Assembly: GCA_035490435.1 (NCBI GenBank) | Contig: DATHEF010000027.1 | Span: forward strand, 20,193 to 84,192 | DNA: 64,000 nucleotides | DNA from: Thermoanaerobaculia bacterium | GTDB taxonomy: Bacteria > Acidobacteriota > Thermoanaerobaculia > Multivoradales > UBA5704 | Direction of reading: 5' to 3' | Part shown: in pieces, positions 1 through 64,000 of the stretch | How the letters are laid out: each line of letters starts with the position of its first letter | Numbering within the stretch: position 1 is the first letter of the stretch | The notes under the pieces: model-generated | Seen by the model: the letters and a program-made list of their open reading frames with translations, nothing else | What the model was told of the DNA's origin: nothing | Databases searched by the model: none | Made by a program: the position numbers and the translations under genes

Positions 1-899
1 TGTTCGTGCGCGAGCACAACCGGAAGGTGGCTGAATACGCCGCGGAGAACCCCTCCCTGACCGATGAGCAACTGTTCCAGCTCGGCCGCCGGTGGGTGGC
101 CAGCCTCATGCAGTCGATCGTGGTCAACGAGTTCCTCCCGACCCTGACCGGCGAGAAAGTGGCAAAGTACAAGGGGCACAAACCGTCGGTGAACGGTCGT
201 CTCGGGCTCGAGTTCGAGCAGTCGCTCTACCGCGTCGGCCACACGCTGCTCCCCCGCGAGTTGCAGCGCTTCGGCTCCCCGGGCGGGCACAGTCCGCTGC
301 CGGCGCTCGATCTCGGCGAGTCCCTGTTCCAGTCGCCCAACCTCTTCCAGACGTCCTCGGATCTGGACGCGCTGGTGCGCGGGTTCATTCGCCAGCCGCA
401 CGAGAAGGTGGATTGCGTCGTGTCGGACGGCGTGCGCAATACGCTGGTCGTCGATCAGCCGGGGACCGCGGGGACTCTGTTCGACCTGCCGGCGATCAAT
501 ATCGTGCGTGGCCGGGAGCTTGGCCTGCCGAGCTACAACCTCGCCCGCGTGGGCTTCGGCCTGCCCCCTGTCAATCGCTTCGCCGACGCCTTCGATACCA
601 AGGCGGCGGCGCGCCTGAGATCGGTCTACTCGAATCCGAACCAGGTGGACCTGTTCGCGGGCGGCATCTGCGAGACGGCCGCTCATCCGCGGTCCGGTCA
701 CACCGGCCCCCTGATCACGGCCGTCATCCAGCGGCAGATCAGGGACGTCCGCGACGCGGATCGCTTCTGGTACCAGAACATCCTGACGAAGGAGGAGATC
801 AGGGAAGTAGAGAGCTACAAGCTCTCGGATCTGATCCTCAACAACACGGGATTGAATCCGGATGAGATCAACAGCGACGCCTTCAAGGTGAAGCACTAG
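1..899 (+). CDS. Heme peroxidase (animal peroxidase/cyclooxygenase superfamily), 5'-truncated by window edge
   Basis: ORF is open to the window start. Contains a proximal-His-like motif YRVGHTLLP and the region INIVRGRELGLPSYN typical of peroxidase-cyclooxygenase family C-terminal halves. Confidence 0.7.
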   Translation, partial: FVREHNRKVAEYAAENPSLTDEQLFQLGRRWVASLMQSIVVNEFLPTLTGEKVAKYKGHKPSVNGRLGLEFEQSLYRVGHTLLPRELQRFGSPGGHSPLPALDLGESLFQSPNLFQTSSDLDALVRGFIRQPHEKVDCVVSDGVRNTLVVDQPGTAGTLFDLPAINIVRGRELGLPSYNLARVGFGLPPVNRFADAFDTKAAARLRSVYSNPNQVDLFAGGICETAAHPRSGHTGPLITAVIQRQIRDVRDADRFWYQNILTKEEIREVESYKLSDLILNNTGLNPDEINSDAFKVKH

Positions 900-950
900 C
901 ACCCTTGCCGGCCCCCATCCGACGATGAGGGGCCGGCGGTTGAGTTCCGC

Positions 951-1466
951 CTATTCTGCCTTCCGCTTCGCCGTCCACTCCAGATAGGTCTTGAATTCCT
1001 TGGTCGTACCCGGCTGGGCGAGCTCGAGCTTGCCACTCAGCCGGCCGTCCGGCAGCTTCTTGTAGGAGAGCCGGAACCAGGGAGTGCCTGGAACCGTCTC
1101 GGAGACGAAGGTCACCGCGCCCGGAGCCTTGGCTTCCATCCTATAGCGGATCACATGCCCTTCGCTGTCAGCGTAGATCGCCCGCACATCCCCTTCGCGA
1201 TAGAACATCATGAGGTCGTCATGATTGACGGCGGGCCGAGGTTTGGCGGCGGGGTAATCCGCGTGGTTGCGGCGGATCATGACCTTGCCTTGAACATCGG
1301 ACGTGAATTCAAAATGGCCAGCGGGGGCCGAGGCGGGGCTGTCCGGGACCCACTCCCCCAGCAGAAACCGCAAGGCTGAGAAGGGATCGCCGGGCGGTCC
1401 CTGGGCGGGAGCGGCGGTTGCGCCGCAGAGCAAGAGGATCAGAAACAGAAACGAGAGCCGTCGCAT
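951..1466 (-). CDS. Secreted hypothetical protein (171 aa)
   Basis: N-terminal signal peptide MRRLSFLFLILLLCGATAAPAQG, high-GC codon usage, no recognisable catalytic motif. Confidence 0.55.
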   Translation of the reverse strand: MRRLSFLFLILLLCGATAAPAQGPPGDPFSALRFLLGEWVPDSPASAPAGHFEFTSDVQGKVMIRRNHADYPAAKPRPAVNHDDLMMFYREGDVRAIYADSEGHVIRYRMEAKAPGAVTFVSETVPGTPWFRLSYKKLPDGRLSGKLELAQPGTTKEFKTYLEWTAKRKAE

Positions 1467-1627
1467 CGGTGTCCTCCTAAATCAACCTGAAATCTATTAC
1501 CGTGCCAGAAGGCGGGGAGATCGTAACATGGCCGCCGCAGGGGGTGGCGGGGGGTATTTCCCCCCTCTCCACAGGGTGGAGAGGGGGCCAGGGGGTGAGG
1601 ATTCGAAGGGCGGGACGCGCCAACCGC

Positions 1628-2731
1628 TCAGGGCGCCTTGGGCGCCGCCGCTACACTCTGCCGGTCGAGCAGGGCTTCCAGCCGCTGGATGCGGGCTTCC
1701 TGCGCCGCGAGTTGGGCCTTCTGCTCCTCCACCTGCGTGTGCTGCTTCTGGAGCTCGTTGAGCAGCATCGTATTGAGCGCCTGATAGCGGACCGTGAAGG
1801 GCTTCCCCTGGGCGTCGTACTGGACCAGGGCGGGATAGACCTTCGCCACCTCTTCGGCGATCAGGCCGTACTGGAGGAGACGCGAGCCGTCGTCATACGG
1901 GGCCTTGTAGTGGAAGGTGACCGGGCGGAGCTTCATCAGATCCCCGGTCGCCTCGCCCATGTCCTCCACGTCTTCCTTGAAGCGCAGCGAGGAGGTCACC
2001 GTGCCGAGTTGGCCGGAGCTGTTGACGTAGACCGCGACGCCGCTCGAGGAGGTCGCGCCGTTGACGCCGGCCAGGAACGCCCGGGTCTGGGTGTTGCCGA
2101 CGCGGATGGTGTCGGACTCGTTGCTCGGAGCGCTGTTGCCGATGTCGATGTTGTTGCTGCCGCTGCTGATGCTGGAGCCGGCCAGCCTGCCAAGTCCGAT
2201 GTTGCCGGAGCCGGTCACGCTGCCCATGGCATTGGCGCCGACCGCCGTGTTGTTGGCTCCGGTCGAGTTTCCGAACAGGGCCTGATATCCGATGGCCGTG
2301 TTGGCGTCACCCGTCGTATTGAAGTCCAGGGCGTTGGTGCCAAACGCCGAGTTGGAGTTGCCCGTCGTATTGGAGGGCAGGGCGCCGGCGCCAACCGCCG
2401 AGTTGGCCGATCCGGTCGTGTTGGAACCGAGGGCGAACGAGCCGAGCGATGCGTTGGCGCTGCCGGTCGTGTTGAAGAAGGAGGCCTCCGCGCCGACCGC
2501 GCTGTTGTCGTTCCCGCTCGTATTGGAGGACAGGGCATACTCCCCGATCGCGGTGTTCCGGTCTCCCGTCGAAGTCCCCGGGTTGCCCGCGCCGGTGCCC
2601 AGGTAGAGATCTTCGAAGCCCGTGGCATAGAGGGCGAAGGCGCCAAAAGACAGCACGGCGAGCAGGACGAACGGACGGTACCTTTTTTGAATCAGTGGCA
2701 TGCGAGGCATGGCTGAGCTCCTTGGGGTCAA
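1628..2731 (-). CDS. Tail-fibre-like repeat protein with C-terminal Peptidase_S74 intramolecular chaperone domain
   Basis: N-terminal TM/signal anchor, then ~10 degenerate 15-aa repeats (NTTGsaNsAvGagAL). C-terminal block LRFKEDVEDM...LRPVTFHYK...GLIAEEVAKVYPALV is characteristic of the endosialidase/tail-fibre auto-chaperone, followed by a coiled-coil tail. Start could be one of several in-frame Met. Confidence 0.6.
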   Translation of the reverse strand: MTPRSSAMPRMPLIQKRYRPFVLLAVLSFGAFALYATGFEDLYLGTGAGNPGTSTGDRNTAIGEYALSSNTSGNDNSAVGAEASFFNTTGSANASLGSFALGSNTTGSANSAVGAGALPSNTTGNSNSAFGTNALDFNTTGDANTAIGYQALFGNSTGANNTAVGANAMGSVTGSGNIGLGRLAGSSISSGSNNIDIGNSAPSNESDTIRVGNTQTRAFLAGVNGATSSSGVAVYVNSSGQLGTVTSSLRFKEDVEDMGEATGDLMKLRPVTFHYKAPYDDGSRLLQYGLIAEEVAKVYPALVQYDAQGKPFTVRYQALNTMLLNELQKQHTQVEEQKAQLAAQEARIQRLEALLDRQSVAAAPKAP

Positions 2732-2885
2732 ATGCCACCTACGAGCTACCTGAGCCTCAAAGGTTCAAAGTGCCGCCAGGTGGCGGGTTGATTAACTGCC
2801 CGCCATGATATTCCCAAAGCTCTATGTTAGCAAGAGACCAGGGGCTTGCTTCCCGCGTTGACTTCCCCGCAGCCGCGTAACAAAC

Positions 2886-4172
2886 TTGCCGAGGTTCCTA
2901 CCGAGGTTCTCCATGAGCTCAGCGCCGGCCGTCACTCCGGAATCCGCCCCCAGCCCCGCCGCGGGGCCGCGGCATCCGCTCACCGTGCCGCATTTCCGCA
3001 ACCTGTGGCTCGGCGCCACGATCTCGCAGCTCGGCGACCAGTTCTATCTGGTGGCGCTCCCCTGGCTGGCGCTGCAACTGACGGGATCGAGCCTGGCGCT
3101 GGGCGCGATCCTGATGACCGCCGCGATTCCACGCGCGGCGCTGATGCTGGTCGGCGGCGCGGTGATCGATCGCTTTTCGGCGCGGCGCGTGCTGATGACC
3201 ACGGGAGCGATCCGCACGGTGCTCGTCGGCACGGTGGCGGCGCTGGTCTGGCTCCGCCTCATCCAGCTCTGGGAGCTCTACGCCCTGACCTTCGCCTTCG
3301 GCGTGGCCGACGCGTTCTCCTTTCCCGCCGGGCCGGCGCTGATGCCGACGCTGGTCGAGACGAACCAGTTGCAGCCCGCGAATGCCCTGATGCAAAGCTC
3401 CACGGTGATGACGCAGATGGCCGGGCCGGCGCCCGCGGGCCTGCTGATCAAAAGCCTCGGCGTCGCCTTCGCGCTCTTCTTCGACGCTCTGAGCTTTCTC
3501 GGCGTGATCGTGGCGCTGCTCAGAATCCCCGATCCACCCAAGGTGCCGCCGGCGGCTGGAGCGCCGGCCCGCCCGAGCATGCTGCACTCCATCGCCGAGG
3601 GATTGCGGGCGGTGCGCAACGATCCACCGTTGCTGTCGTTGATGATCGTGATCGCCACCATCAACATCTGTATTTCCGGGCCGATCGGCGTCGGTCTCGC
3701 CGCGATGGCGAAATTCAACTTCCACTCGGCGGCGGCGTTCGGAACCTTTCTGTCCTGTTTTAGCGGCGGCATGCTGGCGGGGATGCTGGCCGGCGGCATG
3801 GTGAAGCGCCCGCGCCGGCGCGGACTGCAGTTCATCATCATGAGCGGGCTGTGCGGCCTCGAGCTGATCGCCATCGGCCTGATCCTGAAGTTCGCCGCCA
3901 TCGTCGCGCTGCTGGTGGTCATGGGCCTGGGCGTCGGCTTCGTCAACGTGCAGTTCGCCGCCTGGATGCAGATGCGCGTCGAGCGCGCCCTCCTCGGCCG
4001 CGTGATGAGCGTGATGATGTTCTCCGCCGTGGGCCTGGTGCCGATCTCCTACGCCGCCGCCGGCATGTTGGCGAACTGGAGCCTCCCCGCGCTGTTCGTC
4101 ATCGCGGGAGGGATCCTCGCGGGCACCTCCGCCCTGGCGGTATTCGGCAAGGCGGCGCGCGAGATCGACTGA
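2886..4172 (+). CDS. MFS transporter (EntS/DHA3-like)
   Basis: 12 predicted TM helices. N-terminal FRNLWLGATISQLGDQFYLVALPWL and MFS signature GGAVIDRFSARRVLM. Confidence 0.85.
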   Translation: MPRFLPRFSMSSAPAVTPESAPSPAAGPRHPLTVPHFRNLWLGATISQLGDQFYLVALPWLALQLTGSSLALGAILMTAAIPRAALMLVGGAVIDRFSARRVLMTTGAIRTVLVGTVAALVWLRLIQLWELYALTFAFGVADAFSFPAGPALMPTLVETNQLQPANALMQSSTVMTQMAGPAPAGLLIKSLGVAFALFFDALSFLGVIVALLRIPDPPKVPPAAGAPARPSMLHSIAEGLRAVRNDPPLLSLMIVIATINICISGPIGVGLAAMAKFNFHSAAAFGTFLSCFSGGMLAGMLAGGMVKRPRRRGLQFIIMSGLCGLELIAIGLILKFAAIVALLVVMGLGVGFVNVQFAAWMQMRVERALLGRVMSVMMFSAVGLVPISYAAAGMLANWSLPALFVIAGGILAGTSALAVFGKAAREID

Positions 4173-4220
4173 GAACGAGAGACAGCCCACGCAGGGACCG
4201 CCCTTTCCGGGAGGTCCGCC

Positions 4221-4410
4221 GGCGTTTCAGGAGCTCTCGCCAGGGTTTTTCAGACTCTCGCCAGCGCTTCCGAGACTCTCGCCGGCATTTTTCGGACTCC
4301 CGCCAACGTTTCGGAGACTTCCGCCGTCATTTCCGGGGTTATTGCCCGACTTTTCCAGAGGCTTGCCAGCGTTTGGAGAGTCTCGGAAATGTCGGCGAGA
4401 CTCTCCGAAA
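4221..4410. repeat. 8 tandem 21-bp repeats (consensus RGCGTTTYCGGAGACTCTCGCC) followed by a 32-bp palindrome GGAGAGTCTCGGAAATGTCGGCGAGACTCTCC
   Basis: Units read directly at 4221, 4242, 4263, 4284, 4305, 4326, 4347 and 4368. The palindrome spans 4375-4406. Lies in the convergent intergenic gap between the MFS gene (+) and a small membrane-protein gene (-). Confidence 0.8.
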
Positions 4411-4567
4411 CATTTCAGGGAAAGCCGGAGACGCTTCAGCGAGTCTTCGAAAGCCGGGCGAACCTCGAAAACAGGCTGGCGGACGGCAAAATAACCGGAG
4501 CGAATGTCGGGGTAAGGATTCCGCCTCAGAGAAAAACGGTCTGAGTCCTCTCCATAAGGTGGGCCCT

Positions 4568-4756
4568 CTACTTGAATACCCCCACGGCGATCAGGATCAG
4601 GACCAGCAGGAAGATTCCCAGGCAGATGCGGGCTGCGGTCATCAGGTGGGTGTTGCCTACTTGGCGGGTTCCCTTGGTCTTGATACCGGTGAGGGCGACC
4701 AGGGCGATGGCGACGACGACGATTCCGAGGATGACGATCCAGCTCATAGGGCTCAA
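4568..4756 (-). CDS. Small membrane protein (62 aa, DUF1328-like, two TM helices)
   Basis: MSWIVILGIVVVAIALVALTG...ICLGIFLLVLILIAVGV: two hydrophobic helices around a Gly/Lys loop, resembling YqaE/DUF1328-type small membrane proteins. Confidence 0.5.
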   Translation of the reverse strand: MSPMSWIVILGIVVVAIALVALTGIKTKGTRQVGNTHLMTAARICLGIFLLVLILIAVGVFK

Positions 4757-4776
4757 TATGTCACAATCGGAGACCT

Positions 4777-5886
4777 ATGAGATACGCCCTTCGCCTCTCC
4801 GTGCTCCTCCTGGCCGCCGCCCCGGCGCTCTGCGGGCAGACCCCGGCTCCGGCCGAGAGGGACTGCACGCTCCGTGACTTCCATTTCGCGAGCGGCGAGA
4901 CGCTGCCCGAGTTGCGCGTCCACTACACCACTCTCGGCACGCCCGCCAAGGACGCAGCCGGGAAAGTGCGCAACGCCGTGCTGATCCTCCACGGCACGAC
5001 CGGCGATGGAAAGGGTTTCCTTCGTGACCAGTTCTCCGGCCAGCTCTTCGGTCCCGGGCAGACCCTCGACGCGGCGAGCCACTTCATCATCCTCCCGGAC
5101 GGGATCGGCCACGGCAAGTCGAGCCGCCCGAGCGACGGGCTCCACATGCGCTTCCCGAAGTACACCTACGACGACATGGTGCGGGCGCAGCACGATCTGC
5201 TCACCCAATGTCTGAAAGTCGATCACCTCCGCCTGGTGATGGGCACCTCCATGGGCGGCATGCACACCTGGGTCTGGGGGTATACCTATCCCGATTTCAT
5301 GGAGGCCCTGATGCCGCTCGCCAGCGCGCCCGTCGAGATCGCCGGACGCAACCGGATGATGCGGAAGATGATCCTCGATTCGATCACCAGCGATCCCGAG
5401 TGGAAGCACGGCGAATATACCGCTCAGCCCCGCGGGCTCGCCTCGGCGATCCACATCCTGCTCCTGATGGGGTCGAGCCCCCTCCAGTGGCAGAAGGAGG
5501 CCCCGACCCGCGAGAAGGCCGAGGCGCTCCTGGACACCCTGATCCAGCGCCAGGCCGCGATCCTCGACGCCAACGACCTGATCTACCAGTTCGACGCCTC
5601 CAAGAGCTACAACCCCCTCCCCCACCTCGGGAAGATCCGCGCTCCCCTCTTCGCCGTCAATTCCGCGGACGACGAGGTCAATCCGCCGGAGCTCGGCATT
5701 CTCGACGAGGCGATCCACCGCGTCCCCCGCGGCCGGTACATCCTGCTCCCCATCACCGCCGAGACCCGCGGCCATGGCACCCACTCCCTGCCGGCGGTCT
5801 GGGGGAAGTACCTGGCCGAGCTCCTCGCCGGAGCGGAGGGGCCGAAGGCCAGCCTGCAAGCCGGGGGACCGCCTGAGGCCGGATGA
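4777..5886 (+). CDS. Secreted alpha/beta-fold hydrolase (homoserine O-acetyltransferase-like fold)
   Basis: Signal peptide; VLILHGTTGDG plus a nucleophile-elbow-like GTSMGG; length and architecture of MetX-like alpha/beta hydrolases. Its TGA stop overlaps the next gene's ATG (ATGA). Confidence 0.7.
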   Translation: MRYALRLSVLLLAAAPALCGQTPAPAERDCTLRDFHFASGETLPELRVHYTTLGTPAKDAAGKVRNAVLILHGTTGDGKGFLRDQFSGQLFGPGQTLDAASHFIILPDGIGHGKSSRPSDGLHMRFPKYTYDDMVRAQHDLLTQCLKVDHLRLVMGTSMGGMHTWVWGYTYPDFMEALMPLASAPVEIAGRNRMMRKMILDSITSDPEWKHGEYTAQPRGLASAIHILLLMGSSPLQWQKEAPTREKAEALLDTLIQRQAAILDANDLIYQFDASKSYNPLPHLGKIRAPLFAVNSADDEVNPPELGILDEAIHRVPRGRYILLPITAETRGHGTHSLPAVWGKYLAELLAGAEGPKASLQAGGPPEAG

Positions 5887-6692
5887 TATTATCGGCGCCC
5901 ATGGACGCTCTGAGAAGAAACAATGTCAAGCTATCGGGCCCGGAAGGGGGCCAGGCGATGATCTTCGCCCATGGCTTCGGTTGCGATCAGAACATGTGGC
6001 GGTTCGTCACCCCCGCTTTCGAGGAGACGTACCGGATCGTCCTCTTCGACCACGTCGGCGCCGGCCAGTCGGACCCCTCGGCCTACAGCCGCGGCAAGTA
6101 CGAATCGCTGAAGGGCTACGCCAGCGACGTGCTCGAGATCTGCCGCGAGCTGGGGCTGACCCGGGCGATCTTCGTCGGCCACTCGGTGAGCGCGATGATC
6201 GGCGTGCTCGCGGCGCTCCAGGAGCCGGACCGCTTCGAGCGGCTGGTCCTGGTGGGGCCTTCGCCGCGCTACATCGACGACGAAGACTACGCCGGCGGCT
6301 TCAGCCGGGAGGACATCGAGGGTCTGCTCGAAACGCTCGACAGCAACTACCTCGGTTGGTCGACCGCCATGGCGCCGGTGATCATGGGGAACCCGGACCG
6401 CCCCGAGCTCGGGGTGGAGCTGACCAACAGCTTCTGCCGCACCAACCCCGAGATCGCAAAGCACTTCGCCCGCGTCACCTTCCTCTCCGATAACCGGGCT
6501 GACCTCCCGCGGTTGACGACCCGTTCGCTGATCCTGCAATGCCGGGACGACGCCATCGCCCCGCGGTCGGTGGGCGAGTACGTGCACAGCCAGATCCCTG
6601 ACAGCGAGCTGGTGCTGCTGGAGGCGACCGGGCACTGCCCCAACCTGAGCGCTCCGCAAGAGACGATCGCCGCGATCCAGGGGTTCCTCTAG
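5883..6692 (+). CDS. RsbQ-like alpha/beta hydrolase (RsbQ/D14/KAI2 family)
   Basis: Aligns along its whole length with B. subtilis RsbQ from memory (IMFAHGFGCDQNMW, VGHSVSAMIG, LILQCRDDAIAP, GHCPNLSAPQET). Catalytic Ser-His-Asp positions are conserved. Confidence 0.85.
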   Translation: MILSAPMDALRRNNVKLSGPEGGQAMIFAHGFGCDQNMWRFVTPAFEETYRIVLFDHVGAGQSDPSAYSRGKYESLKGYASDVLEICRELGLTRAIFVGHSVSAMIGVLAALQEPDRFERLVLVGPSPRYIDDEDYAGGFSREDIEGLLETLDSNYLGWSTAMAPVIMGNPDRPELGVELTNSFCRTNPEIAKHFARVTFLSDNRADLPRLTTRSLILQCRDDAIAPRSVGEYVHSQIPDSELVLLEATGHCPNLSAPQETIAAIQGFL

Positions 6693-6703
6693 ACGGTGGG
6701 GCT

Positions 6704-8278
6704 TTGACCGACCGCGACGAAACCCAGGGGGCGGGTCCCGCCGCGCCGTTCGAGGAGAGCGTCGAGGACCTCTACGACAACGCCCCCTGCGGTTATCTCT
6801 CGGCGCTCCCCGGCGGGCTGATCGTCAAGGTCAACCAGACCTTTCTGGACTGGACGGGCTACCGGCGGGAGGAGCTCGTCGGCCGCCGGCGGTTTCAGGA
6901 CTTGCTCACCGCCGGCGGCAGGATCTTCCACGAGACGCACTACGCGCCGCTGCTGCGGATGCAAGGGGCGGTGCGCGAGATCGCCGTCGACGTAGTCTGC
7001 CCCGACGGCCGCCGGCTGCCGGCACTGATCAACTCGGTGCTCAAGAAGGATGAAGAGGGCACGCCGCTGCTCGTGCGCACCACGGTCTTCAACGCCACCG
7101 ACCGCAAGGAGTACGAGCGCGAGCTGCTGCGCGAGCGGCAGCGGGCCGAGCAGGAGGCGAAGGCCAAGTCGGACCTGATCTCGATGATCAGCCACGAGAT
7201 CCGCACCCCGCTCAACGCCATCATGGGGGTCGGGCACCTCCTCGGGGCTACCGAGCTCACCGCGCAGCAGCAGAAGTTCGTCCGCATCCTCCGCTCGTCC
7301 TCGGAGAGCCTGCTGGGCCTGATCAACGACATCCTCGATTTCAGCAAGATCGAGGCCGGCAAGGTCGTCCTGGAAGAGCGGAGCGTGGACCTCCGGCAAC
7401 TGATCCACGGCATCGCCGACAACCTCCACGTCAAGGCCGAGGAAAAAGGGCTGGAGCTCGCGGTGCACGTCGACGAGCGGATGCCGGTCTCCGTCCTCGG
7501 CGACCCGATCAAGATCGGGCAGGTGCTCACCAACCTGCTCAGCAACGCCATCAAGTTCACGTCCACGGGGTCGGTGACGGCGACGCTGCAGGTCCGCGAG
7601 CAGATCGCGGACGCGGTGTCGATCGACTTTCAGGTCGCCGACACCGGGATCGGGATCGCCCCGGACCGATTGCCGCACATCTTCGACGAATTCACCCAGG
7701 CCAACTACGACATCGGCCTGAAGTATGGTGGCACCGGCCTCGGGCTATCGATCAGCAAGAAACTGGTGGAGCTGTACGGCAGCCACATCGCCGTCGAGAG
7801 CGAGCTCGGGCGGGGAACGACGTTCTCCTTCGTCCTGCGCCTGCGGACGCCGGAGGCTGGCGAGGCGGCCGGCGAGACCGCCGGTCAGCAGGCTCTACGG
7901 GGGTTGACAGTCCTGGTGGCGGACGACAACGAGGTCAACGTGCTCGTCCTCACCGGGTTCCTGCGGGGGTGGGGCGCCGAGATCGACGTCGTATCCAACG
8001 GCCGGCACGCCGTCGAGCGGATCCAGGAGCGGGATTACGATCTCGTGTTGATGGATCTGCGCATGCCGGAGCTGGACGGCTACGCCGCCACACGCCAGAT
8101 CCGCTCCCTGGCGGACCCGCGATACGCGCGGCTGCCGATCTTCGCGGTCTCGGCCTCCACCCGGATGGGCCATCAGCACGAGCTCGACAACGCCGGTTTC
8201 ACCGAGTTCGTCGGCAAGCCGGTTAGTCCCGAGATCCTGCTCGCGAAGATCGCCCGGCACGCGCGCCGCGATTCCTAG
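6704..8278 (+). CDS. PAS-domain hybrid sensor histidine kinase / response regulator
   Basis: N-terminal PAS, HisKA H-box ISHEIRTPLNAI, HATPase G-boxes (DTGIGI, GGTGLGLSI), and a C-terminal REC domain (LVADDNEVN...DLVLMDLRMPELDG...KP). Confidence 0.9.
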   Translation: MTDRDETQGAGPAAPFEESVEDLYDNAPCGYLSALPGGLIVKVNQTFLDWTGYRREELVGRRRFQDLLTAGGRIFHETHYAPLLRMQGAVREIAVDVVCPDGRRLPALINSVLKKDEEGTPLLVRTTVFNATDRKEYERELLRERQRAEQEAKAKSDLISMISHEIRTPLNAIMGVGHLLGATELTAQQQKFVRILRSSSESLLGLINDILDFSKIEAGKVVLEERSVDLRQLIHGIADNLHVKAEEKGLELAVHVDERMPVSVLGDPIKIGQVLTNLLSNAIKFTSTGSVTATLQVREQIADAVSIDFQVADTGIGIAPDRLPHIFDEFTQANYDIGLKYGGTGLGLSISKKLVELYGSHIAVESELGRGTTFSFVLRLRTPEAGEAAGETAGQQALRGLTVLVADDNEVNVLVLTGFLRGWGAEIDVVSNGRHAVERIQERDYDLVLMDLRMPELDGYAATRQIRSLADPRYARLPIFAVSASTRMGHQHELDNAGFTEFVGKPVSPEILLAKIARHARRDS

Positions 8279-8406
8279 CCCCCACCTGGAACAGCCTCCA
8301 CCGGCGGAATTTTTCGCATGGAGGCACGACAGTTGCTTCCAAACGAGATTCTCGCCCATCCTCATCTGGGGATGACGTGGACCACTCGCTCAGGGAAGGA
8401 GCCTCA

Positions 8407-9483
8407 ATGTTCTACCACGTCAAGGAATTGCAGTTCAACGCGCGGGTTTCGAAGCCGGATCCTCGTTTCGCGACCCTCCTGCTCGAGCAGTTTGGAGGTG
8501 GAAATGGCGAGCTCAAGGCCGCCATGCAGTATTTCGTACAAGCGTTCGGTTGCCGCCAGGCCTATCCCGACAAGTACGACCTGCTGATGGACATCGCCAC
8601 CGAGGAGTTCAGCCATCTCGAGATCGTCGGCGCCACGATCACCATGCTCCTCAACGGCATCAATGGCGAGCTCAAGAACACCGCCGAGCAGAGCGACCTC
8701 ATGCGCCTGCTCAAGGGGAAGGCGGCGAAGGAGGAGTACATCCACGACGCGATCATGAACCCGCACTTCCTCGTCCTTTCCGGCGGCGGACCGACGGTGA
8801 CCGACAGCCAGGGGGTGCCCTGGTCGGGCGCCTACGTCAACGCCAATGGCGACCTCACCGTGGACCTGCGCTCGAACATCGCGGCCGAGTCGCGGGCGAA
8901 GATCGTCTACGAGTACCTCCTCCACTTCACCGACGACCCCCACGTCCATGAGACGCTCCGCTTCCTGATGACCCGCGAAATCGCCCATTTCCAGATGTTC
9001 ACGGCGGCGCTGGAGACCATCCAGCCGAACTTCCCGCCGGGCGTACTGCAGGGGGATCCGCGCTACACCCACACCTACTTCAACATGTCGAACGGCGCCA
9101 GCGCGCGCGGGCCGTGGAACGAGGGCTCGGGCCCGTGGGGGCCGGGCGAGAGCTGGGAGTACATCGACGATCCGCTCCGCCACGTCGTCGAGACGCAGGG
9201 GCTGGTCGACGAGGAGATTCGCGGCACCGACGAGACGCCGGCGGACGCGACGAAGCTCGAGACCGAGCTCGGCGTCCTGCGGAGCGGAGAGGTCAAGTCC
9301 GCCCTTCCCAAGGGCGCCAACCAGTGGTCCAGCTACCCCCAGGATCAGCTCGCCAGCCCGGGGAGCACCCCGGTCGATCCCAACGCCAGCAAGAAGGCGG
9401 GCAAGAAGACCGCCGCCAAGGCCGCCGCGAAGACCGGCGGAAAGGCCAGCTCGAAGCCGGCATCGAGGCCCAGCCCAGCCTAA
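8407..9483 (+). CDS. Manganese catalase (Mn-containing, YdbD/KatN-like) with Lys/Ala-rich C-terminal tail
   Basis: MFYHVKELQF N-terminus and di-Mn ligand context (EEFSHLE, REIAHFQMF). AGGAG RBS 7 nt upstream of the ATG at 8407. The six-frame ORF start at 8377 is probably upstream of the true start. Confidence 0.85.
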   Translation: MFYHVKELQFNARVSKPDPRFATLLLEQFGGGNGELKAAMQYFVQAFGCRQAYPDKYDLLMDIATEEFSHLEIVGATITMLLNGINGELKNTAEQSDLMRLLKGKAAKEEYIHDAIMNPHFLVLSGGGPTVTDSQGVPWSGAYVNANGDLTVDLRSNIAAESRAKIVYEYLLHFTDDPHVHETLRFLMTREIAHFQMFTAALETIQPNFPPGVLQGDPRYTHTYFNMSNGASARGPWNEGSGPWGPGESWEYIDDPLRHVVETQGLVDEEIRGTDETPADATKLETELGVLRSGEVKSALPKGANQWSSYPQDQLASPGSTPVDPNASKKAGKKTAAKAAAKTGGKASSKPASRPSPA

Positions 9484-9490
9484 CGCCTGA

Positions 9491-9520
9491 GGGGCGGCCG
9501 CGCGCGGCCGCCCCGTTTCA
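9491..9520 (+). terminator. GC-rich hairpin downstream of the catalase gene
   Basis: GGGGCGGCCGCG/CGCGGCCGCCCC perfect stem followed by GTTTCA. The T-tract is weak. Confidence 0.45.
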
Positions 9521-9553
9521 TCCTGACTCCGAATTGATCACGGCTTCAAAATA

Positions 9554-10381
9554 ATGACTCCCGAGATCGAAGTTACCTACTTCACCGACCCGCTCTGTTC
9601 GTGGAGTTGGGCGTTCGAGGCCATCTGGCGCCGCCTGCGCTACGAGCTCCAGGGGCGGATCGCCTGGCGCTACGCGCTCGGGGGGATGATCCCGGACTGG
9701 AAGAGCTTCAATGATCCGCTCCACTCGGTTCACCGGCCGGCGCAGATGGGTCCGAGCTGGTACGAGGTACGGCACCTCACCGGCATGCCGATCGACGAGA
9801 TGATCTGGGTCGAGGACCCGCCGGCCTCCTCCTACCCCGCCTGTGTGGCGGTCAAGGCCGCCGGACGGCAGAGCACGGCCGTCGAGGAGGCCTACCTGCG
9901 CCGTCTGCGTGAAGCCGTCATGCTCGAGCGGCGCAACGTGGCCCGGCGCGAGGTGCTGACGGAGCTGTTCGAGGAGTTGGCCGGCAATCCTCTCCGATTC
10001 CGGCGCGATCTCGTGGGCGGCGAGGCGCTGGAGGCGTTCCGCGAGGATCTCAAGGATGCCGGCTATCGCAACATCGGACGCTTTCCCGCCTTCGTGCTGC
10101 GGGGGGCGACCGGCCGCGCCGTCCTCCTCGTCGGCTACCGCCCCTATGCGGTGTTCCGCGAGGCGATGGCTGCCGTGGCGCCGGACCTCGCGCCGTCACA
10201 GACCGCGGCCGACCCGATCGCCTACGCTCTGCACTGGAAATCGATAACCGCCGCCGAGGTCGCCGAAGCCGTCGGCCGGCCTGTGGACGAGGTCGTCCGC
10301 CACCTGGATGGAGCGGTGGCGGACGGAGGTCTCCTGCGTGAAGGCCGGATCTATCGCGGTCCGGTGAGAGTCCCAGCCTAG
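9554..10381 (+). CDS. DsbA-like thioredoxin-fold protein (CxxS variant)
   Basis: N-terminal YFTDPLCSWSW typical of DsbA/FrnE-like proteins, but with the second Cys replaced by Ser. The C-terminal ~60 aa look like a winged-helix. Confidence 0.6.
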   Translation: MTPEIEVTYFTDPLCSWSWAFEAIWRRLRYELQGRIAWRYALGGMIPDWKSFNDPLHSVHRPAQMGPSWYEVRHLTGMPIDEMIWVEDPPASSYPACVAVKAAGRQSTAVEEAYLRRLREAVMLERRNVARREVLTELFEELAGNPLRFRRDLVGGEALEAFREDLKDAGYRNIGRFPAFVLRGATGRAVLLVGYRPYAVFREAMAAVAPDLAPSQTAADPIAYALHWKSITAAEVAEAVGRPVDEVVRHLDGAVADGGLLREGRIYRGPVRVPA

Positions 10382-10417
10382 ACCAGCAAAGTGTTCAGAC
10401 TGAAGGCTGGATCGTTT

Positions 10418-11674
10418 TTAGTTTTTCCTGGCCTTGATCAGGACCGCGATCTCGTCGGGGCGGGGGTTCACGAAGTCGAGGCGGACACGGCCGTCGGCGG
10501 TCGTGGAGACCATGGCGGGGATCGAGCTCGCGGTCAGCGACCAGCCGGCCGGCAGGACCACCGCGTTGCGGGGGCGGCCGAGCGTGCGGTCGAACACCAG
10601 CTCGTCCCCCTCCAGCCGGTAGCTCTTGGGATCGGTGTAGGTCTCGGCGATGCGGAGACGGACCGACCCACCCGGCTGAACCGCGGGGAAGCGGATGACC
10701 ACCACCTCGGAGCCGGCCGGGATCTCCCCTGCCGTTTCCCCTGGATGAAGCCCCGCCTTCAGGAGCGCCTCCCCGGTCTGGGTCTCCACCGGGAGGGTCT
10801 CGCCGGTGTCGAGGACGCGCGCCGACGGCCTGGAAGCCGCGCTCCCCGTGCGCACGACGTTGAGGTAGCGGTCCACGCCGGGCCGCGACTCCGTGTAGTC
10901 GTGGTAGAGGTCGAAGGCGTGCGTCTCGGGCGGCTGCAGGAAATAGACGATGGTCCGGTCCTGATGCGCCCGCTCGGAAAGCCGCTCCTCCTCGGGCGCT
11001 CCCGACTGCCGCGCGGCCGCCGACCGCCGCGCCTCGATCGTCACCGGCAGCGCCTCCGGGCCGGTGTGCATCAGGCTCACCCGCAGGCGGCCGTCCGGCT
11101 GGGTGAGGATCTGGGCCGGCACGTTGCACGCGAGCACCTCGTATCCCGCCGGCATCACGATGGCGTTGCGGCGGATGCCCAGCGTGCGGGTGAAGACGAT
11201 CCGGTCCGCCCCTTGCCGCAGATAGCTCTTCGGGTCCTGGTAGGTCTTCTCGATCAGCAGCCGGATGCCGCCCTCCGGCGGGACCGGATGCGGCAGGTGG
11301 ATCCGGATGTAGTGAGTATCCAGGTCGGCGCCGGGGAGGCCGCTGCGCCGGGCCTCCCCGCCGCTCACCTCCTCGAACTGAAGCGGCCGGGAGGTCGCCC
11401 GGTCGCGCACCGACTCGCCGCTCGCCGCGCTCCCCTTGCGGATCGGATTGAAGAAGACCTTCGCGCCGGGATCGATCGCGGTGACCTCGTAGAGGATGTG
11501 GAACGAGGCCGACTCCGGATCGAGCAGCTCATAGAGCGAGTACTCGTCGGTCTCGAGCGGGCGCTCCTCCGTCCGTGCCTGCTGAGGAGCGGCGGGCGGC
11601 GTCACGGGACGCGGCGGCTGAGCGCAGGCCGCGAGCAGGGGGAGGATCAGGACGAGAGATTCCAGGCGTCGCAT
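10418..11674 (-). CDS. Lipoprotein with internally duplicated domain (hypothetical)
   Basis: Lipobox LLAAC. Two homologous ~110-aa halves (IRLLIEKTYQDPKSYLRQGADRIVFTRTLGIRRNAIVMPAGYEVL // VRLRIAETYTDPKSYRLEGDELVFDRTLGRPRNAVVLPAGWSL). Confidence 0.6.
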   Translation of the reverse strand: MRRLESLVLILPLLAACAQPPRPVTPPAAPQQARTEERPLETDEYSLYELLDPESASFHILYEVTAIDPGAKVFFNPIRKGSAASGESVRDRATSRPLQFEEVSGGEARRSGLPGADLDTHYIRIHLPHPVPPEGGIRLLIEKTYQDPKSYLRQGADRIVFTRTLGIRRNAIVMPAGYEVLACNVPAQILTQPDGRLRVSLMHTGPEALPVTIEARRSAAARQSGAPEEERLSERAHQDRTIVYFLQPPETHAFDLYHDYTESRPGVDRYLNVVRTGSAASRPSARVLDTGETLPVETQTGEALLKAGLHPGETAGEIPAGSEVVVIRFPAVQPGGSVRLRIAETYTDPKSYRLEGDELVFDRTLGRPRNAVVLPAGWSLTASSIPAMVSTTADGRVRLDFVNPRPDEIAVLIKARKN

Positions 11675-11694
11675 CGCGGAATCATAGCCTCCCG

Positions 11695-12057
11695 TCAGCG
11701 GCGCGCGAGCATCACCAGCGCGAGGGCGATCAGCCCCGGGACCGCCTGCACCCAGAGGATCTTCCGGCTGGCAGTCAACGCTCCGAAGACGCCGGCGATG
11801 ATCACGCAGAGCAGAAAGAAGATCTTGATCGAGAGACCGGTCCCGCCCAGGCTCAGCCCCCAGAGCAGGCCCGCCGCCAGGAAACCGTTGTAGAGCCCCT
11901 GATTCGCGGCCAGGGGCGCCGTCGCCTCCGCGAGCTCGGGGCGCAGGCCGAAGGCCCGGCGGCCGAGCGGCTTTTTCCAGAAGAACATCTCCAGCACGAG
12001 GATGTAGACGTGAATGGCGGCAATAAAAACCACGGCGACGTCGGCGGCGATCTTCAT
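11695..12057 (-). CDS. DUF1304 family membrane protein
   Basis: 120 aa with 4 TM helices. ILVLEMFFW...LYNGFLAAGLLWGL motif typical of DUF1304. Confidence 0.6.
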   Translation of the reverse strand: MKIAADVAVVFIAAIHVYILVLEMFFWKKPLGRRAFGLRPELAEATAPLAANQGLYNGFLAAGLLWGLSLGGTGLSIKIFFLLCVIIAGVFGALTASRKILWVQAVPGLIALALVMLARR

Positions 12058-12081
12058 CGGTTTCCTTTCAGGACGAGGGTG

Positions 12082-13752
12082 CTACCGCGGTTCCCGGGCG
12101 CTTTTCGCCAGCCCGGCGATGACGTCGGTCAGCTCGTGGGGATCGACCGGCTTGGCGAGATGGACCTGGAAACCGGCGGTGAGGGCCCGCCGGCGGTCCT
12201 CCGGGCTGGCGAACGCGGTCACCGCCACGGCCGGGAGGTCCTCGGCGTCGTAGCCGAGGGCGCGGATCTCGCGGATCAGGTCGTAGCCGTCGCGCTCGGG
12301 CATGCCGATGTCGCTCACCAGGACGTCGGGGGTGAAATCCGCGAGCAGCCCGAGGGCCTGATTGACGGAGGCGGCCGCGGCCATCTCCGCCCCCTGCAGG
12401 GACAGCAGCTCGGTGAGGGCGTCGAGAGTCGCCTCGTCGTCTTCCACCGCCAGCACGCGCAGGCCGGCGAGCGGCGCTCCTCTCGCGCGGCGGCCGGCCG
12501 GCTCGGCTGCGGCGGCCTCGACGACGGGGTGCTCCTTCGTCGCCTGCTGGGGCTGCACGAGCGGCAGGGTGACGGTGAACGTGGCGCCCTCCCCCTTGCC
12601 GGGGCTGGCCGCCGAGATGGCGCCGCCGTGCAACTCGACGAGCTGGCGCACGATCGCCAGGCCGAGGCCCAGCCCCCCCTGCCGCCGGGTCGTCGAGGCA
12701 TCCGCCTGCCAGAAGAAGTCGAAGATGTGGGGCAGCATCTCAGGCTCGATCCCCTCGCCGCCGTCGCGTACCTGGATGCGGACCTCGCCGCTCCCCTCCT
12801 CCAGGCGGATCTCCACCCAGCCGCCCCGCGGCGTGAACTTGACGGCGTTGCCCAACAGGTTGACCACGATCTGCTCCAGGCGGCCGGGATCGGCGAGCAC
12901 CGGGCCGGCGCCCGGATCGAGGAGCCGCTCGATGCGGACCTCCCGGGCCTCGGCGGCCGGGCGTACGGAGGCGAGGGCGGCCTCGACGATCTCCACGAGA
13001 TAAGCGGGGCGCATCTCGAGCCGCAGCTTGCCGGAGATCACGCGCGAGATGTCGAGCAGGTCGCCGATGAGCTGGGCCTGGAGCCTGGCGTTGCGTTCGA
13101 TCACGTCGAGGGCGCGCGATTTCCCGGCGGCGTCGAGCTGGCCGGAGCGCAGGATCTGCGTCCAGCCAGTGATGGCGTGGACCGGTGTGCGCAGCTCGTG
13201 CGAGAGGGTGGCGAGGAACTGGTCCTTCATCTGGTTCGCCGTTTCGGCCTCGGCGCGCGCCCGCTCGGCGTCCTCCTTGGCGGCCCGCAGGCTCTCCTCG
13301 GTCCGCTTGAGCTCGGAGATGTCGGTCGCCGAGACCGAGATCCCGACTTCGGTGGGCTCGACGACGACCCGGAACCAGCGCTCGCTGATGTAGCTCCGCT
13401 GGTCGAACTGGCTGGCCACCCCCTCCTCCATCGCCCGGCGGTAGTGGCCGTCCATCTCGGTGCCCGCCAGCTCCGGGTAGGCCTCCCAGAGGGAGCGCCC
13501 GATGATCTGCGAGGCCGGCCCGCGGCCGTAGCGCTCGATGAATTTCCGGTTGACGTAGAGAAACCGCCAGTCGCGGTCGACGGCGAAGAAGGAGCCGCTG
13601 ATGTTCTCGAGGGCGCGCAGCCGCAGGAAGTCCGCCGCTTCCGGCTGGCTCCTGGCGCCCGCCGCCTGAACCGAGGCCCGGTACAGGAGGTACGCCAGCA
13701 GGACGATCACCCCCATCAGCAGCGCTACGATCGCGATCCCGGCGGCCGGCAT
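12082..13752 (-). CDS. PAS-domain hybrid sensor histidine kinase / response regulator
   Basis: TM anchor, PAS, H-box LSHELRTPVHAI, G-boxes, and a REC domain (LAVEDDEAT...DVLVSDIGMPERDG...AKP). Confidence 0.9.
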   Translation of the reverse strand: MPAAGIAIVALLMGVIVLLAYLLYRASVQAAGARSQPEAADFLRLRALENISGSFFAVDRDWRFLYVNRKFIERYGRGPASQIIGRSLWEAYPELAGTEMDGHYRRAMEEGVASQFDQRSYISERWFRVVVEPTEVGISVSATDISELKRTEESLRAAKEDAERARAEAETANQMKDQFLATLSHELRTPVHAITGWTQILRSGQLDAAGKSRALDVIERNARLQAQLIGDLLDISRVISGKLRLEMRPAYLVEIVEAALASVRPAAEAREVRIERLLDPGAGPVLADPGRLEQIVVNLLGNAVKFTPRGGWVEIRLEEGSGEVRIQVRDGGEGIEPEMLPHIFDFFWQADASTTRRQGGLGLGLAIVRQLVELHGGAISAASPGKGEGATFTVTLPLVQPQQATKEHPVVEAAAAEPAGRRARGAPLAGLRVLAVEDDEATLDALTELLSLQGAEMAAAASVNQALGLLADFTPDVLVSDIGMPERDGYDLIREIRALGYDAEDLPAVAVTAFASPEDRRRALTAGFQVHLAKPVDPHELTDVIAGLAKSAREPR

Positions 13753-13754
13753 CT

Positions 13755-16238
13755 CTACGCCTCGCGGGCCACTTCGCGCAGGGTGGCCTGCAGCGCGGGC
13801 AGGTCCACCGGCTTGGTCAGGTGCTTGAGGAAGCCGGCCTCCAGGCTCTGCCGGATGTCTTCCTCCATGCCGTAGCCGGAGAGGGCGATGCCGCGCAGGC
13901 CGTGGCGCGCCGACAGCTCGCGCATCAGGTCGAGGCCGCTGCCGTCCGGCAAGCCGAGGTCGCTAATGACGAAGTCGAAGGCGCCGTCCGCGCCCGCCGC
14001 CGTGATCAGCGCCTCGGCGACGGAGCCCGCAGTGGTGACCTGGTGCCCGTTCAGGGAGAGCAGGTCGGCCATCGCCTCGGCGGTATCGGCGTGATCCTCG
14101 ACCAGGAGAATCTTCAGATTTTGGATTTTGGATTTTGGATTTTGGATTTCCAGCCCTGGTTCGTTGGCGGCGGGGATCGCGACGGCTGTGCGATCGCAAG
14201 GAAGGGAGAGGGTGAAGGCAGCGCCCTGCCCCAGCCCCGCGCTCGCGGCGGTGAGCGCGCCGCCGTGCATCTCGGCGATCGCCTTGCTGATGGCGAGCCC
14301 GAGTCCCAGCCCGCCGGTCCGGCGCGGGCTGCGTGCCCGCCCCTGCTCGAAGGCGTCGAAGATGTGAGGAATCGCCGCCGGATCGATGCCGATGCCGGAG
14401 TCGGCGACCTGGATCAGCAGGCTTCCCGGCTCGGACCACGACCGCACGGTGATTGCGCCGCCGACCGGCGTGAACTTGACGGCGTTGCTGAGCAGGTTCC
14501 AGAGCACCTGGGTCAGCCGCGGGGGGTCGGCCCAGAGGCGATGGTCCTCGGCCGCCAGCTCCGCGATCACCCGCAGGCGGCCGGCGGCGGCTTCCCGCTC
14601 GCAGCAGATCTCGATCGTGTGCTCGATGACCTTGCGGGCGTCGGTGACCTCCAGGCGCAGGTCGAGCTTGCCGCGGGTGATGCGGGTGAGGTCGAGCAGG
14701 TCGTCGATCAGCCGCGCCTCGAGCTCGACGTTGCGCCGGATCATGTCCAGCGGCCGGCGCAGCTCGGCGGGGAGGCGCTCGTCCCCGGCGAGCCCGGAGG
14801 CGAGGAGCAGCACGGGGGTCAGCGGCGTGCGCAGCTCGTGGCTGAGAGTGGCGAGGAAGTGATCCTTCGCCTCGTTGGCGGCCTCGGCCTCGGCGCGCGC
14901 CTCGCTCTCGCGGTCGAGCAGCCGGGCGCGCTCCTCCTCGGCCTGATGGCGGTCGGTGACGTCGAGCATGGCCCCCAGCATCCGCACGGGAGTCCCTGAT
15001 TCGTCATGGAACCCCCGGCCGTTGGTGAGGATCCAGCGCGCTTCGCCGTCCGGCCGGACGATCCGGAACTCGAGCTCGTAGCCTTCGCGGCTTTCAAGGG
15101 CCTGCCGGATCGCCTCCCCGACCCGCCCGGCGTCCTCGGGGTGGATGACGGCGGTGAAGTCCTCGATGCGCCCCTTGAAGTCCGCCGGCGAGATGCCGTG
15201 AATCGCGAAGACCTCCTCCGACCAGTTCAGGCGCTGCCTCGCGATGTCCCAGTCCCAGACGCCGCAGCGGCCGGCGTCGAGGGCCAGGCGCAGGCTCTCC
15301 TCGCTCCGCCGGGCCCCTTCCTCGGCCTGCCGGCGCTCGGCGAATACCGCGGCGAGGAGCATCGAGGTCACCACCGACACGGCCGTATAGCTGTAGAGAT
15401 ACATCAGCCGCTCCTCCACCGTGCCGAGCGCGAAGGGGGCCAAGCCCCTGGCCGTCGCCCAAAAGGCAATCACGACCGCCAGAAACGTCGCGATCGCCGC
15501 TCCCCGGGGACCGAACCGCAGGGCCGCCCAGACGAGGAACGGGAAGAGGGTGAAGGCGAGCGGCGGATGGAGGACCGGGTTGGCGCTCCAGGAGCTCAGC
15601 GTCAGCGCGCCGGCGAGGAACAGGCAGAACCCCAGCGCCGCCGCTTCGACGAGACGCTCCCGGCGCGCCGGCCGGAAAGGGCGCGCGAAGCCGGTCAGCA
15701 GCACCGGCGCCACCAGCAGGACGCCCATGGCGTCGCCCAGCCACCAGGAGAACGCGGACTGGAGCACGCGCGCCGAGGGCACCCGCCAGGCGAGGTTGAG
15801 GGCGGCGACCCCGACGACGGCGCTGATCAGCGGCGCGACCACCACCCCGAGCGTCAGCAGGGCGAGGATGTCGCGCACCCGCTTCAGGCGGTTGCGGAAG
15901 CCCAGCCGGCGCAGCAGCCACCCTCCCGCGAGCGCCCCCAGGGTATTGCCTGCCGCGATCACCGTCGCCGCGACCGGCGGCGTTCCGGTCGAGAAGCTCA
16001 CCAGCAGTGAGCCGAGGAAGATGGCGGGCCACACCCAGGCGCCGCAGAGGAGCACGGCCGCCAGGGCGATCCCGGTGGGGGGCCAGAGCAGGGTCATCCT
16101 CTGCTGGACGAGCGGCACCAGCAGCCCGATCTTGCCGCCGGCGAAGCAGAGGGTGGCGATGAGGACGAGGACGGCCACGCGCTGACCGGGGCTCAGATCG
16201 CGAGCGCCGAACCGCGCGCCGTACAGGTCTTCATTCAT
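13755..16238 (-). CDS. MASE1-PAS hybrid sensor histidine kinase / response regulator
   Basis: ~300-aa polytopic N-terminal MASE1-like domain, PAS (WDWDIARQRLNWSEEVF), H-box LSHELRTPLTPV, HATPase, and REC (LLVEDHADT...DFVISDLGLPDGSG...TKP). A 4-bp gap to the downstream kinase suggests an operon. Confidence 0.85.
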   Translation of the reverse strand: MNEDLYGARFGARDLSPGQRVAVLVLIATLCFAGGKIGLLVPLVQQRMTLLWPPTGIALAAVLLCGAWVWPAIFLGSLLVSFSTGTPPVAATVIAAGNTLGALAGGWLLRRLGFRNRLKRVRDILALLTLGVVVAPLISAVVGVAALNLAWRVPSARVLQSAFSWWLGDAMGVLLVAPVLLTGFARPFRPARRERLVEAAALGFCLFLAGALTLSSWSANPVLHPPLAFTLFPFLVWAALRFGPRGAAIATFLAVVIAFWATARGLAPFALGTVEERLMYLYSYTAVSVVTSMLLAAVFAERRQAEEGARRSEESLRLALDAGRCGVWDWDIARQRLNWSEEVFAIHGISPADFKGRIEDFTAVIHPEDAGRVGEAIRQALESREGYELEFRIVRPDGEARWILTNGRGFHDESGTPVRMLGAMLDVTDRHQAEEERARLLDRESEARAEAEAANEAKDHFLATLSHELRTPLTPVLLLASGLAGDERLPAELRRPLDMIRRNVELEARLIDDLLDLTRITRGKLDLRLEVTDARKVIEHTIEICCEREAAAGRLRVIAELAAEDHRLWADPPRLTQVLWNLLSNAVKFTPVGGAITVRSWSEPGSLLIQVADSGIGIDPAAIPHIFDAFEQGRARSPRRTGGLGLGLAISKAIAEMHGGALTAASAGLGQGAAFTLSLPCDRTAVAIPAANEPGLEIQNPKSKIQNLKILLVEDHADTAEAMADLLSLNGHQVTTAGSVAEALITAAGADGAFDFVISDLGLPDGSGLDLMRELSARHGLRGIALSGYGMEEDIRQSLEAGFLKHLTKPVDLPALQATLREVAREA
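14117..14151. repeat. 7-bp microsatellite (GATTTTG x4 + GATTTCC) inside the kinase/receiver linker of the MASE1 hybrid HK
   Basis: Read directly. An AT-rich heptamer array in a 70% GC gene, encoding IQNPKSKIQNLKI on the minus strand. Confidence 0.9.
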
Positions 16239-16316
16239 GACGGTACAATCTCATCCATGCCCTACGCAGGGGAAGGGGGAGCTGCTGGCCCTGGAACGCC
16301 CCTGAGCCCCGCCTCA

Positions 16317-18023
16317 TCACTTCGGCAGCCGCCGCCGCACACCCGCCAATAGCGACTCCACCTCCTCGATCCGGGCCAGCTTCGCCAGGATCAGGTAGGA
16401 CAGTCCGTAGGTCCCCAGCACCAGAAGGGCCGTGAAGATGGGCCGGAGTGGCGGCAGCAGCCACCAGACCAGGGCTCCAGGCAGCGCCGCCGCGAGCGCC
16501 AGCAGCGCCATTCGGGCGTCTTCCCGCCAGGGGAGCTCGAAATCCGGCAGCCTTCTCCGTAGCGCGGCGCGGAGTTGGTAAAGCTCCATCCAGGCGCCGA
16601 AGCCGGAGGCGAGGGCGAGCCCGACAGAGCCCAGGTAGCGTGTCTGCCCGGGCAGCGGCCCGACCAGCGACGAGAGCTGGAAGCGGTCGAGGAAAAACAT
16701 CAGGGGCACTGCCACCAGCACCGAGGTCCCCACCCGCATCGCCGCGATGCGGGCCGGCGAGCGGGTGTCGCCGAGGGCGTAGAAGGTGTTCTGCAGCAGG
16801 CGCGAGGTGGTGGTGGCGAGGATGCCCGTCGAGTAGCCGCAGAGCACCAGGTAGACCAGCCAGTTAGCCGCCAGGTTGAAGTTGCCTCCGCGGTAGAAGC
16901 CGATCACCAGGAAGCCGAAGGCGAGATAGCCGATCACGGTGGGGATGTTCAGGAAGGCGACGTAGCGCAGCGCGCGCCGGACGCGGGCGAGCAGCGCCGG
17001 CGCCATCCCCTCGCCGCGCAGGCGCGACATCTCCGGCAGCTCCGAGGCCGCCACCGAGATGCCGAAGAGGCTGATCGGCAACAGATAGAAAATCTGCGCG
17101 AAGCGGTCCGCCGAGGCGGCGCCGGTCGCCAGCAGGGTGGCGAGGAAGAGGTCGATAAAGCCGGCGACTTGCACCACCCCCCGGCCGGCCACCGCCGGCC
17201 ACCACGCCGCCAGCGCCTGCCGCACCCCCGGCACGCTGAGCGAGAGCGACGGCCGGAAGCCGCGCAGGATGCCCAGTACCGTGGGGAGTTGTACGGCGAA
17301 CTGCAGCAGGCCGCCCGCGAGGGCGCCCCAGCAGGCCACCTTGAAGAGCTGGACCTGTCCGGAGGCCCCGCGGGTGCCGGCGAGCCAGTGGCTGGCGATC
17401 AGCAACGCGGCGACGATCGCCGAGTTCCAGAGCACCGGCGCGAAGTACGGCAGGAAGAAGCGGCGATTGCTGTTGAGGATCGCCAGCGCCCAGACCGACA
17501 GCACGAGCAGGCCGGCCATCGGGAAGAGGATGCGAACGCCGGTCACCGTCAGGGCGAAGCGGTCCACAGCCATCGTGCCCGCGGCCACGGCGGCGGCGTC
17601 GTGCCGGAAGCCGGGCGCCAGCGCGAAGACGATCGGCTTGGCGAGCAGGATGCCGAGCAGGGCGAAAGCCGCCGCCGCCGCCGCCATCAGGCCGAAGATG
17701 GCGCCGGCGAACTTTCCCGCCTCCTCGTCCCTCCCCTCCTCCAGCAACCCGCTGTAGATGGGGATGAACGACGCCGAGAGCACCCCCTCTCCCAGCAGGT
17801 TCTGAATGATGTTGGGGACCCGCATGGCGGCGGTCAGCGCGTCCTGGTGGGGACCGACGCCGAGATAGCGGGCAAAGGCCCCCTCGCGCACGAACCCCAT
17901 CAGCCGGCTAAGCACGATGCCGGCGAAAACGCTGGCCGCTCCCGCTCGCGAGCGGGGGCGGCGCAGCGGCGCCTGGGGCGGCTCCGACGGGGTCGGGTCG
18001 GCGCTCTCTATAGGCTCGCTCAC
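16317..18023 (-). CDS. murJ: Lipid II flippase MurJ
   Basis: N-terminal LSRLMGFVREGAFARYLGVGPHQDALTAAMRVPNIIQNLLGEGVLSASFIPIY matches the MurJ N-terminus; 14 TM helices. Probable GTG start at 18023 overlapping the upstream TGA (GTGA). The 1206-aa six-frame ORF is an artefactual 5' extension. Confidence 0.8.
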   Translation of the reverse strand: MSEPIESADPTPSEPPQAPLRRPRSRAGAASVFAGIVLSRLMGFVREGAFARYLGVGPHQDALTAAMRVPNIIQNLLGEGVLSASFIPIYSGLLEEGRDEEAGKFAGAIFGLMAAAAAAFALLGILLAKPIVFALAPGFRHDAAAVAAGTMAVDRFALTVTGVRILFPMAGLLVLSVWALAILNSNRRFFLPYFAPVLWNSAIVAALLIASHWLAGTRGASGQVQLFKVACWGALAGGLLQFAVQLPTVLGILRGFRPSLSLSVPGVRQALAAWWPAVAGRGVVQVAGFIDLFLATLLATGAASADRFAQIFYLLPISLFGISVAASELPEMSRLRGEGMAPALLARVRRALRYVAFLNIPTVIGYLAFGFLVIGFYRGGNFNLAANWLVYLVLCGYSTGILATTTSRLLQNTFYALGDTRSPARIAAMRVGTSVLVAVPLMFFLDRFQLSSLVGPLPGQTRYLGSVGLALASGFGAWMELYQLRAALRRRLPDFELPWREDARMALLALAAALPGALVWWLLPPLRPIFTALLVLGTYGLSYLILAKLARIEEVESLLAGVRRRLPK

Positions 18024-20890
18024 CGCGGCAGGTCGTTCCAGTTCAACAGGGCGTTGTAGACGAACCGGAAGTCGGCGAGGTTCAGGTAACGGTGGAGCGG
18101 GTCGAAGGCGTAGAGGATCACCCGCCCCTTGCCGGTGGGGACATCGAGGATCGCCGGCTTGCCGTCGAGCTCCTCCTTCCCGCGGGCGAGCCCGGAGAGC
18201 ACGAAACGGTCGTCCTTCTTCTCCGCTTTCGGCTTCGCCGCCGGAGCGGCCGCCGGAGCGTCGAGATCCTCCACCTCGATCCCGGAGGCGGAGCCCGGCT
18301 TTTTGTCCCCCTCCTCGTCCTCCTCCCCGTCGGGCTTCCTGGTGCCGAACTGCAGCACCACCCGGGCTCGATCCACCTTCGGCACGTCGAACACCGGGCC
18401 GTTGCCGCGGAAGACCTGGGTCAGCTCCTCGTAGCCGTAGACCAGCGGATGCTCCGGCCGCACCACCTTGACCCGCACCTCCGATCCCGGCGTATTGGCG
18501 CCCAGCCGCGTGCTGGAGACCCCGCGCACGATCCCGCCGTCGACCGGCAGCGTCCCGCCGCTGCCGAGCGCGATCAGCACGCCGCCGCCACGGACGAACT
18601 TGTCCAGATTGAGCAGCCCCTCGAAACCCATGCCGCCGGTGATGTCCTCCGAGCCGTCGGGGATCCCCTGGCTGGGGAACTCCGGGGTCTTGGTGTAGGC
18701 GAGCGGACCGTACTTGGGATCGATGCCGTGCACGAGATCGGAGAGCTCCCCGTAGGTCCTGGGGTAGAGGACGACGTCGAAACGCTCGGCGAGGTTCCCC
18801 CGCTTGAGGTCGTCGTCGTTGATCAGCGTGTAGGGGACCTTGGCGCGGTCGAGGGTGTAGCGCACCCAGCCGGCGTCCTGGGTGTCGATCCAGTTGTGGA
18901 GCACCGCCAGGCGCGGCAGGTCGACGAGATGGCGCCGGACCTCCGGCGCCGAGGCGACCGCCGCGAACGACAGGCCGGTCTGACGCGCGACCTCCCCCAC
19001 CGCCTCGCGCGGCGCCTGGACGATCCAGCTCCCCGGCGGATAGGTGACGCCCCCGGCGGTGAAGGCGGCCTCCGCCACGTCCACTTGGTTGGTCCCCAGA
19101 ATCACGCGTCCCGCCAGCAGCGCCGTCTGCCCGGTGTCGCGCAACAGGAAAAGCTCGCCGGCGCCGTCGATCCTGCCGGTGGGGACGACGTCGGCCGCCA
19201 CCCGCTCCATGGCGCCGTCGAGGATCTTCTTGTCCGCCACCGCCTCCGCCTTGACGCCGTAGAGCAGCGGCCAGGTCCAGGCCACGTCGTCGTAGGGCGG
19301 GTTCGGCTCGTCCGCCGGGAACTTCTGCTCTTCGAGGAGGTCGTTGGCCATGCGGCCATAGGGCTGGTCCAGCCGCACCACGTAGGTCCCCGCGCCCCAA
19401 GTCCGGGCGCCGGCCTTCGCCTCGGCGGTCAGCCGGTGAACCTCGATCCGGTGCTGGCGGAGCTGGTTGACCAGATAGGCCAGCCGGGCCGGATCGCGCT
19501 GATCGGCCGGAAAGACCCAGGCGTAGGGGGCCGTGGTCTTCCCCTTCACGAGCGCGTGGTCCCCCTTGGTCCAGAAATCCTCGAGCAGCTCCTCGCGATG
19601 GAGGGCGGCGTACTCGAGGGCCGAGAGGGCCCCCGCCTCCATGTAGTTGGTGTTGTTGCGCAGCGACCAGCGGAGCTTCTTCGCCGGCGGCGCCGGGCGG
19701 TACCACTGAACGTCGGTCACCGGCCGGCCCGCGAACTTCGCCCGCGAGAGGTCGCGGTCGAAGGTGCCGGCCGAGCCGTTGCCGAAGGTCTCGTAGAAAC
19801 GCCCTACCGAGTGATGGAGGTTGGCCACCGAGTTGAGATAGCCGGGCCACCAGCCGTCCCAGAAGGCCCAGGTGAAGATCCCCGGCAGACCCTGAGCGGA
19901 GAGGGCTCCGGCCTCGTGATAGCCGAATTGCGTCCACTCGCTGATCGTCACCGGATCGATCGCCCGGTTGTAGGGTCCGTAGCCGGTCATGATGTAGAGC
20001 AGCGGCAACGACTCGTGGAGGTCGTGCATCACCTGCGGATGGAACTCGTAGAAGGTCTCGTGGACGGCGCGGGTGAGCGCCTGGGTGACCTGCATGCCGT
20101 CGCGGTTGTTGTCGTGCAGCACGTAATGCCCCCAGTAGGGCGGGGACATGATCTCGTCGAGATCCTCGTAGGAGCCCTTGCGGTCGCGCAGGTGGCGGTA
20201 ATACCAGTCGACCTGCCGGTCGCGGCCGTCCGGCTCGGTGACCGGGGTGATCATGACGATCGTGTTCTTGCGGATCGCCTGGATCTCCGGCTTCTCCGAG
20301 ACCGCCAGCCGGTAGGCGAGCTCCATCAGCATCTCGGGGCTGCCGGTCTCGGTCGAGTGGAGGCCGCCGGTGAACCAGTAGAAGACCTTCCCCTCGGCGG
20401 CCAGCTTGCGGGCCTCCTCGCGCGGGGTGCGGCGGGGGTCGGCCAAGCGGGCGGTGACGTCCTTGTAGCGGTCGAGCGCCGCCAGGTTCTCAGGGTCCGA
20501 GACCAGGGCGACGATCATCTCGCGCCCCTCCTCGCTGGTGCCGATCACCTTGACCTGGACGCGGTCGGTCGCCCCGGCGAGGCGGCGGAAGTAGTCGTGA
20601 ACGTCCTTGACGCGCGACAGCTCGTCCGGCGCGCCGGCGAGATGCCCCAGCGCCTTGGTGGGCGACGGCACCGTCTCCGAGTCCGGCACGTAGGCGACCG
20701 ACTCGGGGAGGTACTCGGGAGCGGTCGTGTACTCCTTGATCTTCTCGACGCTCCCCGGTTCCGGTCGGTCGGGGGCCCAGGAGCCGGCGGCCGCGGGAGC
20801 CGCCATGGGAGCCGGGGGAGGCGTTTCCTGGGCGAAGACGGTGCTGGCGCAGAGAAGGGGGAGAAGGAAGATCACAGATCGGACGTTCAC
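18020..20890 (-). CDS. Secreted M14-family zinc carboxypeptidase (956 aa)
   Basis: Signal peptide; M14 zinc site FYWFTGGLHSTETGSPE (HxxE); length and domain order of large bacterial M14 peptidases. Confidence 0.8.
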   Translation of the reverse strand: MNVRSVIFLLPLLCASTVFAQETPPPAPMAAPAAAGSWAPDRPEPGSVEKIKEYTTAPEYLPESVAYVPDSETVPSPTKALGHLAGAPDELSRVKDVHDYFRRLAGATDRVQVKVIGTSEEGREMIVALVSDPENLAALDRYKDVTARLADPRRTPREEARKLAAEGKVFYWFTGGLHSTETGSPEMLMELAYRLAVSEKPEIQAIRKNTIVMITPVTEPDGRDRQVDWYYRHLRDRKGSYEDLDEIMSPPYWGHYVLHDNNRDGMQVTQALTRAVHETFYEFHPQVMHDLHESLPLLYIMTGYGPYNRAIDPVTISEWTQFGYHEAGALSAQGLPGIFTWAFWDGWWPGYLNSVANLHHSVGRFYETFGNGSAGTFDRDLSRAKFAGRPVTDVQWYRPAPPAKKLRWSLRNNTNYMEAGALSALEYAALHREELLEDFWTKGDHALVKGKTTAPYAWVFPADQRDPARLAYLVNQLRQHRIEVHRLTAEAKAGARTWGAGTYVVRLDQPYGRMANDLLEEQKFPADEPNPPYDDVAWTWPLLYGVKAEAVADKKILDGAMERVAADVVPTGRIDGAGELFLLRDTGQTALLAGRVILGTNQVDVAEAAFTAGGVTYPPGSWIVQAPREAVGEVARQTGLSFAAVASAPEVRRHLVDLPRLAVLHNWIDTQDAGWVRYTLDRAKVPYTLINDDDLKRGNLAERFDVVLYPRTYGELSDLVHGIDPKYGPLAYTKTPEFPSQGIPDGSEDITGGMGFEGLLNLDKFVRGGGVLIALGSGGTLPVDGGIVRGVSSTRLGANTPGSEVRVKVVRPEHPLVYGYEELTQVFRGNGPVFDVPKVDRARVVLQFGTRKPDGEEDEEGDKKPGSASGIEVEDLDAPAAAPAAKPKAEKKDDRFVLSGLARGKEELDGKPAILDVPTGKGRVILYAFDPLHRYLNLADFRFVYNALLNWNDLPR

Positions 20891-20951
20891 AGAGGGGTCT
20901 CCTTGGAAGGATTGCTACGATATCGGTTCCCGGACGGCGGGACAAGGCGGC

Positions 20952-20979
20952 TTGACGCTCTTGACTTGACACTCTTGAC
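20952..20979 (+). promoter_or_regulatory. Four closely spaced TTGAC pentamers (two CTCTTGAC direct repeats) upstream of the antitoxin gene: candidate operator/-35 cluster
   Basis: gCTTGACgCTCTTGACTTGACaCTCTTGACgg located 17-45 nt upstream of the antitoxin ATG at 20996. Confidence 0.45.
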
Positions 20980-20995
20980 GGACCACACTCATCCC

Positions 20996-21499
20996 ATGAC
21001 GCGAGCCCACGCCGCCGCCAAAGCCTTCGAGGAAGCCCTGGAGGAGTTCTCCCTTCCCGAGGATGCTCCTGAGCTCAAAAATCCGGAAGCCCTGGGGAGG
21101 CGAGCCGCCTTGCTGGCCGTGGCGGAGGCTTCCTGGGGTCAGGTGCTCGGCCCCTTGCTGGATGTCGAGCAGGCCCAGACCCTTCTCAACGTAAAGAGTC
21201 GGCAGGCCGTCAGCGACCTCGCGAAGAGAGGCCGCCTGCTGGCACTCGGCGGTACCGGAGGACGCAAGCTCTACCCGGCGTTCCAGTTCGGCCCCAGCGG
21301 CCGCCCACATCCCGAGGTCGCGAAGGTCCTTTCCATCTTCGACGGAGTCGTGGAGACGCCCTATACGATCGCCTCCTGGTTTGTCAGCCCTCAGGATCTT
21401 CTGGAGGGAGAAAATCCAGCGGCTTGGCTCCGGTCTCGACGTGATCCGGAAATGGTTTTCGAAGCTGCGAGGCGTGCGGCAGACAAACTGGCCCACTGA
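20996..21499 (+). CDS. Xre/MbcA/ParS-type antitoxin (N-terminal HTH + C-terminal DUF2384 toxin-binding domain)
   Basis: HTH-like QAQTLLNVKSRQAVSDLAKRGRL. The C-terminus WFVSPQDLLEGENPAAWLRSRRDPEMVFEAARRA fits the DUF2384 pattern (W..P...L.G..P...L). A RES gene follows immediately. Confidence 0.7.
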   Translation: MTRAHAAAKAFEEALEEFSLPEDAPELKNPEALGRRAALLAVAEASWGQVLGPLLDVEQAQTLLNVKSRQAVSDLAKRGRLLALGGTGGRKLYPAFQFGPSGRPHPEVAKVLSIFDGVVETPYTIASWFVSPQDLLEGENPAAWLRSRRDPEMVFEAARRAADKLAH

Positions 21500-22087
21500 C
21501 CCCTGAGCCCTCTCTCCTCCCCTCCACCCGATCTCCGGCGGTTCCCTCGCCGCGATCTGCCAAGCGGATTTCCGCTTTTCCGGATCCACCTCGCCCGCTT
21601 CGGGCCCTGGTGGTTCTCACGGAGCGGCTACGGCCGTTTCGATCTCCGTGGGCCGGACGGGGTGGGTACCTGCTACCTCGCGGAACAGCCAGAGGGCTGT
21701 TTTCTAGAGGTCTTCAGGGAATTTTCCACCATTCCCGAGACAGAGGTACAGATCCGGAATCTTGCGAAGATCGAGATGGAACGCCCTCTCTCACTCGCGG
21801 ACTGCACTACGGAAAGCGCGCGCGTCTGGGGCATCACGGCGGAGATCCATTCAAGCCCCGACTATAAGAAGACCCAGGATTGGGCGGCGGCGTTCGCCCG
21901 TGCGGGATTCGACGGGATCTGCTACCTCTTGCGACACGATCCGGCGCAGCGCCTGACAGGTATAGCGCTCTTCGGACCGGAAGGCTCACAGCCTGGTTTT
22001 CCCGTCGCTGCCAGCGAACCGATCGGAACCGACCTGCTCCAGCGTGTGGAGGATCGCTTCGGGATTCGTGTCAAGCAACCTCTCTGA
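21500..22087 (+). CDS. RES-domain toxin (ParT/MbcT-like); start codon not identifiable
   Basis: The frame is open from the antitoxin TGA and is the same frame. Encodes LFRIHLARFGPWWFSRSGYGRFD...GTCYLAEQPEGCFLEVF (RES Arg/Glu motifs). The first ATG/GTG/TTG in frame is the GTG at 21662, downstream of the conserved Arg (21635). Confidence 0.6.
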   Translation, partial: PLSPLSSPPPDLRRFPRRDLPSGFPLFRIHLARFGPWWFSRSGYGRFDLRGPDGVGTCYLAEQPEGCFLEVFREFSTIPETEVQIRNLAKIEMERPLSLADCTTESARVWGITAEIHSSPDYKKTQDWAAAFARAGFDGICYLLRHDPAQRLTGIALFGPEGSQPGFPVAASEPIGTDLLQRVEDRFGIRVKQPL

Positions 22088-22088
22088 C

Positions 22089-23426
22089 CTACCGTAACCG
22101 CACCACCACCACCGTCATATCGTCCGCCTGTTCCTGGTCCCCCTTGAAGTTCGAGAGGTCGCCCAGGATGGCGTCGCGGACCTCGCGGGCGGTGCGGCTG
22201 GCGGCGGCACGGGCGACGGCCCGCTGGAGGCGCGCGTCGCCGTAATCCTGATCCTGGTCGTTGCGGGCCTCCACCAAGCCGTCGGTGTAGAAGATCAGCA
22301 GGTCCCCGGGCGCGATGGGGTGCTTGACCAGCTCGTAGCTGGCGTTCAGGAAGGTGCCGAGAGGGGGCGCCCCCTCCCCCACCTCAGCGAAGCGGCCGGA
22401 GCGCGGATCGTAATGGAGCATCGGCGGATGGCCCGCGGTCACCAGGGTCACCGAGCCCTCCTCCCGGTTGATCACGGCGCAGAGCAGGGTGACGTAGGTC
22501 CGCTTGTCCGTGGTCCGCCGGACCATGTGGTTCAGACGGTCGAAAACCCCGAGCGGCGAAGCGAGATCCTCCTCCAGCAGGTAGAGGCAGCTCCGCACCC
22601 CCGAGAGCAGCAGCCCGCTCGCGAGGCCGTGCCCGGCCACGTCGCCGATCACCAGGACGAGCTGGGAGTCACTCAGCTTGAAGTACTCGTAGTAGTCGCC
22701 ACCCACCTCGGTCGCCGGGAGCGAGGCCGCGGCGAGGTCGATCCAGCTCAGTTGGGGCGCGGTCTGGGGGAGCATGCTGAGCTGGATCTTGCGCGCGTAG
22801 TCGATCTCCTCGCGCATCCGCAGCCGCTCGCGAGCTCGCGAGTACTCGCGGCGCCAGACGTTGAGGAACCGTTTGCGGTCGAGCTGGGAGATCCCCATGG
22901 CGGTCACCAGGCAGATCACGCTGATGATCGAGACCGCGATGACCGCGTCCTGGTCCGCTGGAACCGAGACCCGCCGCAGCCCCACCCATTCCAGGGGGAA
23001 GACCGCGGTCACCCAGAACACGGCGAACAGCATGAGGTGCTCGGAGACCCGCAGCCGGAAGGCCAGCAGCAGGAAGCAGACCAGGATGAACGGCACGTGC
23101 TCGCCGTTGTCGATGTAGCTGGTCGCGAGCTTGAGCACCACGATCTGGAAGAACAGGAAGACGAGCAGGATCTGGCGGAAGTTGCGGGCAAAGATCTCGC
23201 GGTCGCGCAGGATGAAGAGCGCCACGCAGGCCAGGGAGTCGGCGATGTAGATCGCGAGGCCGTAGCCGTCGTGCAGGGTCACCGAGGAGGCGATGCCGCC
23301 CAGGCAGAGGAGCGGCACCAGGGCCAGCAGCCAGCGGAAGGCGCGATAGTTGCGGGCGTCGAAGTGGCGCTGGACGGCGAGCGGCTCGGGCAGCAGCACG
23401 AGCTCGTCGAGGGTGGGGGCTTTCAT
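22089..23426 (-). CDS. Membrane-anchored PP2C-family Ser/Thr phosphatase (SpoIIE/RsbU-like)
   Basis: ~8 TM helices, then PPM motifs (GGDYYEY, VIGDVAGHG, DGL, DDMTVVVVRL). Confidence 0.8.
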   Translation of the reverse strand: MKAPTLDELVLLPEPLAVQRHFDARNYRAFRWLLALVPLLCLGGIASSVTLHDGYGLAIYIADSLACVALFILRDREIFARNFRQILLVFLFFQIVVLKLATSYIDNGEHVPFILVCFLLLAFRLRVSEHLMLFAVFWVTAVFPLEWVGLRRVSVPADQDAVIAVSIISVICLVTAMGISQLDRKRFLNVWRREYSRARERLRMREEIDYARKIQLSMLPQTAPQLSWIDLAAASLPATEVGGDYYEYFKLSDSQLVLVIGDVAGHGLASGLLLSGVRSCLYLLEEDLASPLGVFDRLNHMVRRTTDKRTYVTLLCAVINREEGSVTLVTAGHPPMLHYDPRSGRFAEVGEGAPPLGTFLNASYELVKHPIAPGDLLIFYTDGLVEARNDQDQDYGDARLQRAVARAAASRTAREVRDAILGDLSNFKGDQEQADDMTVVVVRLR

Positions 23427-23436
23427 GGCGGCGGAT

Positions 23437-24339
23437 CTACTTGAAGAGCCAGCGGATCGCGCCGCTCAAGAGACCCGAGACGAGCTCCCCGGCCAGCGAT
23501 CCCGAACGGCCGTGGCCGCCGAGCAGCAGACGCTCCGACTCCGCCTGATTCCACGGTTGGAGACTCTCCCCGAGCCTCTGCTGCCGCGTCTCGATCTGCT
23601 CCTGCTCCCGCTGGACCTTCTCGGCCCGCGCCTCGCCCCCCTCGCGGATCCAGCGCAGCAGGCGGTCCAGCTCATGGAGGTCGAACCAGATCCCGTGGCG
23701 GGCGCAGACGTCGACGATGACGCCGCTCTTCCTGCCGTAGTTGCGGCGGTTCATCAGCGCGCCGCAGGTCACGCAGGGACGATACTGGAGCGGCTGCGCT
23801 GGGGCCGCCTCCGCCTCGGCGGGACCGCCGCCGCCGAACCCCTCCGAGAGCTGGCCCGACCGCGCGCGATCGGCCATCACCTCGAAAATCTCCTTCTCGA
23901 GCCAGAGCCCGCCGCAGGCGGAGCACTCGAAGAGAGCCACGTTGGCCCGCCCCAGGCGGCGGCTGGACAGGGGGCGCCCGCCCTTGCAGGCGGGGCACCG
24001 GTAGCCGTCCTCGCCGGCCGCCGCCTGGGCGGCCAGGACCGGAGTGCCGCAGTGATGGCAGAAGCGGGCCCGGCCGCTCACCCGCGCCATGCAGCCGGGG
24101 CAGATGGTGTCGAGGTCGCGGTCGTGGAGGGTGAACTCCGCGGCGCAGAAACGGCAGGCCGCCGCCATCCCCTCCCGCGGCGCGCCGCAGGAGGAGCAGC
24201 GCACCACGGCCGCGTCGTGCGCGTCGGGCAGGGGCACGGTCACCGTGGCGCCGCAGGAGCACGGGAAGGCGGAGCCCACCGGACGCGCGGTGGCGTCGAA
24301 CTGGCGATGGCAATCGGGGCAGGCGACGAGGAAACGCAT
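23437..24339 (-). CDS. Zinc-ribbon domain protein (multiple CxxC pairs, C-terminal zf-TFIIB-like ribbon)
   Basis: CPDC..CSCG, CSSCG..CRFC, CPGC..CHHCG, CPACKG..CSACGGLW, and CVTCGALMNRRNYG...VCARHGIWFDLHELDRL. Confidence 0.6.
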   Translation of the reverse strand: MRFLVACPDCHRQFDATARPVGSAFPCSCGATVTVPLPDAHDAAVVRCSSCGAPREGMAAACRFCAAEFTLHDRDLDTICPGCMARVSGRARFCHHCGTPVLAAQAAAGEDGYRCPACKGGRPLSSRRLGRANVALFECSACGGLWLEKEIFEVMADRARSGQLSEGFGGGGPAEAEAAPAQPLQYRPCVTCGALMNRRNYGRKSGVIVDVCARHGIWFDLHELDRLLRWIREGGEARAEKVQREQEQIETRQQRLGESLQPWNQAESERLLLGGHGRSGSLAGELVSGLLSGAIRWLFK

Positions 24340-24363
24340 GCGATCAGTCCCGCCTCACATCAA

Positions 24364-26781
24364 TCAGTCCTGCCGCAGGGCGACCAGGGGATCGACGCGC
24401 GTGGCGCGCCGGGCCGGCAGGTAATTGGCCACCAGGGCCACCGCGGCAAGGCCCAGCGGCACGGCGACGAAGGTGAGCGGGTCGGTGGCGCTCAGGCCGT
24501 AGATCTGGCCGGCGAGGAAACGGCTGGCGAACCATGCCAGGACGAGGCCGAGCGCCAGTCCGATCAGCACCTGCGTCATCCCCTGCCGCACCACCAGCCC
24601 GAGGACCTGTTCGCGCCGAGCCCCCAGGGCCATGCGAATACCGAGCTCATGTGTCCGCTGAGTTACTGAATAGCTTACCACGCCATAGACCCCGACCAGG
24701 GCCAGCACCAGGGCGAGCCCGGCGAACAGGGCGAGCAGCACGGCCTTGAAACGGCTCTGCGCCAGCGAGGCCGACACCACGTCGCTCAGCGTCGCCACCT
24801 TGTCCAGCGGCAGATCCGGATCGAGCGCTCGCACCGCCTCCCGGATCGGCCCGGTCAGAGCGCCCGGGTCCCCCGCGCCGCGCACCACCAGCGTGGCGCT
24901 GCTGATCGGGTCCTGGAACTGGGGCCAGTAGGCCTCCGAGCCGGCCTCTTCGGCGAGAGCCTGGTGGCGGACGTCTCCGACCACTCCCACGACCGTGTAC
25001 CAGCGCGCCTTCGGATCCTTGGTGTCGTCGAAGGTGATCCGTTTGCCCAGCGGGTCCTCGTTCGGCCAGACCTGGGCCGCCATGGTCTCGTTGACCAGGA
25101 GCACCGGCATCCCCGACTCGTTGTCCCGCTCGTCGAACATCCGCCCGCGGCGCAGGGGGATGCCGAGGGCCCGGAACGCGCCGGGGGTCGCCGTCCGCAC
25201 GTTGGTGCTGGGCACCGCGCTGGGAGGGGGATCCGGCCGGCCCGCGACGGAGAAGGCGAGGATCATGTTGCCGCCGCCGAGCGGCAGGGGGAAGAGGAAA
25301 CCGGCGTCCTCGACGCCGGGGAGGGCGCGCACGCGTTCCAGCAGTCCGCGATAGAAGACGATCTGGCGCTGCGGCTCCGGGTACTTCGCCTGCGGGAGCT
25401 CCAGCTTGACCGTCAGCACCCCCTGGGGACGGAAGCCGGGGTCCACCGCCTGCAGCCGCGCGAAGCTCTGGATCAGCAGTCCGGCCCCCACCAGCAGGAC
25501 GAGGGTCAGCGCGACCTGGGCCAGCACCAGGGCATTGCGCACCAGCCGGCCGCGGACGCCCCCAGCCACCGCCCGCCCCCCCTGCTTGAGCGATTCGGAA
25601 AGGTGGCTTCCCACCCCCGCGAGAGCGGGCACCAGCCCGAAGAGCAGCCCGGTCGCCAGCGACACCGCGAAGGTGAACAGCAGGACGCCGCCGTCGAGGC
25701 GCACCTCCCGCGACCGCGGAATGCCGTCCGGGTTGAGCGCGATCAGCGCCTGGATCCCCCAGTGGGCGAGCAGCAGGCCCAGCGCTCCCCCGGCCAGGAA
25801 CAGGACCAGCGTCTCGGTGAGCATCTGGCGCAGCAGACGCACCCGGTCGGCGCCGAGAGCCGCCCGCAGCGCGATCTCCCGTTCCCGGGCCGCCACCCGG
25901 GCCAGCAGGAGGTTCGCCACGTCCGCGCAGGCGATCAACAGGACGAAGCTGACGAAGACGAGCAGGATCAGGAGAGCCGTCCGGATCTTTTCGACCTGGA
26001 GCTCCGCGAGGGGGATCAGCAGGGTGCCCCAGCCGGTGTTGGTGTCCGGATACTGCCGTTCGAGCCGCCCGGCGACCGCCGCCATCTCCGTCCCCGCCTG
26101 CTTCAGGCTGATCCCCGGCTTCAGGCGGCCCAGGACCAGGAGGTAATGGGCGCCGCGGCCCTCTTTCGCGGCGTCCACCGCCAGCGGCAGCCAGATCTCG
26201 CTCTTGGACGGCAGCTCCACCCCGGGGGGCGCCACGCCGATCACCGTGCGGGCTTCGCCATCCAGCGTCACGGCGCGCCCGACGATCCCCGGATCGGCGC
26301 CGAAACGCCGCCGCCAGAGCCCCTCGGAGAGCACCACCACCCGTTCGCCGCCCACCCGGTCCTCGCCGGGGTTGAATCCCCGCCCGAGGAGAGGCTCCAT
26401 CTTCAGGGTACGGAAGAAGTCCGCCGACACCCGGGCACCCTGGAGGGCCTCGGGGCGGTCCCCCGCCGTCAGGTTGAAACGTCCAGGACTGAGCGCCACG
26501 AGCCCCTCGAACGACCGGCTCTCGCGCCGCCAGTCCTCGAAATCAGGCACCGAGACGCTGAAGCGCGGAAATCCGGCCTCGGGGTTCTTCGTCATCACGA
26601 CGACCAACTGGTCCGGCTGCGGATAGGGCAGCGGCTTCAGCAGCACGCCGTTGACGACGCTGAAGATCGCGCTGTTGGCGCCGATCCCGAGCGCCAGCGC
26701 GAGCAGGGCGGCCAGGGTCGTCCCGGGGCTCTTGGCCAGGGTGCGCAGCCCGAAACGGATGTCCTTCCAGAAACTGCTCAA
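24364..26781 (-). CDS. ABC transporter permease, FtsX/MacB-like duplicated orphan permease (ADOP family)
   Basis: 805 aa. Two FtsX-type 4-TM bundles, each preceded by a large periplasmic domain. N-terminal MSSFWKDIRFGLRTLAKSPG is the hallmark ADOP start. No adjacent ATPase. Confidence 0.85.
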   Translation of the reverse strand: MSSFWKDIRFGLRTLAKSPGTTLAALLALALGIGANSAIFSVVNGVLLKPLPYPQPDQLVVVMTKNPEAGFPRFSVSVPDFEDWRRESRSFEGLVALSPGRFNLTAGDRPEALQGARVSADFFRTLKMEPLLGRGFNPGEDRVGGERVVVLSEGLWRRRFGADPGIVGRAVTLDGEARTVIGVAPPGVELPSKSEIWLPLAVDAAKEGRGAHYLLVLGRLKPGISLKQAGTEMAAVAGRLERQYPDTNTGWGTLLIPLAELQVEKIRTALLILLVFVSFVLLIACADVANLLLARVAAREREIALRAALGADRVRLLRQMLTETLVLFLAGGALGLLLAHWGIQALIALNPDGIPRSREVRLDGGVLLFTFAVSLATGLLFGLVPALAGVGSHLSESLKQGGRAVAGGVRGRLVRNALVLAQVALTLVLLVGAGLLIQSFARLQAVDPGFRPQGVLTVKLELPQAKYPEPQRQIVFYRGLLERVRALPGVEDAGFLFPLPLGGGNMILAFSVAGRPDPPPSAVPSTNVRTATPGAFRALGIPLRRGRMFDERDNESGMPVLLVNETMAAQVWPNEDPLGKRITFDDTKDPKARWYTVVGVVGDVRHQALAEEAGSEAYWPQFQDPISSATLVVRGAGDPGALTGPIREAVRALDPDLPLDKVATLSDVVSASLAQSRFKAVLLALFAGLALVLALVGVYGVVSYSVTQRTHELGIRMALGARREQVLGLVVRQGMTQVLIGLALGLVLAWFASRFLAGQIYGLSATDPLTFVAVPLGLAAVALVANYLPARRATRVDPLVALRQD

Positions 26782-26834
26782 GAGAAACCTCCGGGAGTCT
26801 GTACCACTCCCGGAATCCTATCGCGTTCGGGGGC

Positions 26835-29429
26835 TCAGGAGAGCAGCGCTTCCCCCGCCGGCTCGCGCAGGTTGTAGCGCGAGCTCATCACCCGCCCGTA
26901 GGCGCCGGCGTTGGCGATCAGGATCACGTCCCCCTCGGCGGTGGGCGGCAGGCGGCGCGAACGGCCGAGGATGTCGCCGGTCTCGCAGATCGGGCCCACG
27001 ACGTGGGCGATCCAGGTGGCCGGCTCGCCGAGCCGCGAGAGGTTGACCAGCGGATGGTAGGCGCCGTAGAGCGCCGGCCGGATCAGCGAGTTCATCCCGG
27101 TCTCCAGGCCGATGTAGATCACCTCCCCCTTGTGCTTGACCTGCGTTACCCGCGCCAGCAGCACCCCGGCGGTGGCCACCAGGAAGCGCCCCGGCTCGAG
27201 CCAGAGCTCGAAGCGGGGGTTGGCGGCCTGGAATTGCCGCAACTGCTCGCCCAGGGCGTCGAGATCGAGCGGGCTCTGCTCCGGCTGCTCCGGCACCCCC
27301 AGGCCGCCGCCGAGATCGAGCACCCGCACGCCCGGGAAGCGCTCGGCGGCCTCGGCCAGGAAGAGCGCCACCTCGCTCCAGGCCTCGGGAGTGCGGATAC
27401 CGCTGCCGGCATGGGCGTGGAGACCGACGACGCGGGCGCCGCAGGCGTCGAGCAGCGCGCGGGCCTCCGCCATCTGCTCCGGCGCCAGGCCGAACTTGGA
27501 CTGCGCCCCGGCGGTGCGGACGTGGGCGTGATGCCCCCTCCCCCGCCCCGGATCGAGCCGCAGGAAGACCTCGCGGCCGCGGAAGACCTCCGGCCACTCG
27601 CGCAGTGGATGGACGTTGTCCACGGTCACCCGCGCCCCCGACTCGAAGCCCCGCCGGTACTCCTCGCGCGGCGCGAAGTTGGGAGTGAAGAGGAGCCGCG
27701 CGGCGTCGAGCTCGGGGAAGAGGGCCAGCACGTGGTCCAGCTCGGCGGCCGAGACACACTCGAAGCCGATTCCGGCGTCATGGAGGACCCGCAGCACGCC
27801 GGGATGGCAGTTCGCCTTGACCGAGTAGAAGACCCGGGCCACGGCGTCGAGCGCCCGCAGCGACTCCGCGGCGGAGCGCAGGGTCGCCGCGTCGTAGGCG
27901 TAGACCGGCCCCTGCCCGGCCGCGAGCTCCAGCAGCTCGCTCCGGCGGGCGTGCCACCACGTATGGGGATAGACCGGGGCCTCTTCCGCAACGCCCCCGG
28001 AGAGCTCGCTCCAGGTGGGGCCGAACAGCGCGCTCTCCCCCTTCCGCGCGAACAGCAGCCCGTGGAGCTGGCGGATCAGCCGCTCGCTCTGCTCCTCATC
28101 GACCATGAAGGTGAGGTTGAGATCGCTCGCCGACTGGGTCAGCAGGTGGACCTTGAACTCCTCGAAGGCCTCCATCACCGGCCCCAGCTCATGGAGGATG
28201 GCGCGGATCCCCCGCCCCACCAGCGACAGCGAGGCCGTCGGCGCAATCACGCGCGGCTCGCAGAAGAGCGCGAGGTCGGCCAGCAGGCGGGAGATCACCG
28301 GCTCGTCGAGCAGGTTGGCGCCGGGGTCGAGCGAGACCGTGACGTTGGTCTCCGAGGTCGAGACCGAATCGATCGACAGGCCGTGTTTGGCGAAGACGGT
28401 GAAGGCGCGGGCGAGGAAGCCGACCTCCTGCCACATGCCGACCGTATCCATGGAGACCAGCGTGATGCCGCCGCGCGAGGAGATTGCCTTGACCTGCGGT
28501 CCGCCCGCCGCGCCGACGGCGGAGATCACAGTCCCCGGCGCGTCCGGCCGGTCGGTCGAGAGGACGTGGAGCGGGATGCCGTGCCGGCGCAGCGGCGGGA
28601 TCGAGCGCGGATGGAGCACCTTGGCCCCCATGCTGGCGATCTCCTGCGCCTCGTCGTAGTCGAGGGCGCGCAGCAGCCGGGCCGAGGGGAGGAGCGCCGG
28701 GTTGGCCGTGAACAGGCCGGGCACGTCGGTCCAGATCTCGCAGCGCGCGGCGCCCAGGCGGGCGGCGAAGTAGGCGGCTGAGGTGTCCGAGCCGCCGCGG
28801 CCGAGGAGCACCGTCTGCCCCTCGCGGTTGCGGGCGATGAACCCCTGGGTGATCACCGCCCGGGCCGGCGTCTCGCCGAGATGGGCGATCAGCGCCTCGT
28901 CACGCTCGAAGTCGCAGGTGGCCGAGAGGTAGGCGCGCGGACTGGGGGCCGGCGGCTCCTCGCGGGCCACCAGCGAGGTCCGGGCGTCGTGCCAGGCGGT
29001 CGCGATCCCCCGCGATTCCAGGAAAGCGGCGCCGAGACGGGTGGACAGCAGCTCGCCGAAGGCCAGCACCCGCGCCTTGAGAGCGGGCCCCGCCTCGCGC
29101 AGGAGGGAGGCGGCGAGGGCGAGACGGGAGAGCTCCTCGAAGTCGGACCGCAGCAGCTCGGCAGCGGCGACCCCGAGCCCCGCCCCCAGCTCAAGGTGAC
29201 GCTCCTCGATCGCCGCCAGCGGCTCCTCGTGACCCCCTCCCATATCGGCGACGGCGGAGGCGAGGAGCGCTTCGAGCCGGTCGGAGACACCTGAAAGGGC
29301 CGAGCAGACGACGAGGGGGCGCAGCCCCTCGCCGATCCGCCGGTGGACGAGATCGGCGATCGTCGCCCAGCGCTCCGGCGTCGAGACGCTGGTGCCGCCG
29401 AACTTGAGGACCACCCAGGAGGGAGCCAC
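26835..29429 (-). CDS. Bifunctional aspartate kinase / diaminopimelate decarboxylase (LysC-LysA fusion)
   Basis: N-terminal aspartokinase (VLKFGGTSV, ACT region), then a PLP fold-III decarboxylase half (YVYDAATLR-like VYAYDAATLR, SVKAN, GGGLGV, EPGR). Confidence 0.85.
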   Translation of the reverse strand: MAPSWVVLKFGGTSVSTPERWATIADLVHRRIGEGLRPLVVCSALSGVSDRLEALLASAVADMGGGHEEPLAAIEERHLELGAGLGVAAAELLRSDFEELSRLALAASLLREAGPALKARVLAFGELLSTRLGAAFLESRGIATAWHDARTSLVAREEPPAPSPRAYLSATCDFERDEALIAHLGETPARAVITQGFIARNREGQTVLLGRGGSDTSAAYFAARLGAARCEIWTDVPGLFTANPALLPSARLLRALDYDEAQEIASMGAKVLHPRSIPPLRRHGIPLHVLSTDRPDAPGTVISAVGAAGGPQVKAISSRGGITLVSMDTVGMWQEVGFLARAFTVFAKHGLSIDSVSTSETNVTVSLDPGANLLDEPVISRLLADLALFCEPRVIAPTASLSLVGRGIRAILHELGPVMEAFEEFKVHLLTQSASDLNLTFMVDEEQSERLIRQLHGLLFARKGESALFGPTWSELSGGVAEEAPVYPHTWWHARRSELLELAAGQGPVYAYDAATLRSAAESLRALDAVARVFYSVKANCHPGVLRVLHDAGIGFECVSAAELDHVLALFPELDAARLLFTPNFAPREEYRRGFESGARVTVDNVHPLREWPEVFRGREVFLRLDPGRGRGHHAHVRTAGAQSKFGLAPEQMAEARALLDACGARVVGLHAHAGSGIRTPEAWSEVALFLAEAAERFPGVRVLDLGGGLGVPEQPEQSPLDLDALGEQLRQFQAANPRFELWLEPGRFLVATAGVLLARVTQVKHKGEVIYIGLETGMNSLIRPALYGAYHPLVNLSRLGEPATWIAHVVGPICETGDILGRSRRLPPTAEGDVILIANAGAYGRVMSSRYNLREPAGEALLS

Positions 29430-30424
29430 TACCCCTTCGCGGCCTGGATCGCCTCGGTCAACGCCGGCAGCACCTCGTGGAGATCGCCGACGATGCCGTA
29501 GTCGGCGATGGTGAAGATCGGCGCGCCGGGGTCCTTGTTGATCGCCACGATCACCGTCGAGCCCTTCATGCCGACCAGGTGCTGGATGGCGCCGGAGATG
29601 CCGGCCGCGATGTAGAGCTTGGGGGCGACCGTCTGTCCCGAGGAGCCGATCTGGCGGTCGCGCGGCAGCCAGCCGTTGTCGATCACCGGCCGGCTGGCGC
29701 CGATCTCGGCCCCGAGTGCCTTGGCGAGGTTCTCGACCGGGCCCATCTTGTCCGCCCCGCCGACGCCGCGGCCGACGGCGACGATGATCCCCGCCTTGGT
29801 GAGGTCGACCGTGTCGCCACCCACCTCCTCGTAGCCGAGGATCTCGCGGTCCGGCTTGACGCCCGAGAGGTCGACGTCGAGCGGCTTGACCTCGGCCTCG
29901 CCCGCCTCGCCAAGACGGGCGGCGCCGTCCACCTGGAAGGCGCCGGACTGCACCGAGACCAGCACCGTCCCCTCACCTCTAACGCGCACCTTCGACTGCA
30001 GCTTGCCGCCCATCACCGGGCGGGTCCAGACCAAGCCGCCGTCCGCCGACTGGAAAGCGGTCACCTCCGGCAGCAGCCCAGCGCCGATCGTCTCCGCCAG
30101 GCGGGGCATGTAGTCGACCGTCTGGTAGGTGTGCGGGAAGACCACGAAGGCCGGCGCCGCGGCCTGGATCGCGGGTCTCAGCGCGCCGATGTAGGAGCCG
30201 GGGGTGTAGACTCGGAGGGCGTCGTGGTCCGCCACGTGGACGGCGGCGAGGTCGAATCTGGCCACCTCGGCCGCCGCGAGACCGACGCCGGCGCCGAGCA
30301 GCACGGCCTCGGCCTTGCCGCCGAGCTCCGCCGCCAGCTTCTGCGCCGCGGCCACCGCTTCCCAGGAGATGCGGGGGAACTGCCCCTCGCGATGTTGCAG
30401 GACGACCCAGACAAGATTCGCCAT
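29429..30424 (-). CDS. etfA: Electron transfer flavoprotein alpha subunit
   Basis: FAD-binding C-terminal motifs ([39 protein letters not shown]). ATGA overlap with etfB. Confidence 0.9.
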
Positions 30425-31218
30425 CAGAGCACCCTCGCTTCCTTCTGCAGTTTCTCGACCAGCTTCGCCGCCGCGGCTTTGGCGTCACCCTCCAGCATCT
30501 GAGCCCCCTTGCCCGACTCCGGGAAGCTGACCGAGACGATCTCCAGCCGCGAGCCCGCCGCTCCCACCTTCCCGGCGTCGAGCCCGAGGTCGGCCGGCGA
30601 GGCGGTGGCGATCTCCTTCTTCTTGGCGGCCATGATCCCCTTGAGCGAGGCGTAGCGCGGGTGGTTGATCCCCGCCTGGATCTCCAGCACGGCGGGCAGG
30701 CGGACGCGCGACACCTCGTTGACACCGCTCTCCATCTCGCGGGTCACCTTGGCGCTCGTATTGCTGTCCTCGATCTCGACCCCCATCACCAGCCAGACGT
30801 GAGGCCAGCCGAGGCGGCCGGCGACCACCGAGCCGGTGCCGCCGTAGCCGACGTCGTCCGACTGCGAGCCGGTGAGCACCAGGTCGAAGGCGTCGCGGGA
30901 GATGGCGGCCGCGAGCGCGCGGCCGGTCGCCAGGGCGTCGCCGCCGGCGAACGCGGGGTCCGAGAGATGGACGGCGCGCGCCGCTCCCACCGCCAGGGCC
31001 TTGCGCAGGGCCTCCTTGACCCGCTCGGGACCGAGGCTGAAGACGACGACCTCGCCGCCGGTCTTCTCTGCGATGCGGAGCCCCTCCTCGAGGGCGTACT
31101 CGTCGCTCTCGTTGATCACGAACGGCAGGTCCTCCTCCTCCACCCACCGCCCGTCGCGGCTGACGCGCAGCCGCGCCTCGGTGTTGGGGACCTGCTTGAT
31201 ACATACGGCGATCTTCAT
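30424..31218 (-). CDS. etfB: Electron transfer flavoprotein beta subunit
   Basis: MKIAVCIKQVPNTEARLRV N-terminus; full-length EtfB similarity. The six-frame ORF carries a spurious 33-aa extension. Confidence 0.9.
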   Translation of the reverse strand: MKIAVCIKQVPNTEARLRVSRDGRWVEEEDLPFVINESDEYALEEGLRIAEKTGGEVVVFSLGPERVKEALRKALAVGAARAVHLSDPAFAGGDALATGRALAAAISRDAFDLVLTGSQSDDVGYGGTGSVVAGRLGWPHVWLVMGVEIEDSNTSAKVTREMESGVNEVSRVRLPAVLEIQAGINHPRYASLKGIMAAKKKEIATASPADLGLDAGKVGAAGSRLEIVSVSFPESGKGAQMLEGDAKAAAAKLVEKLQKEARVL

Positions 31219-31267
31219 GGGATCTCCCTTGATGCTTGGTTCTAGAGGGGGATTCCTGTGGTTCTTC

Positions 31268-31330
31268 GTAGGGGCGGGGCTTGTCCCCGCCCTTATCCCC
31301 CACCCGGGCGGGGACAAGCCCCGCCCCTAC
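31268..31330. repeat. Perfect 25-bp inverted repeat (GTAGGGGCGGGGCTTGTCCCCGCCC / GGGCGGGGACAAGCCCCGCCCCTAC); each arm is itself a hairpin
   Basis: Read directly. Sits between the glutaredoxin-like gene stop (31340) and the etfB start (31218). No flanking T-tract. Confidence 0.85.
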
Positions 31331-31339
31331 GGAAACAGC

Positions 31340-31840
31340 CTATACCGCCTTTGCCCGCCCGTTCAAAAGGCGGCGCAGCAGCGGCGGAGCCGGGTTGAAG
31401 GCCCACACGCGGTCGTCGAACCGGAGCGTGGGCACGACCCGCCGGCCGCCGCTGCGCTCGAGCACCATCGCCTCGGCGGCCGGGTCCTCGTCGATGTCCA
31501 CCTCGGCGAACGGGGCCTCGGCCTCCTCCAGCACACGCTTGGCGCGCCGGCAGTCCGGGCACCAGGAGGAGCTGTAGACGACCACGCCGCCGGCGTGGAT
31601 CCCCTCGCCGGTCGCCAGCTTGACCGTCTCCGCGGCCGAGAGGCGGACGCCGACGATGCGGATCTTGCCGTCCGGCTCGGTGAGAAGCACGGCCGGCAGG
31701 TCGTCGGGCGAGAGCCCCAGCCGGGCGAGGCGGCCGGCGGCCTCGGGATCGGCGGCCAGATCGACGCGGTCCCCGCACTCGGCGGGGGGCGCGGGCTGGC
31801 GGGTTGAATCGTAATAGACGTGACAGTCCAGATGGCTCAT
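31340..31840 (-). CDS. Glutaredoxin-family protein with ~80-aa N-terminal extension
   Basis: VVVYSSSWCPDCRRAKRVLEE...VPTL is a glutaredoxin/NrdH-like CxxC fold. ATG at 31840 overlaps the upstream TGA (ATGA). Confidence 0.65.
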   Translation of the reverse strand: MSHLDCHVYYDSTRQPAPPAECGDRVDLAADPEAAGRLARLGLSPDDLPAVLLTEPDGKIRIVGVRLSAAETVKLATGEGIHAGGVVVYSSSWCPDCRRAKRVLEEAEAPFAEVDIDEDPAAEAMVLERSGGRRVVPTLRFDDRVWAFNPAPPLLRRLLNGRAKAV

Positions 31841-32535
31841 AGGTTTGGTCCCGGGACCCTCACCGCGGAGCCATTGACGGCTACCGCGGCGGCGGTCGTG
31901 AGGAAGTGGATGACCGACGCGACATCCTCGGTCTTTGCCCATTGGGAAGGATCGGCGTCAGGCATCGCCGTCCGGTTCGCGGGGGTGTCCATGGTGCCGG
32001 GGAGCACGGCGTTGGCCCGTCCTCCGAACGGCGCCATCTCGCGCGCCAGCGACTCGACCATGCGCAACACCCCGGCCTTGGTGGCGGCGTACCCTCCAAC
32101 CCCGGCCTCTCCCAGGAGAGCCGCCGGAGCCGACACCGCGACCACCACGCCGCCGCCCGCCCGCTCGAACCGGCGGGCGCACTCGCGGAAGACGCGGAAC
32201 GTGGTGTCGAGATTGAGCTTGAACAGATAGGACCAGTCGGCGTCCGAGAGGTCGGCGAGGCGCGACCAGCGGAAGCCGCCGACCAGATGGACCACGGCCC
32301 GGGGCACCCCCGCGCCGCTCTCCTCCTCGTCGAACAGCCGCTCCACCTCGGGGGTGGACGACAGGTCCGCGCGCCGCGCGGTCAGCACGTCCGCGGATCC
32401 CAGCGGCGTCAGCTCTGCCAGGGCGGCTTCGGTCGCTCCAACGGCGAGGACACTGTCGCCAGCCGCCAGGAACCGCTCCACCACGCTCCGCCCGAGGGCG
32501 CCCGAAGCGCCGGTGATGAGAACTCGACCGCTCAT
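31837..32535 (-). CDS. SDR-family oxidoreductase
   Basis: TGASGALG Rossmann motif and YAATK catalytic motif. Confidence 0.85.
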   Translation of the reverse strand: MSGRVLITGASGALGRSVVERFLAAGDSVLAVGATEAALAELTPLGSADVLTARRADLSSTPEVERLFDEEESGAGVPRAVVHLVGGFRWSRLADLSDADWSYLFKLNLDTTFRVFRECARRFERAGGGVVVAVSAPAALLGEAGVGGYAATKAGVLRMVESLAREMAPFGGRANAVLPGTMDTPANRTAMPDADPSQWAKTEDVASVIHFLTTAAAVAVNGSAVRVPGPNL

Positions 32536-32644
32536 GCTCTCTCCAGGGTTGGGTACGGCAAGGGCACGGCCCCCGCCCAGCCCTATGAGTGCCGGGAGGG
32601 ACCGCGAGCGAGACTATCATGGTCGAGGCAGGAGAGTGGGCGGG

Positions 32645-32673
32645 TTGACGGGAGGCGTGCGGAGACGTAAAAT
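32645..32673 (+). promoter_or_regulatory. Near-consensus sigma70-type promoter TTGACG-17-TAAAAT driving a leaderless ATG at 32680
   Basis: Hexamers and 17-nt spacer read directly. The ATG lies 6 nt after the -10. Confidence 0.6.
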
Positions 32674-32679
32674 CGCGTC

Positions 32680-32865
32680 ATGACGAAACGCGTTATCCTG
32701 CCTCCACTCAAGAAGGGCTCACGGACCCCCGAGGAGATCCGCGAGGCGGTGAGGGTCGTGATGACAACCCGGGATGCAGCGACCTGGCAGAAGGTACAGC
32801 GGTTCGATCCGGACCCCATCGTGATCGTCGCGGACCCGCCTTCAGGCACGCGTGAAGACCGTTAA
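32680..32865 (+). CDS. Small hypothetical protein (61 aa) at the head of the low-GC islet
   Basis: Positioned exactly at the leaderless promoter, with no recognisable domain. Same frame as the downstream TIR-like ORF, separated from it by a TAA and 8 codons. Confidence 0.4.
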   Translation: MTKRVILPPLKKGSRTPEEIREAVRVVMTTRDAATWQKVQRFDPDPIVIVADPPSGTREDR

Positions 32866-32889
32866 CCAATCCCTCTATCCCCTTTTCCC

Positions 32890-33528
32890 TTGTCCGAACC
32901 AGGTTCGCGTCCCACTGGGACTGCCTATCGTCAGAGCGTTTTCATCAACTGCCCTTTCGACCTTCAGTACCAGCCCCTCTTCGAAGCCATCGTCTTCGCG
33001 GTTTCCGACTGCGGATTTCAACCTCGTAGCGCATTGGAAATTGATGACGGAAGCCAGATCAGGATTCAGAACATCTTCAGCATCATCTCCGGCTGCAAGT
33101 TCGGTATCCACGATATCTCGAAGACGGAACTAGACGCGGTCAACCAGCTTCCGCGGTTCAACATGCCCCTGGAACTGGGCGTTTTTCTCGGCGCCAAGAG
33201 ATACGGACAGGGCGGACAGAAAGAAAAGATCTGCCTGATCCTGGACCGAGCCAGCTACCGGTACCAGAAGTTCCTCTCGGATATCGCTGGACAGGACATC
33301 CGTGCTCACGGAGATGACCCTAGAATGGCGATTTCCCTTGTAAGGAACTGGCTTCGCAATGCCTCGCCGCTGATCACCATGCCGGGGGGTGAAGCGATCG
33401 GTGACCGTTACCATGAGTTTCGTAACGCGCTCCCCTCCCTCTGCCGTACCCTGAAACTCTCGACGCTCGAGCTGACCTTTACCGACTACAGGTGGCTCAT
33501 CGCTGCATGGCTCGATCAGAATCCTTAA
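32890..33528 (+). CDS. TIR-like / SLOG-fold nucleotide-binding domain protein (COG4271-like) with unknown C-terminal domain
   Basis: ~50% GC against a ~70% background. Has VFINCPF beta-strand 1, helices, and an NMPLELGVFLG motif like the conserved NVLFELGYALG of TIR-like/deoxyribosyltransferase-fold proteins. Only a TTG start is available. Confidence 0.45.
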   Translation: MSEPGSRPTGTAYRQSVFINCPFDLQYQPLFEAIVFAVSDCGFQPRSALEIDDGSQIRIQNIFSIISGCKFGIHDISKTELDAVNQLPRFNMPLELGVFLGAKRYGQGGQKEKICLILDRASYRYQKFLSDIAGQDIRAHGDDPRMAISLVRNWLRNASPLITMPGGEAIGDRYHEFRNALPSLCRTLKLSTLELTFTDYRWLIAAWLDQNP

Positions 33529-33539
33529 TTCTCTAGAAG

Positions 33540-33568
33540 TTGGGCCAAACCCCCGGCCGGGCTACAAT
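33540..33568 (+). promoter_or_regulatory. Sigma70-type promoter TTGGGC-17-TACAAT with leaderless ATG at 33578
   Basis: Read directly. The ATG lies 9 nt downstream of the -10. Confidence 0.5.
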
Positions 33569-33577
33569 CCCCCGGCC

Positions 33578-34393
33578 ATGCCGTCCCGCCGCATCTTCCC
33601 GCCCGAGCCCGCCGTCACCGGGGAGACCCGCATACAGCGCTGGCGGCGCAAGCGGCGCACCTACGTCCTGCGCTGGTTCGACCGCGCGATCCTCTCCCTC
33701 TACCGGATGATCCACTGGCTCGACCGCAAGGCTCCCGTCGAGAGGCGCTACTTCCGGGTGGCGATCTTCGGCTCCAGCCGCATCCAGCCGGAGGACGAGA
33801 CCTATGCCCAGGTGCGCGAGCTCGCCCGCCAGCTCTCCTACATGGGGTGCGACATCGTCACCGGCGGCGGCCCCGGCCTGATGCGGGCGGCCAACGAGGG
33901 GGCCCGGGCCGGCGCCTACCACTACAAGACCCGCTCCTTCGGGCTCACCATCCTCCTGCCCATGGAGGAGCAGCCCAATCCCTTCATCGACGAGGTGGCC
34001 CAGCACTCGATGTTCTTCTCCCGCCTCCACCAGTTCATCCGCCTCTCGCACGCCTACATCGTGATGGACGGCGGCATCGGCACCACCCTGGAGGCGATGA
34101 TGGTCTGGCAGCTCCTGCAGGTGCGGCTGATGAGCGGCCGGACGCTCATCTTCGTGGGGCCGATGTGGCGGGGCTTGCGGAGCTGGATCGAGCGCGAGAT
34201 CATCGGACGCGGACTCGCCTCGCCGCCGGATCTCGACCTCGCCGTCTGGGTGGATACCGTCGACGAAGCCCTGGAGGTGGTGACGCGCGCGCTCGCGGAT
34301 TTCCTCCGCCAGCACAAGGTGATCCTCCCGCCGGCGCTGGAAGAGCCGCCCGGAGGGGCCCCCGTGATCCCGGTCGGCCCCGAGGTCGAGTGA
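33578..34393 (+). CDS. LOG-family protein (cytokinin riboside 5'-monophosphate phosphoribohydrolase-like, TIGR00730)
   Basis: Rossmann motifs VTGGGPGLMRAANEGA and IVMDGGIGTTLE. Confidence 0.8.
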   Translation: MPSRRIFPPEPAVTGETRIQRWRRKRRTYVLRWFDRAILSLYRMIHWLDRKAPVERRYFRVAIFGSSRIQPEDETYAQVRELARQLSYMGCDIVTGGGPGLMRAANEGARAGAYHYKTRSFGLTILLPMEEQPNPFIDEVAQHSMFFSRLHQFIRLSHAYIVMDGGIGTTLEAMMVWQLLQVRLMSGRTLIFVGPMWRGLRSWIEREIIGRGLASPPDLDLAVWVDTVDEALEVVTRALADFLRQHKVILPPALEEPPGGAPVIPVGPEVE

Positions 34394-34398
34394 GCTTG

Positions 34399-34671
34399 GC
34401 GACCCGCGGTTTCAACTCTCCGACCCACGGTCCGAGGACTCCGACCCGTGGGTTCAAGATCCCGACCCGCGGGTCCGACTCTCCGACCCATGGATCCAGC
34501 ACTCCGACCCACGGGTCCACTTCTCCGGACCACGGGTCCAAGACTCCGACCCCCGGGTCCGACTCTCCGGACCGCGGGTCCGCCCCTCCGACCCACGGGT
34601 CCGGCTTTCCAATTCACGGGTCCGACTCCGCGGACCACGGGTCCGGCGCTGCAAACCGCGGGTCCGGCCGC
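34399..34671. repeat. 13 tandem 21-bp repeats, consensus CGACCCRCGGGTCCGACTCTC, each containing the 12-bp palindrome GACCCNNGGGTC
   Basis: Units enumerated directly from the sequence. The array fills the gap between the LOG gene and tolQ. No start-codon-bearing ORF spans it. Confidence 0.85.
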
Positions 34672-34765
34672 GGCTCCGAATTCGCGCCCGGCACATCCTT
34701 TGCTCATGCCGAGGTGACATGGTACGTTCCGGCCGCGTAGCGCGTAGAAGGGTGAAAGGGGACGC

Positions 34766-35491
34766 ATGCTCTCAATGGCTCTGATCTTTTTCCAGGCCGG
34801 TCCCGCGGGGTCTGGCATGTTCCGCTTCTTTCTGCAGGCGGGGCCGATGGCGAAGTTCATCCTCGCCCTGCTCGTGCTGTTCTCGATCGGCTCCTGGGCG
34901 ATCATCTTCGGCAAGCTGGTGCAGTTCCGCCGCGCCGACCGCCAGAGCGAGAAGTTCCTCGAGACCTTCCACCGCAGCCAGCGGTTCAGCGAGGTCAACG
35001 CCCAGTCCAGCAAGCTCAGCGCCTCGCCGCTGGTGGGGATCTTCCAGGCCGGTTATGCCGAGATCGACGCCCAGATCAAGAACGCCCCGGACCCGGAGCG
35101 GCCCGGCGAGAAGCGGGCCTACCGCATCAGCTCGGTCCCCGCTCTGGAGCGGACGCTGACGCGGGCGGTCAACGGCGAGCTCCAGGGGGTCACTCGCTGG
35201 CTGGGTTTCCTTGCCACCACCGCCTCCGCGACGCCGTTCATCGGCCTTTTTGGCACGGTGTGGGGGATCATGCAGGCCTTCAACGACATCGGCCTCCAGG
35301 GCTCGACCTCGATCGTGGCGGTGGCGCCGGGCATTGCCGAGGCGCTGATCAACACCGCGGCCGGCCTCGCCGCGGCCATCCCGGCCCTGATCAGCTACAA
35401 CTACTTCTCCCAGTACTCCCGCCGGCTGCGGATGCGCATGGAAGACTTCTCCCTGGAGTTCCTGAACCTCGCGGAGCGGAACTTCACGTAG
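34766..35491 (+). CDS. tolQ: TolQ/ExbB proton-channel protein
   Basis: MotA/TolQ/ExbB signature TAPFIGLFGTVWGIM and 3 TM helices. Confidence 0.85.
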   Translation: MLSMALIFFQAGPAGSGMFRFFLQAGPMAKFILALLVLFSIGSWAIIFGKLVQFRRADRQSEKFLETFHRSQRFSEVNAQSSKLSASPLVGIFQAGYAEIDAQIKNAPDPERPGEKRAYRISSVPALERTLTRAVNGELQGVTRWLGFLATTASATPFIGLFGTVWGIMQAFNDIGLQGSTSIVAVAPGIAEALINTAAGLAAAIPALISYNYFSQYSRRLRMRMEDFSLEFLNLAERNFT

Positions 35492-35539
35492 GCCCGGTGT
35501 CTTTTCCCCGGGTCGCGGTGTCTAAGAGGTAGGAAGACG

Positions 35540-35980
35540 ATGGCATTCAATTTTGGCAGCGGCGGCGACGACGAACCGGTCCTCGCCGACATCAACGTCA
35601 CCCCGCTGGTGGACGTGATGCTGGTGCTTCTGATCATCTTCATGATCGCCGCCCCCATGCTGCACCAGGGGGTCGAGGTCGCCCTGCCGAAGGCGAACGC
35701 CCCCAACCTGCCTTTGCGGGTGCAGGACCCGCTGGTGGTCTCGATCGACCGCAACGGCCGCATCTACCTGCGGGAGTCGGCGGTGGAGAGCGACGAGCTG
35801 GTCGCCCGCATCAAGGCCCAGATCTCCGCGCGCGGCGACGATACGGTGTTCCTCAAGGGGGACCGCGACGTCCCCTACGGCAAGGTCATCGAGGTGCTCG
35901 ACATTCTCCACCAGGGGGGCATCGTGCACGTGGGCATGGTCACGGATCGCCGGACGGAAAGGGGACGGCGCGCGTCGTGA
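35540..35980 (+). CDS. tolR: TolR/ExbD
   Basis: INVTPLVDVMLVLLIIFM TM helix with the conserved Asp; periplasmic domain. Confidence 0.85.
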   Translation: MAFNFGSGGDDEPVLADINVTPLVDVMLVLLIIFMIAAPMLHQGVEVALPKANAPNLPLRVQDPLVVSIDRNGRIYLRESAVESDELVARIKAQISARGDDTVFLKGDRDVPYGKVIEVLDILHQGGIVHVGMVTDRRTERGRRAS

Positions 35981-36864
35981 GCCTGGCGGTCGACCGCATC
36001 CTCGAGCGGCGATCGCGGCGCGAGGGTCGCCGGCCGGAGGCGATGAGCCTCGCCGCCGCCGCGGTTCTCCACCTGGCCGTGGTGGCGCTGGTCCTGCTGC
36101 TGCCGCGCCTCAACCCTCCTCCCCCACCCCTGGCGTTCGTGCCGGTGCAGATCGTCCCCGCCCAGGCGCTGGGGGTCCGCAAGCCGGCGAGCCGGCCCAA
36201 GGCCGAGAAGCCCGCGCCGCCCAAACCGGAGCCGGCCGAAGAGGAGCCGGAGCCCCCGGCGCCCGAGCCGCCGAAGCCGAAGCCGGAACCCAAGCCGGAG
36301 CCCCCCGAGCCGAAGCCGGTCCGCGAGGACGTGCCGGTGCTCCCCGACAAGCCGGTCAAGAAGCCCGAGAAGCCGAAGCCGGCCGACACCAGCGAGCTCC
36401 CCAGACCGGCGGCGCCGGCCAGCAAGAAACCGGCCGTCCCCAAGCCGCCGGCGAGCGGCGGCACCGGCAACAACCCCGCCGGCACCACGCCCAAGGGGGA
36501 CGACAACGGCGAGGCCGGCCGGCGCGGCGCGCCCGACGCCAACCCGCTCGGCACCTCCTCGTTCGGCTCGCAGATCGCCGGGCTGGACAACCCGGACTTC
36601 AAGTTCGGCTACTACATCGACCAGCTCCTGGGGGCGATCGACTCGAAATGGGTGCGGCCGCCGCTCGGCAACGAGGTCAAGGCGACAATCTCCTTCCGCA
36701 TTCAGCGGGACGGCAGCATCACCGATCTCCAGGTAGCCCAATCCTCGGGCTACAATTCCTTCGATCTCGCGGCGTTGCGCGCGGTCCAGAACGCGTCCCC
36801 CTTCCCGCCCCTGCCGCGGGCGTATCGCAACGATTCCCTGGGAGTCAACCTGATCGTCCGCTGA
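35977..36864 (+). CDS. tolA: TonB-family energy transducer (TolA position in operon)
   Basis: N-terminal TM, Pro/Lys/Glu-rich spacer, C-terminal TonB domain (VKATISFRIQRDGSITDLQVAQSSGYNSFDLAALRAV). Confidence 0.7.
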   Translation: MSLAVDRILERRSRREGRRPEAMSLAAAAVLHLAVVALVLLLPRLNPPPPPLAFVPVQIVPAQALGVRKPASRPKAEKPAPPKPEPAEEEPEPPAPEPPKPKPEPKPEPPEPKPVREDVPVLPDKPVKKPEKPKPADTSELPRPAAPASKKPAVPKPPASGGTGNNPAGTTPKGDDNGEAGRRGAPDANPLGTSSFGSQIAGLDNPDFKFGYYIDQLLGAIDSKWVRPPLGNEVKATISFRIQRDGSITDLQVAQSSGYNSFDLAALRAVQNASPFPPLPRAYRNDSLGVNLIVR

Positions 36865-36870
36865 GGTGAC

Positions 36871-38232
36871 ATGAAACCGAGATTCGCTATCCTGACCGTT
36901 CTTCTTTCCTGCCTGCTCCTCGCCGGGCTGGTGCTCTCCGCCCAACAGACGCCACCGCCGCAGGAGCTGCAGCCCGGGCAACCGCCGGGGCAGGTCACGA
37001 TCACGCTCGACCGCGGCGGCGCGCAGCCACGCAAGATCAAGCTCGCCTTCCCCGCCTTCCGCAGCCTGGGACAGCTCACCGGCGCCGGCGGCGCGGTCCG
37101 CGAGCTCGAAGAGACGGTGCGGCGCGACCTCGACGTCTCGGGCTACTTCGAGATTCAGGGGCCGGACGCGCTCTCCGGGCTCTCGCTCACCGGCGACGTG
37201 CAGAAGGACCTCGTGGCCTACCGCTCGACCGGCAACGAGGTGCTGCTGCTCGGCGACCTGCGGGTGGAAGGGGAAAAGCTGGTCTTCGAGGGGCGGGTGC
37301 TCGACCTCGGCAGCGGCCAGGCGGTGCTCGCCAAGCGCTACAGCGGCCCCTTCTCGGTCAGCCGGCGGATGGCCCATACCTTCGCCGACGAGGTGATCCG
37401 CTTCCTGGTCGGCAAGAAGGGGATCGCCCTCTCCGAGATCGCCTATACCTCGGACCGCGGCGGCAGCAAAGAGATCTACGTCATGGACTACGATGGGGAG
37501 AACCCGCGCAAGATCACCGGCCACCGCTCGACCTCGATGTCCCCGGCGTGGAGCCCGAACGGCGGGTCGATCGCCTACACCTCCTTCTTCAACGGCGGGC
37601 CGGGCCTTTATCTCGCCGACCTCGGGAGCGGCCGCAAGCGCCCGATCATCACCTCCGGCTCGCTCAACACCAGCCCAAGCTTCGCGCCCGACGGCGGCCG
37701 CGTCGCGTTCGCGCGCTCCTTCGACGGCAACGTCGAGATCGTCGTCACCGATCTCAGCGGCGGCAACCTGCGCCGGCTGACCAACTCGAACGCCATCGAG
37801 ACCAATCCGGCCTGGAGCCCCAAGGGAGGGGAGATCGCCTTCACCTCCAGCCGGGCCGGCAATCCGCACATCTACCTGATGGACTCCGAGGGGGCCAACC
37901 AGCGGCGCATCACCTACGACGGCACCTACAACGACGGCGCGTCCTGGAACCCGGAAGGGGACCTGATCGCCTACACCAGCCGGCGCGACGGGCAGTTCCA
38001 GATCGCGGTGACCAACGTGGTGACCCTGGAGAGCCGGGTGCTCACCTCCGGCCCCGGCGAGAACCAGTCGCCGACCTTTTCGCCGGACGGCCGCAAGATC
38101 GCCTTCACCTCCAGCCGCGGCGGCGGCAAGCAGATCTACGTCATGGACCTCGACGGCGGCAACGTCCGCCAGCTCACGACCGAGGGGAGCAACGATCTCG
38201 CCGATTGGTCGCGGAGCGTGCCAGAGAGGTAA
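36871..38232 (+). CDS. tolB: TolB periplasmic beta-propeller protein
   Basis: Signal peptide, TolB N-terminal domain, repeated PD40 units (SPxWSPDG...IAF/YTS). Confidence 0.9.
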   Translation: MKPRFAILTVLLSCLLLAGLVLSAQQTPPPQELQPGQPPGQVTITLDRGGAQPRKIKLAFPAFRSLGQLTGAGGAVRELEETVRRDLDVSGYFEIQGPDALSGLSLTGDVQKDLVAYRSTGNEVLLLGDLRVEGEKLVFEGRVLDLGSGQAVLAKRYSGPFSVSRRMAHTFADEVIRFLVGKKGIALSEIAYTSDRGGSKEIYVMDYDGENPRKITGHRSTSMSPAWSPNGGSIAYTSFFNGGPGLYLADLGSGRKRPIITSGSLNTSPSFAPDGGRVAFARSFDGNVEIVVTDLSGGNLRRLTNSNAIETNPAWSPKGGEIAFTSSRAGNPHIYLMDSEGANQRRITYDGTYNDGASWNPEGDLIAYTSRRDGQFQIAVTNVVTLESRVLTSGPGENQSPTFSPDGRKIAFTSSRGGGKQIYVMDLDGGNVRQLTTEGSNDLADWSRSVPER

Positions 38233-38301
38233 ACGTTTGATAGAGTTGAGAGACGACGTATTCCGAGCTGTACCGACCAGCGTTTTGAACGAGGAGAGAT
38301 C

Positions 38302-38901
38302 ATGAACCGAAAGTGGATGATATGGATGGTGATGGCGACCCTTCTGACCTTCCTGTATGGATGCCCGAAGAAGAAGCCCGCCACCCCGCCGTCCGACCTG
38401 AACGTGGAGACCACCACCGTGCCGGCCTCCCCCAGCACCCCGCCGCCGGCTCAGGACGTGCAGCAGCCGGCGACCCCCGAGGTGAACGACCAGACGGAGG
38501 ATCTGCTGAAGTCGGCGGATCTCCAGGTGGTCAACGACGAGCTCAAGCGGCGCGGCTTCAGCCCGGACATCTACTTCGACTACGACGAGGCCACCCTGAG
38601 CGACGACACCCGGGACAAGCTGTCGCGCAACGCCGACCTGCTGAAGAGCCAGGCGCAGTTCTCGATGACCCTCGAGGGGCACGCCGACTCGCGGGGCACC
38701 AACGAGTACAACCTGGCCCTCGGCGAGCGCCGCGCCAACGCGGTCAAGCAGTACCTGGGATCGCTTGGCGTGGGCGCCGACCGCATGCGCACCCTCTCCT
38801 ACGGCAAGGAGCGCCCCGTCTGCACCGAGGAGGTCGAGAGCTGCTGGTCGCAGAACCGCCGCGTCCACATGATCATCACCGGGCGCTCGAACGTCGGTTG
38901 A
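38302..38901 (+). CDS. pal: Peptidoglycan-associated lipoprotein Pal (OmpA-C domain)
   Basis: Lipobox LYGC. OmpA-like domain IYFDYDEATLSD...LEGHADSRGTNEYNLALGERRA. Confidence 0.9.
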   Translation: MNRKWMIWMVMATLLTFLYGCPKKKPATPPSDLNVETTTVPASPSTPPPAQDVQQPATPEVNDQTEDLLKSADLQVVNDELKRRGFSPDIYFDYDEATLSDDTRDKLSRNADLLKSQAQFSMTLEGHADSRGTNEYNLALGERRANAVKQYLGSLGVGADRMRTLSYGKERPVCTEEVESCWSQNRRVHMIITGRSNVG

Positions 38902-38911
38902 GCGGGCTGTC

Positions 38912-39772
38912 ATGAAGCACCACCGCGCTCTTCCCCTCGCCGTTTGCCTCGTGGCGGCGCTGGCCGCCACGGGGTGCGTCTCGACCCAGGACATCGAGGG
39001 CCTACAGTCGCAGCTCTCCGACATCCAGCGGCAGATGCTGCAGCTCCAGAAGCAGGCCCAGGAGGCCCCGAGCAAGCAGGAGGTCGCAACCCTCGGCAGC
39101 AACGTCGGCCAGCAGATGCAGGGCCTGCTCAGGACCGAGGCCGACATGCAGGTCAAGCTGCAGGACCTCGGCGGCCAGATCGAGGCTCTGCAGGCCAAGC
39201 TCGAGGACACCAACTACCGCCTCTCGCAGCTCTCGCAGCAGATCGCGACGACCAACCAGGAGCTCAAGAGCTTCCGCAACCAGCCCGCGGCCCCGCAGGC
39301 CGCGCCGGCTGACGACGGCGCCCCGCCACCGCAGTCCCCGCCGCCGGCACAGCCGCCGGTGCCAAGCGGCGGCGGCGGCGCCGGGATCGATCCCAAGAGC
39401 CTCTACGACGCGGCCTACAACGATTACCTGAAGGGGAACTTCGACCTCGGGGTGCGCGAGTTCCAGGAGTACCTGGCGAACTTCCCCGCCACCGACCTCT
39501 CCGACAACGCGGCCTACTGGATCGCCGAGTCCTACTACCGGCAGCGGCGCTTCCGGCAGGCGATCGACCAGTTCGACGTCGTGCTGAACCGCTATCCCAA
39601 GGGGGACAAGGTGCCGAGCGCCCTGCTCAAGAAGGGGTACTCGCTCCTCGAGCTCGGCCAGCGCCCGCAGGGTGTGGTCCAGCTCCAGCACGTCATCCGC
39701 CAGTACCCCACGAGCGACGAGGCCAACCTCGCGCGGCAGCGGCTGCGCGAGGTCGGGGTCGACGCCGGTTAA
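38912..39772 (+). CDS. cpoB: Tol-Pal system protein CpoB/YbgF (coiled-coil + TPR)
   Basis: Lipobox/signal, long coiled coil, C-terminal TPR (YDAAYNDYLKGNFDLGVREFQEYL...YWIAESYY). Confidence 0.8.
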   Translation: MKHHRALPLAVCLVAALAATGCVSTQDIEGLQSQLSDIQRQMLQLQKQAQEAPSKQEVATLGSNVGQQMQGLLRTEADMQVKLQDLGGQIEALQAKLEDTNYRLSQLSQQIATTNQELKSFRNQPAAPQAAPADDGAPPPQSPPPAQPPVPSGGGGAGIDPKSLYDAAYNDYLKGNFDLGVREFQEYLANFPATDLSDNAAYWIAESYYRQRRFRQAIDQFDVVLNRYPKGDKVPSALLKKGYSLLELGQRPQGVVQLQHVIRQYPTSDEANLARQRLREVGVDAG

Positions 39773-39783
39773 ATACCGGTTAG

Positions 39784-39835
39784 TTGACAGGCCCGGAGGC
39801 AGATGCTATAAAGCTTTGTCGCACTTCGGTGCGAC
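39784..39835 (+). promoter_or_regulatory. rpsT promoter TTGACA-17-TATAAA plus 5'-UTR hairpin GTCGCACTTCGGTGCGAC
   Basis: Hexamers at 39784-89 and 39807-12; hairpin at 39818-35. S20 is known to autoregulate at its leader. Confidence 0.6.
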
Positions 39836-39900
39836 TTCGTGTTTCACGGGAACTCTTTCCCTCCGACAACCGAAACCCAAGCGAGAGCGACGAAGGAAAT

Positions 39901-40167
39901 ATGGCGAATACCAAGTCGGCTGAGAAGCGCATCCGTCAGAACGTTCAGGCCCGGGAGCGCAACCGCGCGCACCGTTCGACCCTGCGCACCGCGATCAAGA
40001 AGCTCCGCACCGCCGTCGCGAGCGGCGATGCCACCCGCGCGCAGGCGCTCCTGCCGGAGACGCTGGGCATCATCGACAAGACGGCCCAGAAGAAGGTCAT
40101 CCACTCGAACACCGCCTCGCGCTACAAGTCCCGCCTGGCCCTGAAAGTCGCCGCCCTCGGCAAGTAG
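39901..40167 (+). CDS. rpsT: 30S ribosomal protein S20
   Basis: MANTKSAEKRIRQNVQARERNRAHRS... is canonical S20, 88 aa. Confidence 0.95.
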   Translation: MANTKSAEKRIRQNVQARERNRAHRSTLRTAIKKLRTAVASGDATRAQALLPETLGIIDKTAQKKVIHSNTASRYKSRLALKVAALGK

Positions 40168-40182
40168 GGCGGTCGTTCATGA

Positions 40183-40240
40183 AAAAGCCCCGAAGGGGCG
40201 ACACCCAACGTTGAGTGTCGCCCCTTCGGGGCTTTGAGCT
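40183..40240. terminator. Bidirectional intrinsic terminator (twin GCCCCGAAGGGGC / GCCCCTTCGGGGC hairpins with flanking T/A runs) between rpsT and lptE
   Basis: Read directly. GCCCCTTCGGGGCTTT on the plus strand; GCCCCTTCGGGGCTTTTTC on the minus strand. Confidence 0.75.
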
Positions 40241-40253
40241 TTCAGGGCAACTC

Positions 40254-40793
40254 CTAGAAACCTTCGAGCAGGTCCGTCACCAGCGTCTCGGCGAAGCGCT
40301 TCGAGGCGCGGTCGATCGTCTCGTTCTCACGGTCGAAAAAATCGGCGGCGGTGGGGTCGAGAGGATAGTTCTCGCGGAAGGTGTAGCGGTCGCTCTTCCA
40401 GATCACCTTCCCCTCCGTCCCCACCCGCTTGAAGGTGATCTGGGCGGTGATCGCGATCTCGTACTCGTTGGCGCGGCCGGTGGCGTCGAAGGTGACCGGA
40501 GTCACCGCGAAGCCGGTCACCGCGCCGACGATCTCGGCGTTGGCCTGCGCTTCGCTGGCCACGATCGAGAAGCGCTGGCGGGTCACCAACTCGGTGGCGA
40601 TCGCCTGGGTGAGCGACTGCTCCACCTGCTGGCGCTGGGTCTGGTTGACCAGCGGCTGGAGATAGACCGCCTTGACGTCCGCCGGCACGTTGCTGCTGCG
40701 CCCTACCAGGGCGTAGCCGCAGCCGGAGAGGGCGAGCAGCAGGGCCGCGAGCGACCCGGATAGCAACGCTTTTTTCATCCAAATTACTTTCAT
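40254..40793 (-). CDS. lptE: LPS-assembly lipoprotein LptE
   Basis: Lipobox LSGC; LptE-like fold size; sits directly downstream of leuS. ATGA overlap with the leuS stop. Confidence 0.7.
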   Translation of the reverse strand: MKVIWMKKALLSGSLAALLLALSGCGYALVGRSSNVPADVKAVYLQPLVNQTQRQQVEQSLTQAIATELVTRQRFSIVASEAQANAEIVGAVTGFAVTPVTFDATGRANEYEIAITAQITFKRVGTEGKVIWKSDRYTFRENYPLDPTAADFFDRENETIDRASKRFAETLVTDLLEGF

Positions 40794-43282
40794 GCGGTCT
40801 TCCTCGTCACCAGGTTCATCAGCCGCCCCGGAACCAGGACGGCCTTGGCCACCTCCCGCCCCGCCAGGTGCTCCTGCACCTTCGGGCTGGCGAGAACTAT
40901 GGCGCGCACCTCTTGCTCGCCGGCGGTGGCATCCACCTCCACCCGGTCGCGCAGCTTGCCGTCGACCTGGACGACCAGGGAAATGCGGTCGCGGTGGAGC
41001 TTCGCCTCATCGTACCGCGGCCAGGAGGTGTCGAGCAGGCTACCTGTGTACCCGCGGCGCTCCCAGAGCTCCTCGGTGATGTGAGGCGCCAGGGGGTGCA
41101 GGAGCTGCACCAAAGTGTCGAACGCCGCCTCGCAGCACAGCCGCGAAGCGGTCTTCTCCTCCAGCGCCCGCGACAGGCTGTTCGACAGCTCCATCAGCGA
41201 CGCCACGGCGGTGTTGAAAGAGAAGCGCTCGAAGCTCTGCGTCACCCGCTGAATGGTGGCGTGGCGGTCGCGCTCGAGCTCGACGTCGGACGGCGCCGTG
41301 GGCGGGGCCTCGGGCAGCCGCTCCTGCATCCGCCAGACCCGCGAGAGGAACCGGTAGGCGCCCGATACCGCCTCGTTGCTCCACTCGGCTTCCTTCTCCG
41401 GCGGACCGATGAAAAGCGTGTAGACCCGCTCGGTGTCGGCCCCCATCTCGTCGATCAGCTCGTCCGGCGAGACCGTGTTGCCGCGCGACTTCGACATCTT
41501 CTCCACCCGCCCGGACTTGTCCGAGAAGCGGGTGATCATCCCCTGGTTGAACAGGTTCTGGAACGGCTCCTCGATCCCCACCATCCCGAAGTCGTGCAGC
41601 ACCTTGCAGATGAACCGCGCGTAGAGCAGGTGGAGGATCGCGTGCTCGATGCCGCCGATGTACTGGTCGACCGGCATCCAGCGGTTGGCGATCTCGGGAT
41701 CGAACATCCGCGTCGCGTCGCGCGGCGAGAGGTAGCGCAGGTAGTACCAGGAGCTGTCGACGAAGGTGTCCATGGTGTCGGTCTCGCGCCGGGCGGGGCC
41801 GCCGCACTTCGGGCACCGGGTCTCGACGAACGACTTCGAGCGCGACAGCGGGTTCCCCTCGCGGCCGGTGAACTCGACGTCATAGGGGAGCTCGACCGGG
41901 AGCTGATCGTCCGGCAGCGGCACCATGCCGTCCTGCTCGCAGTAGACGACCGGGATCGGGGTCCCCCAGTAGCGCTGGCGCGAGATCAGCCAGTCGCGCA
42001 GCCGGTAGACCACCTTGCGGCGGCCGAACCCCTGCGCCGCCATCCAGTCGATGAACTTGCCGATCGTCTCCTCGCCGTCCGCCAGGCCGTCGAACGGCGG
42101 AGCATTGCGGATCACCCCCTCGTGCAGGATGGGCTCGGCCAGGCTCGCCGGGTCGATCGCTTCCCCCTCAGGATGGTAGACAAGGCGTACCGGCAATCCT
42201 TCCTGGCGGGCGAAGGCGAGGTCGCGCGCGTCGTGGGCCGGCACCGCCATGATGGCGCCGGTGCCGTACTCGGGCAGCACGTAGTTGGCGAGCCAGACGG
42301 GGATCTCCTCCCCCGTCGCCGGGTTGACCGCCATCGCGCCGGTGTCGCGCCCCTCCTTGGGATTCTCCTCGGCCGAGCGCTGGATGCGCGGAGTGTTGCG
42401 CACCGTCTCGATCCAGGCCTCGATCCCGGCGCGGTCGGGGTGCCCGGCGATCAGCCGCGCGGCGAACGGATGCTCGGGCGCCAGCACCAGGAAGGTGGCG
42501 CCGTGGATGGTGTCCGGACGGGTGGTGAAGACGGTCAGCGTCTCCTCCATGGCGGGCAGCCGGAAGTCGACCTCCCCACCCTCGGAGCGGCCGATCCAGT
42601 TGCGCTGCATCACCTTGACCTTCTCGGGCCACCCCTCCAGGCCGTCGAGCCCGGCGAGCAGGCGGTCGGCGAAGTCGGTGATGCGGAAGAACCATTGCTC
42701 GAGGTCGCGCTGGACGACCGGCGTGCCGCAGCGCTCGCAGGCGCCGTCCACCACCTGCTCGTTGGCGAGCACGGTCTGGCAGCTCGAGCACCAGTTGACC
42801 GGCGCCATCTTCTTGTAGGCGATCCCCTTCTCCAGCATGCGCAGGAACAGCCACTGGTTCCAGCGGTAGTAGTCCGGGAAGCAGGAGGCGATCTCCTTGG
42901 ACCAGTCGTAGAGGATCCCCCAGCGCCGGAACTGCTCCTTCATCACCTTGATGTTGGCCAGCGTCCAGTCGTTCGGATGGATGCCGCGCTGGATGGCGGC
43001 GTTCTCGGCCGGCAGGCCGAAGGCGTCCCAGCCCATCGGGTTGAGCGCCCGCTTGCCGTTCATCCGCAAGTAGCGGTAGAGGGAGTCGCCCAGGATGTAG
43101 TTGCGCCCGTGCCCGACGTGGAGGCGGTCCCCCGACGGATAGGGGAACATCATCAGCATGTAGTACTTGTCTTGGGAATGGCTGTCGCCGGCCTGGCGCA
43201 GGTCCACCTCGGCCGCCCGTGTCTTTTCCCAGCGGTCCTGCCATTTGGCCTCGACGGCCTTGTGGTCGTATGGCGTGCTCAT
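40790..43282 (-). CDS. leuS: Leucine--tRNA ligase
   Basis: MSTPYDHKAVEAKWQDRW start, HIGH (PYPSGDRLHVGH), KMSKS (KMSKSRGN), 830 aa. Confidence 0.95.
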   Translation of the reverse strand: MSTPYDHKAVEAKWQDRWEKTRAAEVDLRQAGDSHSQDKYYMLMMFPYPSGDRLHVGHGRNYILGDSLYRYLRMNGKRALNPMGWDAFGLPAENAAIQRGIHPNDWTLANIKVMKEQFRRWGILYDWSKEIASCFPDYYRWNQWLFLRMLEKGIAYKKMAPVNWCSSCQTVLANEQVVDGACERCGTPVVQRDLEQWFFRITDFADRLLAGLDGLEGWPEKVKVMQRNWIGRSEGGEVDFRLPAMEETLTVFTTRPDTIHGATFLVLAPEHPFAARLIAGHPDRAGIEAWIETVRNTPRIQRSAEENPKEGRDTGAMAVNPATGEEIPVWLANYVLPEYGTGAIMAVPAHDARDLAFARQEGLPVRLVYHPEGEAIDPASLAEPILHEGVIRNAPPFDGLADGEETIGKFIDWMAAQGFGRRKVVYRLRDWLISRQRYWGTPIPVVYCEQDGMVPLPDDQLPVELPYDVEFTGREGNPLSRSKSFVETRCPKCGGPARRETDTMDTFVDSSWYYLRYLSPRDATRMFDPEIANRWMPVDQYIGGIEHAILHLLYARFICKVLHDFGMVGIEEPFQNLFNQGMITRFSDKSGRVEKMSKSRGNTVSPDELIDEMGADTERVYTLFIGPPEKEAEWSNEAVSGAYRFLSRVWRMQERLPEAPPTAPSDVELERDRHATIQRVTQSFERFSFNTAVASLMELSNSLSRALEEKTASRLCCEAAFDTLVQLLHPLAPHITEELWERRGYTGSLLDTSWPRYDEAKLHRDRISLVVQVDGKLRDRVEVDATAGEQEVRAIVLASPKVQEHLAGREVAKAVLVPGRLMNLVTRKTA

Positions 43283-43305
43283 CCCTCGGCTCTTTCTGTG
43301 TTCTC

Positions 43306-43818
43306 TTACGTCAGGCTGCCCGGAAAGGTGTGCTGCTTCAGCAGGCCGTCCAGCAGGCCGTTGACGAAACGGCCCGACTGCTCGGAGCCGAACTTCTTGG
43401 CGAGCTCGATGGCTTCGTCGAGCACCACCAGCTTGGGGGTATCCCGCTCCTCGAGCATCTCATAGACGGCGAGGCGCAGGATGTTGCGGTCCACCGGGGG
43501 CATCCGCTCCAGCCGCCAGTTGTCGGCCTGGCCGCGGATGAGCTCGTCGATCCGCTCGCGGTTGTCGACCGCGCCGCGGACCAGCAACTGGGCGTATTCG
43601 AACGCCTCCTGCACCCGCTGCTTGCGCCGGGTGTGCTCTTCCCGCTCGTCGGGCGTGGGCAGCCCCCGCTTCTTGTCCTGGGAAGCCGCCTCGCGCGCCA
43701 GATATTCCGAGAGATCGAACGAGTTGAAGATGTTTGGCAGCGAGCTCCCTCCCAGATCGTTCTGATACAGCATCTGGACCGCCATCTCCCGCGCCATTCG
43801 CCGCTTTCCTGCCGTCAT
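43306..43818 (-). CDS. nusB: Transcription antitermination factor NusB
   Basis: MTAGKRRMAREMAVQMLYQ matches the NusB N-terminus. The upstream 31 codons of the six-frame ORF are probably not translated. Confidence 0.8.
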   Translation of the reverse strand: MTAGKRRMAREMAVQMLYQNDLGGSSLPNIFNSFDLSEYLAREAASQDKKRGLPTPDEREEHTRRKQRVQEAFEYAQLLVRGAVDNRERIDELIRGQADNWRLERMPPVDRNILRLAVYEMLEERDTPKLVVLDEAIELAKKFGSEQSGRFVNGLLDGLLKQHTFPGSLT

Positions 43819-43932
43819 GTACCTCGCCTCAAAGAGCCCAGTCGAAAACGTCATCGAAGTCGATTGAAAACAATGGCCGCTCCCGCGACCGGGAACGGCC
43901 GTCCGAATCATAGCCGCCGCAGGGACGATCCG

Positions 43933-44421
43933 CTAGCGTCCGGAGCCGCCGCGGAGCCGCGCGAAGAGATCCGCCATCTCGAGGGCGGCGAGCGCCGCCT
44001 CCCAACCCTTGTTGCCCGCCTTGCCGCCGGCCCGCTCGGCCGCCTGCTCCGAGCTGTCGCAGGTCAGCAGGCCGAAGCCCACCGGCACCCGGTGGCGCTC
44101 GGCCACCGCCGCGATGCCGCGGCTCGCCTGGCTGCAGATGTAGTCGAAATGGGGCGTCTCCCCCCGGATCACCACGCCGATCGCGACCAGGCCGTCGACC
44201 TTGCCGGCCACCGCCAGCTCCTCGAGCGCCGGCGGGATCTCCCAGGCGCCCGGAACCGACACGAGATGGATCTCCCCCGGCTCGACCCCGTGCCGGCGCA
44301 GGCAGTCGACGGCGCCGGCGACCAGCAGGTCGCCGATGCGCGAGTTGAAGCGCGACGCGACGATGCCGAACCGCCGGCCGGCGCCGCTCAGAGCCCCTCT
44401 TGTCTCTTGGATTTCACTCAA
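43933..44421 (-). CDS. ribH: 6,7-dimethyl-8-ribityllumazine synthase
   Basis: FGIVASRFN...VPGAWEIP...GVVIRGETPHFDYV-like motifs; classic ribH-nusB pairing. Confidence 0.9.
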   Translation of the reverse strand: MSEIQETRGALSGAGRRFGIVASRFNSRIGDLLVAGAVDCLRRHGVEPGEIHLVSVPGAWEIPPALEELAVAGKVDGLVAIGVVIRGETPHFDYICSQASRGIAAVAERHRVPVGFGLLTCDSSEQAAERAGGKAGNKGWEAALAALEMADLFARLRGGSGR

Positions 44422-44499
44422 AATAGTGCCTTTCGGAAGCGCGGGCAGTATAGGAAGGGGCCGCCGCGGGAGTCAATCCAGGAACCGGCTAGAGACCGG

Positions 44500-45210
44500 C
44501 TAGAGACCGGCGAGGCCGGTCCCCCCCGCCATCTGCCGCAGGAAGATCCCGTAGCTGGGCGCGAAGAGCGACTTGACCAGCAGGTCGATCACGATCCCCG
44601 CCAGGGCGAGCGCCATCAGGCGCAGCTCCCAGCGTTCGAACGGCCAGGCCCGGCGCGCCGGCAGGGGCCGCGAGAACAGCGCCCCGAGCAGCACGAAGGC
44701 GCACACCCGCACCACCGACCAGGGCACCCAGGCGGCGAACGACCCCAGCAGCGGATGGCCGCTCGCCGCCGCATAGCTTCCCACGAAGTAGCTCATGTAG
44801 GCCACCAGGAACGCCCCGAGGGCGAGGCCGAGGTAGCCGCCGCTCGCCCAGGTCAGCAGGACGAAGACGCCGAAGTGCAGGAGATGCTGCGGAATGAAGA
44901 CGCGCGGATCGTTCTCCGGCGCCACCCCGGTCGAGATCCAGCCGAACATCTCCCGGCGGTAGTCCTCGCCGTGGAGGATGCCGCCGCGGGCCGCCTCCGG
45001 CGCCCAGAGCGTCAGCAGGATCACGCCGGCGCTCAGGGCACAGGCCCAGATCATGCCGAACGTCCAGGCGCCGAGGTAGTCCCGCGTCCGCACCCGCTCG
45101 CGGAAGGCCGGCCAGAGGGTCAGCGGCGCGATCAGCGGCAGGGCCCACTGCCCGCCGGGCACATAGGCCATGAGAGGGAGAAAGAGAGTGAGCGGCAGCA
45201 GCCAGCTCAC
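44500..45210 (-). CDS. Integral membrane protein (hypothetical, ~6 TM)
   Basis: Hydrophobic throughout. Probable GTG start at 45210 overlapping the SDR TGA (GTGA). The six-frame ORF is over-extended into the SDR gene. Confidence 0.5.
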   Translation of the reverse strand: MSWLLPLTLFLPLMAYVPGGQWALPLIAPLTLWPAFRERVRTRDYLGAWTFGMIWACALSAGVILLTLWAPEAARGGILHGEDYRREMFGWISTGVAPENDPRVFIPQHLLHFGVFVLLTWASGGYLGLALGAFLVAYMSYFVGSYAAASGHPLLGSFAAWVPWSVVRVCAFVLLGALFSRPLPARRAWPFERWELRLMALALAGIVIDLLVKSLFAPSYGIFLRQMAGGTGLAGL

Positions 45211-45923
45211 AGGGCGCCCCCGGCCGGCCCCAGGTGGACCTCCTCGACCAGGGTCGCGGGATCGGCGTCGAGGATGTAGCCCAGGGCCCGTGCCACCTCG
45301 CGGGGGGGCACCATGGCCGCGCGGTTCCACTCGCCGGGGAGGCGGTCCCAGATCGGCGTGTCGGTCGCTCCCGGGTAGAGCGCGCTGATCCGCACGCCGC
45401 TCCCCGCCAGTTCCTCGCGCAGCGCCGCCACCAGGCCGGCCAGCCCCCACTTGCTGGCGCAGTAGGCCGACCAGCCGGCGAACCCCCGCCGGGCGGCGAC
45501 CGAGAGGATTGGGAAGATCCACCCCCGGCCGCGCTCCTTCATCGCCGGCAGCAGGGCGCGGAGGAGCAGGAAGACGCCGGTCAGGTTGGTGTCGACGATC
45601 GCCGCGAAGTCGTCCGGCTTGGTCTCCTCCACCGGCGCGATGATGGTCGCTCCGGCGGCCGGCACTACCACGTCGGCCGCGCCCCAGCGCGCTCCGATCT
45701 CCTCGGCGCAGCGCTCCAGCGCCACCTCGTCGCGCACGTCGCAGGGGAGGATGAGCCCGTCCGCTCGCCGTCCCGCGAGGTCGAGAGTTTCCTCCAGGGG
45801 CGCCAGCCGCCGGCCCAGCAGCGCCAGGGCGTACCCCCGCCGAGCCAGCTCCAGGGCGATCTCCCGCCCCAGACCGGAGCCTCCACCGCTCACCACGGCG
45901 ACGCCGCGCGATTCCGTGCTCAT
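45207..45923 (-). CDS. SDR-family oxidoreductase
   Basis: VSGGGSGLGREIA and YCASKWG motifs. Confidence 0.85.
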   Translation of the reverse strand: MSTESRGVAVVSGGGSGLGREIALELARRGYALALLGRRLAPLEETLDLAGRRADGLILPCDVRDEVALERCAEEIGARWGAADVVVPAAGATIIAPVEETKPDDFAAIVDTNLTGVFLLLRALLPAMKERGRGWIFPILSVAARRGFAGWSAYCASKWGLAGLVAALREELAGSGVRISALYPGATDTPIWDRLPGEWNRAAMVPPREVARALGYILDADPATLVEEVHLGPAGGAL

Positions 45924-45944
45924 GGCGCGTAGCCTATCAGCAGG

Positions 45945-48176
45945 TCATTTCGGCAGGTCAGCCGCGGCTACCAACGCCTCGCGATGGATCGCCTCCGACT
46001 CTGCCCAGCGCCCCTGACGGTAGAGCGCGGTGGCCAGATGCGCCAGCGTCATGGCCAGGTCGGGGTGCTCCTGGCCAAGAATCCGCCGCTGCGCCCGCAG
46101 GGAAGCTCGCAGCAGGTTCTCCGCCTCCTTGAACTTGCCCGCCTCGATCAGGACCTCTCCGACGTTCGTCTGAAAGCGATAGAGGCCCGGATCCTGGGGA
46201 TCCAGAACCTTGCGCTCGACGATCAGCCCCTGCCGGGCAATCCTCTCGGCGGCGGCGTAATTTCCCAGACCCTTCTTCGATTTGGCGAGCAGGAGCAGAC
46301 TCTCGGCCACGGTCGGCCCGATCGCTCCCTCGACCCGCATCGCGATGGAGAGGGCCTCCCGGTGCAGCTTCTCGGCTTCGGTGGATTCCCCTTTCGTCAC
46401 CAGGAGATCGCCCAGTTGATTCAGCGCCTTCGCGGTCTCCAGGCGGCGGTCGCCCAACCGGCTCCGTTTAATCGCCAGGGCGCGGCGGAGCAGCTCCTCG
46501 GAGTCGGCGTAAGCGGAACGGTCCTGCTTGAGCCGGCCCAGATGCTCCAGGCTGTCCGCGACCTCCATGGACGATGGCCCGAAGGTCGCGCTACGGAGCT
46601 CGAGGCCCCGCTCGAGCAGCGGCTCGGCGCGGTCGTAGCGGCCAAGGCCCCGCTCGACCTCGCCAATGGCATCCATCAGCGCCGCCTGGATGTCGGGCTG
46701 TCGCGAGAGATCCCGCGAGACCCGCTCGGCCCCGCGGGTCATGATCTCGTCCGCCGTCAAGCGCTCCCCCTTGGTGTGATAGGGATCGGCATCCTTGAAG
46801 GTGTCCAGCAGGAAGGTCAGGGAGTAGCGGGCCTTGTCGCGCTCCCGGGCGATCCGCCGCCCCTGCACGATCAGGCTGCCGATGAACCCCGCGACGAGCA
46901 GGACCACCACCGCGGCGGCGGCCACGCCCGCGCGATGGCGCCGCACGAATTTGCGGGCGCGGTATGGCAGCGTATCCGGCCGCGCCATCACCGGCAGGCT
47001 CTGGAGATGGCTATCGAGGTCCCGGGCGAGTTGCGCCGCCGAGCCGTACCGCCGCCCGGGATCCTTGCGCAGCGCCATCAGTACGATGTTGTCGAGGTCC
47101 CCCCGCAACCGCCGTTGCAAGGCGTGTGGCCGCATTCCACGAGCCTGGGCTATCGCCTCGGGCGAAAGCGCGCCGGCGACGGCGCGGAACAGGGCGACGC
47201 TCGGCCGCTCCGGCTCCTGCTCGCAGATCGCGCGCTCGATCTCGTGCGGCAGGCCGTTCACCACCCGGTAGGGGCTGCGGCCAGCGAGCAGCTCGTAGAG
47301 CAGGACGCCCAGCGCGTAGACGTCGCTGGTGGTGGCGATCGCCTCCCCCCGGACCTGCTCCGGGCTGGCGTAGACCGGAGTCATCATCCGCAGCCCGGTC
47401 CGCGTCATATTGGGGACCGTCGAGGCGCCGGGCTCCAGCCGCTTGGCGATGCCGAAGTCGAGCAGCTTCGGCTCCCCCGCGGCGGTGACCAGGATGTTGG
47501 CCGGCTTCAGATCGCGATGAACCAGCAGGTTCTGATGGGCGTACTGGACGGCGGCGCAGATCTGGCGGAAGAGATCGAGCCGCTGGTCGATCGAGAGCTG
47601 ATGGGCGTCGCAGTACTCGTCGACGGGCACCCCCTCGACGAGCTCCATGACCAGATAGGGGCGGCCGTCCTCCGTGCTGCCGCCGTCGTAGAGGCGGGCG
47701 ATGTTGGGGTGCTCGAGGCGGGCCAGGATCTGCCGTTCGGCAAAGAAGCGATGGAGCGCCTCGGGGCTCTGCAGCCCTGAGCGGATGACCTTGACCGCGA
47801 CGTCCCGCTCGTAGTGCTCGTCCTCGCGGCGGGCGAGATAGACAGTGCCCATCCCGCCGTCGCCCAGCCGGCGCAGCAGCCGGTAGGGGCCGAGGCGCCC
47901 CTCCAGCTCCGGCACGAAACCCAGCAGCTCGCCCGCCGGGCGTTCGAGGAATGTGGCGCTGGCGCTCTCCTCATCCGCGGCGAGGAGCTCCTCGACCGCC
48001 CGCAGCAGCTCGGCGTCCCCCTGGCATGCCGCCGCGAGAAAGGCCTCCCGCTCTCCAGCCGGCCGTTCCAGGGCCTCGGCGAAGAGGGTATCGATCTGCC
48101 GCCAGCGGTCCGGCTGGATCAAGCCTCCGTCCCCGGCTGCAGCTCCTTGTAGAGCCACGCCTTGGCCCGCCGCCAT
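45945..48176 (-). CDS. Ser/Thr protein kinase with C-terminal TPR domain
   Basis: Hanks kinase motifs (GGMGTVYLAR, VAVKVI, HRDLKPANILV, DFGIA, SPEQ), TM segment, ~300-aa TPR array. Start is uncertain; the ATG at 48176 overlaps the sigma gene by 58 nt. Confidence 0.85.
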   Translation of the reverse strand: MAAGQGVALQGAAAGDGGLIQPDRWRQIDTLFAEALERPAGEREAFLAAACQGDAELLRAVEELLAADEESASATFLERPAGELLGFVPELEGRLGPYRLLRRLGDGGMGTVYLARREDEHYERDVAVKVIRSGLQSPEALHRFFAERQILARLEHPNIARLYDGGSTEDGRPYLVMELVEGVPVDEYCDAHQLSIDQRLDLFRQICAAVQYAHQNLLVHRDLKPANILVTAAGEPKLLDFGIAKRLEPGASTVPNMTRTGLRMMTPVYASPEQVRGEAIATTSDVYALGVLLYELLAGRSPYRVVNGLPHEIERAICEQEPERPSVALFRAVAGALSPEAIAQARGMRPHALQRRLRGDLDNIVLMALRKDPGRRYGSAAQLARDLDSHLQSLPVMARPDTLPYRARKFVRRHRAGVAAAAVVVLLVAGFIGSLIVQGRRIARERDKARYSLTFLLDTFKDADPYHTKGERLTADEIMTRGAERVSRDLSRQPDIQAALMDAIGEVERGLGRYDRAEPLLERGLELRSATFGPSSMEVADSLEHLGRLKQDRSAYADSEELLRRALAIKRSRLGDRRLETAKALNQLGDLLVTKGESTEAEKLHREALSIAMRVEGAIGPTVAESLLLLAKSKKGLGNYAAAERIARQGLIVERKVLDPQDPGLYRFQTNVGEVLIEAGKFKEAENLLRASLRAQRRILGQEHPDLAMTLAHLATALYRQGRWAESEAIHREALVAAADLPK

Positions 48177-48724
48177 TCGCGGCCGACCGTCTCGGGCGAG
48201 ATGCCGAGCTGCGTGGCGGTCTCCTCGAGAGTCAGACCGCCGAAGAACCGGAGCTCCACCACCGCGGCCTTGCGCGGATCGATCGCCTCCAGGCTCTGCA
48301 GCGCCTCGTCCACCGCCAGCAGATCGGCGCTCTTCACGGATGCCAGGTCGGCGATCTCGGCCAGCGTCACCTTCTCCGCCTTCCCACCCCGCTTCTGCCG
48401 GTTCTGGTGGCGGGCGTAGTCCACCAGGATGCGCCGGATCAGGTGGGCGGCGAAGGCGAAGAAATGCTCGCGGCTGGGCCAGTAGAAGCCCTCCTGCCCG
48501 TCGAGGCGCATATAGGCCTCGTGGACGATCGCGGTCGCCTGGAGCGTGTGGTCGCCGCGCTCGCGGCGGAGCTGTTGCGAGGCGATGCGGCGCAACTCGT
48601 CATAGATCAGGGGCAGGACCCGCGTCGCCGCCTCCTGATCGCCGGCGCTCCACTTCTGGAGCAACTGCGTGACCCCTACCCCGGCCAGGTTGGTAACTCT
48701 CGTGCCTGGAACTTGCTCCTTCAA
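48119..48724 (-). CDS. ECF-type sigma-70 family RNA polymerase sigma factor
   Basis: Region 2 (LIYDELRRIASQQL...HEAYMRL) and region 4 HTH (LEETATQLGISPETVGREWRRAKAWL). Directly upstream of the kinase. Confidence 0.85.
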   Translation of the reverse strand: MKEQVPGTRVTNLAGVGVTQLLQKWSAGDQEAATRVLPLIYDELRRIASQQLRRERGDHTLQATAIVHEAYMRLDGQEGFYWPSREHFFAFAAHLIRRILVDYARHQNRQKRGGKAEKVTLAEIADLASVKSADLLAVDEALQSLEAIDPRKAAVVELRFFGGLTLEETATQLGISPETVGREWRRAKAWLYKELQPGTEA

Positions 48725-48851
48725 TCGCGCGCCTCCCGGAACCGTCGATCTCTGGATTCAGACTCCTCGCTATGCCTATTTCACATAAAGTATAGCTGAG
48801 ATCGCCTGCGAGAAAGACGGGAACGGCCAGGAGGGAAAGGAGGAGGGAAAT

Positions 48852-48928
48852 TGGTCGGGACGCCGGGATTTGAACCCGGGACCCCCTGAACCCCATTCAG
48901 GTACGCTACCAGACTGCGCTACGTCCCG
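48852..48928 (-). tRNA. tRNA-Pro (anticodon GGG)
   Basis: Cloverleaf folded by hand: acceptor CGGGACG/CGTCCCG, D-stem GCGC, anticodon stem CCTGA/TCAGG with loop AUGGGGU, T-arm CCGGG-TTCAAAT-CCCGG, 3' ACCA encoded. Confidence 0.9.
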
Positions 48929-48945
48929 ACCGGAAAAGCGGTGTC

Positions 48946-49464
48946 TCAAGGCGATTTCGGCCCGAGGAGGGTGAGAATCTCACGTGCCTCCTGGAGGGTC
49001 TCTTCGATCCCCGAGAGGAGACGTTGTACCCGTTCGGCGGCATCCGTGTCAAGCTCGGCAGCCGCCGGGGGCCCAGGGACAGGAGGCTCAGGAACGGGCT
49101 CCGGGGCGATCACCGGCAGCGTCGCCTGCGCCGGGGGCGCCGCGGCGGCCTCTTCCTCGGATTCCGCTCCTTCCCCCTCCGGCTCTCCCAGGGCGCCGGA
49201 TGCTATCTCCCCCTCGAGCTTCTTCTTCGCCCCGGCGATCGTGTACCCCTCTTCGTAGAGGAGCTCCTTGATCCGCCGGATGATCTCCAGCTCTTTCTCG
49301 CTGTAGACGCGCTGGCCGGACCGGCTCTTGCTGGGGGTGAGCGCCGGGAACTCGGTCTCCCAGTAGCGCAGCACGTAGGGCTGGATACCGAGGGCTTTGC
49401 AGGCCTCCCCGATCTTGTAGTAAAGCCGCTTCTGGACCCGGGCCTTCGACGCCATCCGGGTCAC
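48946..49464 (-). CDS. MerR-family transcriptional regulator
   Basis: N-terminal [27 protein letters not shown] is a MerR signature. The alternative ATG at 49455 is also possible. Confidence 0.8.
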
Positions 49465-49802
49465 TCGGGCTTACTGGGGAGCTTGTGGGAAAGAGTGTCG
49501 GGATGCATCTCGTCGCGCAGGCGCCGCGCCGGCTTGAAGCTCAAGCCCTTGTGCGGCCGAATGAACATCCGCTCGCCGCTCACCGGGTTGACCCCCATCC
49601 GACCCGGCCGGCGAGTAACCTCGAAGGTGCCGAAGTTCTTGATCCGGACCGGCCGGCCATCCGCCAGCGAAACCTTCACGGTCCGGAAGATGGTGTCGAC
49701 GATCTCCGCCGCCTCGTCCTTGGTCAGACCGCCGTGACGGTCGTAGACCACGTCGACGAGATCGGCCTTGGTGACACCGGGGTGGGGTTTCTTGATGGCC
49801 AT
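49461..49802 (-). CDS. ihfA: Integration host factor / HU-family DNA-binding protein (IHF alpha-like)
   Basis: [21 protein letters not shown]...[43 protein letters not shown] is a canonical IHF/HU fold with beta-arm. Confidence 0.85.
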
Positions 49803-49867
49803 GGGCTCGGGAAAGGGACTTGCCTCAGCAGCCGGATGGGCTGAAGGAGTCCCTGAAGTATAGGAGA

Positions 49868-51136
49868 TCAAACCGGCACGAGCAAGGGAGATCCCAGCGC
49901 CGTCAGGTAGCCCTCCCGGTAGCGCGCCGCGACCGCGTCCCAGGTCAGCTCCGCCTCGGCCTTGCGCCGCCCCCGCTCCCCCATCGACCGGGCCGCCGCG
50001 GGGTCCGCGAGCAGCCGCCGCAGGGCGCCCAGCAGGGCCGCGGGATCGCGCTCCGGAACCAGCAGGCCGGTCCGGCCGTCCTCCACCGCCAGCGGGATCC
50101 CCGAGATCCCCGAGGCCACCACCGGCAGGCCGCTCGCCATCGCTTCCAGGATGACGTTCGGCAGGCCGTCCACGTTCCCCTTGCCGTCGTGCACGGCCGG
50201 CAGCACGAAGAGGTCCGCCGCCCGGTAGAGGTCCGGCAGGGTGTCGCGCAGCACCGGCCCCGGCAGATGGACCCGTCCCTCCCAGGGCCGGACCGCCTCG
50301 CGGAACGGTTCGAGCAGATCGCCGCCGCCGGCGAGTACCACCCGCAGCTCCGGAAACTCCGCGAGCAGCGCCGGCAGGACCTCGATCAGCACCTGGAACC
50401 CCTTCTTGGTCGCCATCCGGCCGACGCCGAGGAGGAGCGGCGCGCCGTTCGGAACCCCCAGCCGCCGGCGCCAGAGGGGCCGCCGTTCCGGCGCGGGAGA
50501 GAAGGCCGCGACGTCCACTCCGTAGGGGATCACCCGCGAACGCTCGGCCGGGAATCCCAGCGCGCGCACGCGGTCCACCAGCTCGGGCGAGCAGCCGGTC
50601 AGCAGGCGGGCTCGCGACAGCGCCCAGCGGGCGAACGTCCGCACCCCCGCCTTCTCCGCCAGGAACACGTCGCTGCCATGGAGCCCGATGGCGAGCGGCG
50701 TCCGCTTCTCCCTTGCCAGCGGCCCCGCCGCCGCGGCCACGATCCCATTGGGGACGATCCAGTGGGCGTGGACGAGATCGAACCGCCGCCGCCCGAGCTG
50801 CCGGCGGACCGCCCGGCGCGCGGCGAGGGCATAGAGCGGCGCGGCGAGCGCCGCCGCCCCCTTCACCCGCTCGTCCGCCTCCAGGCTGCGGCCGTAGCCC
50901 AGCACCTCGCGGCGCTCCGGGGCGTAACGGAAGGAGACGACCTCCACGCCGCCGTCGTCCCAGGCGGCGGCCACCCCTTCGGCGTGCGGCGTCAGCACGG
51001 TCACCCGGTCGCCGCCGCGGACCAGCCCGCGGGCGAGGTCGCGGATGAACGGGCCGGCCGTGTCCCCCTCGAAACGGGGGTAGGTCTGGGTGAGGAAGAG
51101 AAGTTGGAGGGGGCTCTCGCCCCTCACTCCAGCCAT
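49868..51136 (-). CDS. Glycosyltransferase family 4 (GT-B, retaining)
   Basis: C-terminal EX7E-type region (EAMASGLPVVASGISGIP...DGRTGLLV) and an N-terminal GT4 acceptor domain. Start at Met MAGVRGE, 13-nt overlap with the upstream gene. Confidence 0.8.
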   Translation of the reverse strand: MAGVRGESPLQLLFLTQTYPRFEGDTAGPFIRDLARGLVRGGDRVTVLTPHAEGVAAAWDDGGVEVVSFRYAPERREVLGYGRSLEADERVKGAAALAAPLYALAARRAVRRQLGRRRFDLVHAHWIVPNGIVAAAAGPLAREKRTPLAIGLHGSDVFLAEKAGVRTFARWALSRARLLTGCSPELVDRVRALGFPAERSRVIPYGVDVAAFSPAPERRPLWRRRLGVPNGAPLLLGVGRMATKKGFQVLIEVLPALLAEFPELRVVLAGGGDLLEPFREAVRPWEGRVHLPGPVLRDTLPDLYRAADLFVLPAVHDGKGNVDGLPNVILEAMASGLPVVASGISGIPLAVEDGRTGLLVPERDPAALLGALRRLLADPAAARSMGERGRRKAEAELTWDAVAARYREGYLTALGSPLLVPV

Positions 51137-52113
51137 TCCTTGATCGAATAGCTGTCGCGGCGGCGGAAGTTCTTGAAGGTGATCATCTCGCCGATCAGGC
51201 CGGTGGTCAGCACCTGGATACCGAGCACCATCAGCAGGATGCCGAGCTGGAGCAGCGGCCGGTTGCCGAGATGCCCGCCGCCGAACCAGAGGATGGCGAG
51301 ATAGGAGCAGATGCCGAATCCGCCCACCAGGAACAGCAGCCCGACGGCGCCGAAGAGATGGAGCGGCCGCCGCGTGTAGCGGGTGATGAAGAGCACCGTG
51401 ATCAGGTCGAGGAGCCCCTTGTAGAAGCGGTCCCAACCGTATTTGCTGATGCCGTGCCGCCGCGGGTGGTGGGTGACCTCGATCTCGCCGACCGCGAACC
51501 CCCGCCGGCTCGCCAGCACCGGGATGTAGCGGTGGAGCTCGCCATAGACCGAGATCTCCGCCAGCACCTCCCGGCGGTAGGCCTTGAAGCCGCAGTTGAA
51601 ATCGTGGAGATCGACCTGCGCCAGCGCCCGCGTCACCCAGTTGAACAGGCGCGACGGGAGGGTCTTGCTCATCGGATCGTGCCGCCGCCGCTTCCAGCCG
51701 GAGACGAGATCGAGATCCTTCTCCTCCAGAGTGGCCAGGAAGCGGGGGATCTCGTCCGGATCGTCCTGCAGGTCGCCGTCCATGGTGATGATGACGCGGC
51801 CGAGCGAGTGGTCGAAACCGGCGGAGAGGGCCGCGGCCTTGCCGAAGTTGCGCCGCAGCCGGACCAGCTTGACCCTGGGGTCGCGCGTCCGGGCCTCGCG
51901 GACCCGCTTGGGCGTGCCGTCGCCCGAGCCGTCGTCGACGAAGACGATCTCGAAGCTCTTGCCCAGCCGCTCGAGGACCGCGGCCACCCGGGCGGCCAGC
52001 TCCCCCACCGAATCCGCCTCGTCGCGCACCGGGACGATCACCGTGACGTCGAGCTCGCTCGGCTCGGGCGACGTCTCCACGGGAGGACGGATCGGGATCG
52101 GCTGGCTGGTCAT
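51124..52113 (-). CDS. GT2 polyprenyl-phosphate glycosyltransferase (ArnC/GtrB/DPM1-like)
   Basis: VTVIVPVRDEADSV, DDGSGDGT, ITMDGDLQDDP motifs and two C-terminal TM helices. Confidence 0.85.
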   Translation of the reverse strand: MTSQPIPIRPPVETSPEPSELDVTVIVPVRDEADSVGELAARVAAVLERLGKSFEIVFVDDGSGDGTPKRVREARTRDPRVKLVRLRRNFGKAAALSAGFDHSLGRVIITMDGDLQDDPDEIPRFLATLEEKDLDLVSGWKRRRHDPMSKTLPSRLFNWVTRALAQVDLHDFNCGFKAYRREVLAEISVYGELHRYIPVLASRRGFAVGEIEVTHHPRRHGISKYGWDRFYKGLLDLITVLFITRYTRRPLHLFGAVGLLFLVGGFGICSYLAILWFGGGHLGNRPLLQLGILLMVLGIQVLTTGLIGEMITFKNFRRRDSYSIKEWLE

Positions 52114-52177
52114 CGGGCCGCATTGTAACAGGCAGCCCTATGATCACCTCTATAATCTCCGCCTATAATCCCCGCCC

Positions 52178-53878
52178 ATGCAGCGCTTCGGAAGCTGGGC
52201 CGTGCTCGGCCTGCTGCTGGCGGCGACGCTGGCCGGGGCGCTGACCTTCGACCGGCGGAGCTGGCCGGGGCAGGTCGGCGACGAGGCCACGTACCTCATG
52301 CAGGCCCAGAGTCTGGCCTGGGACTTCGACCTCCGCTACTCGCGGCGGGATTACGACCGCTTCGTCGAGCAGTGGAGGACGAAACCCGACGGGCTGATCC
52401 TGCAGAGCGGCGACGGCGGCCGCACGCTTGTCTACGCCAAGCCCGCCTCCTATGCGCTCTGGATCGCTCCCTTCCTGCGCCTCTCCCCCACACGAGGCGC
52501 CGCGATCGCCAACGTTCTGCTCCTGGCTCTCGCCGCCGTCCTCGCCGCGCGTACCCTCGAGCGGCGCCTCGGCCCCGCCGCCCCGCTCTGGGTGGCGGTC
52601 TGGATCTTCGGCTCGGTCGCCTTCGCCTACGTCTTCTGGGCCCACGCCGATCTCTTCCTGATGAGCCTCGCGGCGATCGCCCTCGCCCTCGCCTATGGCG
52701 GCGTCGAGGAGTCTACCGGCCGGACGGCTCTGCGCTGGGCCGCCGCTGGCCTTCTCCTCGGCTTGGTCCTCGCCGCCCGTCCCTTCTACGGAACCCTGCT
52801 CGTGCCCGCCGCGCTGGCGGTGCCGGCATTGCGGCGGAACCTGGGGATCGCCGCCCTGGCGGCTGGAACGATCGTCGCCGTGCTCGGCTCCGGCCTCACC
52901 CACCTGGCCGAGACGGACTCCTGGACCCCCTACTCCGGCGAGCGCCAGAGCTTCGACGCCAAGTCCGGCTTCCCCGAGGTTGATCTCCCCCCGGGGAGCT
53001 GGCAGGAGCGGGGCGCCGGGCGCGGCAATCGCTCCTGGCTGCCGTCGGACATGGTCGGAACCCGGCTGACGGCGTGGAACGCGCTCTATTTCCTAACCGG
53101 GCGGGACGTGGGGATCCTCCCCTACTTCCTGCCGTTCCTGCTCGGGCTCGCCGCCTTCCGCCGGGGCGAGGGGCGGGGCGCGCTGATCCTCGCGGCACTC
53201 GCGGCCATGGCGTGTTTCCTCCTCACCCGGCCCTTCAACTTCTACGGCGGCGGCGGCGCGATCGCCAACCGCTACTTCCTGCCGGTCTACCCCGCCTTCT
53301 GGTTCGCCGCTGGCCGGCCCGCCCGCGCCTGGTGGGGGCTGCTGGCGGCGGCGCTCGCCGCGCCCTTCCTGCTCGCCCTCTGGCGCGAGCCGCGCGCCTT
53401 CCTCCTCGACGAGAGCAACGGCTACCGCTACGTCACCAGCGCCGCCCGTCGCCTGCTCCCCTTCGAGACCACCCAGTCGCACCTGAAGCCCTCCGGCGGC
53501 GAGGACCTCACCCACAACGGCCTCTGGATCAAGCCGCTCTCGACCAGCCTCCGTCCCGAGGCGAACGGCGCGCTCCTCCGGCTCGGCCCCGCCGGCAGCG
53601 GCGAGCTCCTGGTCGGCAGCTCCCACCCCCTCCCCGGCCTGCGGATGATCGTCGATCCTCCAGCGCCGCCGAGGATCGCCATCTCCGGCGCCGAGGTGAG
53701 CGCCAGCCGCCTCCGGCCACGCGGCGGCTCCGTCCTCCTGCTCCGGCTCCAGGGCCCCCGCGCCGTCCACCGGATGTGGTGGAGCGAGGACGAGAATCCG
53801 GTCTACCTCTACCAGCTCCGCCTGGACGCGCCGGCGGGCTTCGCCTTCCAGCTCCAGCCATTGGCCCGGACCCCCTGA
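52178..53878 (+). CDS. Polytopic membrane glycosyltransferase, GT39/GT83 (ArnT/PMT)-like
   Basis: ~11 N-terminal TM helices with an early periplasmic loop (GQVGDEATYLMQAQSLAWDFD), typical of lipid-linked-sugar-utilising GT-C enzymes. Divergent from the ArnC-like gene. Confidence 0.55.
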   Translation: MQRFGSWAVLGLLLAATLAGALTFDRRSWPGQVGDEATYLMQAQSLAWDFDLRYSRRDYDRFVEQWRTKPDGLILQSGDGGRTLVYAKPASYALWIAPFLRLSPTRGAAIANVLLLALAAVLAARTLERRLGPAAPLWVAVWIFGSVAFAYVFWAHADLFLMSLAAIALALAYGGVEESTGRTALRWAAAGLLLGLVLAARPFYGTLLVPAALAVPALRRNLGIAALAAGTIVAVLGSGLTHLAETDSWTPYSGERQSFDAKSGFPEVDLPPGSWQERGAGRGNRSWLPSDMVGTRLTAWNALYFLTGRDVGILPYFLPFLLGLAAFRRGEGRGALILAALAAMACFLLTRPFNFYGGGGAIANRYFLPVYPAFWFAAGRPARAWWGLLAAALAAPFLLALWREPRAFLLDESNGYRYVTSAARRLLPFETTQSHLKPSGGEDLTHNGLWIKPLSTSLRPEANGALLRLGPAGSGELLVGSSHPLPGLRMIVDPPAPPRIAISGAEVSASRLRPRGGSVLLLRLQGPRAVHRMWWSEDENPVYLYQLRLDAPAGFAFQLQPLARTP

Positions 53879-53881
53879 CCC

Positions 53882-54925
53882 ATGCGCAAGAAACTGGCCC
53901 TCTCCGCCGTCTCGATCCTGATCACGCTCCTCCTCGCCGAGGGCGCCATGCGCCTGCTCGGCGTCGGCGCGATGGGCCGCGGGTCTTCCTGGTTCGCCGG
54001 CGGCAATCACCCGCGCTTTCTCTTTCAGTCCGACCCGGTAAGCGTCTACACACTCCGCCCCGGGTTCCACGGTAGAGAGGTCGCGCTCGGCGGGGAGTTC
54101 GACGTGCCGGTCGCCATTGATGGGCAGGGATTGCGCGTCCAGCCGCACACCGCTCCGCCCTACCCCAGCGTGCTGACCGTCGGCGACTCGATGACTTTCG
54201 GCGAAGGGGTGACGGACGCTCAGACCTACTCGGCGGTGCTCGAGCGGACGCTCGGGGTACGCGTCAACAACGCCGGCGTGCCGGGCTACAGCAGCGCGCA
54301 GATGCTCGGCCACCTGCGCCGCTACCTGCCCGCTCTCCGCCCCGAGGTGGTGGTGATGACCCTCTCCCCGCTCTGGGACCGGCAGCGCTGCGCCTCCCCC
54401 TTCGTCTACAAGGAGGGGTACATCGTGGGCCGGGGGTATGCCGACCGCCTCGTCCTGCTGGACGGCAATCTCTATCTGCGGGAGACCCGCCTCCCCGTCC
54501 TCGGCACCGCGACCGCCTACGCCGAGCGCTACTCGAACCTGATGCGGCTGGCGATCCCCGCCCTGGCGGGAGCCGCTCGCGGCGTGGTCCGGTCCCGGCA
54601 GAAGGAGACCCCGGACCTCGCGGACTTCGAACCCACCGTCCGCAATCTCCAGGCGGCCCGGCAGCTCGCCAACCGCTCCGGCGCCCGCTTCCTGGCGGTG
54701 CTGATCGACGATCGGGGAGAAGAATTCCGCCGCGACCGCCAGCTCCTCGAAAAACGCCTCAGGGAGCTCGGCATCCCCTGGGTGGCCGCCGACGACCTCC
54801 TCCCCGGCGCGCGCTGGCCGCGCCTGCGCTACCCGCGCGACACCCACTGGAACGCCGCCGGCCACGAAGCGGTGGGAAAAGCGCTGGCGCCGCGGATCAG
54901 GCCGCTCCTCGTTCCTAGCGGTTGA
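53882..54925 (+). CDS. SGNH/GDSL-family hydrolase (signal-anchored)
   Basis: Block I TVGDSMTFGEGV, a candidate block III (VNNAGVPGYSS), and a C-terminal DTHWN catalytic His. Confidence 0.65.
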   Translation: MRKKLALSAVSILITLLLAEGAMRLLGVGAMGRGSSWFAGGNHPRFLFQSDPVSVYTLRPGFHGREVALGGEFDVPVAIDGQGLRVQPHTAPPYPSVLTVGDSMTFGEGVTDAQTYSAVLERTLGVRVNNAGVPGYSSAQMLGHLRRYLPALRPEVVVMTLSPLWDRQRCASPFVYKEGYIVGRGYADRLVLLDGNLYLRETRLPVLGTATAYAERYSNLMRLAIPALAGAARGVVRSRQKETPDLADFEPTVRNLQAARQLANRSGARFLAVLIDDRGEEFRRDRQLLEKRLRELGIPWVAADDLLPGARWPRLRYPRDTHWNAAGHEAVGKALAPRIRPLLVPSG

Positions 54926-56288
54926 AAGGGTACTCGTTGATCCAGTGGAAACCCCGGGTCATCAGCCGGAACTTGGGAATGTCGGCCCGGTTCAGCACCG
55001 CCCGGACCTTCTTGCCGTCGAACGTCCCTTCCAGCAGGAGGCGCCCTTGCTCGGGTCGCTGGTACGTGAGGGTCGATTTCCAGGCCGGATCATCACGCCG
55101 GGTCAGGGCGAACGTCCGTTTGGCGGCGTCCAGCCTCAGAGAGTAGCGTTCGCGGGAGTCGCTCATCTGTTGAATCGCGACACTCCGGGGGTAGTCGAAG
55201 ACCCACCGGCGCCACCGGGCTCCGTCCGTCGTCAGCGGCGGCCGGGCCTGCCCGTCGTCGACGAGCTCGTCGACGTTCCAGATGCCGTAGAACGGCGATT
55301 TTCTCGCCGGGTCCCCATAGGTCTTGTAACCGTCGTACGTCGTGTCGACGATCAGGGCGGCGAAGCCCACGACGAAGAGCGTGCGGAAGACCAGCGCGCC
55401 GCGGTGGAGCCCTCTTCTCGCGAACAGAGGGCGATCTTCGGCGGGCTCCACCGGACGGTTGAGCACGAACAGGTTGGCGAGCCGCCGCAGGTCGGGAAGG
55501 ATCAGGAAAAGCGCCATCGCCAGCAGGTGGAACGAAAAGATTTTCACCGGCACGTCGTAGCTGAAGTTGAGAAGGACCACGTTGGCCATCGCCCCCGCGC
55601 TCACCAGCGCTCCCAGCAGCAGGGTGCGGCGCATGGTGAGGAGCAGCCCGCCGAGCGTCTCGGTCACCCCGGCAAACAGGGTGTAGCTCGTGGAGGCGCC
55701 CATGAACGTCCAGAGGAGCCCCATCGGTGAGGCATCGCCGAAGGGCTGCAGCAGGCGGTCGAGCGAGGGCGGGCCGAACTGGCCGCCCGGAACGATCTTC
55801 AGCAGGCCGTACAGGATCATCACCATGGCGAGCCCGAAACGGACGTAGATCCTGAGCCATTCATACAGCCGCGCGTAGTTGGCCCGCCGCCGGTCGAGGA
55901 GCGTCCAGACCAACGCCGCCATGACGGCGACGATCGCGAAGCAGAGGATCTCGAGATAGTTGTACGTCGTGTCTCCGCTGCCATTGGTGAAGACGGTGAT
56001 GTTCTGTTGGAAAGCCTGCCTGCCGACCCAGGGCACGACCGCTTGCCAGAAGTCCCCGTACCCCTTGACGATGCTGTCGCTATAAGGGACGTAGCTCAGA
56101 AACTCCAGATAGGACGGCACCAGGTAGAGCAGGAGGTAGGAGAAACCAAAGCGAAAGAGGAGCCGCTTCGCGGGGCTCCACTCGGGAGCGGCAGCCCGCG
56201 CCGGCTCCGTGCTCTCCCCCGCCGGCGGGGATTCCAGCAGCCCATCCGGCAGTCCCTTCGTAACCATCGATCGGTCTAATACGGCCAT
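54915..56288 (-). CDS. Membrane protein with C-terminal soluble domain (HTTM/DoxX-like?)
   Basis: N-terminal ~300 aa polytopic (LLFRFGFSYLLLYLVPSYLEFL...), C-terminal ~150 aa hydrophilic. No catalytic motif recognised. Confidence 0.4.
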   Translation of the reverse strand: MAVLDRSMVTKGLPDGLLESPPAGESTEPARAAAPEWSPAKRLLFRFGFSYLLLYLVPSYLEFLSYVPYSDSIVKGYGDFWQAVVPWVGRQAFQQNITVFTNGSGDTTYNYLEILCFAIVAVMAALVWTLLDRRRANYARLYEWLRIYVRFGLAMVMILYGLLKIVPGGQFGPPSLDRLLQPFGDASPMGLLWTFMGASTSYTLFAGVTETLGGLLLTMRRTLLLGALVSAGAMANVVLLNFSYDVPVKIFSFHLLAMALFLILPDLRRLANLFVLNRPVEPAEDRPLFARRGLHRGALVFRTLFVVGFAALIVDTTYDGYKTYGDPARKSPFYGIWNVDELVDDGQARPPLTTDGARWRRWVFDYPRSVAIQQMSDSRERYSLRLDAAKRTFALTRRDDPAWKSTLTYQRPEQGRLLLEGTFDGKKVRAVLNRADIPKFRLMTRGFHWINEYPFNR

Positions 56289-56341
56289 AACGCCCCCCCC
56301 GGGTTTTTTCCGCTTCCTTCATCGATGAGGGATATTTTTTT

Positions 56342-57115
56342 CTATTGTAGCGTCCGGCGGACGAACGCCGCCATCTCCTCGAGGGTCCGCGCCGGACGCT
56401 CCCGGTGCGGCGAATGCCCGCAACCGGCGAGAGCGATCGCCTCGACGGGCCCGCCGGACTGCCGCTGGATCGCCTCGACCTGCCGCCAGGTGCCGTACTC
56501 GTCGTCCTCCCCCTGAAGAATCAGGATCGGCGCTTGGATCGACGGCAGATACTCCTCGATGTTCCAGGCGCGGAACTCCGGATCGAGCCAGACGTCGTTC
56601 CACCCCCGGAACGCGACGTCCACATTGGCGCCGTGGTGGCGCGCCAGACGCTGCCGCAGGTCCGTGGTGCGGTAGACCTCCGTCATTTTCGCGATGCTCG
56701 CGAGGCCGTGCGGCTCGGTGAAGACGTGCGGCGCTTCCAGGATGAGCCCACGCAGCCCGGCGGGCTTCCCTCCTGAATAGATCAAGGCAATCGAGGCGCC
56801 GTCGCTGTGCCCGATCAGGATGCTGTCGCGGACGCCGGCCCGCACGAGGACTTTCGAAAGAGTTTCCGCCTCGTCGTGCATGAAGCGGACCGGCCGCGGC
56901 AGCGCGACCGGAGCGGATTTCCCATATCCCGCGCGGGAGTAGACCAGCGCGCCGCAGCCGGTCTCCCCCGCCAGCCGGTCGGGAAAATCTTTCCAGAGGG
57001 ACGTTGAGCCGAGACCCTCGTGCAGGAACACGAGGGTCGGCGCGCTCTCCGGCGGCGGACCGATCCGCCGGGCCTCGAGGCGGATACCATCCACGTCGAG
57101 AAAGCCCGGCTCCAT
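56342..57115 (-). CDS. Alpha/beta-fold hydrolase
   Basis: LVFLHEGLGS and the nucleophile elbow GHSDGA. Confidence 0.8.
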   Translation of the reverse strand: MEPGFLDVDGIRLEARRIGPPPESAPTLVFLHEGLGSTSLWKDFPDRLAGETGCGALVYSRAGYGKSAPVALPRPVRFMHDEAETLSKVLVRAGVRDSILIGHSDGASIALIYSGGKPAGLRGLILEAPHVFTEPHGLASIAKMTEVYRTTDLRQRLARHHGANVDVAFRGWNDVWLDPEFRAWNIEEYLPSIQAPILILQGEDDEYGTWRQVEAIQRQSGGPVEAIALAGCGHSPHRERPARTLEEMAAFVRRTLQ

Positions 57116-57142
57116 CGATCTCCCGCCGTCCGCCGGTAGGGC

Positions 57143-57268
57143 CTACTTGTACGCCTCGACGTGGACGTTGGCGGCCTCGGGAGTCAAGGAAAGCGGCCGG
57201 TCGACGGCGTGCGCCACGCCGGCCGTACAAAGAGCAAGAAAAAGACTATGAAGGACAGTCCTGGGCAT
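57143..57268 (-). CDS. Possible small secreted peptide (41 aa), not in the six-frame list
   Basis: ATG at 57268, TAG at 57143. MPRTVLHSLFLALCTAGVAHA|VDRPLSLTPEAANVHVEAYK has a signal-peptide-like N-terminus with an AHA cleavage motif. Same strand as, and just upstream of, the hydrolase. Confidence 0.25.
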   Translation of the reverse strand: MPRTVLHSLFLALCTAGVAHAVDRPLSLTPEAANVHVEAYK

Positions 57269-57351
57269 GCGGTCTCCCTGGAACAAATGGCTAGATGGGC
57301 CCTCAGATGCTACAGGGAGCGGGAGGAGGTGTCCAGGCGCTAGACTGAGCC

Positions 57352-58455
57352 ATGCTCTCCCCCGCCGTCGACCGGGCCCGCGCCCTGGTCCTGCGCCATG
57401 GCTGGAACGCCATGGCCTACCAGATCCTCAACCCCGGCATGCGGCTCTGGTTCTCCTCCAACGGCGAGGGCGTGGCGGGCTATGTCTGCGCCAACAACTA
57501 CCGCGTCGTCGCCGGAGCCCCGATCTGCCCGCCGGAGCGGCTCGCCGAGACCGCGGCCGAGCTCGCGGCCGATACGCGCCGTGCCGGGCAGCGGCTCTGC
57601 TACTTCGGCGCTCAGGACCGTCTCCACCACCTCATGGCCGAGCGCGGTCCGGCCTCGGCGCTGCTCCTCGGCGCCCAGCCGGTCTGGGATCCCCGGCGCT
57701 GGCATTCGATCCTCGACGGCAAGGCCTCCCTGCGCGCGCAACTGGCCCGGGCGCGCAACAAGGGGGTGACCGTTCAGCCGGGGCCAGCCGCCGACCGCCC
57801 CGCGCTGCAGCGCTGCCTCACCGAATGGCTGCGGACGCGCGGGCTGCCGCCGATGCACTTTCTCGTCGAGTGGAACCTCCTCCCCCGCCTCCTCGACCGG
57901 CGCCTGTTCGTGGCCGAACGCGCCGGGCAGACCCTCGGCTTCCTGATCGCCTCCCCCGTCCCCCGCCGCGACGGCTGGCTGATCGAACAGATCATCCGTG
58001 GCCGGGCGGCGCCGAACGGAACCACCGAATTGCTGCTCGACACGGCGATCCGCGCGCTCGCGGCGGAGGGAGCTGGCTACGTCACCCTGGGCCTGTCTCC
58101 CCTCTCACGGGCCGTGCCGCGATATCCGATCCCGCAATATCCGGTCCCGCCCTGGCCGGTCCGCCTGCTGCTCGCGTGGGTGCGCGTCCACGGCCGGCGC
58201 TTTTACAACTTCGAAGGATTGGAAATTTTCAAGCGGAAGTTTCAACCCGAGGATTGGGAGCCGATCTACGCGATCACGGACCGGCGGCGGATCTCCCTGC
58301 GCACCCTCTACGCGATCGCCGGCGCCTTCGGCGGCGCGTCGCCGGTCTGGTTCATCGGGCGAGCGCTGCTCCGCTCGCTGGCGCAGGAGGCGCGCTGGGC
58401 CGCCGGCCGGAAAAGAAAACGCCCCACCCCCGGACCGCGGGATGGGGCGTCGTGA
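57352..58455 (+). CDS. DUF2156 protein (standalone MprF C-terminal aminoacyl-phosphatidylglycerol synthase-like domain)
   Basis: Resembles the cytosolic aa-tRNA-dependent transferase domain of lysyl-PG synthase (GNAT-like tandem fold) and lacks the flippase TM domain. Confidence 0.55.
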   Translation: MLSPAVDRARALVLRHGWNAMAYQILNPGMRLWFSSNGEGVAGYVCANNYRVVAGAPICPPERLAETAAELAADTRRAGQRLCYFGAQDRLHHLMAERGPASALLLGAQPVWDPRRWHSILDGKASLRAQLARARNKGVTVQPGPAADRPALQRCLTEWLRTRGLPPMHFLVEWNLLPRLLDRRLFVAERAGQTLGFLIASPVPRRDGWLIEQIIRGRAAPNGTTELLLDTAIRALAAEGAGYVTLGLSPLSRAVPRYPIPQYPVPPWPVRLLLAWVRVHGRRFYNFEGLEIFKRKFQPEDWEPIYAITDRRRISLRTLYAIAGAFGGASPVWFIGRALLRSLAQEARWAAGRKRKRPTPGPRDGAS

Positions 58456-58479
58456 TCGCCCAGGGTGCCTTGCTCTAGC

Positions 58480-61400
58480 TCAGATCGCCGTCTTGCGGCG
58501 GCGGAGCGTGCTCCAGGCGGCGAGCAGCAGGAAGAACCCGAGCGCCATCAGGCCCATCTCGGACAGCGTCGGAATCGGCGGGATGACCCCGCCGGCCACG
58601 ACGACGAACGTGGTCGGGTCGGCGGCGCCGGCGGCTGCCGGGCTGTCGGTCTGGACCGTCGTCTCGTTGCTGCCGTCGAGGTCGGCGTCATAAGAGACGC
58701 TCCCCTGGTTGCTGATCGTGGTGCCGGCGGCGGTGCCGGCGTTGATGGTGGCGGTGATGGTGATCGTCACGCTGCCGGCCGCCGGGATGCTGCCGTTCCA
58801 GTTGACGGTGCTGGCCACGGTCGTCGCCGTGCCGCTGGTGGCGTTGGCGCTGACCAGGGTCAGGCCGGCGGGCAGGGTGTCGGTGAACTCGTTGCCGGCG
58901 TTGTCGGGCGATGCCGAGCTACCGGTGTTCGAGATCACGATCGTATAGGTCACCGTGCTGCCGGCCACGAAGGTGCCGCTCACGGTCTTGGTCGCCGAGA
59001 GGGTCGCGCCGCCGACCGTGAACGTGGTCGGATCATTGGCCCCACCCACCGACGGATCGTCGCTGGTTCCCGACGACTCGTTGGTGCCGTTGAGATCGGC
59101 GTCGAAGGCGATCGACGCCTGGTTGGAGACCGTGGTGCCGGGGGCGGTGCCGGCATTGACCGTGGCGGTGATGGTGATCGTCACGCTGCCGGCCGCCGGG
59201 ATGCTGCCGTTCCAGTTGACGGTGCTGGCCACGGTCGTCGCCGTGCCGCTGGTGGCGTTGGCGCTGACCAGGGTCAGGCCGGCGGGCAGGGTGTCGGTGA
59301 GCTCGTTGCCGGCGTTGTCGGGCGAGGCCGAGCTGCCGGTGTTCGAGATCACGATCGTGTAGGTCACCGTGCTGCCGGCCACGAAGGTGCCGCTCACCGT
59401 CTTGGTCGCCGAGATCGCCGCGCTGCCGACCACGAAGATGGTCGGATCGCTCGCGCCGCCGGCGCTGGGGTCGTCGGTGGAGTTGCTGGCCTCGTTCGTG
59501 CCGTCGTTGTTGGCGTCGTACGAAACGGTGCCCTGGTTGCTGATCGTCGTGCCTTGAGCGCCGGCGTTGACCGTCGCGGTGATGGTGATGGTGACGCTGC
59601 CGCCGAGAGGCGCCAGCGAGCCGTTCCAGGTGGCCGTGTTGGCCGCGGTCGCCGCCGTGCCGCTGGTGGCGGTGGCACTGACCAGGGTCAGGCCGGCGGG
59701 CAGGACGTCGGTGAACTCGTTGCCGGCGTTGTCCGCCTGGGCGGCCGTGCCGCTGTTGGTGAGCGTCACGGTGTAGGTCACCGTGCCGCCGACCTGGAAG
59801 GTGCCGGTCACCGTCTTGGTCGCCGTCACGTTGACCGTGCCGGTAAAGCCCGCGCAGACGAAGTGGACGGGGGTGACGAACATCGACCAGGCGTTGAAGC
59901 TGCCGTTGCCGGCCGGACAGCCGCCGGCCGCCGCCGAGAACATGTCCGCGGCCAGCGCCGACCAAGTCCCCTTCGAGCTGGTGCCGTCGTAACGCGACAG
60001 GCTGCCGATGGGATCCGCCGGGCGAGTCGGATCGACGAGGACTGTCCAGGGAGAGTTGTAAACCGGCAGCCAGGACTTGGAGTACGGTGCGATGGCGGCC
60101 GTCGCCTGCACCATGTCGTTGGTCGCGATCGCCGCGACGTCGTCGTCGATCACCATGTTGGTGATGGCCGGGCCGCCGCAGTCGAAGAGACCGTCCAGCA
60201 GCGCGACGAGGTCGGTGCCGACGCCGCCGGGCGAGCGCAGCATCACCGCCATGTCGCCGGTGGCGGGGCCGGTGAGGCTGTCGACGCGGAAGTCGACGTC
60301 GGCGATCTCGAAGTCGTCGGTGACGTTGATCTGGTGGAAGACGCCGCGCGCCCGGTTGTCCGCGATGACGAGGTCGGGGTTCGGATCGCCCGTGTAGGTG
60401 ACGACCGGATCGGTGCCGCTGCGGGCGCCCATCCGCACGCGGAAGGTGGTCGAGCTGGTGCCGAGGCTCGACGTCGTGGTGAGGGTGAAGTCGATGGCGC
60501 TGCCGCAGACGACCGACGGGTCGACGGTGATGAGGAAGGTATCGCCGGTCGCCGTGCCCTGCGGCGCGATCGCGCCGTAGGTCGAGCTGTTGTCGAAGAT
60601 CGTCACGCCGGGCGTCGAGGTCGAGAGCGTCGCCGTGGCGCTGGCCACCGCCTTGCTCGCGGCGCGCCACGGGTTGGTCAGCTTGACCGTGAGCTTGACC
60701 GGCTCGCCGGGATCGATCGCGCCGTTGTTATTGGCGGCGCTGTCGTCGATGGTGACGTCGGTGAGCGGATCGACGACTTCGAGGAAGGGCACGAGGAACG
60801 ACTCGTGGACGGCCTCGTGGCTGCGCAGGTAGCGCCCCTGGACCGTGAACGGAGCCTGGGCGCCGTAGCCCAGCCCGCGGTCGGCGAAACCGGCCCAGAT
60901 CGACGCCTCGTTGGCGCAGGCGTTGGTGGCGCAGTCGGCATCGAAGACCGCGTCGCGGGCGTCGGTAAAGCTGGGGTTGACCGGCGTCATCTTCAGCGCG
61001 TCGGTCACCAGTTGCAGCATCGTCTGGTTACCGGTCGGCACGTCGCCGTTGGCGCCGGCGGGATCGGCGATCACCCGGCTGCGCACCTCCCACAGACTGA
61101 GCGCCCAGATCTCGCCCGAGTTGTGGACCTCCATCGCACCGCCCAGGTTGCTGCCGAGCGGGTCCGGGGGGGAGAAGCCGCCGCTGAGGTCGTTGGTGAC
61201 GTCGTCGACGTCGGCCCAGGTCAGCGGGTTGACGGTGTTGTCCGTCGCATAGGGGAACCGGCGGATGCCGTAGATGTAGTTGTCGAAATAGGCGAGGCCG
61301 CCGAACTTGTAGGTCGCGTAGGCGCCCGTCCCGTAGTGCCCGTTGGGATCGTCGGCGTTGGTGGCGTTGAGCAGGGACAGGGCATAGAAGTCGCTCCACC

Positions 61401-63174
61401 CCTCGCCCATGCCGCGGGCGGGGTCCCAGTTGAGCCCCGCGGCGTTGCCGACCAGGCGGTTGCTGGTGCCGTGCGTCAGCTCGTGAATCAGGACCTCGTT
61501 GTCGATGTCGCCGTCGCGGTCGATCGTCGGACCGGTGAAGCGGAACATCTGCGCCCGGCCCGAGGTGCCGTCCGGCGCGGTCGAGAAGTTGGCGTTGTTG
61601 GTCCCGGAGCCGTCCTGCGCGTCGGCGTTGACGCGATCGTTGCCGAGGCCCATGCCGCTGAAGTTGGTCTGCTGGAAGTTGGCGCTGGCCTCGTCGAAGC
61701 CGAGCTCGTAGAGCTGGTCGTGGTACCAGTTGGCGACGTAGAAGAGCGAGGTCACGATGCCCCGGCGAAAGCTGTTGTTGGCCGGCGTCGACGGGCTCGT
61801 ATCGAGGGGAGTGTTCGAAGCCGTCTGGCCGGCTTCGGGGTTCCCTCCCTGCGGAGGCGGCAGGAAGCCGGTCTCAAAATCGCGCGGCGCGGTACCCAGG
61901 AAGTCGCGGTTGCGCGTGTTGGCGTCCGGGTTGCCGGTTGGCCGGCCACCGCCATCGAGCACGCTGTTGACGTCCGAGTCGCAGATATTGGCGTTGGCGC
62001 CGCCGGTGCGGTCGAGGCAGGCCAGCACGTTGTTGCCCAGGGTCTGGCTCTCGTTGGCGGTGCAGACGCCGCCCGGGCAGTCGTTGATCCAGCCGTTCGG
62101 GCTGGCGATCGGATCGTAGGCGGTATGCATGCTGACGATCACCGGCGCGATCTCCGGGAACTGCGTGCCGGAGCCCGGCACGATCGTGCTCGGCGACTGC
62201 GGCGCCGGGCTGTCGGCCGGGGTCTTGCCGTCGGTCTGCACGTAGACCCGGAAGCGCGCGTCGTGGGCCGAGGCGTAATCGCGGATGTCCTTGCGCCAGA
62301 GCACGGCGCCGGTCTCGGCGTCGACCATGGCGTACCAGTCCTGGTCGCCGGTGGTGAACACGACCAGCGACCACGCCGGCACCAGCACGCCCGGAGAGAG
62401 CGGGAAGAGCACCTGGCGGGCGGTGACCGGCCCGGCGACGAACGGATCGTTCTCCGCCAGTTGGATCCGCCCGTCCGTCTCGGAGGCGACCGTGAAGGCG
62501 GCCGGAGCCGCGGTCTTGCCGTCGGCCTCGAGCAGCCGGCTGACCGCCGCGGCCGGGGTCAGGAGGTCCGCCGGCTTCACCACCGGCGCGAACGACCGCG
62601 CGTGCGGGACCATCAGGCCGACGCTCTTCAGCAACCGGCCCTCGCGGTCGAGGAGGAAGCGGGTCTCGCTCTGGAACACCGGCCGGCCGTCGATCTGCTG
62701 CTCCATCCGGAGCATGCGCAGCCCGCTCGCGCCGCCCGGGCTGTCGCCGAGGACGACGAGATCGGCGACGTCGGCAGGCGAGAGCCCGTAGAGGTTGCCG
62801 TTCTTGAGCAGGAAGTCGCGCACGATGGCCTCGCTGCTGAGGCCCGGCGCGGCGCCGGTCAGCGCTCCCCGCTTATTGACGACCTCGGCCGGGGCGCCGG
62901 TGTCGCCGGAGAGCTTCACCACGAGGCCGGGCAACGCGCGCTTGAGCTTCGCGGCCGCGGCGGTGATCTCCGCCGCCTGGCCGCGGAGCGCCGCCGGATT
63001 CGCGGCGGCCCGCTTGGAGGAGTCCTGAAGATTGACCCGGACGTCGACCATGCGGCCGAGCGGGGGTCTGCTTTTCATCGGTGGCGCCGTAATGGCCGCA
63101 AGGGGAAGAGCGCATACGAGTAGTACTAGGGCCAGGATGATGCGACGGCCTGAGCCGCCCCTGAGGTCAAACAA
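58480..63174 (-). CDS. Secreted M36 (fungalysin) metallopeptidase with FTP propeptide, three DUF11 repeats and IPTL-CTERM sorting signal
   Basis: Signal peptide; HELTHGTSNRL (HExxH) and EGWSDF (M36 signatures); three ~138-aa TKTVSGTF...TITITATVNAG repeats, two nearly identical at DNA level; C-terminal IPTLSEMGLMALGFFLLLAAWSTLRRRK. Confidence 0.8.
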   Translation of the reverse strand: MFDLRGGSGRRIILALVLLVCALPLAAITAPPMKSRPPLGRMVDVRVNLQDSSKRAAANPAALRGQAAEITAAAAKLKRALPGLVVKLSGDTGAPAEVVNKRGALTGAAPGLSSEAIVRDFLLKNGNLYGLSPADVADLVVLGDSPGGASGLRMLRMEQQIDGRPVFQSETRFLLDREGRLLKSVGLMVPHARSFAPVVKPADLLTPAAAVSRLLEADGKTAAPAAFTVASETDGRIQLAENDPFVAGPVTARQVLFPLSPGVLVPAWSLVVFTTGDQDWYAMVDAETGAVLWRKDIRDYASAHDARFRVYVQTDGKTPADSPAPQSPSTIVPGSGTQFPEIAPVIVSMHTAYDPIASPNGWINDCPGGVCTANESQTLGNNVLACLDRTGGANANICDSDVNSVLDGGGRPTGNPDANTRNRDFLGTAPRDFETGFLPPPQGGNPEAGQTASNTPLDTSPSTPANNSFRRGIVTSLFYVANWYHDQLYELGFDEASANFQQTNFSGMGLGNDRVNADAQDGSGTNNANFSTAPDGTSGRAQMFRFTGPTIDRDGDIDNEVLIHELTHGTSNRLVGNAAGLNWDPARGMGEGWSDFYALSLLNATNADDPNGHYGTGAYATYKFGGLAYFDNYIYGIRRFPYATDNTVNPLTWADVDDVTNDLSGGFSPPDPLGSNLGGAMEVHNSGEIWALSLWEVRSRVIADPAGANGDVPTGNQTMLQLVTDALKMTPVNPSFTDARDAVFDADCATNACANEASIWAGFADRGLGYGAQAPFTVQGRYLRSHEAVHESFLVPFLEVVDPLTDVTIDDSAANNNGAIDPGEPVKLTVKLTNPWRAASKAVASATATLSTSTPGVTIFDNSSTYGAIAPQGTATGDTFLITVDPSVVCGSAIDFTLTTTSSLGTSSTTFRVRMGARSGTDPVVTYTGDPNPDLVIADNRARGVFHQINVTDDFEIADVDFRVDSLTGPATGDMAVMLRSPGGVGTDLVALLDGLFDCGGPAITNMVIDDDVAAIATNDMVQATAAIAPYSKSWLPVYNSPWTVLVDPTRPADPIGSLSRYDGTSSKGTWSALAADMFSAAAGGCPAGNGSFNAWSMFVTPVHFVCAGFTGTVNVTATKTVTGTFQVGGTVTYTVTLTNSGTAAQADNAGNEFTDVLPAGLTLVSATATSGTAATAANTATWNGSLAPLGGSVTITITATVNAGAQGTTISNQGTVSYDANNDGTNEASNSTDDPSAGGASDPTIFVVGSAAISATKTVSGTFVAGSTVTYTIVISNTGSSASPDNAGNELTDTLPAGLTLVSANATSGTATTVASTVNWNGSIPAAGSVTITITATVNAGTAPGTTVSNQASIAFDADLNGTNESSGTSDDPSVGGANDPTTFTVGGATLSATKTVSGTFVAGSTVTYTIVISNTGSSASPDNAGNEFTDTLPAGLTLVSANATSGTATTVASTVNWNGSIPAAGSVTITITATINAGTAAGTTISNQGSVSYDADLDGSNETTVQTDSPAAAGAADPTTFVVVAGGVIPPIPTLSEMGLMALGFFLLLAAWSTLRRRKTAI

Positions 63175-63464
63175 CTTGCCACCTCCCGATTGGATGTGTA
63201 CAGGACTCTGATTACCGACTTTCTGGGGAGGCTACCATGATTCCACCCCGATCGTGGTCTCCGGCGCGTGGAACGACCGGAGCCCTGGCGGCTCCGGCAG
63301 ATCTCGGTCGCGACTGTCTCCAATTTGCCTCCGGCCAGCACAAAGAAGGGTAACCAGCTTACGACGAGCGGGCCCTGAACGATTCAGCGTATCTCTCTCG
63401 TCCGGTTTTCGGGCGGGATTTTACCTGTGGATCCTCGACCTCGAGGAGACTAAGGAGGTTTGCA

Positions 63465-64000
63465 TGAAGCGTATCGTATTGGTGGGTGTGATCGCGTCGG
63501 CGTTGGCGGCGATTCCAGGAATCGCCGCCCCACCGGACTTCTTCGCGGCGGGGCCGCAGGCCAATTCGGAGACAGTCGGCACGCCACGGGATCCGGGCGC
63601 GCGCGCCGCGGAGATGAAGGCGCTGCAGCAGCGGTTGACCGCCGGCCAGGTCGAGAAGGCGCTGGGCCGGCCGGTCGTGATCCAGCTCACCGCCGCCGAC
63701 CGCCACCAGATCAACGACGCCAACACCAGCCGCGCCCAGGGCAAGTACCTGGTCGGGGTGGCGAAGCCGGTGGGCACGACCATCAACTTCTCGCCCGCCC
63801 GCTCGCTCGACAAGAGAGTCGCCTCCCTGAGCGTGGGCGCCGCCCGCGGTACCGGCAGTGACGGCTTCGTCTGGACCGCCGCGGTGCAGGTCCCCGGCGC
63901 CAACGCCCTCCGTCTCCACCTGACCGGCGTCGACCTGCCGCGCGGAGCCGAGCTCTACGTCTACAACCGCTCGGGCCAGGCCTTCGGCCCCTACACCGGC
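63465..64000 (+). CDS. Secreted hypothetical protein, 3'-truncated by window edge
   Basis: AAGGAGG RBS 7 nt upstream of the ATG at 63465; signal peptide MKRIVLVGVIASALAAIPGIAAP; open to the window end. Confidence 0.55.

Follow-up and report, generated by a model that had tools for sequence, protein, structure and literature searches.

Non-coding satellites, though rare, have been documented in bacteria, with a survey of VNTR-type loci available (PMC6749651), and small intergenic variable segments make up a major class of within-species diversity (PMC2884548). REPs, which are tagged by GTAG/CGTC (PMC3733652), form evenly spaced tandem arrays in Pseudomonas fluorescens (PMC3116915). Other short repeats, the SDRs, have a unit of ~21 bp, run in tandem in intergenic DNA, possibly occur in-frame in genes, and are suspected to be mobile by a mechanism that is not known. 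Rickettsia palindromic elements and PARCEL repeats insert in-frame into genes, the units being ~100-150 bp long or amphipathic coding repeats.

Here, we report a comparative analysis of a tandem palindromic array between a LOG-like gene and the tol-pal operon in a 64,000-nucleotide stretch of DNA (hereafter, the window) from a metagenomic population of Thermoanaerobaculia (Acidobacteriota). On balance, we consider it probable, if far from certain, that the array represents a non-coding, palindromic minisatellite specific to its lineage and lodged in a length-tolerant spacer, with the stop codon of LOG on one side and the conserved promoter of tolQ on the other. A genome-specific minisatellite was one of the alternatives listed in the initial annotation of this DNA, and this alternative fits the comparative data, with the array present in one strain and absent from its relatives.

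The array resembles described bacterial minisatellites (PMC6749651, PMC2884548) in being built, within an intergenic spacer, from head-to-tail units that are each tens of base pairs long, in being carried by one lineage but not by near relatives, and in showing a higher-order period, degenerate edges and no associated genes. It departs from those minisatellites in several respects: its units are not near-identical but old and diverged, with a pairwise identity of ~67%; copy number did not vary in the one strain sampled; the palindromic core is far better kept than the spacer; and a related array exists at a different locus of another genome. REP, BIME and REPIN sequences are likewise GC-rich, imperfect palindromes of ~20 bp that are extragenic, lie just past stop codons, can form hairpins in single-stranded DNA or mRNA and, in the case of REPs, can form regular arrays. 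However, the window family shows no dispersed high copy number in the 127 kb of Thermoanaerobaculia DNA covered, neither GTAG nor CGTC occurs in the unit or its complement, all units adjoin in direct orientation every 21 bp instead of forming inverted doublets, and no RAYT gene was seen nearby. From the SDRs, the array differs in both phylum and sequence, and in the window it occupies a single locus rather than several dispersed ones. The resemblance to Rickettsia palindromic elements and PARCEL repeats lies in a second array (L328, see below) that forms an in-frame N-terminal extension of an SGNH hydrolase, with a period that is a multiple of 3 and mostly stop-free frames; the unit of 21 bp and the non-coding status of the window copy set the two apart.

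Iterons and partition sites of the sopC/parC type are also direct repeats of ~20 bp in helical phase, with an inverted repeat per unit in sopC, and the strict 21-bp spacing of the array falls within the iteron range (17-22 bp direct repeats in helical phase). The window array is, however, chromosomal, located between housekeeping genes and not conserved. An iteron origin was rejected because no rep gene, AT-rich unwinding element or DnaA boxes are found nearby and there is no plasmid match, and a partition or centromere-like array because neither parA/parB nor parM/parR is present within ~3 kb on each side. A CRISPR array was rejected as well, given the period of only 21 bp with ~5 variable nucleotides per unit, compared to repeats of 23-50 bp with unique spacers.

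Structure and genomic context of the array

The existence of the tandem array, 13 head-to-tail units of 21 bp laid out from position 34400, was confirmed (Table 1), and its non-randomness is far above chance. TRF detects a 21-bp period (34400-34644, 11.7 copies, 70% matches, score 171) and a 42-bp super-period (34413-34665, 75% matches, score 201), and a repeat search finds exact 21-bp spacing across nine in-register copies. Exact GACCCNNGGGTC occurs four times within the 273 bp of the array versus once in the remaining 63.7 kb of the window.

Table 1. Coordinates of the array, its parts and the neighboring features in the window
Feature	Position	Strand	Evidence and remarks
LOG-like / SLOG cluster-4 gene, 271 aa	33578..34393	+	Pfam Lysine_decarbox 1.2e-16, LDcluster4 4.6e-9; ORF list; gene calls L001-L008
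Lineage-specific segment, 290 bp (array plus degenerate junctions)	34397..34686	.	BLASTN break points and alignments
Tandem array	34400..34672	+	13 x 21-bp units, consensus CGACCCACGGGTCCGACTCTC; 42-bp higher-order period
Left terminal 12-mer GACCCGCGGTTT	34401..34412	+	exact reverse complement of right terminal 12-mer
Right terminal 12-mer AAACCGCGGGTC	34653..34664	+	mirror of 34401-34412; RNA fold pairs both ends
Junction GCTCCGAATTCGCG (degenerate 14th unit)	34673..34686	+	
Conserved tolQ promoter block	34687..34731	+	ten-locus alignment
Predicted sigma-54-like GGCAC-N5-TTGCT	34690-34704	+	within promoter block
Predicted sigma-70-like -35 TTGCTC, 17-nt spacer, TGn + TACGTT	34700-34705 (-35), 34720-34728 (TGn + TACGTT)	+	overlaps sigma-54-like motif
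Ribosome-binding region GGGTGAAAGGGGACGC before tolQ ATG	34751..34765	+	invariant in 10/10 loci
tolQ, 241 aa	34766..35491	+	
tolR	35540-35980		downstream of tolQ
tolA-like gene	35977-36864		downstream of tolR
tolB	36871-38232		followed by pal

The units are less regular than initially described. Rather than being present in each unit, the exact palindrome GACCCNNGGGTC is confined to 4 of the 13 (units 4, 6, 8 and 10), and these central units are the closest to the consensus CGACCCACGGGTCCGACTCTC. It is retained with one mismatch in units 3 and 5 and replaced in units 7, 9 and 12 by a shifted version, CGGACCNNNGGTCCG, a six-base-arm variant (CGGACC-N3-GGTCCG) with altered half-site spacing, with units 1, 2, 11 and 13 being degenerate. 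Divergence from the consensus is greatest in units 1-3 and 11-13, units 4 and 8 have 20 of 21 bases in common, and pairwise divergence within the array is ~33% (identity ~67%). Position-wise conservation over the unit is uneven (permutation p = 0.00015), the core being kept and a contiguous block of ~5 nt being variable. Of the exact inverted matches that link different units, the longest, GACCCGCGGTTT/AAACCGCGGGTC, joins the first and the last of the 13 (1 of 78 pairs) and is a weak signal for terminal inverted repeats, every unit being palindromic itself.

The neighboring genes encode a glutaredoxin, an SDR, LOG and TolQRAB-Pal, and the GC fraction is 0.65-0.71 across the region. Between the TGA stop codon of LOG and the array lies GCT, and the array starts 6 nt past the stop. 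At the other end, the array was initially described as immediately preceding the operon, but it does not abut tolQ: its end is 94 nt away from the tolQ ATG (34766), with the promoter block and the ribosome-binding site in between. Gene calls covering ~3 kb on each side of the array include no replication, partition or lineage-specific regulator gene, and those of the retrieved loci include no transposase near the array. Within the array, the sigma-70 promoter/terminator scan detected neither a promoter nor a terminator, and no Rfam family was found. The sole Rfam match in 33000-36000 was to a miRNA, at chance level, and was discarded.

The array is non-coding. Variation among its units lacks codon periodicity (23/16/20), and no gene is called over it in any of the eight retrieved loci. 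The initial statement that no ORF with a start codon covers the array is nevertheless inaccurate, because ORFs of 88-319 aa starting with GTG, ATG or TTG cross it on both strands. Nor is the array embedded in a coding gene in orthologous loci, where it is simply absent.

Distribution among relatives

The eight retrieved loci, with 0-1 SNP over stretches of up to 6.7 kb, essentially represent a single strain, and the array is identical in all seven that span the spacer; copy number could thus be compared only among assemblies of the same strain, and no variation was seen among these. The closest relative that lacks the array, L117, has flanks that are 96.1-96.7% identical and contains 11 bp in place of the 290 bp of the window. 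In BLASTN alignments of the window with L117, homology stops at 34396 and restarts at 34687; it also resumes at 34687 in L118, L120, L325 and L327, and at 34690 in L326. The empty site in L117 already includes the GCT after the LOG stop codon. The array is absent from six more distant relatives as well (L118, L120, L121, L325, L326 and L327). The spacer of L118 holds ~70 bp of other sequence, and that of L327 has, in the same spot, an unrelated, AT-rich element of ~240 bp with 31-nt inverted repeats. Because relatives hold such unrelated sequences there, the LOG-tolQ spacer can be said to accept insertions.

A wider search included several scans. In GTDB species representatives, the two-unit pattern CGGGTCC-N6-CCGNCC-N2-GGGTCC, which would miss units of the L328 type, matched 108 loci, nearly all of them single matches in high-GC actinobacteria, and a script detected no 21-bp array in this set. 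In viral contigs, three GGGTCC motifs at 21-bp spacing matched 82 loci, mostly singly and none with an array of the window family, and a stricter two-unit pattern had no match. The metagenome scan for GGGTCC at 21-bp spacing, three times, was too permissive: the matches listed are collagen-like and other coding repeats, and the source locus is not among them. BLAST searches of plasmids and phages returned no match to the window array.

A second array in an unrelated locus

The initial annotation called for a search for the 21-mer elsewhere. In ~127 kb of Thermoanaerobaculia DNA, the motif was not found again except in a second array, on another contig of the same class and in an unrelated locus (L328, 6009-6346); outside the two arrays, there is 1 exact copy of the core GACCCNNGGGTC in the ~127 kb, which is chance level. 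The L328 array comprises 14-16 units of 21 bp with the consensus CGACCCCCGGGTCGAGGAATC and is similar to the window array in core, period and size (about 290-340 bp). Both arrays begin 0-4 nt past TGAGCT, the TGA being the stop codon of the upstream gene, and both end in a degenerate CCGAATT unit, the L328 end CCGAATTGCGC being similar to GCTCCGAATTCGCG. Like the window array, the L328 array is lineage-specific, with more than 100 homologs lacking it; L332, the carbamoyltransferase ortholog locus, is not syntenic with L328 and is unusable as an empty-site comparison.

The L328 array shares the reading frame of the SGNH hydrolase ORF that follows it and forms an N-terminal extension of this ORF, whose ancestral start codon is gone. 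The array nevertheless shows no codon bias (19/14/20), and conservation along its unit is also non-uniform (p < 5e-5). Identity is 14.1 and 15.3 of 21 within the two arrays compared to 11-12 of 21 between them, and unit-by-unit comparison gave no diagonal signal of orthology in either orientation. Higher identity within than between arrays, without unit orthology, is what concerted evolution predicts.

The two arrays point to a sparse, lineage-restricted satellite family in Thermoanaerobaculia, possibly mobile, in which the window array has at least one fellow member with 21-bp units. An exhaustive protein search yielded more short hypothetical ORFs made of xSDPRVxx heptads (e.g., P0185 and P0222), and heptad arrays of the DPRV type are also found in eukaryotes, for instance, in a Coregonus protein. 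A candidate from Pinisolibacter (P0122), with a C-terminal 21-bp repeat, was set aside, as it belongs to another phylum, its core is spaced differently, and it is clearly a coding repeat, with variants in length by 7 aa.

Origin of the array

The minisatellite interpretation draws on four properties of the array: tandem units above chance, location outside coding sequence, presence/absence polymorphism and signs of concerted evolution. Under this interpretation, a hairpin-capable 21-bp unit with a GACCC/GGGTC core would have been amplified through replication slippage and unequal recombination, with misaligned intermediates stabilized by the palindrome. The center of the array would then be homogenized by concerted evolution while edge units decay and 42-bp higher-order duplications arise. 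We infer the slippage origin and the neutrality of the array from these patterns. The array places everything upstream of the promoter ~280 bp further off and gives any transcript that reads through from LOG a GC-rich tract with strong self-pairing. Because the same promoter block serves the same operon in relatives that lack the array, the array lies outside the conserved control of tol-pal, and its function is probably nil or incidental. If this interpretation is correct, a hairpin-prone 21-mer has inflated the intergenic spacer of one strain and left an essential envelope operon undisturbed, a caution that helically phased palindromes are no proof of regulation without comparative data.

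Several observations do not fit a simple minisatellite. The array is missing at ~3.5% divergence, yet its units differ by ~33%, so that either an older array was deleted in L117 or an already diversified one was imported; birth in situ after the split from L117 is unlikely. The pattern of a kept core and a variable 5-nt block is not predicted by pure neutral decay and needs selection on the core or a hairpin-related bias of mutation or repair. The mirrored 12-nt segments of the first and last units resemble terminal inverted repeats and count against the simple reading, and the presence of another array with this core in the same class, also just past TGAGCT, hints at mobility or a sequence-specific process. 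Also counted against it is the position of the array, ~28-300 bp upstream of the -24 element, an interval in the proximal part of which enhancer-binding proteins are normally found.

Alternative explanations

A different origin, which we regard as unlikely, is that the array is a copy of a non-autonomous mobile element of the MITE, SDR or BOX-like kind, that is, a ~300-bp cassette of 21-bp palindromic units mobilized in trans, landing just 3' of stop codons and absorbable into coding sequence thanks to mostly open frames and a period of 7 codons. Two arrays with like core, period and size (~290-340 bp) occupy unrelated loci in two Thermoanaerobaculia genomes, each being absent from all homologous loci or proteins examined, and their common borders, TGAGCT within 0-4 nt on one side and degenerate CCGAATT on the other, along with the mirrored 12-nt termini of the window array, are compatible with a defined element. 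The combination of high unit divergence and absence from a 96.5%-identical relative favors import of a pre-formed array, the L328 array is in-frame with the SGNH hydrolase ORF that lost its ancestral start, and the xSDPRVxx ORFs (P0185, P0222) could be further arrays. However, there is no unit-by-unit match between the two arrays, whose relative orientation is ambiguous and whose spacers differ systematically, and no convincing target-site duplication, only a 3-nt GCT at both borders; the GCT follows the stop codon in the empty L117 site too and therefore did not come with the array. Furthermore, there are no isolated or extra copies in the ~127 kb of Thermoanaerobaculia sequence, no window-type arrays among the GTDB species representatives and no transposase nearby, and the DPRV-type heptads of Coregonus indicate that a similar unit can arise independently.

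In its broadest form, this explanation would make the window and L328 arrays members of an undescribed family of ~300-bp palindromic satellite cassettes, with 21-bp GACCC-N2-GGGTC units and mirrored ends, in Thermoanaerobaculia and possibly beyond. Such cassettes would be copied between loci or genomes, land right after stop codons and be absorbed into neighboring genes as disordered N-terminal extensions, as in L328, helped by the 7-codon period and mostly stop-free frames; the xSDPRVxx 'proteins' could be further members. We view this proposal as speculative and rather improbable.

The initial annotation emphasized instead that the array is iteron-like and that a dimeric regulator of tol-pal would bind it cooperatively. 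This claim fails, as none of the related LOG-tolQ loci recovered, not even the one at 96-97% nucleotide identity, has the array, and the promoter block is conserved in all. Conservation of the palindrome in relatives had been chosen beforehand as the test; none was found, and the regulatory reading is refuted on that test. A narrower version, namely a new multi-site platform on which a dimeric DNA-binding protein (a sigma-54 enhancer-binding activator, a repressor or a nucleoid protein) tunes tol-pal in this strain through cooperative, helically phased sites, appears quite improbable. Its appeal stems from the conserved core next to a variable spacer and from the period, which sets the cores on one helical face; that 21 bp amounts to about two helical turns is correct but not diagnostic, since the same period equals 7 codons and the L328 array is in-frame within an ORF. 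Sigma-54 enhancers usually lie in the proximal part of the ~28-300 bp upstream interval and act at variable distance, and the array is located ~28-300 bp upstream of the -24 element of the conserved GGCAC-N5-TTGCT; the window's second exact sigma-54-like match likewise has the correct placement 5' of a gene. Against such a platform, all seven related loci keep the promoter without the array, exact sites are limited to 4 of the 13 units, and three units depart by 1 bp from the regular spacing of half-sites, a change poorly tolerated by a dimeric binder, the edge units nearest to the promoter being the most degenerate. The motif was not found 5' of other genes in the window or the related loci, no regulator gene co-occurs with the array (the neighboring 61-aa and 212-aa ORFs are present in array-less relatives, too), and the sister array of L328 lies inside an ORF, not at a promoter.

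A role at the RNA level is doubtful in the extreme. The array could act as a structured LOG 3'-UTR or intercistronic element (a stabilizer, processing site or read-through barrier) or, from the minus strand, as an antisense or sponge RNA with many GGA motifs, of which there are about two per unit. Predicted folding is strong for both the plus strand (-158.6 kcal/mol, z = -5.7 versus shuffled controls) and the minus strand (-198.7 kcal/mol, z = -10.2), but this is a trivial outcome of tandem palindromes. REP-type mRNA stabilizers lie just after stop codons, and the site of the array recalls them; nevertheless, the array has no U-tract terminator, no promoter on either strand and no Rfam match, and is not conserved in relatives. 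Translation, either as a C-terminal extension of LOG by TGA read-through or as a small heptad-repeat protein, can be practically dismissed: most frames are open across the array, start-codon ORFs exist, the LOG frame stays open past the TGA to 34717 and in L328 the related array shares its frame with a real gene, but the variation among the window units shows no codon-position bias and falls in a contiguous block of 5 nt rather than at third codon positions, no gene is called over the array in 8 of 8 retrieved loci, and LOG of L117 ends in TAA with nothing equivalent 3' of it.

The promoter block upstream of tolQ

Two by-products of this analysis, the tolQ promoter block and the second array in L328, may matter more than the main interpretation. 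That an SGNH hydrolase gene has taken up the L328 array in-frame hints at a sparse family of satellites able to create new protein N-termini. In the promoter block, a ten-locus alignment shows GGCAC, CTTTGCT, CATGGTA and TT to be invariant, with 3 of 5 spacer positions variable. The block combines a sigma-54-like motif with an overlapping sigma-70-like pattern, TTGCT-17-TAnnTT, although the sigma-70 consensus scan made no call there; judging by motif and spacing, we infer that this is a sigma-54-like promoter overlapping a sigma-70-like one. If confirmed, a sigma-54 -24/-12 element overlapping a sigma-70-type promoter in this Thermoanaerobaculia clade would represent an unusual mode of tol-pal control, and sigma-54-type control of tolQ would explain why the spacer tolerates insertions that differ in length and composition. 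The motif GGCAC-N5-TTGC has just two exact matches in the window, both intergenic and located 5' of plus-strand genes.

Organization of the array

The spacer between the LOG-like gene and tolQ is largely occupied by a tandem array of 21-bp units (see the table below). TRF detected 11.7 copies at a period of 21 (70% matches) and scored a period of 42 higher (75% matches), and a repeat search identified nine in-register copies spaced by exactly 21 bp. Exact GACCCNNGGGTC occurs four times inside the array versus once in the other 63.7 kb of the window. The initial annotation assigned a palindrome to each of the 13 units, which holds in exact form for units 4, 6, 8 and 10 but not elsewhere: units 3 and 5 carry one mismatch, units 7, 9 and 12 contain a shifted CGGACC-N3-GGTCCG with six-base arms, in which the half-site spacing is altered by one base, and units 1, 2, 11 and 13 are degenerate.

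The 59 departures from the consensus are unevenly distributed across the 21 positions (permutation p = 0.00015), with positions 1, 6, 9 and 10 invariant and positions 15-18 differing in 4 to 7 of the 13 units. The central units are the closest to the consensus (units 4 and 8 agree at 20/21 bases), and the three units at either edge are the most diverged; a homogenized center with diverged edges is the classical pattern of arrays under unequal exchange. Across 12 nt, the two terminal units are exact mirrors of each other (GACCCGCGGTTT, from 34401; AAACCGCGGGTC, from 34653), the longest inverted match among pairs of different array units. Two other repeats in the window, at 4216-4332 and 58663-59825, are not related in sequence to this array.

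Features of the window and of related contigs
Feature	Sequence	Location	Description
21/42-bp repeat	window	4216-4332	consensus CCGCCAGCGTTTCGGAGACTC
PAS/HisKA/HATPase/REC hybrid histidine kinase	window	6704-8278	directly before the 8323-8336 motif
Second GGCAC-N5-TTGC match	window	8323-8336	GGCACGACAGTTGC; upstream of Mn-catalase gene, ~40-70 nt from start
Mn-catalase gene	window	8377-9483 (ORF)	likely ATG near 8407
Patchy segment beside LOG gene	window	32623-33549	927 bp; GC 0.53-0.60 vs 0.69 for the window
LOG-like / SLOG cluster-4 gene	window	33578-34393	Pfam; TGA stop, array starts 6 nt downstream
21-bp tandem array	window	34400-34672	13 contiguous units, consensus CGACCCACGGGTCCGACTCTC
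Conserved block upstream of tolQ	window	34687-34731	also in L117, L118, L119, L120, L121, L122, L325, L326, L327
tolQ	window	ATG at 34766	94 nt past array end; then tolR, tolA-like gene, tolB, pal
414-bp repeat	window	58663-59825	2.8 copies; probably coding domain repeats
AT-rich element	L327	1660-1900	~240 bp; unrelated to array, same spacer position
P0121, SGNH/GDSL hydrolase	L328	6001-8472	823 aa; first ~115 residues SDPRVEE heptads
Second 21-bp array	L328	6009-6346	14-16 units, consensus CGACCCCCGGGTCGAGGAATC
P0122, hypothetical protein	L330	5966-6669	909 aa; long C-terminal coding repeats of 21 bp (heptads HRPxGSx, STPRVQR)

Phyletic distribution of the array

TolQ homologues with source names come from Thermoanaerobaculia (Acidobacteriota) MAGs. 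The exact tolQ and/or LOG protein is present in at least eight loci from at least five samples, and the eight retrieved loci represent the same strain (0-1 SNP across up to 6.7 kb). The seven loci that span the LOG-tolQ spacer, all of this one strain, carry an identical array, which excludes an assembly artefact as the source of the structure.

In the closest distinct relative, L117 (TolQ 99% identical, flanking DNA 96.1-96.7% identical), 11 bp stand in place of 290 bp of the window (34397-34686). The array is also missing from L118, L120, L121, L325 and L326 (TolQ 86-90%), with about 70 bp of different sequence at its position in L118. The AT-rich element of L327 (TolQ 87%) contains inverted repeats of 31 nt with 84% complementarity, along with duplicated TCCTATATAAAAAATTG motifs, and looks MITE-like. 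Alignment with nearly every relative picks up at 34687 (at 34690 for L326 and only from 34750 for L121). We take the spacer to be an indel hot spot because its sequence differs among relatives, with homology resuming at about 34687. The most parsimonious history is a gain of the array on the lineage leading to the window strain, or on that leading to its common ancestor with L117, with later loss from L117. A second patchy indel adjoins the LOG gene: the segment at 32623-33549, which encompasses a 61-aa and a 212-aa ORF, both without a Pfam match, is present in the window, L120, L326 and L327, and missing from L117, L118 and L121.

A sister array and other heptad-encoding repeats

Searching the six-frame translation of the array against 5.8 billion proteins yielded two matches, P0121 and P0122. 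The contig encoding P0121, L328, is from Thermoanaerobaculia: its carbamoyltransferase clusters with a so-named protein, and the closest P0121 homologues are so named as well. The array on this contig matches that of the window in its 13-nt core and its period, and is of about the same size. It begins directly after TGAGCT, whose TGA terminates the upstream gene, as does the window array (TGAGCT-TGG-CGACCC), and both arrays finish with a degenerate CCGAATT unit. The best 119 P0121 homologues listed, of 628-714 aa, start at about P0121 residue 125 and lack the extension; the L328 array is, therefore, a lineage-specific addition, too. The N-terminal gain amounts to about 125 residues of SDPRVEE heptads derived from the 21-bp palindromic array. 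The L328 gene has lost its ancestral start codon and has no other start ahead of the catalytic GES block, so that translation probably runs through the array and extends P0121 at its N terminus; the new ATG overlaps the stop of the upstream gene (ATGA).

When the two arrays were compared, individual units did not pair as orthologues and the relative orientation was ambiguous; identity is 14.1 and 15.3 of 21 within the arrays versus 11-12 of 21 between them. Such a pattern is compatible with an ancient shared origin and subsequent concerted evolution, or with a similar seed having expanded independently in each. P0122, from Pinisolibacter (Alphaproteobacteria), has a coding, C-terminal 21-bp repeat and was judged unrelated. 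The lengths in its cluster are 875, 902 and 909 aa, and the difference of exactly one 7-residue unit between the latter two suggests a coding VNTR.

An exhaustive HMMER search with one reading frame of the window array retrieved about ten more short hypothetical ORFs of xSDPRVxx heptads, such as P0185 (LSDPRVTLSGPRVTL...), in which SDPRV and SGPRV alternate as in the window array. Matches to heptads of this type include eukaryotic examples, so that similar units can arise independently. The metagenomic P0185, P0222, P0202, P0264, P0278, P0159, P0170 and P0263 are short, consist almost wholly of such heptads, and likely reflect gene prediction across further 21-bp arrays whose core is GAC-CCN-CGN-GTN.

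Origin and possible function of the array

On balance, we lean toward the array being a lineage-specific, non-coding palindromic minisatellite without a dedicated role in tol-pal control. A genome-specific minisatellite was among the options of the initial annotation, and it is the one we prefer, given that the array is lineage-specific and absent from the LOG-tolQ spacer of relatives. Such an array, placed in a length-tolerant spacer, would owe its origin and its homogenization to slippage aided by hairpins and to unequal recombination. The minisatellite reading has weak points: the core is conserved, the units are highly divergent given the closeness of L117, the array ends are mirrored, and a sister array exists. 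These points support a small mobile cassette, a reading that we consider unlikely.

An acquired protein-binding array (operator or enhancer) appears quite improbable. Non-uniform conservation inside the units, their phasing with the DNA helix, and a position that places them some 28-300 bp ahead of the -24 element of a putative sigma-54 promoter would suit this role. Exact sites, however, are only four, the half-site spacing is shifted in three units, and the promoter-proximal units are the most degenerate. Furthermore, about 127 kb of Thermoanaerobaculia DNA contained no instance of the motif ahead of other genes, and there is no co-occurring regulator gene, the adjoining 61-aa and 212-aa ORFs being present also in array-less relatives. 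The proposal of an array for a dimeric regulator of tol-pal is contradicted by the lack of conservation of the palindrome in relatives, an outcome that the initial annotation had itself named as refuting.

An RNA-level element is very unlikely: the two strands, each taken as a single strand, form far more stable folds than shuffled sequences do (z = -5.7 and -10.2), but this is a trivial consequence of the tandem palindromes, and no Rfam match, promoter-like site or U-tract terminator was detected inside the array. Least credible of all is translation: start-codon-bearing mechanical ORFs do run through the array on either strand, contrary to the initial annotation, but no gene is called over it in any of the eight retrieved loci, and unit variation lacks three-base periodicity (23/16/20) and thus does not point to coding constraint. 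Iteron set, partition site and CRISPR readings were rejected.

Among known systems, the array resembles non-coding satellites, which are rare in prokaryotes (PMC6749651), the small intergenic variable segments by which strains differ (PMC2884548) and, in unit size and tandem habit, cyanobacterial small dispersed repeats as cited in PMC2884548. Like REP/REPIN arrays, it consists of GC-rich hairpins following a stop codon (PMC3116915, PMC3733652), but it lacks their defining features, namely dispersal, the GTAG/CGTC tag and inverted doublets. The array is real and tidy, and probably an ordinary product of genome evolution; above the array itself, the leads are a possible sparse, partly exapted satellite family and a possible sigma-54-type tolQ promoter.

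The conserved block upstream of tolQ

The array had been described as lying immediately upstream of tol-pal; in fact, a conserved promoter block intervenes before tolQ. In the ten-locus alignment, this block reads CGGCAC-ATCCT-TTGCTC, with GGCAC and CTTTGCT invariant and 3/5 of the nucleotides in between variable. The consensus of sigma-54 -24/-12 promoters is TGGCAC-N5-TTGCW, so that CGGCAC-N5-TTGCT would be a near-consensus element with the expected conservation pattern. An overlapping sigma-70 promoter may also be read, with TTGCTC, a 17-nt spacer and TGn-TACGTT, in which T, A and the final TT are invariant. Across the 64 kb, exact GGCAC-N5-TTGC is confined to two sites, both intergenic and in the correct orientation upstream of genes; the second, ahead of the Mn-catalase gene, is a candidate sigma-54 promoter. 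To our knowledge, no sigma-54-dependent tol-pal promoter has been described, and a text search for one found none. If the tolQ promoter relies on an enhancer, its activation could occur from a distance, and this would account for the tolerance of the spacer to insertions that differ greatly in length and composition.

Near the 3' end of the LOG gene, GCACAAGGTGATCCT (34312-34326) is invariant, including synonymous sites, among the aligned window, L117, L118 and L120 sequences. It holds a small CAC-AAG-GTG dyad and might have served the tolQ promoter ancestrally as an upstream site, in which case the array would shift its distance from about -100 to about -390.
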